A DNA stretch of 32,309 bases from a virus. Taxonomy: Duplodnaviria > Caudoviricetes. The notes under the pieces were generated by a model that made no database searches, was not told where the DNA came from, and saw only the letters and a list, made by a program, of their open reading frames with translations. The DNA is taken from positions 1 to 32,309 of IMG/VR virus record IMGVR_UViG_3300032272_000051. One strand, written 5' to 3'. Numbering within the stretch: the stretch's first letter is position 1; every line of letters starts with the position of its first letter. Both the position numbers and the translations under genes were made by a program. Of this stretch, positions 1-32,309 are shown piece after piece.

Positions 1-1
1 T

Positions 2-202
2 GCAGATGGGACCATCGCTTATATTGATGGAACTGGATCGGGTGCATGGGCCGGTGGTACTCGAGTCTTTGCTATTCATGTTGGCTCAGGTGTATGGGAC
101 TTCCAGGATCCTGTCATTCAGTATCAGATATTCTACAACCCCGTGAACACCAAAATAGAAACTATCAATACAGCCAATGGCGTAGTAACGGTGGCGATTT
201 AA
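2..202 (+). CDS. 5'-truncated tail/fibre-associated protein, C-terminal fragment (DUF2793-like)
   Basis: Open frame from base 2 to TAA at 200-202 (ADGTIAYIDGTGSGAWAGGTRVFAIHVGSGVWDFQDP...VVTVAI*). The GAWAG...W.F..P pattern resembles DUF2793. Abuts the next ATG at 204. Confidence 0.6.
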   Translation, partial: ADGTIAYIDGTGSGAWAGGTRVFAIHVGSGVWDFQDPVIQYQIFYNPVNTKIETINTANGVVTVAI

Positions 203-203
203 A

Positions 204-1220
204 ATGCCGATTTCAATAGGTAGTCCAGCAACAAAAATTCGCACCAGAGTGGGGGAGGGATATGACATCTCTCTACCTACCGGTCCCTGGGCATTTTACT
301 GGGAGCCCCCTTTTGCTATTGACGGGGCAAACTGCGGTGCAACCGGCAACTGTTTGAGTGTGGCTAATAATCCTGGAACGTATGTCGAGGTAAATAATGG
401 CTGGATAGAGAATGCTGGTGTAGATACGGGTATCCACAGAGCAGACCTTGATGCAACAGGGACACTGCGATTCACTTTTGAAATGACGGACATCGTCATG
501 TTCACTACCTTTGGCTCTGGATCCGCAATGAATGCAGCCCAGGGTATATGTCTGCAATTCACCTACTCAGTAGCCAGTGGCAAGCCAGCAGAAAACCTTC
601 AGCTTACGAATTCATACAGCACTTCTAATGGCGATCTGATGTTAAATATCACCCGATACCCACCTGATTTAAAACTAGAAGTAATCAGGACAGATGTGGT
701 CGAGTGTGCAGTGAAAGATATCATGACTGCATCCTGCCTGAGCAGTAATGGGTCTATGGATTGTGACTATAATAGTAAATTCCATGTAGAGGAATTCACC
801 GGATCATCGGTGTACAGGGTACTTGTGAGAGATGATAATGGGGCCGGATATGTGGCAATTGCCCAGTGTATCTACAAAGACCTGGCTGGAGTGGCTGTTG
901 ATCAGACTGGCGCATCTTTCTCAGCTTCATCATCTGGTGGTGCGACCAATCCTGCTGATGCCTTTGATGGATCTGCTGCCACCTCCTGGGAGAGTCAGAA
1001 CGCTGCTGTGTATCCAGAGGACCTGGAAGTACAGTTTGCTGCCGTAGAACTGGTGGGCAGTGTAGATATCCAGGCTGATGCCTCAACTGCTGCCACCACT
1101 GCTCCACTGGATTTTGATATCCAATACTTTGATGGGAATGGCTGGACTTCCATTGGGATCTTTACTGGTGAAACTGCCTGGGCCAATGGTGAAACCCGAA
1201 ACTTTAATATCGGAGACTAG
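204..1220 (+). CDS. Tail/receptor-binding-associated protein with C-terminal discoidin (F5/8 type C)-like domain
   Basis: 338 aa, beta-rich. C-terminal ASSS..NPADAFDGSAATSWES...PLDFDIQYFDGNGWT...W..GETRNF is typical of discoidin/CBM32-like domains. Last gene of the + strand late operon. Confidence 0.7.
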   Translation: MPISIGSPATKIRTRVGEGYDISLPTGPWAFYWEPPFAIDGANCGATGNCLSVANNPGTYVEVNNGWIENAGVDTGIHRADLDATGTLRFTFEMTDIVMFTTFGSGSAMNAAQGICLQFTYSVASGKPAENLQLTNSYSTSNGDLMLNITRYPPDLKLEVIRTDVVECAVKDIMTASCLSSNGSMDCDYNSKFHVEEFTGSSVYRVLVRDDNGAGYVAIAQCIYKDLAGVAVDQTGASFSASSSGGATNPADAFDGSAATSWESQNAAVYPEDLEVQFAAVELVGSVDIQADASTAATTAPLDFDIQYFDGNGWTSIGIFTGETAWANGETRNFNIGD

Positions 1221-1253
1221 ATCATATTGACCAGGGCATATCATCATGTCTGT

Positions 1254-1418
1254 TCATTCCTGCTTTTCCCTTTTCATTCTGTCAGTCCAAATAAATGAAG
1301 CCATCCACTCCTGGCCGTAACAGTCAACATAGAGAAAAACCTCTTTTCCAACCACTGTGTCAATGAATAGGCAATGCTTTCTCTGCATGGTAAAAAATGA
1401 CCTGATTGCTTTAATCAT
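1254..1418 (-). CDS. Hypothetical early protein (54 aa)
   Basis: ATG at 1418 overlaps the upstream stop (ATGA) with GGAG/AGGA upstream; more plausible than the 1466 start. Confidence 0.55.
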   Translation of the reverse strand: MIKAIRSFFTMQRKHCLFIDTVVGKEVFLYVDCYGQEWMASFIWTDRMKREKQE

Positions 1419-1744
1419 TCCTGCTTCTCCTGGGCTTTTACCGCCTGCCTTATAAGGTTTCGCCACCAGAATCTAATTGGTCTGTTATTTACTAATGGTG
1501 GCCTATCGCCAAAGTCATACCCTTGATACTCACATTCTCCTAAAAGAAACCCTATTAACTCTTTAGGTAAGGGCGCTTCCTTCTCAGGATTGAAGGTGTG
1601 CAGGGATGATAGGGCTTCGAGTAACTGCTTGCTACACTTTTGGTATACGCGCCCCCCGGCTCTGTCACAAGGGTCGTCATGCGGATTGTTTATAAAGTCT
1701 CCTTCCTTTTGCCATTCTTCGGCAAGCCTTTTCAACTCTTTCAT
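1415..1744 (-). CDS. Hypothetical early protein
   Basis: 109 aa ORF, AAGGA RBS, in the leftward operon. Confidence 0.7.
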   Translation of the reverse strand: MKELKRLAEEWQKEGDFINNPHDDPCDRAGGRVYQKCSKQLLEALSSLHTFNPEKEAPLPKELIGFLLGECEYQGYDFGDRPPLVNNRPIRFWWRNLIRQAVKAQEKQE

Positions 1745-1832
1745 TTCTCTATCCTTTTAAATTAGAGCCCCCATACCGCCACAGGAGGGGGTGGGCCTGA
1801 TACTGAGGTGAGGATATCACCTTGGCTGGGGA

Positions 1833-2162
1833 CTAGATTCTCACCCAAACAGACGCAATCGCCTGGTGGGATCCTGGGGCTTTTACCTGCTGATAGCCAT
1901 CATGCCGGACTATGCCCAGCTTGTTCGCTTTAGAGATAACACCTCCCCATGCTCTTTCGTGAGGAGGCTCAGGCAGCCCATGCTTGTATGCCCAGAAGCG
2001 GAGGTCCTCTACCATGAACCGATTCTCAGGAAACACCTTCAGATACTCCAGCGCCCTGTCACCCCATTTTTCGTGGTGTGCATTAGCATTGTCCAGGGCT
2101 TGTTTCATTCCCTGCTCTTTGAGCTCTTGTCCGTCAAATAATTCAGGCTGGTTCATGACCAC
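1833..2162 (-). CDS. Hypothetical phage protein (conserved-looking P..RAWG motif, possible winged helix)
   Basis: 109 aa; GLPEPPHERAWGGVI...SH...SVW resembles a recurrent small phage protein family; GGAG RBS. Confidence 0.7.
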   Translation of the reverse strand: MVMNQPELFDGQELKEQGMKQALDNANAHHEKWGDRALEYLKVFPENRFMVEDLRFWAYKHGLPEPPHERAWGGVISKANKLGIVRHDGYQQVKAPGSHQAIASVWVRI

Positions 2163-2362
2163 TCCTTATCTGCTTCCCGGAGAAATTTCTTGTCTGGCTC
2201 TCCTTTGTTGATCCTTTCCTGGATCTCTTCCCGGTGAACTGTCACCGACCTGGGAGCATCCACACCGATTCTGATGTTTTTGCCTTCGATACCCATGATC
2301 ACCACCTTGATGTTTCCATCGACCACGATTGTCTCACCTACTTTTCTGGTAAGTATCAACAT
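2153..2362 (-). CDS. csrA: Carbon storage regulator CsrA/RsmA-family RNA-binding protein
   Basis: MLILTRKVGETIVVDGNIKVVIMGIEGKNIRIGVDAPRSVTVHREEIQERI matches the CsrA consensus, including the HREEI motif. Confidence 0.97.
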   Translation of the reverse strand: MLILTRKVGETIVVDGNIKVVIMGIEGKNIRIGVDAPRSVTVHREEIQERINKGEPDKKFLREADKEWS

Positions 2363-2372
2363 AAATTACCCC

Positions 2373-2876
2373 TTAATAGATTCGCAGTGATCGTGAACCT
2401 TCACCCAATTCAGCGCCTTCGACTTCAACTCCCTCCTGGAGCGCCTTCTTAATCTCGGCAGTCTTTGGCTTTTTGGTTACCACTACGTCATACCATTCAG
2501 GCGCGAGATCCTCTACATCGATGATCTTACAAATCACCGGTGCTTTGCCCAGGGTGATGGTGACGGACTTGTCATCCTTGGCGATCTTGCTGATCCCGGC
2601 ATAATCCATGGCATCCTTGATACGGGTGCGCAGGTTCTGCTTGGCATTCTGCAGTTTCTTTTTGATGTCCTGGATCCGAGCGATTTCTTTCGAGGCAGCA
2701 TCAATGTAGTCATCCAGATTGAGATCCACTTTCATGTACCCCAATGCTTTGTCCTGCATATCCAGCATGATCATCTCTTTGGTGTCGGCATACGCCTCTT
2801 CCGGAAGAGTGCCTTCAATCAGCATATCCTCTAATTCCTTCATGTCCTGCGACATTTCTCTGAGAGTCTGTCCCAT
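2373..2876 (-). CDS. Siphovirus Gp157-family protein
   Basis: 167 aa coiled coil ending K..IKKALQEGVEVEGAEL....SLRI, the Gp157 signature; adjacent to a putative annealase. Confidence 0.85.
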   Translation of the reverse strand: MGQTLREMSQDMKELEDMLIEGTLPEEAYADTKEMIMLDMQDKALGYMKVDLNLDDYIDAASKEIARIQDIKKKLQNAKQNLRTRIKDAMDYAGISKIAKDDKSVTITLGKAPVICKIIDVEDLAPEWYDVVVTKKPKTAEIKKALQEGVEVEGAELGEGSRSLRIY

Positions 2877-3664
2877 TACTTTTCTCCTTTGGCTTCTAAT
2901 TCGGCTTTACGGGCATCCTTGGCAATGATTAATTCCTTCTGCCTGGTCGCATCTTTTTCTGCATTAACTCTCTGGAGCATTACCTTGAAGCATAGAGCCA
3001 GATCATTCTGACTGACAGCGCCCTGTAATGTTTTCAGATTAGTTTCCCACCACTGATCGTATTCATGCTTCTGCAATTCGACCTCAGCTTCCTGGTCCTT
3101 CGCCTTCTCGATCCTGGACTCATTGGTGCGCTGTTGGATGTACTCAGGATTCTCGAAATACCCCAAGAAAATATCAGCATTGAAGCCAAGCATAGACAGG
3201 CATTTTTTCTGCGCATCCGTGTAGGACTTCTTCGGGGCTTCTTCATCAGCCTGGAAACTGTTGTATTTCTTGTTGTAATGCAGGTAGGGGGTGTGTCCAT
3301 AGGCTTCCACCCAGGGAGTGGACTCAGTTACCTTTCCATCAATAATGCCGTAATACAGGCGCAATTTGATGGTGTGAGACTTGCCATAGATTACTTTCTG
3401 AACTGCAGTATCGTGGACGGGATCACCGGTCGGAGGCGGGAAAATGCCAATAGGACCACCCTCATCCCATCGCTCCTCGATAGTCTCGAATCGCCAAGTA
3501 GTACCCATTGGTCCCCACTGCTCAGTGGCGCTCTGGATCACCAGAGTACCCGGCAATGAGGTCATCCCGGATAGATTGCCACCAGTGATCTTTTTGGTGT
3601 CTTGAGGATCTGTCTTGCAGACTTGACTCCACAGGTGGAGATTGTTCTTTTTATCAACTGTCAT
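2876..3664 (-). CDS. Putative ssDNA-annealing recombinase (Rad52/Sak-like)
   Basis: N.LW..V.KTDP..TK.ITGG...TEQWGPMG..W and DEEAPKKSYTDA.KK.LS.LGF.ADIFLG resemble Rad52/22-like phage annealases; the context next to Gp157 supports this. Confidence 0.65.
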   Translation of the reverse strand: MTVDKKNNLHLWSQVCKTDPQDTKKITGGNLSGMTSLPGTLVIQSATEQWGPMGTTWRFETIEERWDEGGPIGIFPPPTGDPVHDTAVQKVIYGKSHTIKLRLYYGIIDGKVTESTPWVEAYGHTPYLHYNKKYNSFQADEEAPKKSYTDAQKKCLSMLGFNADIFLGYFENPEYIQQRTNESRIEKAKDQEAEVELQKHEYDQWWETNLKTLQGAVSQNDLALCFKVMLQRVNAEKDATRQKELIIAKDARKAELEAKGEK

Positions 3665-3882
3665 AATTGCTCCATGCCTTCTGGTTCAGAAGGTCTCCAT
3701 TTAATGCTATTAAAAACCTTGGTGATTGATCCAATTTCGTCATCAGACATAACCTGGAATCTCTCATCCACTTGTGAATCAGCCAGCACAAATAATGCTC
3801 CATCATCAGTCCCTTCAATTTGCAGGATATCTGAATCAAAAAACCAATCCATTGCCCTGCGATCTATATGCTTAGTCTGCAT
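3661..3882 (-). CDS. Hypothetical protein
   Basis: 73 aa, GGAG RBS, ATGA overlap with the next gene. Confidence 0.65.
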   Translation of the reverse strand: MQTKHIDRRAMDWFFDSDILQIEGTDDGALFVLADSQVDERFQVMSDDEIGSITKVFNSIKWRPSEPEGMEQL

Positions 3883-3884
3883 AA

Positions 3885-4166
3885 TTACTCTCCATTAAAA
3901 ACTTCCGTGAAAACTGCGTTAAAGTCATAGGTTTCAAAATCAACCGGAGTAGGGCTGTACAAGTCCTCCTCTGGGATTTCATGCAAAAGCCCACTCATGC
4001 CTCGAGTGCCATTGAGAATCTGGCACTCATCCCTTGTCTTGGACTCGACCAGGGCATAGTCAGTATCGGTGATCACTTCAGTGACATGATCTCCCTTGAA
4101 GAATATGTCACCCGTGAAATTGCCGTGATCGTCTGCAGAGATAAAATATCCGGTTACCTTTTTCAT
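3885..4166 (-). CDS. Hypothetical acidic protein
   Basis: 93 aa, GAGGTG RBS, tightly packed in the operon. Confidence 0.7.
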   Translation of the reverse strand: MKKVTGYFISADDHGNFTGDIFFKGDHVTEVITDTDYALVESKTRDECQILNGTRGMSGLLHEIPEEDLYSPTPVDFETYDFNAVFTEVFNGE

Positions 4167-4339
4167 TTCTTCACCTCTGGATTCGCCTTCTGGAGAATCT
4201 CACCTGTTCTCAAATTTGATACCTGCAGAGAGTCTCCACGGGTGTATCTGCACTGAGCATACTGAATCGCTTCCTTGTCACTGTACGAAGAAAATGACTC
4301 TATCCATGCGCCTTTACTGTTATGAATATCGTAATCCAT
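4163..4339 (-). CDS. Hypothetical protein (58 aa, not in the ORF track)
   Basis: MDYDIHNSKGAWIESFSSYSDKEAIQYAQ...NPEVKK*; TAATG overlap upstream, ATGA overlap downstream, GGAGG RBS; fills the gap exactly. Confidence 0.65.
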   Translation of the reverse strand: MDYDIHNSKGAWIESFSSYSDKEAIQYAQCRYTRGDSLQVSNLRTGEILQKANPEVKK

Positions 4340-4845
4340 TACGCTTGCGCCTCCAGAATTGAATAAGCTTTTTCAAAAGGCATCAGGTTTAAAATCTGTT
4401 CCTGTTTAATGCCCCAATCCTTCAGCAATTTTGGAAGGTATTCGCCAAGGTAAAGATCGCGCTTCTGGGCTGTCATGGTTTTAGTGCCACGGATAGAGCC
4501 ATCATCAGCCAGATACATGATTTTCTTTTTAAGATCAGCTTTGATCTGTTTCTGGAAAAGGAAGTCCTCAAGCAAGTCATTAATGACAGACTCATCATCC
4601 TGTTTATAGGTGAAGTCAGGAATGCTAGAAACTACATCTGGAAGAGTGCTAATAAAATCGGCAACAGCTTCACCAGCTTGATGTGATTCATAGTGAACAT
4701 CTGTGCAACCACCATGCCCACGATTGGAAGCTTCAGCAACCTTCTTACCGTCAAAGTAGACAGTGGCTGTAAAGCAATGAGTTTCCTCAGACAAGGAAGC
4801 CATGTGTTTAATGTTCTTCAGGGTAATGCGATTTTGTGTAGCCAT
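4339..4845 (-). CDS. Conserved hypothetical early phage protein (SEET.CF.A...N.GHGG motif)
   Basis: 168 aa with LSEETHCFTATVYFDGKK...SNRGHGG, a motif seen in mobile-element hypotheticals; GAGGA RBS; first gene after a good promoter. Confidence 0.8.
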   Translation of the reverse strand: MATQNRITLKNIKHMASLSEETHCFTATVYFDGKKVAEASNRGHGGCTDVHYESHQAGEAVADFISTLPDVVSSIPDFTYKQDDESVINDLLEDFLFQKQIKADLKKKIMYLADDGSIRGTKTMTAQKRDLYLGEYLPKLLKDWGIKQEQILNLMPFEKAYSILEAQA

Positions 4846-4894
4846 CTTTATATCCTCTTTCAGTTAAAATTTTGTATTGCGTTTCAGTAATTGC

Positions 4895-4922
4895 AGTATA
4901 TCTATCTGGAAACGAAATGCAA
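4895..4922 (-). promoter_or_regulatory. Sigma70-like leftward early promoter
   Basis: On the - strand, TTGCAT (4922-4917), 16 nt, TATACT (4900-4895), in an AT-rich intergenic gap. Confidence 0.6.
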
Positions 4923-4941
4923 AGCTTTTATGTGATTTAAA

Positions 4942-5199
4942 TCACAATTTCACATAGAGGTTATGGGGTGGCGCTGGTCGCATTTCTCGCCCTTTTATGG
5001 CTATTTCCCCCCGAACCCTCATGTGAATGAGGCGCTGGGCTATTACCCGAGGGAACTCAGGCTCTGGGATATGCTGTAAATCAGGGTGAGTCCACAGGTC
5101 ATCGCTGATCTGCCTGGAACTGAAAGGCTGACCAGGGGGAGGCAGAACCTCCCTCACCAGATCAGTTATATAGGGATAGTCTCGGGTAGGTTTAGTCAT
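4942..5199 (-). CDS. Hypothetical protein, possible winged-helix DNA-binding
   Basis: 85 aa; FSSRQISDDL...VIAQRLIHMRVRGEI...LY pattern; GAGGTG RBS. Confidence 0.6.
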   Translation of the reverse strand: MTKPTRDYPYITDLVREVLPPPGQPFSSRQISDDLWTHPDLQHIPEPEFPRVIAQRLIHMRVRGEIAIKGREMRPAPPHNLYVKL

Positions 5200-5551
5200 C
5201 GATCACCTCTAAAGCCAGGGATTGTGGCGCTGGATCAGCCCATGATGTATCTGAATGCTTCTCAATGAAGCTTTGCCCGGGAACTGCATCCTGGAAGACA
5301 GGGATCTCATCCTCCCACCTTTCATCCCTGATCCACCTGAATACATGGGGAGGCTGTGGAAGCCACTCCCCCCTGGTCCGGGCTGCCTTGCGGTAAACCT
5401 TCAACTCGAATAATGCTCTCATGATTGCCATGTGATCATCATCAGTCTTTACCTTTTTGGCATAGAGCTCTTTGGCTTTTTTCTTGGGACCAAGGTTCTG
5501 TCCTTCCCTGATCCAGTTAGTCCAGAATTCATCGAAATTATCCATCACCAC
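5192..5551 (-). CDS. Replication-initiator C-terminal (DnaD/replisome-organiser-like) domain protein
   Basis: FDEFW..W.....KKKA...Y.K...WLPQPPHVFRWIRDERWEDE resembles the C-terminal domain of lambdoid replication initiators. Confidence 0.6.
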   Translation of the reverse strand: MVMDNFDEFWTNWIREGQNLGPKKKAKELYAKKVKTDDDHMAIMRALFELKVYRKAARTRGEWLPQPPHVFRWIRDERWEDEIPVFQDAVPGQSFIEKHSDTSWADPAPQSLALEVIDD

Positions 5552-5781
5552 CCCTTCAACTCTGTGCGGATTACTGCTCCCTTGCCATTGGCAATATCCA
5601 CCAGGGTTTCTTCATAGTGAGTGATCTCGATGTCATTGGCTTGAGCCAGCGACAGAAGGGTGACTTCCTCGAAATGACTTAGTTTCTGGCATAACGGCGC
5701 CTGGAATAAAGTCTCAATCAGGGGGTGAGTGCATCCGTTTTTACGGAGTGCGATTACGGTGTGTGCTTGAACTGCTTTCAT
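5545..5781 (-). CDS. Hypothetical protein
   Basis: 78 aa, GAGGT RBS, overlaps the next gene. Confidence 0.65.
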   Translation of the reverse strand: MKAVQAHTVIALRKNGCTHPLIETLFQAPLCQKLSHFEEVTLLSLAQANDIEITHYEETLVDIANGKGAVIRTELKGW

Positions 5782-5860
5782 GCTGATTACCTCTTTTAGT
5801 GAAATTAACCAAGGACAAACTCATAAAACATCTGCGGAGATTGTCCTCGGGGTGAAAATT

Positions 5861-6148
5861 CTACTTTGTTGCTGTCTCTGCCCGGTCCAATACAATGACC
5901 TTGTCATCCATCTCGATCTCGGTGACATCAAAATGTTTTCTGACATTGGGGATATCGTTATTCCAATCGCTGGGGATTACTACCTTGTGACCAAGGTACT
6001 GCCAGGTCCCCACCGGATCATCACCCGCTTCACGATTGATGATTGCGCCTTCCAATGCTTTTTTGCACCGCTCCATGTGATCCTGCGCACCCTTGCAAGC
6101 TTGGAATGCTTCAATTAAATCCATTACTGCTGGCTGTATCTTACTCAT
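5861..6148 (-). CDS. Hypothetical protein
   Basis: About 95 aa, GAGGA RBS; start is ATG 6148 or GTG 6154. Confidence 0.65.
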   Translation of the reverse strand: MSKIQPAVMDLIEAFQACKGAQDHMERCKKALEGAIINREAGDDPVGTWQYLGHKVVIPSDWNNDIPNVRKHFDVTEIEMDDKVIVLDRAETATK

Positions 6149-6448
6149 TTTCACTTCCTCATTTATAAAATTAATTTATATTTTACCCCTTTTCCCACTT
6201 ACTGGTCATAACGATCTGCCAGTCTTGAAGCGTGGTACTCAGTTATCTTTTGATGGCAAGCCATCTCACTCACAGGTGTCCCATAATGTGACCAGGATAT
6301 AAAGGGGTCAAACATTGCCTGGATTTTCTGCGCAATTATCGGATGCCGTGGGTATACCCGTCACCGGCAGTATTTAGAAAGATGGGGAAGTGGTCTAATC
6401 CAGAGAGGATTATTGTTGATTTGGGGAAAAATGTGGTATCTTTCCTTC

Positions 6449-6538
6449 TGTCAACTAAGCACTGACATCTTTCAAGGGAAGCTGCGCCCTTGATTACCTC
6501 TGGGAAAACCCTCGATTTCGGTCGGGGGTTTTTCTTTT
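6449..6538 (+). ncRNA. Candidate small RNA (three hairpins) antisense to the leftward early transcript
   Basis: Extended -10 TGgTATCTT (6434-6442). Hairpins TGTCA/TGACA (6449-6467) and TCAAGGG/CCCTTGA (6472-6493), then a terminator with a UUCG loop and U tract. No credible + ORF nearby. Confidence 0.5.
6505..6538 (+). terminator. Rho-independent terminator (possibly bidirectional)
   Basis: AAAACCCTCGA-tTTCGg-TCGGGGGTTTTTCTTTT; the G.U pairs and UUCG tetraloop favour the + strand. Confidence 0.75.
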
Positions 6539-6552
6539 GGTGGATCACAAAA

Positions 6553-6798
6553 CTAATTTAAAGATTCTTCCGAGTCAAGCGGATAATTTCTTCTCACCCT
6601 TCTCAACAGATTAGAAAGCAATTTTCTGGTGTTCTGGTTTGGCTTGCAAATTGCCTTGCCTGGATCATCTGCCAGGATCCTGTAAATTGTGCTGGCTGGC
6701 AACTGTGCCTTCATTGATGTCTTGCTACTTGTCCACCCGGTTCGCTTCATGATTTCTTCAATCGCTTCCCGAGTATCCTCTTTGGCATAAAGCTTCAT
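6553..6798 (-). CDS. Cro/XRE-like HTH transcriptional regulator
   Basis: 81 aa; IMKRTGWTSSKTSMKAQLPASTIYRIL...P...T fits an HTH; GAGGG RBS; first gene left of the divergent control region. Confidence 0.75.
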   Translation of the reverse strand: MKLYAKEDTREAIEEIMKRTGWTSSKTSMKAQLPASTIYRILADDPGKAICKPNQNTRKLLSNLLRRVRRNYPLDSEESLN

Positions 6799-6828
6799 TA
6801 GATATTTCCCTCAGTTAAATTCAAGCGA

Positions 6829-6920
6829 ATCCTCTCATAACCCAGGACACAATGCAAAACAAATAATATCTACTGGATCACGTTTAATGGTTTGCATAAC
6901 AAACTAACATTCTATAGACT
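6829..6920. promoter_or_regulatory. Divergent promoter region
   Basis: Rightward: TTGCAT (6892-6897), 17 nt, TAGACT (6915-6920). Weaker leftward: TTGCAT (6857-6852), 17 nt, GAGGAT (6834-6829). Confidence 0.55.
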
Positions 6921-6953
6921 CGGCAATGCATATAACTAAAAGAGGATAACGCA

Positions 6954-7298
6954 GTGAGAAAAATGTGCTTAAAACAAAGGGTAAATTGCATGATTGTCCG
7001 GGAGGATGGTCAGCATTTTGTCGGCTTTAATACCTGTGATGTAGGGCATACCTGCCCACGATCCGACCAGGGTGCAAAGTCAGGAGAAGACTACCATCTG
7101 TGCCAATCAGTACACGCAGAAATCCAGGCGGTAGAACTCGCAAAGGATAGTGCAGAGATTCCAGGCGAAGCCTATCTCTATGGTCACACCTATATCTGCA
7201 AGGATTGTCAGGAAGCATTGCTGGCTATCAATGTAAAAACTTTTCACATAGTAACCAGCCAGCCACCCTGCGCGAATTTTGCGGGTGGAAAATCGTGA
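6954..7298 (+). CDS. dCMP/cytidine deaminase-family zinc-binding protein
   Basis: C.KQRVNCMIV...GFN, SVHAE and CKDC zinc motifs; GAGGA RBS. Confidence 0.85.
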   Translation: MRKMCLKQRVNCMIVREDGQHFVGFNTCDVGHTCPRSDQGAKSGEDYHLCQSVHAEIQAVELAKDSAEIPGEAYLYGHTYICKDCQEALLAINVKTFHIVTSQPPCANFAGGKS

Positions 7299-8776
7299 GG
7301 TTTGGCTCGGTATGTAGCGGAGTAGAGGCTGCCTCCATGGCATGGCATCCTCTTGGATGGCAACCAAGCTTCTATTCTGAAATTGAGCCCTTCCCTCGGG
7401 CTGTCCTCACCCATCACTATCCTGATGTCCCATTGCATGGAGACTTCACAACCATCGGAGCAAAAGAATATGAGCCAATTGACCTTCTTGTCGGAGGAAC
7501 ACCTTGTCAATCCTTCAGTGTCGCAGGACTCAGAAAAGGAATGGCAGACGACCGTGGAAACCTGGCACTCGAATTCCTTAAACTTGCTGAACGAACACGG
7601 ACCAAGTGGGTGGTTTGGGAGAATGTTCCCGGTGTCCTGTCAAGTAATGGAGGACGGGACTTTGGATCCTTTCTCGGGGGATTGGGGGAAATCGGGTATG
7701 GGTATGCATACAGAATTTTTAACGCTCAATACTTCGGAGTACCACAGCGACGCAGAAGAGTGTTTCTTGTCGGATATCTTGGAGACTGGAGACCACCTGC
7801 AAGCGTATTGTTTGAGCGCGAAAGCCTGTATGGGTATCCTCCACCGGGCAGAAAAAAGAGGGAAGAAATTGCCAGAGCGCCTGGAACTGGCTTTACGATC
7901 GGTAGCGACCAGGTAGAAAGCTGTGAGCAAACTGGTCCCACAATTCTGGCAAGTGGTGCGCCCTATCGATGCACCGGTAGCAAAGGAGTGGAAGAACAAG
8001 CCCTGGTCATGCAGGAATGCGCTGAAGTATCCCCGAGCCTGACATCCAGTGGCCCACCTTTCAGCAGAACCGGCAACAGCCGGGTGGAAGCTGAAGCCAT
8101 GGTGGTAATGCCGATCAATACAATGGTATGCCAGGGCAGGCCCTCAGATGATGGCAGGATGGGTAGTGGGATTGGGGAGGATGGCGATCCATCCCCCACG
8201 ATTACTGCTGCCCACAGCCATGCTGTAGCATTTACCCAGAACCAGAGAGATGAAGTCCGTGAGGTAGATGTTCCCGGTGCGCTATCAGCCCAGCCTGGAA
8301 TGAAACAGCAGACTTTTATCGCTGAGACTCACTGTCTGCAGGGAGCCGGCGCCACATCCCAGAATTCTCAGGGGATGGGACACAATGAAGAAACTGCATT
8401 CACCCTGAATATCACTGATGTCCATGGGATTGCCCAGGTCTGGTCGATAATGCCCCAGAATAGCGGGAAGGATTACAAAGCCCGTCCGGTAAATATCTGC
8501 CAGCCCTTATTGGCTACTGGCCCAACAGCCGGAAACCAGGGTGGTGATGTGGTTCAAACCGGTATGCAAGTCAGGAGGCTCACTCCTGTTGAATGCGAGA
8601 GACTGCAGGGATTCCCTGACAATTTCACAAAAGTACCCTACCGGGGAAAGCCAGCAGAAAAATGTTCTGATGGTCCACGGTATAAAGCCATGGGAAATTC
8701 AATGGCTGTCCCAGTGATGGGATGGATAGGAAAAAGGATTGATGAGGTAAACAAGCGCCTGGAGGCAAAAAAATGA
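7295..8776 (+). CDS. DNA (cytosine-5)-methyltransferase with long variable region
   Basis: Motifs FGSVCSGVEA (I), GGTPCQSFS (IV), WENVPG (VI), QRRRRVF (VIII), RRLTPVECERLQGFPD (IX), YKAMGNS (X). Likely start is GTG 7295, overlapping the deaminase stop (GTGA). Confidence 0.95.
   Translation: MRFGSVCSGVEAASMAWHPLGWQPSFYSEIEPFPRAVLTHHYPDVPLHGDFTTIGAKEYEPIDLLVGGTPCQSFSVAGLRKGMADDRGNLALEFLKLAERTRTKWVVWENVPGVLSSNGGRDFGSFLGGLGEIGYGYAYRIFNAQYFGVPQRRRRVFLVGYLGDWRPPASVLFERESLYGYPPPGRKKREEIARAPGTGFTIGSDQVESCEQTGPTILASGAPYRCTGSKGVEEQALVMQECAEVSPSLTSSGPPFSRTGNSRVEAEAMVVMPINTMVCQGRPSDDGRMGSGIGEDGDPSPTITAAHSHAVAFTQNQRDEVREVDVPGALSAQPGMKQQTFIAETHCLQGAGATSQNSQGMGHNEETAFTLNITDVHGIAQVWSIMPQNSGKDYKARPVNICQPLLATGPTAGNQGGDVVQTGMQVRRLTPVECERLQGFPDNFTKVPYRGKPAEKCSDGPRYKAMGNSMAVPVMGWIGKRIDEVNKRLEAKK
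7470..7916 (+). CDS. Nested alternative-frame gene, M.EcoHK31I beta-polypeptide-like (148 aa)
   Basis: GGAG (7457-7460) 9 nt before ATG 7470. MFP...W..SGM...E....N..E....EEC.LS.ILET...L....I..RA..RG..LPE.L..A matches my recollection of M.EcoHK31I beta, which is also encoded out of frame inside its MTase gene. Confidence 0.7.
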   Translation: MSQLTFLSEEHLVNPSVSQDSEKEWQTTVETWHSNSLNLLNEHGPSGWFGRMFPVSCQVMEDGTLDPFSGDWGKSGMGMHTEFLTLNTSEYHSDAEECFLSDILETGDHLQAYCLSAKACMGILHRAEKRGKKLPERLELALRSVATR

Positions 8777-8916
8777 GCAGAGATCCCGTAGATATTGCAG
8801 AACAACAGCGCGATTACGATGAAACCCATGGGGATGAATACACCAGACATCGTGACCAGGAGAACTACGAGCAGAACCGAGCAGACATGGAGTATGGTGA
8901 TGAACAAGAAAGCTGA
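8773..8916 (+). CDS. Small acidic hypothetical protein (47 aa, not in the ORF track)
   Basis: MSRDPVDIAEQQRDYDETHGDEY...DEQES*; GGAGG RBS, ATGA overlap with the MTase stop. Confidence 0.55.
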   Translation: MSRDPVDIAEQQRDYDETHGDEYTRHRDQENYEQNRADMEYGDEQES

Positions 8917-9073
8917 AAGGGTATTGCACGACCTAAAACACGGACCAATTTCTGAGGAGACTGTTCAGGAAGCCATCGATGTGATTGAAGAACTCGGTGA
9001 TGAGATTGAAGGAATGCTGGCTGCCTGTGAAAGCCTAACCCTGGACAATGCTGCCCTGACGGAGGTCCAATGA
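8900..9073 (+). CDS. Hypothetical coiled-coil protein
   Basis: Likely start ATG 8900 with GGAG RBS; ATGA overlap with the next gene. Confidence 0.6.
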   Translation: MNKKAERVLHDLKHGPISEETVQEAIDVIEELGDEIEGMLAACESLTLDNAALTEVQ

Positions 9074-9567
9074 GAATTAAACTCTGTCACATACAAGGAA
9101 AATTTGTTCCCAGTGATGACGATGCCCGAGCATTTATGATTGATGTGCAGGAAGGGCAAGTCATTGAGGTGGATATTGTCGAGCAGAAAAATCCAGGTAG
9201 CCAGACATTACTGAATACTTGGATGATGTGGATGCAGGAAACTGCCCAGCACATGGCATGGCAGGGAGTGACAATGCCCCTGTATATCCGGAGCAATGGC
9301 GAGATGGTAGGCAAAAGGGCTTTCGAGCAAAGAGATGCCCACGAACTATTCACCAGCCAATACCTGGGACTCGATGCCGATGGACTCCGGAAAACCTGGA
9401 GCAGAACCAAAAGCACCGAGGAGATCCAGGCGAGTGTAGGTGATCGCCTATTTGCCATGGATACCCACAAACAGTGGGCAATAGAGAAGGGAATTCAGCT
9501 TACAATCAAGAAAGACAGCCAGTATATGAAGCTGAAAGCCGAGCAGGGGGAAGCCCGTGAAGCCTAA
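9070..9567 (+). CDS. NinB/DUF1367-like nin-region protein
   Basis: 165 aa, GGAGG RBS. N-terminal FVP.DDDA.......G..I.V and L..W..W...A...DAHE.F...YLG resemble NinB/DUF1367 families; located near ninG. Confidence 0.5.
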   Translation: MRIKLCHIQGKFVPSDDDARAFMIDVQEGQVIEVDIVEQKNPGSQTLLNTWMMWMQETAQHMAWQGVTMPLYIRSNGEMVGKRAFEQRDAHELFTSQYLGLDADGLRKTWSRTKSTEEIQASVGDRLFAMDTHKQWAIEKGIQLTIKKDSQYMKLKAEQGEAREA

Positions 9568-9772
9568 ATTCAAGCCATTACTGACTTACAACTGGAAATT
9601 CAAGGATTGGACCAGGACTATATACCAGCCCACCGATCTGTTCATGTCAGGCCCCATAGACCTGGGCGCAGTAGATATGTCCATCGATACCCCTGAACAT
9701 AGGCAGACGCAACTGTTTGAAATAGGGCAAAGGGTAAAGGATAAGATCCTGGAGGCAGCCCGTGAAAACTAA
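9557..9772 (+). CDS. Hypothetical protein
   Basis: 71 aa, GTG start with a G-rich RBS, overlapping its neighbours. Confidence 0.55.
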   Translation: MKPKFKPLLTYNWKFKDWTRTIYQPTDLFMSGPIDLGAVDMSIDTPEHRQTQLFEIGQRVKDKILEAAREN

Positions 9773-9911
9773 AGAGGAACAAGCCAAGCGGATAAAAACC
9801 CTTTATTTCCAGGACAACAGAGGTCCTCAGAAAATCCACAAGATGACGGGGATCCCCTACGCCACAGTAGTGGAAATCCTTCGGGGTACGGGGGTGAATG
9901 TTGCCTACTAA
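9762..9911 (+). CDS. Small HTH-like protein (49 aa, not in the ORF track)
   Basis: GGAGG RBS, GTG start; MKTKEEQAKRIKTLYFQDNRGPQKIHKMTGIPYATVVEILRG fits an HTH pattern. Confidence 0.55.
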   Translation: MKTKEEQAKRIKTLYFQDNRGPQKIHKMTGIPYATVVEILRGTGVNVAY

Positions 9912-10521
9912 AACTCTGAAGTGTACTGGGTGCAAGGATCGATTCGATCGGGATATCATGATCTCGACCAGGGCTGGCAATTTCCACAGCAGTGAGTGCA
10001 TCCTGAACTATTCCAGGAAACCGGCAGCCAGGCAAAAGGTGGAGAAAGTCCGGGACCAGGAAAGGAAAGAGAACCATTTACCCTGGGCTATTGAGCGCAC
10101 GAAAAGAGATTTCAATCGCTGGATTGTCCTGCTGGATGATGAGTGGCCATGTATATCCTGTGGGAAACACAAAGACATCTATCATGCCGGCCACTTCAAG
10201 AGTGTAGGCGCAATGCCCCAGCTTCGCTTTCATCCTGCCAATGTTCACAAACAGTGTGCCGGGTGCAACCTGAAGGTGAAGCACTCGAAGTATGCTGAAA
10301 ACCGGATGGAAGAAGAGTATGCTCAGGGGATCGTGATCCGATACGGCCAGGAGATGCTTGACTGGCTGAATGGTCCACATCCAATGACTCACCCGACAGC
10401 GCATGACTGCAAGCTGATCCGGGAGATCGTCAATAAGGAGTGGCGCGAGATTAGACGCGATATGGGTGCAAGCCGTGACTGGAGAGCGATAAGGGATGAC
10501 AGTATCCTTTCAATTTTGTAA
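9898..10521 (+). CDS. ninG: NinG/Rap recombination endonuclease
   Basis: CTGC...FN.WI...D...PCISCG...HAGHFKSVGA.PQLRF...NVHKQC..CN is the NinG signature. Confidence 0.92.
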   Translation: MLPTKTLKCTGCKDRFDRDIMISTRAGNFHSSECILNYSRKPAARQKVEKVRDQERKENHLPWAIERTKRDFNRWIVLLDDEWPCISCGKHKDIYHAGHFKSVGAMPQLRFHPANVHKQCAGCNLKVKHSKYAENRMEEEYAQGIVIRYGQEMLDWLNGPHPMTHPTAHDCKLIREIVNKEWREIRRDMGASRDWRAIRDDSILSIL

Positions 10522-10542
10522 AATTGTGCAATACATAGGGAG

Positions 10543-10779
10543 ATGAAAATGGTTGATAAAGTAAAGCCTGGAGCAAAAGATGTTCCATGTGAAACCGAAA
10601 TAGAGATGGGATCATTCAAGTTTGCGATCGCATTACGCTGGGATGACAATACCAAGCGAGGACTCTTCACATTAAGAGCCGGCGCTGGGTGTGAGGACAT
10701 CACCTTCAACTTTGGTCCTGCCGGTGATGGCGGTATCCAGACCAGGGGTGGCGATCCAGGTGGGCCACCTTGCCCATAA
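10543..10779 (+). CDS. Small hypothetical protein with Gly/Pro-rich tail
   Basis: 78 aa; AGGGAG RBS (fits ATG 10549 best); ends GGIQTRGGDPGGPPCP. Confidence 0.65.
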   Translation: MKMVDKVKPGAKDVPCETEIEMGSFKFAIALRWDDNTKRGLFTLRAGAGCEDITFNFGPAGDGGIQTRGGDPGGPPCP

Positions 10780-11294
10780 TTCTTCTCATTGCTGAGATCA
10801 TGCCCATCATTCTGGGCATTTTCTGCTTAATTGCCATTTTATTTCACCCGATTCCAGGCGCTCGGGCTATGATATTTTTTGGCTTTGGCTATTTCAGCAC
10901 CACGATCCTCTATTATCTGGGGTATGCCCCTGACTACGGGCAACACTTCCACCCCCTGATTATTGCCTCAGCTTTTACAATCCTGCTCTATCATTCGCTA
11001 GATATCACTGTGCCATTATTCATTGCTTGGATCATAGAACTTATACTGATCGCTCTTAATGCCTCAATGGTATGGCAGATCGGACTCACGCCAATGCAAC
11101 ATTGGTCTGTTACAATACTGCTAAACTTTTTAGAACTGATGGTTCTAAGTGTGAATTGGTGGGTACACAGTGAACGGATCGTATATCGTAGATTTTTTGA
11201 TCTGGATCAGCCCCTTGCTATTTTTAGCAGAGAGTACACGATTGTTGATCATGAAACTCATCAAGGCAAAGAAGAAGAAAGAGGTAGGAAATGA
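10770..11294 (+). CDS. Multi-pass membrane protein
   Basis: About five hydrophobic segments and a charged C-terminal tail; start TTG 10770 or ATG 10800; directly upstream of the lysis genes. Confidence 0.7.
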   Translation: MPIILLIAEIMPIILGIFCLIAILFHPIPGARAMIFFGFGYFSTTILYYLGYAPDYGQHFHPLIIASAFTILLYHSLDITVPLFIAWIIELILIALNASMVWQIGLTPMQHWSVTILLNFLELMVLSVNWWVHSERIVYRRFFDLDQPLAIFSREYTIVDHETHQGKEEERGRK

Positions 11295-11491
11295 CTGACC
11301 AGGTGATGATCATCCTGACTGCTGTACTTACCGGGGCAATATCAGCCGGGGGTGCATCGATACTCACAGTGGCTGGATTGAGAGTCCATGTTGAATACCT
11401 GAAGCAAGCCACAGAGAATAATGACAAAGCCATATCCAGGGCGCACTCTCGTATAGATTCGCTCCAGGCAGCTAACAACAGCAATTCTTGA
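11291..11491 (+). CDS. Holin-like single-TM protein
   Basis: 66 aa, N-terminal TM plus coiled coil ending RAHSRID; GAGGT RBS; precedes the putative endolysin. Confidence 0.6.
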   Translation: MTDQVMIILTAVLTGAISAGGASILTVAGLRVHVEYLKQATENNDKAISRAHSRIDSLQAANNSNS

Positions 11492-11497
11492 TGAACC

Positions 11498-11959
11498 ATG
11501 ATCATCGAGACTATTCTGGCTTTATGCCTTCAATTCAACTGGGAATGCAGACAACCCATGATTATCAACTCCTTTCGTAAATACCAAGCAGATCGCACCG
11601 AGTCCCTGGTCTACGTCAATGGCAAAGAGTGGGATCAGACGATTCTGGAAGATGCCGGCCGCCCCCAGGGAGTAAAGATCCCAGGCGAGACTTGCATCCC
11701 TGAAGGGGTGTATCAGGTCCGGATCACCTACTCCAGAGCATTCAAGAAAGACATGATGGTGCTGTTCAATCACGCCCCTGATCACTCGATCCGCAAGGAC
11801 GATATCTTTTTCAATGGGATACGAGTCCATGCCGGAACTAACATTGGCCACACTGCTGGCTGCCCCCTGCTGAACAACTACGAAAAACTGCAGGACCAGG
11901 TACAGAAAACCCTGGATAAAGACGAAGAAGTAATCTGGGTAATTAACCGAGCAAGCTGA
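11498..11959 (+). CDS. DUF5675-family putative endolysin
   Basis: TILED......KIPGETCIPEGVY.V.ITYS..F...GIRVHAG....HTAGC.L is the DUF5675 signature. Confidence 0.85.
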   Translation: MIIETILALCLQFNWECRQPMIINSFRKYQADRTESLVYVNGKEWDQTILEDAGRPQGVKIPGETCIPEGVYQVRITYSRAFKKDMMVLFNHAPDHSIRKDDIFFNGIRVHAGTNIGHTAGCPLLNNYEKLQDQVQKTLDKDEEVIWVINRAS

Positions 11960-12225
11960 TGTCGGAAGAGAACCAAAAATCAAGCGCCTTCACTAATGCT
12001 TCCCTGATCACCCTGTTCACCATGGTGGTAGGTGGGGGAGGATTCGTCACCCTATCTGAGTCCGGTGAAGAAGAGATTCTCGATGGACTGAGAGAAGACA
12101 TCCAAGAGACAGATGACACCCAGGATCAGGACAGAAAAGCACTGAACGAAAGAATCTTTAAACTCGAGAAAGATCAGGCACTTATACGCTGTCAGCTACT
12201 AATGGACTGCGAACCAGGGGATTAA
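11959..12225 (+). CDS. Membrane-anchored coiled-coil protein (lysis accessory / i-spanin-like)
   Basis: N-terminal TM, acidic coiled coil, two C-terminal Cys; TGATG overlap with the endolysin. Confidence 0.55.
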   Translation: MSEENQKSSAFTNASLITLFTMVVGGGGFVTLSESGEEEILDGLREDIQETDDTQDQDRKALNERIFKLEKDQALIRCQLLMDCEPGD

Positions 12226-12227
12226 TT

Positions 12228-12740
12228 ATGGCGAAGTCAATGCAACCTACGCTGGAATTCTATGATCTGGGCAATGCAGGACAGGTCGTAAAGAAGTGGG
12301 AATGGAGGCTCAGGTGTGATTACGGGCTCACTTTGCCTGGACTCTCAACCGGGAAACAGCCCGACCAGGTGATACATCGCTCCAGGTATTACTCCCTGGT
12401 CCACAAGAATGGATTCTTTTACATCCAGGCTCATGTGGGCTGCGCCTGGGATTACGCCACGGGATATTTCGACGGTGATTACATCAAAGAAGCTTCCCTG
12501 GGCCACGATATTCTCCACTGGCTGATTGCCAAGGGTGTCATCGATACCAAATACAATGACGCGATCGATTACGAATTCAAACAGATACTCATGATCCGGG
12601 GGAATATAGCCCCATGGAGAGCCAGCATACTGATGAAGGGTGTGAACCTGGTCGATCAAAAGAACACGGGCATCGATCGCCCTGTAGTAAAACTCAGGAA
12701 AGGAAAGCGAATCAAAAACCACAAAAACCAAAAGAGGTAA
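12228..12740 (+). CDS. DUF1353-like protein
   Basis: G.AWD.ATG......EASLGHDILH......AID..FKQIL resembles DUF1353. Confidence 0.6.
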   Translation: MAKSMQPTLEFYDLGNAGQVVKKWEWRLRCDYGLTLPGLSTGKQPDQVIHRSRYYSLVHKNGFFYIQAHVGCAWDYATGYFDGDYIKEASLGHDILHWLIAKGVIDTKYNDAIDYEFKQILMIRGNIAPWRASILMKGVNLVDQKNTGIDRPVVKLRKGKRIKNHKNQKR

Positions 12741-12745
12741 GCAGC

Positions 12746-13078
12746 ATGAATGGGTACGAAACAGCAAAACCGCAGAATGAGCGCGATTGTCTAATGAATG
12801 CAACCGCTAAAGAGGGCTCCCAGACCAGTGTAGAGCGCATGGATAATGCAATTCACAACTTGTATCACATAACGGATCAGCTTCTTCACTTGCGCCTGGT
12901 CATCACCGGAGGCAGAACGGAAGAAGCCCAAAGAGATCCGGACGCGAAGCTTCCAGAGGAAGTACAGCCCGAGCCAGCACTGCGCGACATATTAACCACT
13001 GGCCCTGCCCGGATTAACGAACAGAAAGAGGTAGCCCTTGATCTTATAGGTGAGATCAGGCAGCTATTGATGATATGA
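12746..13078 (+). CDS. Hypothetical protein
   Basis: ATG 12746 with GAGGT RBS (in frame with the 12614 ORF). Confidence 0.65.
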   Translation: MNGYETAKPQNERDCLMNATAKEGSQTSVERMDNAIHNLYHITDQLLHLRLVITGGRTEEAQRDPDAKLPEEVQPEPALRDILTTGPARINEQKEVALDLIGEIRQLLMI

Positions 13079-13245
13079 ACGATTCTAAATCAGAGGAAAT
13101 AATCGCTGCACTGTGGACGATCTGCTGTCTGCTGTGCTTGGTGATCGATGAGAAAGCATGGGCAGTAGGATTCGGCATCAAGGCTGTCCTGGATATCCTG
13201 TGCTGTATCCGGGAATCTATCCGAGAGATGAGGGCTAAGATATGA
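13075..13245 (+). CDS. Small hydrophobic protein (56 aa, not in the ORF track)
   Basis: MNDSKSEEIIAALWTICCLLCLVIDEKAWAVGFGIKAVLDILCCI...; ATGA overlaps at both ends. Confidence 0.55.
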   Translation: MNDSKSEEIIAALWTICCLLCLVIDEKAWAVGFGIKAVLDILCCIRESIREMRAKI

Positions 13246-13475
13246 CACTGGCACTGATATTGCTGGCCTATGTGATAGCCATGTATGTCAACTGGTTGAT
13301 CCTGGAGGATGAGCGATGGATGGATCAATGGAGCAAGTGCATTGGATCTGTCCAGATCACAACTGATAATGCCCGAGACTTCATGCCCGGTGATATTGTG
13401 GAGGTGAATGGGCATCCCCTGCAAGTCTACAATGTAAGGGGAACTGTAATCACAGTGGGGAACAGACGACCATGA
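13242..13475 (+). CDS. Hypothetical membrane-anchored protein
   Basis: 77 aa, N-terminal TM, GAGGG RBS. Confidence 0.6.
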   Translation: MTLALILLAYVIAMYVNWLILEDERWMDQWSKCIGSVQITTDNARDFMPGDIVEVNGHPLQVYNVRGTVITVGNRRP

Positions 13476-13648
13476 CTGACAGGGATCGCCCGTCCAGTGG
13501 TCAGACTTTCAAGAGGCAAGAGGGTGAAAACACCCCCTGCAAGCGCCAGGAATTGAACTGTGGTGGGACCTGGGCAGGAGTGTATGGCTGCTGTGGTCGG
13601 TGCGTGAGATGTATAGCAACAAAACCAAAGGATAAGAATGAGCCATGA
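13472..13648 (+). CDS. Small Cys-rich protein (58 aa, not in the ORF track)
   Basis: MTDRDRPSSGQTF...PC.....NC.......GCCGRCVRC; ATGA overlaps at both ends. Confidence 0.5.
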   Translation: MTDRDRPSSGQTFKRQEGENTPCKRQELNCGGTWAGVYGCCGRCVRCIATKPKDKNEP

Positions 13649-13977
13649 ATGAACAGGACAGAAAGCAGATCAAGATAATGCAGGAAGACCAGGATATCCA
13701 AGAGCTCTTTGGCATGGATAGTGCCGAGATCGTCCACATCCGGCTGAGGGCATTACTGCGGATCATTGGCAGGGCTTTAAGCCCGAAGGAAAACCAGATC
13801 AGAAGCCTGACAGAACAACTCGATGATGCCCAGGAAACGATCTACCAACTGCAGGAGGATGCCCGGAAATCCCAGGGCGGGAAGGAAGCCATGGCCCAGC
13901 GCATCCTGGAACTGCAAGATGAAATCGATCAAATCAATGACAACCACGAAGTCCAGCAGGACTTAGACCAGGAGTAG
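13645..13977 (+). CDS. Coiled-coil hypothetical protein
   Basis: 110 aa, heptad-rich. Confidence 0.65.
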   Translation: MNEQDRKQIKIMQEDQDIQELFGMDSAEIVHIRLRALLRIIGRALSPKENQIRSLTEQLDDAQETIYQLQEDARKSQGGKEAMAQRILELQDEIDQINDNHEVQQDLDQE

Positions 13978-13979
13978 CT

Positions 13980-14180
13980 ATGCAAGTATCAGCCCAGAAA
14001 TTAACCCAAGCGCCCCCAGGATATAACTATCCTGATGCCAGGCTAACTACCTTCACCACCTTCCTGGTCGATAGTTTCCCCCAGGCAATTCCCCAGGCAT
14101 TCCAGGCAGAATTCCGCAAGAATGATCAGGGCGAGTTTGTTGGGGATTACACCCTGGATCCCGTAAGAGGTATACTGTGA
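13980..14180 (+). CDS. Hypothetical protein
   Basis: 66 aa, AGGAG RBS. Confidence 0.6.
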   Translation: MQVSAQKLTQAPPGYNYPDARLTTFTTFLVDSFPQAIPQAFQAEFRKNDQGEFVGDYTLDPVRGIL

Positions 14181-14344
14181 AGCCATTACGAGTGCCTGAG
14201 CGCCCTGCCCATTGTGCCGGTGCTTTGTTTTACAATAAGGAACAGGCTGTCTATGGTCCATATATCCTGGGAAAGTTTAAGCCCAGGAAGAATCCTATAG
14301 GACAGGCAATGGTGGCAGCCAAGCGAGTGAGACATGACAACTGA
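14177..14344 (+). CDS. Small basic hypothetical protein (55 aa, not in the ORF track)
   Basis: GTGA overlap, GAGGT RBS; MKPLRVPERPAHCAGALFYN...RVRHDN*. Confidence 0.5.
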   Translation: MKPLRVPERPAHCAGALFYNKEQAVYGPYILGKFKPRKNPIGQAMVAAKRVRHDN

Positions 14345-14864
14345 GAACGAAAACCCACTGAGTCCTGAAGACCAGGAACAGGTGGGACCTAACCAGTATT
14401 GGCGCCGGAGATTAAACCACGGCAAGCCCAGAGCCTATGAGACACCAGAGGACCTGATGGAAGCCTGTGTCGAATACTTTGAGTGGTGTGATCTCAACCC
14501 TTTATTCGAGGACAAACTGATGGCGGTAGGTGGCGATGCAGTTAATCGCAATCTCATCAAGGCGAGAGCGCCCACCCTGCAGGGATTGACTACCCATCTG
14601 GGTATTCACCGGGTGACCTGGAACAAGTGGAGGACATCTCAGCCGGACTTTGCCGATGTGATCGCCATGGTGGACAATGCCATGGAAGCGATCCAGCTAG
14701 AAGGCGCGAGTGCCGGGATATTCAATGGACAGATAATCTCCAGGCTGATCGGGCTGGTGGATAAGACAGAATCAAAGGGTGTCACCGGGCTGATAAGTCT
14801 CGATGACGTAGAGAACACCGACTCAGACAAACTTAAAGAAACCCTCCGGAGGATCCTGGAATGA
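14334..14864 (+). CDS. terS: Terminase small subunit (P22 gp3-like DNA-packaging protein)
   Basis: GNQ-like YW...HGKP..YETPEDL..AC.EYFEWC..NPL...RAPT..GL...GA.AG.FN..II.R.IGL.DK matches P22 gp3. Confidence 0.92.
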   Translation: MTTENENPLSPEDQEQVGPNQYWRRRLNHGKPRAYETPEDLMEACVEYFEWCDLNPLFEDKLMAVGGDAVNRNLIKARAPTLQGLTTHLGIHRVTWNKWRTSQPDFADVIAMVDNAMEAIQLEGASAGIFNGQIISRLIGLVDKTESKGVTGLISLDDVENTDSDKLKETLRRILE

Positions 14865-15133
14865 ACCTGAATGATATTGATAATGAACTATCTCCCACCT
14901 TCAAGGTGATAATGAACATCACCCTGGTACTGGTATTCCTGATCGCCCTTTCCGGGTGTACTGCCCTGGATCCCGAGGCGAATGCCCGATCGCTACTTGA
15001 TCGCCTGGAGTTTGATGACGATGAGTATGGTCACTTCTCCCTGGTCGGTGATATTGATCTCAATCCCCTGCCTTTCTTCACTACCAATGTCCACATGGAA
15101 CTGGAGAAAACGAAGGACAAACCTGCAGAGTGA
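14861..15133 (+). CDS. Putative lipoprotein between terS and terL
   Basis: Hydrophobic stretch ending in lipobox LSGC; GGAGG RBS; 4-nt overlaps with both terS and terL. Confidence 0.7.
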   Translation: MNLNDIDNELSPTFKVIMNITLVLVFLIALSGCTALDPEANARSLLDRLEFDDDEYGHFSLVGDIDLNPLPFFTTNVHMELEKTKDKPAE

Positions 15134-16809
15134 ACCTTGATCGATTCGAGGAACTGGCTGCCGAGGAGAAGGCGCTAGTAATATCGATCACCAATGAACT
15201 GGAGAAAAGGGAAGAGAACTCCACGGTGTTCGGGCTTGTATCCCCAGACAAGGGGCATCTCCGCTCCATCCAGAAAAACCAGGGTGTGTGGGTAGAGACT
15301 GACAAGCCGGTAGACATTTACATCCCGGCTAAACTTGAGAGAGTCCTCACCACCAAAGCCCGGCAGATATTTATTTTTGGTGGCAGGGGATCAGCAAAGT
15401 CCATCACGGCTGGTGATATCTGTCTTGCTGATGCCCACGATTACAATGCAAAAACCTTTTGTCTCCGCGAATTTCAATCATCGATCAGTGACTCTGTCCA
15501 TGCTCTCCTGGTCAGCGAGATCGAGCGCCTGGAGATCCCAGGCTTTGAGACTACCCAGAATACAATCAGCAAAGGGGAAACCCAGGTCTTCAGCTTCAAG
15601 GGGATATCCCGCAATCCATCATCGGTAAAGTCTGCATTCGGTTTCAAGACCTGGCTGATCGAGGAAGCACAATTCTGCAGTGAAGAATCCCTCGAGACAC
15701 TGATGCCATCGGCCCGTAAAAAACCAAACAAGGGATTGCCCCAGGTGCTGGAGGAAGAGGGACCAGGGAACGAAGGAGTCCGGCTGATATTTGTAGCTAA
15801 CCTCGGCAGCATGGAGGATCCATTCACCAAGCGGATCGCGCCTTATTTGGGGGAAGTAGAGAAACACGGGTATTATGAGGATGATCTGAGACTTGTCATT
15901 AAGATGAACTACTCGGACAACCCATGGTTTATGGACTCAGGCATGGAACGTGAGCGCCTGGAGGACAAGCAAAATATGCCAGCAGCACTATACGATCACA
16001 TCTGGGAAGGCGCTACCAATGACAGTATTGAGGATGCCCTGCTATTGGCAGAGTGGTTCGATGCCTGTATTGATGCGCATAAAACCCTGGGCTTTGAAGC
16101 CAGGGGCGCTGTCATCGGATCGCATGATCCGTCCGACCTGGGGAACGACAGCAAAGGATACTGCACCAGGCATGGCTCGGTGATAACCAGGATCGAAGAG
16201 AAAATCGATGGCAATGTGAATGATGGTGGTCACTGGGCCGCGGATTGGGCGCTAAAGGATAGCTGTGATTACTTTACATGGGACATCATTGGCATGGGTG
16301 CTGGGCTGGTAGAGCAATTCTCAAAGGACTTTGAAGGGAAGAAGGTAGAGATCACGGCATTCAACTCGAGCGAGTCACCGGATGATCCTAATGCACCCTA
16401 TAAACCGGCACTCGAGGAGTATGTCAGGGGGCAACTGCAGAACAAGGATGTATTCAAAAACAAGCGAGCTCAGTATGCCTTTGAATTCCGCGATCGGGTG
16501 TACCGCACCTATCTGGCAGTGACTCAGCCCCAGACATACGGCTACCAGGATCCTGATACATTAATAAGTTTTTCTAGTACAATGCCATTATTGAGGAAAT
16601 TCAGAGCAGAAGCTTGTAGAATTCCACGAAAGTCTAATCGCAATGGCTTGAATGAACTGTATACGAAGGACGAAATGAAAAGCAGATTTAAACTATCATC
16701 GCCCAATCTATTCGATACAGTTATGATGTCGCTAAGATACAAGCCCCCAATCAAGGCTCGGACCGCAGCCCGACCACCTACTATAAAGCCCATGAGGAGC
16801 GGAAGGTAG
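15130..16809 (+). CDS. terL: Terminase large subunit (PBSX-like family)
   Basis: Walker A GGRGSAKS, LREFQSSI.DS, Walker B LIEEAQ, nuclease HDPSD.G.D and SPNLFDTVMM. Confidence 0.96.
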   Translation: MNLDRFEELAAEEKALVISITNELEKREENSTVFGLVSPDKGHLRSIQKNQGVWVETDKPVDIYIPAKLERVLTTKARQIFIFGGRGSAKSITAGDICLADAHDYNAKTFCLREFQSSISDSVHALLVSEIERLEIPGFETTQNTISKGETQVFSFKGISRNPSSVKSAFGFKTWLIEEAQFCSEESLETLMPSARKKPNKGLPQVLEEEGPGNEGVRLIFVANLGSMEDPFTKRIAPYLGEVEKHGYYEDDLRLVIKMNYSDNPWFMDSGMERERLEDKQNMPAALYDHIWEGATNDSIEDALLLAEWFDACIDAHKTLGFEARGAVIGSHDPSDLGNDSKGYCTRHGSVITRIEEKIDGNVNDGGHWAADWALKDSCDYFTWDIIGMGAGLVEQFSKDFEGKKVEITAFNSSESPDDPNAPYKPALEEYVRGQLQNKDVFKNKRAQYAFEFRDRVYRTYLAVTQPQTYGYQDPDTLISFSSTMPLLRKFRAEACRIPRKSNRNGLNELYTKDEMKSRFKLSSPNLFDTVMMSLRYKPPIKARTAARPPTIKPMRSGR

Positions 16810-19002
16810 ATGTCAGACTACGAAACCGATAACGATTATGAAGGTCGAGGTGATGACGATCGCCTTGAAGACATCAAGCGCGAATTCGATCGCAATTTTG
16901 AAGCAAACCAAGAAACCCGCAGAAGGGCAGCAGATGATAGAGTATTTGCATGGGTGACGCAGTGGGATGATACCCTCCTGGAAGACACCGAGAACGCCTA
17001 CCGGGGTGAATTCAATATCATCCGTAAAGGCACAAGGCATATCATTGCCGACCTTAGAGCGAACCCTGTCCAAGTAGACTTTGAACCGGTAGACCAGGCG
17101 CGAGAAGATGGCGCCGAGATCCTGGATGGACTCTACCTGACTGATGACAGACGCAACACCTCCCTTGAATCCTATGACAATGCATCCCTGGAAGCAGTGG
17201 ATTGTGGCGTGGGTGGATGGGAACTGTATACAGAATATGAATCAAAACGTAATGGTGAGAAGCAGCAGGTAATTCGCCGGCGCCCCATTTACGAAGCGAA
17301 CAATGTTTCTTTCCCGGACTGCAATGCCAAGCGCCTGGACAAGTCTGATGCCATGAACTGGGGGATACTTGCCCCATATAGCGCCACTGGCTACTGTCGG
17401 CTGGTAAAGGAACTCACTGGTGAGGACAAGGATGTAGAGGATCTCAATCCGGACAGCTTCGCCCAGCCCGAGCAATCCTATGTATTCCCATGGATATCCG
17501 GACAAAGCGAGACAATCTATGTCTGTCGCTGGTATGAAAAAACCCTGGTAAAAGACAAAGTCCTGACGATGGAGGATCCTGGTGGCAATATCCAGCAGGT
17601 TCTGAACTCCCAGGTCGTGGAAATCATCGATGAGCTCATGGATGGTGGCTACCAGATAACAGATGAGAAAGTCATCGAGCGATACAGTGTCACCCTGACT
17701 ATCCTTTCCGGTGAGGAAGTATTATCCGACGCGGTAGAGATAGCCGGGGAAAACATCCCAGTGGTTCACACCTACGGTGAAAGGACTTTCGTTGAAGGTG
17801 AGGAAATATGGGAAGGCGCTATCAGGCTGGCGAAGGATCCCCAGAGACTGCGCAACTTTATGCTGTCCTATCTGGCTGAGATCGCTACCAGATCACCCCG
17901 TCCGAAGCCTATGTTCACCCCTGAAGAGGTGGCAGGACATGAGTGGATGTATGACAAATCCGGGGCTGAAAACAATTTCGCTTACTATATGTATAACGCT
18001 ATTGATGGCAATGGTAACCCGATCGAGAGATCCAGGGAGATGTTGCCACGGGCTGAGATGCCAGCCGGGATGGTTGAATTGTCCCAGGAGGCTCGCCAGG
18101 CTGTTGAGGATGTCGTCAATCCTGGAGTCCCGGAGGAATTCGCTGACAACCAGATGAGTGGCTACGCCATCGAGCAACTGACTGCCCGCTTCGATCAGCA
18201 GTCACTGGTATATCAGCAGAACATGAAACACGCCAAGCGATATGATGCCCAGGTCTACGCTGGCATGGCCACTATCGTTTATGATTCCCCACGAACAGTG
18301 ACTCTGACTGCCCGTGATGGGACCAGGAAACAGCAAGAATTACTGAGTACCGTGATGGACCAGGAGTCTGGAAACATTGTGGTGCTGAATGATCTGACGA
18401 ATGCAGAATTTGAAGTATTTGCCGAGATCGGGCAATCCTACTCATCAAAACGCGAAAGAACTCGGGATCACCTGGAGAACCTCGCAGAGAAAATGGCTGC
18501 CCTGGATCCGAATCTATCCAAAATTCTGGCGATGCAAGCCCTTACCCTGGTTGATGGTGTGGGACTCGATGACATCCGTGATTATGTGAGACAGCAACTG
18601 CTGATGAGTGGTGTTCGCAAGCCGGAAACCGAGGAAGAGATGCAGATGGTTCAGGAAGCACAGCAGAACCAGCAGCCAGATGCCATGACAATCGCTGCAC
18701 AAGCCGAACAGAGGAAGGCTGAGGCTGACAATATGAATGCCCAGACCAACCAGATTAAGGCTCAGACAGAGCAATTCAAGGCTGAGACAGGGCGATTCGC
18801 TGCCGAGGTGGATGCTGAAGTGGCTGGATCAACAGTCAAGCTTAATCAGGCAAAAGCTGGTGCTGAGGGCGCGAAAGCTTTCAGTAATCTGCGAGGATCG
18901 GCTGGAGTGCAGCAACCTGCTGCCAATGAGCCGGCCGCCCCTGTTCCTGGTCCCAGGAGAATGCGCTACAACCCAGAGTCCCGCAATTTAGAGAGCGCAT
19001 AA
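16810..19002 (+). CDS. Portal protein (P22 gp1-like)
   Basis: 730 aa; DD..F....QWDD.......YRGEFNII...NP....F.P.D......A..L.G.Y..D, IAGE.IPVV..YGE..FVEG.E..EG..RL.KDPQRL.N; C-terminal Gln/Ala-rich barrel. Confidence 0.95.
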   Translation: MSDYETDNDYEGRGDDDRLEDIKREFDRNFEANQETRRRAADDRVFAWVTQWDDTLLEDTENAYRGEFNIIRKGTRHIIADLRANPVQVDFEPVDQAREDGAEILDGLYLTDDRRNTSLESYDNASLEAVDCGVGGWELYTEYESKRNGEKQQVIRRRPIYEANNVSFPDCNAKRLDKSDAMNWGILAPYSATGYCRLVKELTGEDKDVEDLNPDSFAQPEQSYVFPWISGQSETIYVCRWYEKTLVKDKVLTMEDPGGNIQQVLNSQVVEIIDELMDGGYQITDEKVIERYSVTLTILSGEEVLSDAVEIAGENIPVVHTYGERTFVEGEEIWEGAIRLAKDPQRLRNFMLSYLAEIATRSPRPKPMFTPEEVAGHEWMYDKSGAENNFAYYMYNAIDGNGNPIERSREMLPRAEMPAGMVELSQEARQAVEDVVNPGVPEEFADNQMSGYAIEQLTARFDQQSLVYQQNMKHAKRYDAQVYAGMATIVYDSPRTVTLTARDGTRKQQELLSTVMDQESGNIVVLNDLTNAEFEVFAEIGQSYSSKRERTRDHLENLAEKMAALDPNLSKILAMQALTLVDGVGLDDIRDYVRQQLLMSGVRKPETEEEMQMVQEAQQNQQPDAMTIAAQAEQRKAEADNMNAQTNQIKAQTEQFKAETGRFAAEVDAEVAGSTVKLNQAKAGAEGAKAFSNLRGSAGVQQPAANEPAAPVPGPRRMRYNPESRNLESA

Positions 19003-22000
19003 ATGGCAAAGCCAGACCTGCTTAATCCATACCGGGGTCAGCCCATTGAGGTGGAGGTGGGCAATGATACTCTCATTGAATTGCCCCCAGGATCCAGCCC
19101 CCAGGACATGATGAATGCCATCGTGAAATGGCATCAATCCCCTGACTCTGGCAAATTCTACGATCCCCGCCCAAAACTGCTCAAGCCCATTAATGGTGGG
19201 CAATACAGGATCGAACCTGTTGAAGAGACTCTCCGGGATAAGCTGTTCAATAAAGCATTCGACTTCCTGGTCAGCGATAGTGATGATGCTATCTCCAGGC
19301 AAAGGGCGATCAGACGCGCTAGGGATGTGGTAACCGCGATCGACTTCACTCCAGGGGCAAGCGATGCGCTCCTGCTCAGTGATGCCCAGAAAGCCTACAA
19401 TGATGGAGACTTCCTTGAAGCTGCGGTTTTAACCGGGATCACTGCGCTCGGCATTGTGCCGGTGATCGGTGATGCTGGGGCTAATGCACTAAAAAAACTC
19501 AAGGGAAATAAGAATTTAAGCAAGGAAGTCAGAAGGAAACTGAACCTCTGGCATGGATCACCTCACAAATTTGATGCCTTCGACCTGGGTAAGATTGGAA
19601 CAGGTGAAGGAGCGCAAGCTTTTGGATCAGGTTTATATCTGGCTGAGGACAAGGCTGTCGCCGACTTCTATCGAGAACAGGGTGCGCGAGGCATGGGATC
19701 GATATCCCTGTATAACCCTGACATTGATGAACTGGGTGAGGAAGCATGGGAAGAGATGGTCCCGATCATCAATAAGCACAAGATTCCAGGCGATATAGCC
19801 CCAAATCAGACAGAAGCTGGCATGGTTCGCGGTATGCTCGATGACTATGGTGATGTCATGAGTGATGCAGAAAAGGCTGTCCTGGAGCGATATGCGTCGC
19901 CTCCTGGATCGCTGTATAACGTGGAAGTAGATGTCGATCCCGATTCTATTCTGGATTGGGAGAAGCCATTAAGCGAACAGCCCAATGTACTGGAGAACCT
20001 GACAGACTATGTCGCTGCGAAGGCTGCAGAAAAAGGCGGGAATGTCCTGCTGACAGACAAGTACACTCAAATGATCAAGGGGATGCTCGATGCCCCGGAA
20101 GAAGTCACCGGGATGGAGTTATATTCAGAGCTCGGTGATGCACTGAAGTCTGGCGACCAGGCGAAAAACCAGGATCATGCCAGCAAAATACTGAATGAAG
20201 CAGGAGTCCCTGGTCACCGATACCTTGATGCTCACAACCGAGGGCAGCTTGATGCTGCAGGAAGCCCAGCCGAAGGCACTCGCAATTTCGTTATCTATGA
20301 TGATAAAAGCCTGAAGGTAGTTTCCAGGAATGGCCAGCCGGTAACCCAGGAACAGAGAAAGGAAGCCCTGGATCTGTGGCATGGATCGCCTCACAAGTTT
20401 GACGAGTTTGACCTTGGCAAAATGGGATCGGGTGAGGGCGCTCAGGCTCAGGGCTGGGGATCGTACCTTGCAGAAAATCAAGAGGTGGCAGGATTCTATA
20501 AGGATCTCCTATCCACTGAACAGGCTCTTTCTCCTGAAGTACGAAAGGAATTGTCTGAGCAGTTTGCAAAAGAATATCCCCAGGCAATGGCTGATGAAGG
20601 TGTCACAGCCGAAATGATGGCAGAAGGGGATTCGTACCTTCTTCAGAGAATGATTGACGATCACGCTACTCCTGAATTCAAAGCCATGGTGTCAGACAAA
20701 ACCCCTTCAGGATATCTTTACAATGTTAAAGCGAACCTGGATCCCGATACTCTCATTGACTGGGATGCTCACATCCTTGATCAATCAGAAGCTGTCCAGG
20801 GTGCAATAGAACAATATAAAACCAAGAACCCAGAGAAGTGGGCAAAATATGAAGCCGATCCCCCTGATGGCTACATGAACGGACAATCCTTTTATAAGTT
20901 TCTCTCTCAGGAAGAAGGTGGCCAGGAGAAAGCATCCAAGATGCTCAATGGCATGGGGCTTTCTGGAGTCCGGTATTACGATGGCAGTAGCAAAGGCGGT
21001 ATGCCTGTTCTCAATATGGATATCCCGGAGGAGTACGAATTCGCTGCCGATGAGGCTGGATCAGTTATCAGTGACATGGCTGGTGATGTGGATGACGCGA
21101 TATCTATGCTCGAAAATCGCGCTGATGATGGCGATGAGGATGCACTGTATGCCCTGGACTTCATCAATAAGTACAGGACAGAGATCGATCAAACAATGGA
21201 AGCCAGAAAGAGAAACTATGTAGTTTTTGATAGTGATCTGCTGGAGATTACCCATCGAAACGGTGAACCTCTTACCAAGGAAGAACAAGCAGCGATCGAT
21301 GCATGGCATGGATCCCCACACAAATTTGACGAGTTTAGCCTGGAGAAAATAGGTACAGGTGAAGGGAATCAGTCATACGGGCATGGGCTTTATTTTACTG
21401 AGACCAGGGGTATCGCTGAAGACTACGCCAAGATGCGCATCCGCAATAATAATGTCGCTAATAACACCACGATTAATGGAAAGAAACTGCAGGAATTCAA
21501 GGACTCCCTCCCTCCGGAAGAGCGCGAGATATTTGAGGGCGCGATGTCCAATTTTGAGGACCTCTATTCTGGTGGTCACATGGATACTGTGGAATTCGAC
21601 CAGGAATATGCTGATGATTTCCGGGAGATGATTACCCAGGAGAATGCTGGCGAATACATCTATGGCCCTGATGGGCAGCCCATGAATATCGATCCAGCTA
21701 TTGCCGAGTCTCTGGCAACCCGGATGGAATCAATAGTGACAGGCAAACCTGCCGAGAACCTATACGAAGTGGGCATTAACGCGAATAAGCAGGATATGCT
21801 GGACTGGGACTTGCCTATGTCTGTCCAGCCAGAAAAGGTACGGAATGCCTTGACGGAAGCCTACAATGAAACAATGGGTGGATCTTTCGAGCAAATGCTG
21901 GAAGGAAAGGATGTTGATGAGATGATCGGGATCGCCCAGAGAATTGATCCAAACAGTAGCTGGAATGAACTGGAAGACGATGAAGTCTGGGATGTGAACG

Positions 22001-24393
22001 AACTCAGGGAGCAAATGATTGAAGCCTATGCCGATGAGGACATGGCTTCTTATTTTGGTGATGCCAAGCCAATGGAGGCTCAGACAGGTGAGTCAGTATA
22101 CAAACAACTGGCTACCCGGATGAGCCCTGAAGAGATATCAGCCCTGCTGAATAGTAAGGGAATCCCTGGTATTCGATATGACACTGGGACAACCAGGTCC
22201 AAGAGCATCATGGAGAAAAAGCTGGCCACAATGGTAGCCAAGCATGGTGGAGACATCGATGCTGGGCTGGCTGAATTCATGCGAGGTGTACACGAATCCC
22301 CTGCAGAAAAAGCCAAGATGGAAGAGCAATTCAGGAAATCGCTAGAACGCAAAGAGAGCAATCTAGTGATCTTTGATGATTCTCTCATCGATGTGAGATC
22401 CAGGAACGGTGAGCCAATCACTCCAGCCGAGCGCGAGGAGGTGATCCAGAAGTATTACCGGGGCAGTGAGTACAATGATTCCCCCAGGCTGAACCCTGAA
22501 ACCGGGCTGATCCACGTTTCCCCGGATGAGATTGAAGCCGGCGCCTATGGTCCTGTCGATGAGATGGAGATCGATGTGGTGAATCCCTTCGATCCTGACA
22601 ACCCTGAACACCTGGATCTGCTCCGGGAGAACATGGACATGGAGAAATTCGCGCAATCTGCCGACCAGGTGAATGGCAGCAGAACAAGCTGGCTGGGTGA
22701 TAGCGATCTGACACCGGAAGAATACTTCAACATAGGACTCGATGAAGGTGGGCTGTACCAGACAATGGAAATCCCTGCAGTGACGGACCAGATCAAGGCA
22801 CTGGGCTTTGATGCTGTCCAGATGAGGGAGTACCAGGGTGGCGTGAAGAACCTCGCAGTATTCAGCCCGGATCAGATCACCAAGGTGGGAGCGCCTACCC
22901 CGGAGAGACTATTACGAGCGCGAGAGCAGGGCTTTAATACCAGCTTGCCTCTATATCATGGCACTCCAGCAGCAGCCGAGGATATCGATGCGCAAGGAAT
23001 TCTGCCTGGAGAATCTGGTGTCACCTATCTGGCCAGTGATCCGAATACTGCAAACTATTTCACTGATGGTCCTCAAAATGAATGGTTTCAGGGAAGTCCA
23101 GGGAGCACTGCGGTATTCCCCTATTACACGAAAGCGAAGAATTTCTTTGATCCAACAGACTCCGAACAGATGGAGAAGATAATCCCTGATATAGAAGAAT
23201 ACGCCGAGACTTTCGGGGGCATTACTGACGAGTATGGTGATCTGATGCCTACCGACCAGGTTATTGAGCAGATAAAGGATGGCAACTACGAATACATGGA
23301 ACTCGATGGAGTGCAACACGCGATCGGCAAAAATGGCTTTGATGGATTCAAGGTGAAGGAATTCGCAAATGATACCACCTGGAATTATGGGGTATATGAC
23401 ACCGATCACTTGCGATCAGTCTATGACAACTTTGAAGCTGCCCGGGAAGTCCAGCGACCAGGCGCTGAGGGATTCGATCCCAGGTTTTTGAAAGGTGTCA
23501 ATGTTGATCCTCGAAAGGGTGAGATACCGAAGCTTGAAGGGCTGGAAAGGACAGTATCAGCATCAAGAATAGGGGAGATTCCCGAGGTATCGATCGCTGA
23601 CTACGAGGGCAGGGGCTTTATCAGTCACTATGCCGATCGGATGGATGCCGGTGTATTCCTGGAAGCCATCAATGGTGAGGAATTCGATCCCGTCAATCTG
23701 CTGGGTGGCCAGGATTTCATGTTTGATAATCTGGCAGCTTGGGCTGGGGATTTAAAACCAGCAAATATGTATATGCGCCTGGCAAATGAGATCCTGGAAG
23801 AAACCGGACAGCCACCACTTTGGCTACCCTGGAGAATGGCGCCGACAGGTAGTGACTTCAATACCTCAGCCGGTGAGACTATGATCGCCCATGCCTCTGC
23901 CAATATGCGACCAGGGGTGAAGAGATCGCTCAATGCCCAGCTTAAAAAATTAATTCCAGGCTTCAAGTCAGTGGATGATCCAATGTCCATCGAGATGTTC
24001 CGATCGCTGCCCAGAGTCCAGAGAGACAGGGTGGTATCCACCATGGACAAGGGATTCCGGGAGAAGGGAGGATTATCTATATCTCAGGCACGAATGGCTG
24101 TATCAGCCCCTAATCAGATCAATGCGCCACAGTTTGGACTGCAGAACATAGGGGAGATCGATCCGAAAGGAACGATAGAGAGGTCCACCCACAATACCTA
24201 TCCGTATACCATCCCTGGTCAGGGCTTGGGAGTGATGAAGGAGGAGATCGAGATATTCGACATGATCCCTGAATATCTGAAGGCGAAAAACTACGATCGG
24301 ACGCAACCCGAAGAAGGATTGCGCAGATCGCTTGAGATGAACCCGGTGTCGGGTATTATTAGTGCAGACTTATTGAAACGTCTGGGGCTATAG
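19003..24393 (+). CDS. Giant polyvalent protein with five tandem ADP-ribosyltransferase-like (ART-PolyVal-type) modules
   Basis: 1796 aa. Three WHGSPHKFD.F....G.GEG.Q..G.G.Y..E....A..Y repeats (aa 183, 459, 768) and two divergent ones (YYRGS aa 1151; YHGT aa 1318), each ending N[FYL].[VI][FY][DS]. Confidence 0.85.
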   Translation: MAKPDLLNPYRGQPIEVEVGNDTLIELPPGSSPQDMMNAIVKWHQSPDSGKFYDPRPKLLKPINGGQYRIEPVEETLRDKLFNKAFDFLVSDSDDAISRQRAIRRARDVVTAIDFTPGASDALLLSDAQKAYNDGDFLEAAVLTGITALGIVPVIGDAGANALKKLKGNKNLSKEVRRKLNLWHGSPHKFDAFDLGKIGTGEGAQAFGSGLYLAEDKAVADFYREQGARGMGSISLYNPDIDELGEEAWEEMVPIINKHKIPGDIAPNQTEAGMVRGMLDDYGDVMSDAEKAVLERYASPPGSLYNVEVDVDPDSILDWEKPLSEQPNVLENLTDYVAAKAAEKGGNVLLTDKYTQMIKGMLDAPEEVTGMELYSELGDALKSGDQAKNQDHASKILNEAGVPGHRYLDAHNRGQLDAAGSPAEGTRNFVIYDDKSLKVVSRNGQPVTQEQRKEALDLWHGSPHKFDEFDLGKMGSGEGAQAQGWGSYLAENQEVAGFYKDLLSTEQALSPEVRKELSEQFAKEYPQAMADEGVTAEMMAEGDSYLLQRMIDDHATPEFKAMVSDKTPSGYLYNVKANLDPDTLIDWDAHILDQSEAVQGAIEQYKTKNPEKWAKYEADPPDGYMNGQSFYKFLSQEEGGQEKASKMLNGMGLSGVRYYDGSSKGGMPVLNMDIPEEYEFAADEAGSVISDMAGDVDDAISMLENRADDGDEDALYALDFINKYRTEIDQTMEARKRNYVVFDSDLLEITHRNGEPLTKEEQAAIDAWHGSPHKFDEFSLEKIGTGEGNQSYGHGLYFTETRGIAEDYAKMRIRNNNVANNTTINGKKLQEFKDSLPPEEREIFEGAMSNFEDLYSGGHMDTVEFDQEYADDFREMITQENAGEYIYGPDGQPMNIDPAIAESLATRMESIVTGKPAENLYEVGINANKQDMLDWDLPMSVQPEKVRNALTEAYNETMGGSFEQMLEGKDVDEMIGIAQRIDPNSSWNELEDDEVWDVNELREQMIEAYADEDMASYFGDAKPMEAQTGESVYKQLATRMSPEEISALLNSKGIPGIRYDTGTTRSKSIMEKKLATMVAKHGGDIDAGLAEFMRGVHESPAEKAKMEEQFRKSLERKESNLVIFDDSLIDVRSRNGEPITPAEREEVIQKYYRGSEYNDSPRLNPETGLIHVSPDEIEAGAYGPVDEMEIDVVNPFDPDNPEHLDLLRENMDMEKFAQSADQVNGSRTSWLGDSDLTPEEYFNIGLDEGGLYQTMEIPAVTDQIKALGFDAVQMREYQGGVKNLAVFSPDQITKVGAPTPERLLRAREQGFNTSLPLYHGTPAAAEDIDAQGILPGESGVTYLASDPNTANYFTDGPQNEWFQGSPGSTAVFPYYTKAKNFFDPTDSEQMEKIIPDIEEYAETFGGITDEYGDLMPTDQVIEQIKDGNYEYMELDGVQHAIGKNGFDGFKVKEFANDTTWNYGVYDTDHLRSVYDNFEAAREVQRPGAEGFDPRFLKGVNVDPRKGEIPKLEGLERTVSASRIGEIPEVSIADYEGRGFISHYADRMDAGVFLEAINGEEFDPVNLLGGQDFMFDNLAAWAGDLKPANMYMRLANEILEETGQPPLWLPWRMAPTGSDFNTSAGETMIAHASANMRPGVKRSLNAQLKKLIPGFKSVDDPMSIEMFRSLPRVQRDRVVSTMDKGFREKGGLSISQARMAVSAPNQINAPQFGLQNIGEIDPKGTIERSTHNTYPYTIPGQGLGVMKEEIEIFDMIPEYLKAKNYDRTQPEEGLRRSLEMNPVSGIISADLLKRLGL
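19546..22450 (+). repeat. Three degenerate intragenic repeats of the ART-like module
   Basis: TGGCATGGATCnCCwCACAArTTTGAyG at 19549, 20377 and 21304; RNG[QE]P.T..E linkers at 20326, 21256 and 22402. Confidence 0.9.
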
Positions 24394-24631
24394 AAGTATT
24401 AGGGGAGGCATCAACCAGCATGGCTGGATCGAAATCCTCCCCCAAAAAATCCTCTCCCCACTTGAGTGAATAGGCTGACAAGAAAGCCATAACGCTCACA
24501 TGATCGAGATCAGGATATCCCTTCATAGCAAAATGAGTTTCCAGGGCGCGAAGAGCCATGAGTATCTGCTCCTGGTCGAGCGAGAACTCATAATCGTCAC
24601 TGATGAATGGTTTAAATTTCTGCGTATCCAT
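24359..24631 (-). CDS. Small acidic protein convergent with the giant ART gene (candidate immunity/antidote)
   Basis: 90 aa, strong GGAGGT RBS on the - strand; the only well-supported - strand gene in the late region; overlaps the giant gene's 3' end by 35 nt. Confidence 0.75.
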   Translation of the reverse strand: MDTQKFKPFISDDYEFSLDQEQILMALRALETHFAMKGYPDLDHVSVMAFLSAYSLKWGEDFLGEDFDPAMLVDASPNTSIAPDVSISLH

Positions 24632-24677
24632 AGATGTTACCTCCGAATAGCGATTTTACACCTTTTTTACTCATTGG

Positions 24678-24686
24678 TGCTACAAT
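24678..24686 (+). promoter_or_regulatory. Possible extended -10 promoter for the scaffold gene
   Basis: TGcTACAAT about 80 nt upstream of the scaffold ATG; no clear -35. Confidence 0.35.
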
Positions 24687-24766
24687 TTGCAATGCAGAAC
24701 TGTGATCTATGTCACACCGTATCGATCGGATATCGAGGAAAAACCACCCTGTGGAGGGGCTAAACC

Positions 24767-25885
24767 ATGGCTGTAGAAGGCACAATATCACTCAAAGAAC
24801 TGAAGAAGCAGAACGAAAAGGAAGCGGAGGAACTTGCAAAGGCTGAAGAAGCCACCCTAAAAGCCAAAGAGGACAGTCTTTATGAAGATGACCTGGGAGA
24901 TAACGACGAACTCACAGATGATGAGAATCAGGTTTCTGGGGATGACGATGCAGATCCCGATGTTTCAGGTGAAGGGGATGCTGCAGGAGATGACAGCGAA
25001 GGGGATCCTGATGCTGATGATCAAGATCCAGATAAAGAAACTAAAACTGAAGATTGGATGCTTGATGATGAAGGAAACGCTCCGGATCCAGAAAAGAAAT
25101 ATACTGATTCGGATGCCGGTAAGATCAGGAAGAAGTACAAAGGCACGATCGATGAACTCAAGCAGGAAATAGCCCAGCTAAAAGAGGCAAAGCCCCAGCC
25201 TGGGACTCAAAAGCCCATAATTCCCAATGTATCCGACCTCAAAGAGCCAGAGCGGGACAAATTCAAGTCCGACCTGGAGTATCTGGAAGCCAGGCAGGAC
25301 TATAAAGCCGAAATAGCAAGGCGCGAGATACTGACACACCAGCAAGCCCAGCAAATCGAGCAGAAACAGACAGAAGCCGAGCAAAAAGCCAATGAGGAAG
25401 TGGACAGCCACTATGCCCGAGCTCATGCCCTGGTCCAGAAGTCCGGGATAAAGCCGGAACGCTACCAGGAAGCCGATACCATCGTGAGAAAGACTCTCGA
25501 GGAGCGATTCCCTGGATCTGGTGAGAAAGTCACCGACAGCCTGATTGCCAGGCTGGGTGAAGGCTCGGAGAAGGTTATATTTAACCTGGGTGTGAACAAG
25601 GAAAGGATGAATACCTTCCTCGGCAAGTTTGATTCGGATCCATCTGGGCTGTCATCTGCCATGTATCTGGAGTCTTTAAAGGCGAAGCTTGGCGCTGGTG
25701 GTAATACCCGGAGTAATGCTCCTCCTCCTCCCCACCAGCTTGGTGGCGATGGAAAGCCGGATGGTGGACTGAAGCGATCATTGCTGAAAGCCTACCGAGC
25801 AGCGCATTCCAAGCGTGATGGACAGGCAGCATGGGCCGCGAAGAAGAAGGCGAAGGCTGCAGGTATTGATGTGAGCGAGTGGTAG
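24767..25885 (+). CDS. Scaffolding protein (P22 gp8-like)
   Basis: 372 aa; acidic N-terminus, coiled coil, HY.RA..L.....YQEA, SEK....LG.N.E and a basic C-terminal helix; GGAGG RBS; lies between portal and coat. Confidence 0.85.
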   Translation: MAVEGTISLKELKKQNEKEAEELAKAEEATLKAKEDSLYEDDLGDNDELTDDENQVSGDDDADPDVSGEGDAAGDDSEGDPDADDQDPDKETKTEDWMLDDEGNAPDPEKKYTDSDAGKIRKKYKGTIDELKQEIAQLKEAKPQPGTQKPIIPNVSDLKEPERDKFKSDLEYLEARQDYKAEIARREILTHQQAQQIEQKQTEAEQKANEEVDSHYARAHALVQKSGIKPERYQEADTIVRKTLEERFPGSGEKVTDSLIARLGEGSEKVIFNLGVNKERMNTFLGKFDSDPSGLSSAMYLESLKAKLGAGGNTRSNAPPPPHQLGGDGKPDGGLKRSLLKAYRAAHSKRDGQAAWAAKKKAKAAGIDVSEW

Positions 25886-25928
25886 TGGGACAATGTTCCT
25901 GGTCCACTTATAACATCCTGGAGAAAGC

Positions 25929-26129
25929 ATGAAGAATAAAATGAGAAAGAAGTATGTAAGCACAGCATCTTCCCCCAAAAGGGGAGGGGCTAAATCAAAA
26001 ACAATGGGATCTGCTTCTAAGGCATCGATGGGATCATCCCGTCCACCACAAAGAGGTGGATCGAATCCCCCGACCAGGGGAACTATCGGTGCTAAAAAAC
26101 CCGGCTCAATAAGCCGTATATCTCGCTAG
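25929..26129 (+). CDS. Small, highly basic, low-complexity protein
   Basis: 66 aa with 17 K/R and no D/E; GGAG RBS; followed by a terminator. Confidence 0.6.
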   Translation: MKNKMRKKYVSTASSPKRGGAKSKTMGSASKASMGSSRPPQRGGSNPPTRGTIGAKKPGSISRISR

Positions 26130-26144
26130 TTTTCTCTCTGATTT

Positions 26145-26170
26145 AAGCCCCTTAATTGGGGCTTTTTTTT
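26145..26170 (+). terminator. Rho-independent terminator
   Basis: AAGCCCC-ttaatt-GGGGCTT followed by a T tract. Confidence 0.85.
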
Positions 26171-26349
26171 ATCTGGCGAAAAGAGGTACAATACACCCAC
26201 GGGCTGCCTAGTCCGGTTCAAATTCAGGCAAGCATACGAGATGCTCTATTCTCGGTTGAAGATCCCTGAATCGGGAGAATAACGATTCACTGGAATGCCG
26301 TACTAATTGGTACAGGCTAATTTTAACCGAGTAAATTGGAGATATTCCT

Positions 26350-27636
26350 ATGACTGCTCAAGCCGTATCGGCGGGTAAAATCGCTGAAGTAATTTTTGAG
26401 AACGCTCTGGAAACCTTCGAGTCTCAGCAAATGATGCTGAACCTTGTTGATTTCTGGCAGCCGGACGCATCTGCTCTGCAGAATTCAAACAACTATATCT
26501 GGAGAAATGTGGAGCAACACGCCCCCATTCTTTCCGGCTGGGACCTGACAGGTTCTGAAACTGGTATCATCGAAGAGACTTACCCTGCATTGCTGGGAAC
26601 TCCCACGAATGACTACGTTACGCTACGCGCTGACAATCTTCGTGACAAGGGCTTCTGGGAACGTCGCGGTAAAGCTTCAGGTGAGCGCCAGGCTTCAAAC
26701 CTGAACTCTGCCATCGCTACTGCCATGGTCGAACAGGGCTCACTGCATTATGATAACAATGCCACTTCAGGCTTTGATTTCATCTCAGAAGGGCAAGCCC
26801 TGATGAATGAAAGACAGCTTGCAAGCCCAGAACGCTGCTTCCTGCTGAATGATCGAACAAACCAGGTCTTCGGTAACGAACTTGCTGGTCGTCAGACTCT
26901 TCAGGGCCGCCCTGCGGATACCTGGAATACTGGCCAGATCGGTGCGAATGTTGCCCAGTTTGATGTATATACTGGTTCATTCCTTCCATTGCTGGATGGT
27001 GGTGCGGATCCTGCTGCGACCTGTACAGGCGCTCAGACTTTTGCCCCATCTGCTGGTTCTGTTTCAGCTACTGGTGTGGTAACTAACGTGGATTACCGCG
27101 AAGCTGATCTCACGATCTCTGCTTCTGGTTCATACACTGTTGGTGACAAGATCCATCTGACTAACCCAGGTACTGGTGTTATCAATGCTCTAGGGCTTGA
27201 TGATAAGACTGATACCGGTGTAGCGATGACTTTCACTATTGTGGACATCCCGGATGCGACTACGATCACTATCTTTCCGAAGCCTATCGCTCTGGATGAT
27301 GCTGGTCTGTCTGATCTGGAGAAAGCATACGCCAATGTCGATACCACCATCTTGAACTTGTGTGTGGTGACCAGGGTGAACACTTCTGCCTCTATCCGTC
27401 CTAACCTTTTCTGGGACAAATCTGCTGTTGAAGTAATGGGTGGCTCTGTGCCAGCCGAACTTTTCCAGGAGTTTGGTGGCAAGCGTGTGATCACTGAGAC
27501 CATGTCCAATGGTCTGACACTGTATATGCTTTACGATGGCGCGATAGCTGACATGACTCTGTCATTCAGGCTGTTCACATGGTACGGCATCACGGTGAAA
27601 AACCCGTCTGCTGTAGGTGTAGCTGAAAACCGCTAA
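26350..27636 (+). CDS. Major capsid protein (P22 gp5 coat family)
   Basis: 428 aa; Q.S.N.IW..VEQ.AP...GWDLTG..TGI.E......LG.P.ND...LRAD.LRD, PKPIALDD..LS...KAYANV.T and R...WYG....NP..VGV match the P22 coat. Confidence 0.96.
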   Translation: MTAQAVSAGKIAEVIFENALETFESQQMMLNLVDFWQPDASALQNSNNYIWRNVEQHAPILSGWDLTGSETGIIEETYPALLGTPTNDYVTLRADNLRDKGFWERRGKASGERQASNLNSAIATAMVEQGSLHYDNNATSGFDFISEGQALMNERQLASPERCFLLNDRTNQVFGNELAGRQTLQGRPADTWNTGQIGANVAQFDVYTGSFLPLLDGGADPAATCTGAQTFAPSAGSVSATGVVTNVDYREADLTISASGSYTVGDKIHLTNPGTGVINALGLDDKTDTGVAMTFTIVDIPDATTITIFPKPIALDDAGLSDLEKAYANVDTTILNLCVVTRVNTSASIRPNLFWDKSAVEVMGGSVPAELFQEFGGKRVITETMSNGLTLYMLYDGAIADMTLSFRLFTWYGITVKNPSAVGVAENR

Positions 27637-27651
27637 TCCCTACTACCTGAC

Positions 27652-27690
27652 AAGGAACGGGGGGAGTGATCCCCCCAATCCTTTTACTTT
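27652..27690 (+). terminator. Terminator downstream of the coat gene
   Basis: GGGGGGA-gtga-TCCCCCC stem extended by AAGGA/TCCTT, then a T-rich tail. Confidence 0.7.
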
Positions 27691-27705
27691 ACCCAGGATC
27701 CCTCT

Positions 27706-28443
27706 ATGAGTACGAAAGCCGATATCATAAACGCTGCCTTCGAGGATATAAGGATCTCTGGTATTACTGTTTCACAAGGTCCCTCCGGCAATGTCATTGC
27801 CCTGAATCGTCTTGAAGAAATGATGGCTCAGTATCTGGAAGGGCAGAACATCGATGTAAACTACAATTTTGAAGAAACCCCGGACATCAACTCCCCAACA
27901 GGGGTGACGATTGCCCATAACACCATGATGGTGGCGAACCTTGCCACACGGGTGGTGACTGCCTACGGAAAATCTATCCCGCAAGAACTCTATTTAAGAG
28001 CCAGGGGTGGACTGAATTCCAGCGCATCAATTACAGCGCGAAACAGAACAAATCAAATTCAACCATCTTCCAGGATGCCCAGAGGTTCTGGCAACACCCT
28101 GAGAGAACCGACCTGGGTGAGATACAACCACCCGGTTTCACTACCACCGACTGTCCCTGGAGTGGAGAATATCCTATCTGGCGAAACCCAGAACTTTACT
28201 TCAGATTTCTCTGCCTGGCTGGGTGACAATACGATCGCCACTGCCACCCTGGTCGCTGATCCCCGGATAACGATCGACTCTTCAAGCACTTCAGGAGGGA
28301 CTGTCTCATATACTGTCACAGCGACAGAGAATGCATCATACGGTCCATGGCAATATGTACAGATCACTGTTACAGATAGTGCTGGTCGAGTGAATATCAG
28401 GCTAATCAGTTTCGAGGTGATTGATCCACCCGAGGTAGGCTGA
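27706..28443 (+). CDS. Head-tail adaptor (P22 gp4-like) with C-terminal beta-sandwich extension
   Basis: TK.DII.AA........AL..LE.MMA...Y.F...NLA.R....YG...RMP.GSGN matches gp4, plus about 90 extra C-terminal residues. Confidence 0.88.
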   Translation: MSTKADIINAAFEDIRISGITVSQGPSGNVIALNRLEEMMAQYLEGQNIDVNYNFEETPDINSPTGVTIAHNTMMVANLATRVVTAYGKSIPQELYLRARGGLNSSASITARNRTNQIQPSSRMPRGSGNTLREPTWVRYNHPVSLPPTVPGVENILSGETQNFTSDFSAWLGDNTIATATLVADPRITIDSSSTSGGTVSYTVTATENASYGPWQYVQITVTDSAGRVNIRLISFEVIDPPEVG

Positions 28444-29861
28444 TGCCCCAGCAAGAATTAAAAGTAAATCTCATCAAGGGCGATAAACATGGCTCTAATG
28501 TAGATTATCGTGACAACCTCCCCGTGAACATGACTGCAGTCATTCGCCCTGTACTGGGCGCTGATGGCTATATGCATGAAGAACCAGGGCTGACTCAGAT
28601 TGGAACTGGCGCCGGCACTGATCGTGGTGGTGTCTGGAACGAACAGCAAAACAAGCATTTTCGCGTTAATGGGGGTGTTTTTGGCTCTGTTGATGCCGAT
28701 GGGACCTGGAATGCACTCGGCACTGTTGGTGCTTCAGCAGGTCCAGTTTCCCTCCCTTATTCAGTGAATACCCAGGCAATCATCATCAATACAAAGTATT
28801 GGCTATATGATGCCACCAATGGGCTGAGAGAGGTCATTGATCCTGAACTCGGGACACCGATCGATGGTGTCTGGGTGGACTCCCTTTATGTCTTTACTGA
28901 TGGTGACTTCCTATTTCATACGGATGCTGCAGATGAATCTGCGATCGATCCGCTCAAATTCTCGGGATCTGACTTCTCACCTGATCCGATCCTGGGTGTG
29001 GGACTGACAACAGACAATAAGCTGATGGCTTTCAACCGGTACTCTATCGAGTATTTCGTGAATGAAGCCACTGCCGACTTCCAATTCACCAGGATCCCCT
29101 CCAGGAACGTGCGATATGGGCTTGTGGCTACTCATCTCAAGGCTGAGATAGGTGGGCAATGGTTCATGGTGGGCGGCCCTAAAAACGGTGATATAAGCGT
29201 ATACGCTGTCGAATCAGGTGGAGCGCAATCGATCGCCTCCCGTGAAGTGGTTAAAATTCTGCAGACTTACAATGAAGAAGACCTGGCAGATGCTTGGATG
29301 GAAACCCGGAAAGGTGACGATTATTCCTATATTATTCTCCAGCTTCCGAATCACACCCTGAAGTGTAATCTCAATATCCTGGGGAGTTTTGGGAAAGAGA
29401 TGGCATGGACCAGGCTGAAAACGGACACCACTGGCGATAAAACCTGGAGAGCATCCCATGGGATATATGATCCCCGGCTGGCTGAGTGGGTGTTTGGTGA
29501 CAAGCGAGATGCCACTATCGGTGTGCTGGATGAATCGGTAGCGACTCATTACGGCGCCACTGTCGAGTGGATCCTGGATACTCCCTTTGTCTATTTGAGC
29601 CAGATGTCGATCGATGAGCTCGAGATATTTACAATACCAGGGTTTAACACGGATGATGATGCCTCTGTCCAGGTCTCAATAACCTATGACGGAGTCCACT
29701 ATGGAACTGAAGCATCGATCGCCTATGGCGCTCCAGGCGCATACTCCCAAGAATTTATTATTTACCGGCTCGGATATGTTGATGATTGGTTCAGCATGAG
29801 GCTACGAGGGCAGACGAAGTCCCGGATGGCTTTCGCTCAGGCGAGGTTTAAATATGGCTGA
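28443..29861 (+). CDS. Packaged-DNA stabilisation / tail hub protein (P22 gp10-like)
   Basis: 472 aa; IKG......DY.D.LPVNM.A....VL.A.GY....PG........G..RG..WN..Q....RV.GG and S..PD.I.G match gp10. Confidence 0.93.
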   Translation: MPQQELKVNLIKGDKHGSNVDYRDNLPVNMTAVIRPVLGADGYMHEEPGLTQIGTGAGTDRGGVWNEQQNKHFRVNGGVFGSVDADGTWNALGTVGASAGPVSLPYSVNTQAIIINTKYWLYDATNGLREVIDPELGTPIDGVWVDSLYVFTDGDFLFHTDAADESAIDPLKFSGSDFSPDPILGVGLTTDNKLMAFNRYSIEYFVNEATADFQFTRIPSRNVRYGLVATHLKAEIGGQWFMVGGPKNGDISVYAVESGGAQSIASREVVKILQTYNEEDLADAWMETRKGDDYSYIILQLPNHTLKCNLNILGSFGKEMAWTRLKTDTTGDKTWRASHGIYDPRLAEWVFGDKRDATIGVLDESVATHYGATVEWILDTPFVYLSQMSIDELEIFTIPGFNTDDDASVQVSITYDGVHYGTEASIAYGAPGAYSQEFIIYRLGYVDDWFSMRLRGQTKSRMAFAQARFKYG

Positions 29862-30204
29862 GGTAGTGAACAGAACGCTCCGGCTGAATGCCAGTGAACT
29901 GAGGGAGATGACAGGATGGCCTGAAGCCATGATCGAGGAGTTTCTGTCATTACTGGATAACCTGAACTCAGTGATTATCAGCAACAACAGCACTGTTACT
30001 GTGGTTGAAGAGACTTCAGAAATCGCATCGGCAGCAGATGGGCAGATTGGCTGGATCATATCCAGGATGAAAGACCTGGGGAAGGATATCGCTGCTGTTG
30101 AAGAACTTGTTGCCCAGGCTAATTCGTGGGCATTAAAGGCGATAAAAAGAGAGTCAGGTGTTAAAATGTCCCAGATTGCTGCAAGGATAAATGCTGGACA
30201 ATGA
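29854..30204 (+). CDS. Short tail-needle-like protein (P22 gp26 N-terminus-like)
   Basis: Located after gp10; RLNAS.L....WP....E...coiled coil resembles the gp26 N-terminus. Confidence 0.5.
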   Translation: MAEVVNRTLRLNASELREMTGWPEAMIEEFLSLLDNLNSVIISNNSTVTVVEETSEIASAADGQIGWIISRMKDLGKDIAAVEELVAQANSWALKAIKRESGVKMSQIAARINAGQ

Positions 30205-31784
30205 TAAGATTAAAAGGTGTCAATACACAGCTAGAAGTGGTCCTCGGTGAATCCGTAGGATCAGAACTTGATGTTGTCTGCTCATACGGCAATATCAAAT
30301 TCACCTCAGCAGAACTGACTGACCTGGATAGCCGGGCGCTCAAAACCACAAACACAACCCCCATCATCATTGCCGGCCCTTCTGCCTCAGAGACTGATAC
30401 TGTCGGTGTCGAGCAGATCAGCATATACAATGACAATGGCAGGGCTCACACAGTAAAAGTCCAGATTAACGATGGTATTGACACTTTCGTGATCAAGGGC
30501 GCGACACTTCAGCCTGGAGATTCCCTTCTCTATGATAATGGCTGGGCTGTCGAAAAAAAAAATAATATAGGATCGTCCAGCAATACCACCACCACCCCAT
30601 TAAGCCCATCTCAGGAATTCATTGGCCCCTGGGAGAATGTGGACGAGCGCGACATAATTGCCTCGATTGAATGCGACACCAATGCCACCAGCTACTTTGA
30701 GTTTTCTGATGATCAGATAAATTTCGTTTCCGTCCCACCAGAGGGACACCCTTTATTCCCTGGCAACCATGAATTCCATGTAAAAGAAAAGGCTGGGCGA
30801 TTCTTCAGGCTGAGGATCCACAATGGCTTAACAGCCATGACTTACCTGAGAGCCTATACCTACTATGGTGAGTATCGAACACCTACGGCATCCCTGAATC
30901 AATCGCTCTCAGGTGATGCTGATGCCACTACCACCAGGCCCTCAGACTTCTTTGACGAAGTGGCGATCGGTCGAAGGGAGGAGACTCACTCTCATGTAAT
31001 GTTTGGCAACCGATCGGTGCTTAATATCGCTGATGGATCTGCCCTGATATGCCCTGACAATACAACCAACACCCCCACAATCATTACGGCCCCTGACACC
31101 TATACGATCACTTACACCCCTGCCAGCGATGGACTGGGAACTAATGGGGCCTTGTCTCTCCTGATTGAGCATATCGATCAGAATGGCGAAGAACAGTATG
31201 ATGTCCACACCCTGAGCAATACTGGATCTGATGTCACCAGCTTCAGTGGGTACGGGGTGAATGGAATGACTGTCCTGAGTAGTGGGGCAGCATCCCCAGC
31301 AGTAAATGACAATAATGTCGCTGCGATCTCGATCGAGGATACTACTGGTGGCAATGTCTTTACCTATATGCCAGCAGCTACTGGCATCTCAAAAACTCTG
31401 GTATTTTACTGCCCATTCAATGCCACAGCAGTTTTGAAAAAGACCAGGCTGAGTGCCACAAAAATCACAGGGGCAACCCCGGTGATCTCCTGGCGTGGAA
31501 AAGTGTGGGTGAGAAATACTGGCATCACGATCGATGCCTACGAAGAGGACATGGATACTGCTCTGGATAACAGGCTGGAAGAGGATCCAGGATACGCTAT
31601 CGATTCCGGCAATGTAGTCTGGGTCGAGGCAGAAACAGACAAGAATGCTTCAGTGGTGTCGGGACGCTTTGTTATAGTAACTTACAATAATGGGATCCTG
31701 GCTGCTGCAGGTACAGGTTTATATGCGGGTGCTACAATAGCTGAACACGCGATCGGAGAGATCGGAATTGGAGGAAATTCATAA
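30201..31784 (+). CDS. Putative tail/fibre structural protein
   Basis: 527 aa, Thr/Ser/Gly-rich and beta-rich (SSSNTTTTPLS...FIGPWE motif), in the tail module. Confidence 0.65.
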   Translation: MIRLKGVNTQLEVVLGESVGSELDVVCSYGNIKFTSAELTDLDSRALKTTNTTPIIIAGPSASETDTVGVEQISIYNDNGRAHTVKVQINDGIDTFVIKGATLQPGDSLLYDNGWAVEKKNNIGSSSNTTTTPLSPSQEFIGPWENVDERDIIASIECDTNATSYFEFSDDQINFVSVPPEGHPLFPGNHEFHVKEKAGRFFRLRIHNGLTAMTYLRAYTYYGEYRTPTASLNQSLSGDADATTTRPSDFFDEVAIGRREETHSHVMFGNRSVLNIADGSALICPDNTTNTPTIITAPDTYTITYTPASDGLGTNGALSLLIEHIDQNGEEQYDVHTLSNTGSDVTSFSGYGVNGMTVLSSGAASPAVNDNNVAAISIEDTTGGNVFTYMPAATGISKTLVFYCPFNATAVLKKTRLSATKITGATPVISWRGKVWVRNTGITIDAYEEDMDTALDNRLEEDPGYAIDSGNVVWVEAETDKNASVVSGRFVIVTYNNGILAAAGTGLYAGATIAEHAIGEIGIGGNS

Positions 31785-32309
31785 TGGCCAGAGTATATGC
31801 TTCTCGGGTAAAAGAAACGACTACCACTACCGGGACGGGAACTCTGGACCTGGATGGTGCTGTAGCTAATTTTGTAAGTTTTGTTGATGGTGTCGCTACG
31901 ACAAATGAGTGTAAATACCTCATTGTGGGTGATGCTGACTGGGAGATCGGTGTCGGTGTAGTCACTGATGCTGCCCCTGATACGCTTTCCAGGGTGACTG
32001 TCGAGGACTCCAGCAATGCTGGTGCTTTGGTAGACTTCCCTGCTGGCACGAAATATGTCTCATGCGTGATGACTGGTGCTGATCTGGCGATCGGAAACCA
32101 GGAACTCTACTTCCCTGCTGGCTCGATGGTTGCGCAGACTACCAGTGGTGCTGCTGCTGGATCTGTTGAAACCACGACCAATCAGGTCATGATATCCACC
32201 CTGGACTTTGATGCTGCCGCCGATGAATTCGCGCAATTTTCTTTCCAGGCGCCGACAAACTGGGATGAAGGCACAATCACTGCAAGGTTTTTATGGAGTC
32301 ACCCGGTAG
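31784..32309 (+). CDS. 3'-truncated tail-fibre protein (not in the ORF track)
   Basis: TAATG overlap, GGAGG RBS; MARVYASRVKETTTTTGTGTLDLDGAV...WEIGVG......TLSR.TV..SSN.GALVDFPAGTK.V is a common fibre N-terminal domain; open to the window end. Confidence 0.85.
   Translation, partial: MARVYASRVKETTTTTGTGTLDLDGAVANFVSFVDGVATTNECKYLIVGDADWEIGVGVVTDAAPDTLSRVTVEDSSNAGALVDFPAGTKYVSCVMTGADLAIGNQELYFPAGSMVAQTTSGAAAGSVETTTNQVMISTLDFDAAADEFAQFSFQAPTNWDEGTITARFLWSHPV

Follow-up and report, generated by a model that had tools for sequence, protein, structure and literature searches.

Five ADP-ribosyltransferase-like modules, a leader and a C-terminal domain of an unnamed family in a giant protein encoded next to the portal gene of a P22-like podophage

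The window analyzed here (32,309 nt) is the entire virus record IMGVR_UViG_3300032272_000051, which is linear and approximately 73% complete (CheckV). Judging by its genes, the source is a P22-like podophage, with the late gene order being small terminase, large terminase, P22 portal, a 1796-aa open reading frame (ORF), scaffold, P22 coat, gp4-like and gp10-like genes. As an earlier note on this DNA had stated, the giant ORF starts at the base directly 3' of the portal stop codon and occupies the head module, between the P22 portal and a scaffold-like gene (Table 1). Its G+C content is the same as that of the surroundings (0.48-0.52), and the longest DNA repeat family within it has a length of 82 nt at only 72-73% identity, which argues against a duplication caused by assembly. 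The small convergent ORF overlapping the 3' end of the gene is kept at the same place in a related phage, L001 (44% over 75 aa, E 3e-15). The leader and the C-terminal domain (C-domain) had been missed by the earlier note. A scan of the protein sequence found no HExxH motif, and thus a self-processing metallopeptidase was rejected.

Table 1. Giant ORF of the window, its parts and its neighbours.
Feature	Position	Strand	Details
P22-like portal, upstream neighbour, stop abuts giant-ORF start	16810..19002	+	Pfam PF16510, E 9.5e-121
Giant ORF: leader, five ART-like modules, C-terminal domain	19003..24393	+	1796 aa, ATG start, 199.5 kDa, pI 4.5
N-terminal leader, aa 1-177	19003..19533	+	D..P..GDA...G.lP motif; hydrophobic stretch aa 137-155
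Module 1, type A, aa 178-445	19534..20337	+	H184, Y212, Y223, D409, N428; modelled ART fold, helical inserts
Module 2, type A, aa 455-760	20365..21282	+	motifs, Pfam match
Module 3, type A, aa 764-1140	21292..22422	+	conserved Asp after RY displaced by one residue
Module 4, compact type B, aa 1148-1300	22444..22902	+	Arg at His site, His at Tyr site
Module 5, compact type B, aa 1303-1485	22909..23457	+	H1319, Y1342, GFD motif, N1461
C-terminal domain, aa 1486-1796, 311 aa	23458..24390	+	predicted YTH/EVE-like core with inserts
Small convergent ORF, 90 aa, overlaps 3' end of giant gene	24359..24631	-	GGAGG ribosome site
Scaffold-like gene, downstream neighbour	24767..25885	+	phrog_8865, weak E 6.7e-5, and position ahead of P22 coat
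P22 coat gene	26350-27636		

The three clear and two more divergent repeats reported earlier are present, with the motif positions as described: WHGSPHKFD at aa 183, 459 and 768, YYRGS at aa 1151, YHGT at aa 1318, and N[FYL][VAG][IV][FY][DS] at aa 428, 738, 1120, 1283 and 1461. The linker RNG[QE]P, said to join all of them, exists in three copies only (aa 442, 752, 1134), and none is found between modules 4 and 5. Type A modules (1-3) comprise 270-380 aa, with four core blocks split by three variable inserts; type B modules (4 and 5) are compact (150-180 aa) and form a related pair (27% over 103 aa, pairwise E 1e-5). The assignment to the Pfam ART-PolyVal family (PF18760) is confirmed: the whole protein scores 85.3 bits against the cut-off of 31.2, in four stretches. 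Modules 1-5 taken singly match with E 2.4e-4, 3e-4, 3.8e-5, 0.021 and 5.1e-5, respectively, at 16-25 bits, that is, under the gathering cut-off, and the match of module 5 spans positions 7-136 of 140. Since the whole protein scores above the cut-off and each module yields a match, the repeats are not a chance resemblance. Moreover, a feature search with module 4 returns ART-PolyVal clusters at 0.92 despite the missing His and Tyr. Type-A profiles produced chance matches only when compared with the sequences of solved structures, and module 5 produced none; a profile of modules 4 and 5 iterated over the fetched proteins recovered no full-length relatives, and a tblastn search of 50,697 annotated phage records with module 5 returned nothing.

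Models were made for module 1 and the C-domain, and the fold assignments rest on VIA-align. The AlphaFold model of module 1 (pLDDT 84, pTM 0.80, 55-row alignment) matched best, among 48,161 solved chains, residues 1420-1603 of chain B in 9K3A, the pre-ejectosome of cyanophage A4 (Z 11.0, rmsd 5.0, 163 aligned residues), followed by diphtheria toxin (8.2), tankyrase 2 (7.9), PARPs, ParT, MbcT and AcrIF11, and the lower rows are mostly diphtheria-toxin-like domains, PARPs, tankyrases, RES toxins, Arr and AcrIF11. The same chain is also the first match by Foldseek (E 1.4e-3), with nothing at E<=0.001 among solved structures for either model. Module 1 as modelled is thus a diphtheria-toxin/PARP-type ART fold of the His-Tyr type; an ART fold had been proposed for the modules by the earlier note. 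Chain B is likely gp27, since gp27 alone is seen numbered that far (Cys1715) in the available text on this structure, and the available main text of the pre-ejectosome paper contains neither "ADP-ribos" nor "ribosyl".

Placement of the modules in the H-Y-E clade, the earlier suggestion, does not hold. Modules 1, 2, 3 and 5 carry the strand-1 His and the strand-2 Tyr; module 4 deviates at both positions. The site of the catalytic Glu, which we presume from the PARP motif and from the strand order of the module-1 model, and not from residue-level superposition, is occupied by Asn in all five modules. For homologues, 119 other phmmer hits were collected, containing 132 module starts; 7 starts without downstream blocks were dropped and duplicates were collapsed, yielding 110 modules, and residues were counted on hits obtained with the inferred Glu-site column masked. 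Among these modules the inferred Glu site holds Asn in 88 cases, Cys in 20, Thr in two and Glu in none, the strand-2 Tyr is kept in 110/110, the strand-1 His in 94 of the 96 aligned (two Thr; 14 unaligned), and Asp after the RY motif in 87/87 aligned (23 unaligned). This conservation of Tyr, His and Asp across homologous modules points to selection acting on the pocket.

Given the absence of Glu, the modules should not be filed as H-Y-E enzymes, and the ART-PolyVal family itself has been described as H-Y-D (PMC5512222). Candidates for the strand-5 Asp of H-Y-D are the GFD motif in modules 4 and 5 and the conserved Asp after RY in type A, while the R-S-E active site of the T4 Alt/VIP2 type is absent from the modules. 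Catalysis is compatible with a missing Glu, since AcrIF11, another phage ART, is active although its site, H-F-H-D, is non-canonical (PMC12421852, available part). Module 4 probably does not work as a standard transferase; it may be inactive or of different chemistry. Literature searches returned no activity data on any type-A module.

The inserts of the three type-A modules of the window are mutually unrelated (8-40% identity, shuffle z <= 2). In L001, insert 1 of module 2 is 59% identical to insert 1 of window module 1, while inserts 2 and 3 of the same L001 module match window module 3 (48% and 56%, respectively), and insert 1 of L001 module 1 is similar to that of window module 2 (43%); unrelated insert pairs score near the shuffled level (six modules compared). 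These matches indicate that inserts are shuffled between modules. In a tree of module cores, the three type-A modules of the window do not group together; as long branches weaken this tree, no order of module events is claimed.

Leaders likewise occur with several types of cargo. Related leaders head genes that carry ART modules only, the C-domain only, or DUF7178, with 65 BLAST matches pairing leaders of different gene types in a set of 103 distinct leaders (e.g. 58% over 107 aa for the leader of L010, a gene with a C-domain, against that of L098, a gene with ART cargo), and the leader motif is common to the 18 leaders selected for alignment. The leader has no match to Pfam families, including the LPD ones; the comparison of the 18 leaders with PT-TG (PF14449) yielded a weak E of 0.18 in one. 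A scan of metagenome contigs with the leader recovered the window's own contig only. We consider the leader a candidate head-targeting segment. Leaders and inserts alike seem to be exchanged as cassettes, a pattern indicative of an arms race at the step of DNA entry.

The C-domain has no match in Pfam (YTH, EVE and LPD families included) or PHROGs and no tblastn match in the 50,697 annotated phage records. Its relatives, 434 in viral contigs, belong to a family of 1,489 clusters (50% identity, E<=0.001), with two loci only, both in MAGs, in 185,579 prokaryotic genomes. The majority of copies are encoded as separate genes (about 390-540 aa). A terminase, portal, scaffold or capsid gene lies no more than 1.5 kb from the C-domain gene at 79 of 87 loci. 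The C-domain gene is located upstream of the large terminase at 55 of the 87 loci, between portal and scaffold/capsid at 11, and elsewhere or at a cut locus in the rest, though many of the 87 loci are near-duplicates, and these counts do not reflect independent events. Of 150 listed representatives, 82 exceed 600 aa, and among 45 long ones chosen for a domain search 14 carry ART-PolyVal, others having LPD23, transglycosylase, SAM lyase or PcfJ. D1545, R1546, Q1570, W1580, D1618, R1674, R1686, R1697 and Q1705 are near-invariant, with W1580 present in 148 of the 150 representatives.

The model of the C-domain (pLDDT 90, pTM 0.87), compared with the same 48,161 chains, has YTH domains (by title) in nine of its top ten VIA-align rows; the rest of the top 17 are EVE and ASCH proteins. 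The best match was Z 8.1 (rmsd 3.8, 136/157 residues) in one VIA-align search and a YTH domain at Z 8.6 (rmsd 3.7, 128/155 residues) in a second, with identities of 3-13%, and Z near 8 is the level at which the tool warns of matches arising from a common arrangement. Sequence comparisons give no parallel signal: the C-domain profile hit no sequence of a solved structure, and its hhalign comparison with an EVE profile (30 EVE sequences, one phylum) yielded a probability of 0.14%, within the block-shuffled controls, the match being absent both with and without the predicted inserts. A YTH search in 301 genomes found one weak, stop-containing match, and an Atlas feature search with the C-domain gave no usable hit. 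Foldseek retrieved 17 predicted phage structures, one of them annotated as a structural protein (Flavobacterium elemo phage); a literature search found no virion proteomics of this phage. W1580 may correspond to the Trp of the aromatic cage with which YTH domains bind a modified base. The C-domain is thus predicted to have a YTH/EVE-like (PUA-like) core and may bind nucleic acid; given the many near-invariant polar residues, it could also be an enzyme built on this fold. Literature searches on ART-PolyVal and, among the matches listed, on phage EVE/YTH/PUA-like proteins yielded no description of the family, and the words "PUA", "YTH" and "ASCH" are absent from the main text of PMC5512222.

The slot after the portal was compared in nine portal relatives (L001-L009). 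The L001 orthologue is made up of a leader (68%), a pair of type-A modules (30-42%) and a C-domain (67%). In L003 a single module is combined with a C-domain that lacks about 115 aa, and the frame contains a stop codon, while L004 has a related leader with DUF7178 as the cargo; L007, L008 and L009 have no such gene in the slot, and the sequences of L002, L005 and L006 break off at the portal or shortly behind it. At two further loci (L015, L094) a window-like leader following the portal is fused directly to the C-domain. Together with the window, L001, L003, L015 and L094 form a series in which leader and C-domain enclose 0, 1, 2 or 5 ART modules, so that module number does vary at this locus, as had been anticipated. 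Occupation of the slot is dispensable, since L007-L009 lack the gene and the L003 copy carries a stop and a shortened C-domain. Of the 119 homologues (987-3143 aa), 104 contain a single type-A module and 14 a pair, and three or more occur in none; this count, restricted to type A, places the five-module array at the high end of the homologues counted. Similar arrays may be present in the architecture lists of PMC5512222.

The packaging of the giant protein in the virion was suggested by the earlier note, and we consider it probable. Our estimate rests on the gene context and on a one-module homologue in the same slot that is found in virions, gp5 of the Sulfitobacter phage phiGT1 (QLB38217.1; 29% identity over 99% of module 1), encoded in the order portal-gp4-gp5-gp6-scaffold with a P22-like portal. 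Mass spectrometry of phiGT1 virions detected gp5 with 12 spectra and SC/MW 0.29, compared to 0.67 for the portal and the authors' contaminant level of <0.2 (PMC10386132 Table S3). In total, module 1 matches 17 of the 50,697 annotated phage records, and other type-A modules are located in large internal-virion or structural-annotated proteins of T7-like phages (Bp-AMP1, RS-PI-1). According to the available part of PMC9503650, approximately 44% of phage ARTs occur in contexts that suggest head packaging. Still, gp5 is a 41-kDa homologue, compared to the acidic 200-kDa protein here, and its presence in virions does not show ejection; moreover, a recognisable head gene is present within 1.5 kb at only 21 of 73 type-A loci, which counts against our main reading.

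According to this reading, whose chances we regard as even, the protein is a head-packaged and ejected polyvalent cargo with modules that mono-ADP-ribosylate different host targets by way of their inserts and a C-domain that binds nucleic acid. The gene would be made late, the leader would bring a few copies of the protein into the head, and the protein would leave the head along with the DNA. The His-Tyr modules would then transfer ADP-ribose from NAD+ to different host targets, the target of each being picked by its variable inserts, and the C-domain would hold nucleic acid. Ejection, catalysis by His-Tyr and the conserved Asp in place of Glu, and the choice of targets by inserts are steps that we infer, and ejection meets a difficulty in the 200-kDa size, pI of 4.5 and lack of a peptidase motif. 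The Asn at the inferred Glu site, the deviating module 4, the dispensability of the gene and the missing profile match of the YTH/EVE-like core also speak against this reading. The consistent absence of Glu from the inferred catalytic site, where Asn or Cys is found instead, and the presence of NAD+-consuming RES-type toxins (MbcT, NatT) among the fold matches of module 1 would also suit a packaged and ejected protein that, as a sponge or NADase, binds or hydrolyses NAD+ or ADP-ribose-derived immune signals and leaves macromolecules unmodified, with each copy adding capacity. This we consider unlikely, as it would leave unexplained why each module has three large inserts that are shuffled and unrelated to one another, and the modules are divergent rather than near-identical copies.

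A lower probability still is assigned to the ART folds being dead building blocks of an internal head or ejection structure that organizes or mimics DNA, the functional core then being the C-domain. The closest solved structure does come from a pre-ejectosome, whose paper (available main text) speaks of DNA anchoring but not of any ART activity; the modules, taken in absolute terms, have very low pI values (4.1-4.6); and the C-domain is better conserved with L001 than the modules are (67% vs 30-42%); however, the pocket residues are conserved while the surfaces diverge, and the existence of close phages without the gene, or with another cargo, is unlike what an essential structural part would show. 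The detection of phiGT1 gp5 in virions and the fusion of type-A modules into internal virion proteins make it least probable of all that the gene, as a part of the late transcript, acts in the producing cell, remodelling the host or excluding rival elements without delivery by the virion, even though the location of C-domain genes at several places of the packaging module (55/87 upstream of the large terminase) is as compatible with co-expression as with packaging, and the conserved convergent small ORF could encode a cognate inhibitor.

The preferred reading of ejected cargo can be extended, in a form that we regard as doubtful, to a podophage MuF-independent polymorphic head-cargo system. 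Here the leader would load effectors, the commonest of which would be virion-delivered YTH/EVE-like readers (~1,500 clusters), coupled in the window to five Glu-less ART writers with cassette-recombined inserts, and together these would disarm modification-dependent or other defences at DNA entry. The main new parts are the system of leader and cargo, the inserts shuffled between modules, and the C-domain with its unnamed family, the latter being the least known; it defines a large phage family without a Pfam entry and with the predicted fold of a modified-base reader. Moreover, the closest solved structure of module 1 sits unnamed in a cyanophage pre-ejectosome, and cultured phiGT1, with the same module, slot and virion presence, makes the long-predicted ART activity of polyvalent proteins assayable.

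Among known systems, MuF toxins are likewise encoded directly behind the portal; of 191 such toxins, 14% are putative ARTs (Jamet et al. 2017, PMC5576092, available part). As far as that source is available, shared features are a gene directly after the portal, an N-terminal part followed by variable C-terminal cargo, ART cargos and a small ORF downstream. Unlike in MuF toxins, the leader of the giant ORF is short and has another motif, leaders of this type also occur elsewhere in the packaging module, and the small ORF is convergent, not co-oriented; the MuF domain has no match in the giant protein (Pfam, PHROGs). T4 Alt would share head packaging and injection of an ART, if our main reading holds, but it belongs to the R-S-E clade (PMC5512222), whereas the modules here are of the His-Tyr, diphtheria-toxin/PARP-like type. 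AcrIF11 (PDB 6KYF) is likewise a phage ART with a diphtheria-toxin-like fold and no canonical Glu, whose helical insert is predicted to recognize its target (PMC12421852, available part), but it is small and single-domain, with a Z of only 6.3 to module 1. With the YTH/EVE/ASCH (PUA-like) readers of modified bases the C-domain shares a predicted core that superposes on theirs and a near-invariant Trp, but it is twice their size, contains large inserts, has no profile match and is encoded in phage head modules.

Another close counterpart, phiGT1 gp5, has in common with the giant protein a type-A module, a P22-like portal and the portal-to-scaffold slot, but comprises 387 aa with one module and no C-domain; its annotation is that of a hypothetical protein ("head module"), and ADP-ribosylation is not mentioned in the main text of the phiGT1 paper (PMC10386132). 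Close counterparts are also the polyvalent ART-PolyVal proteins, related to Tox-ART-HYD2 (Iyer et al. 2017, PMC5512222), which share the Pfam family, the multidomain chain, the context and the presence of several ARTs. Polyvalent proteins are described in the available part of that paper as having 2-15 domains in a portal-terminase phage context, and the giant ORF agrees with this, having seven parts and the same context. The earlier note overstated the novelty of the tandem array, as up to 12 ART copies have been published (Pseudomonas prophage WP_023121221.1, PMC5512222), and five copies alone are an expected case of a published theme. Unlike these proteins, the giant protein has no metallopeptidase motif, contains three insert-rich modules and Asn at the inferred Glu site, and carries a leader and a C-domain that match no family in Pfam; it thus expands on a type of phage polyvalent protein that is already known.

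Among the portal-relative loci compared with the window, L003 and L004 carry genes related to the giant gene (see the table). The L004 gene, which also follows the portal and is succeeded by a 121-aa ORF, has a related leader and different cargo. In the L003 orthologue, the in-frame TGA and the shortened C-terminal domain (C-domain) can reflect either decay of the gene or an error of sequencing or assembly. The homologues P0003-P0020 form a protein family of 1000-1600 aa. Its members have a type-A (insert-rich ART-PolyVal-like) module, frequently together with another one; their C-domain lies internally, and they end in or include a lengthy extension.

Features of the window and of the compared loci
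Feature	Locus	Position	Strand	Details
Post-portal gene	L004	5323-7608	+	leader related; cargo DUF7178 (E 1.8e-5)
Orthologue of giant gene	L003	12243-14609	+	ART module with in-frame TGA; C-domain short by ~115 aa
Small convergent ORF	window	24359-24631	-	GGAGG ribosome site; overlaps 3' end of giant gene
Its counterpart	L001	10359-10580	-	44% identity, same location
C5 cytosine DNA methyltransferase	window	7205-8776	+	PF00145, E 4.8e-52
527-aa ORF	window	30201-31784	+	downstream of gp10-like gene
phrog_858 gene	L017	596-958		plus 18 similar ORFs

The small convergent ORF, possibly encoding a cognate inhibitor or regulator, has no counterpart in the compared loci other than L001. The 527-aa ORF has no match in Pfam or PHROG; one relative lies at the equivalent position in L003 (28% over 287 aa).

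P0284 combines the C-domain and an S-adenosylmethionine lyase domain (PF23780, E 6e-11) in one protein. Such lyases are enzymes of the anti-restriction type, and this fusion is consistent with a role of the C-domain family in countering defence. The window genome carries the C5 cytosine DNA methyltransferase gene as well as its own C-domain, a predicted reader domain. The phrog_858 gene, annotated as 'starvation-inducible transcriptional regulator', is recurrent in packaging modules bearing the C-domain.

In the solved structure of the pre-ejectosome of cyanophage A4 (PDB 9K3A), residues 1420-1603 of chain B form an ART-like domain that is the nearest structural match to the model of module 1. 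The main text of the corresponding paper leaves this domain unnamed.
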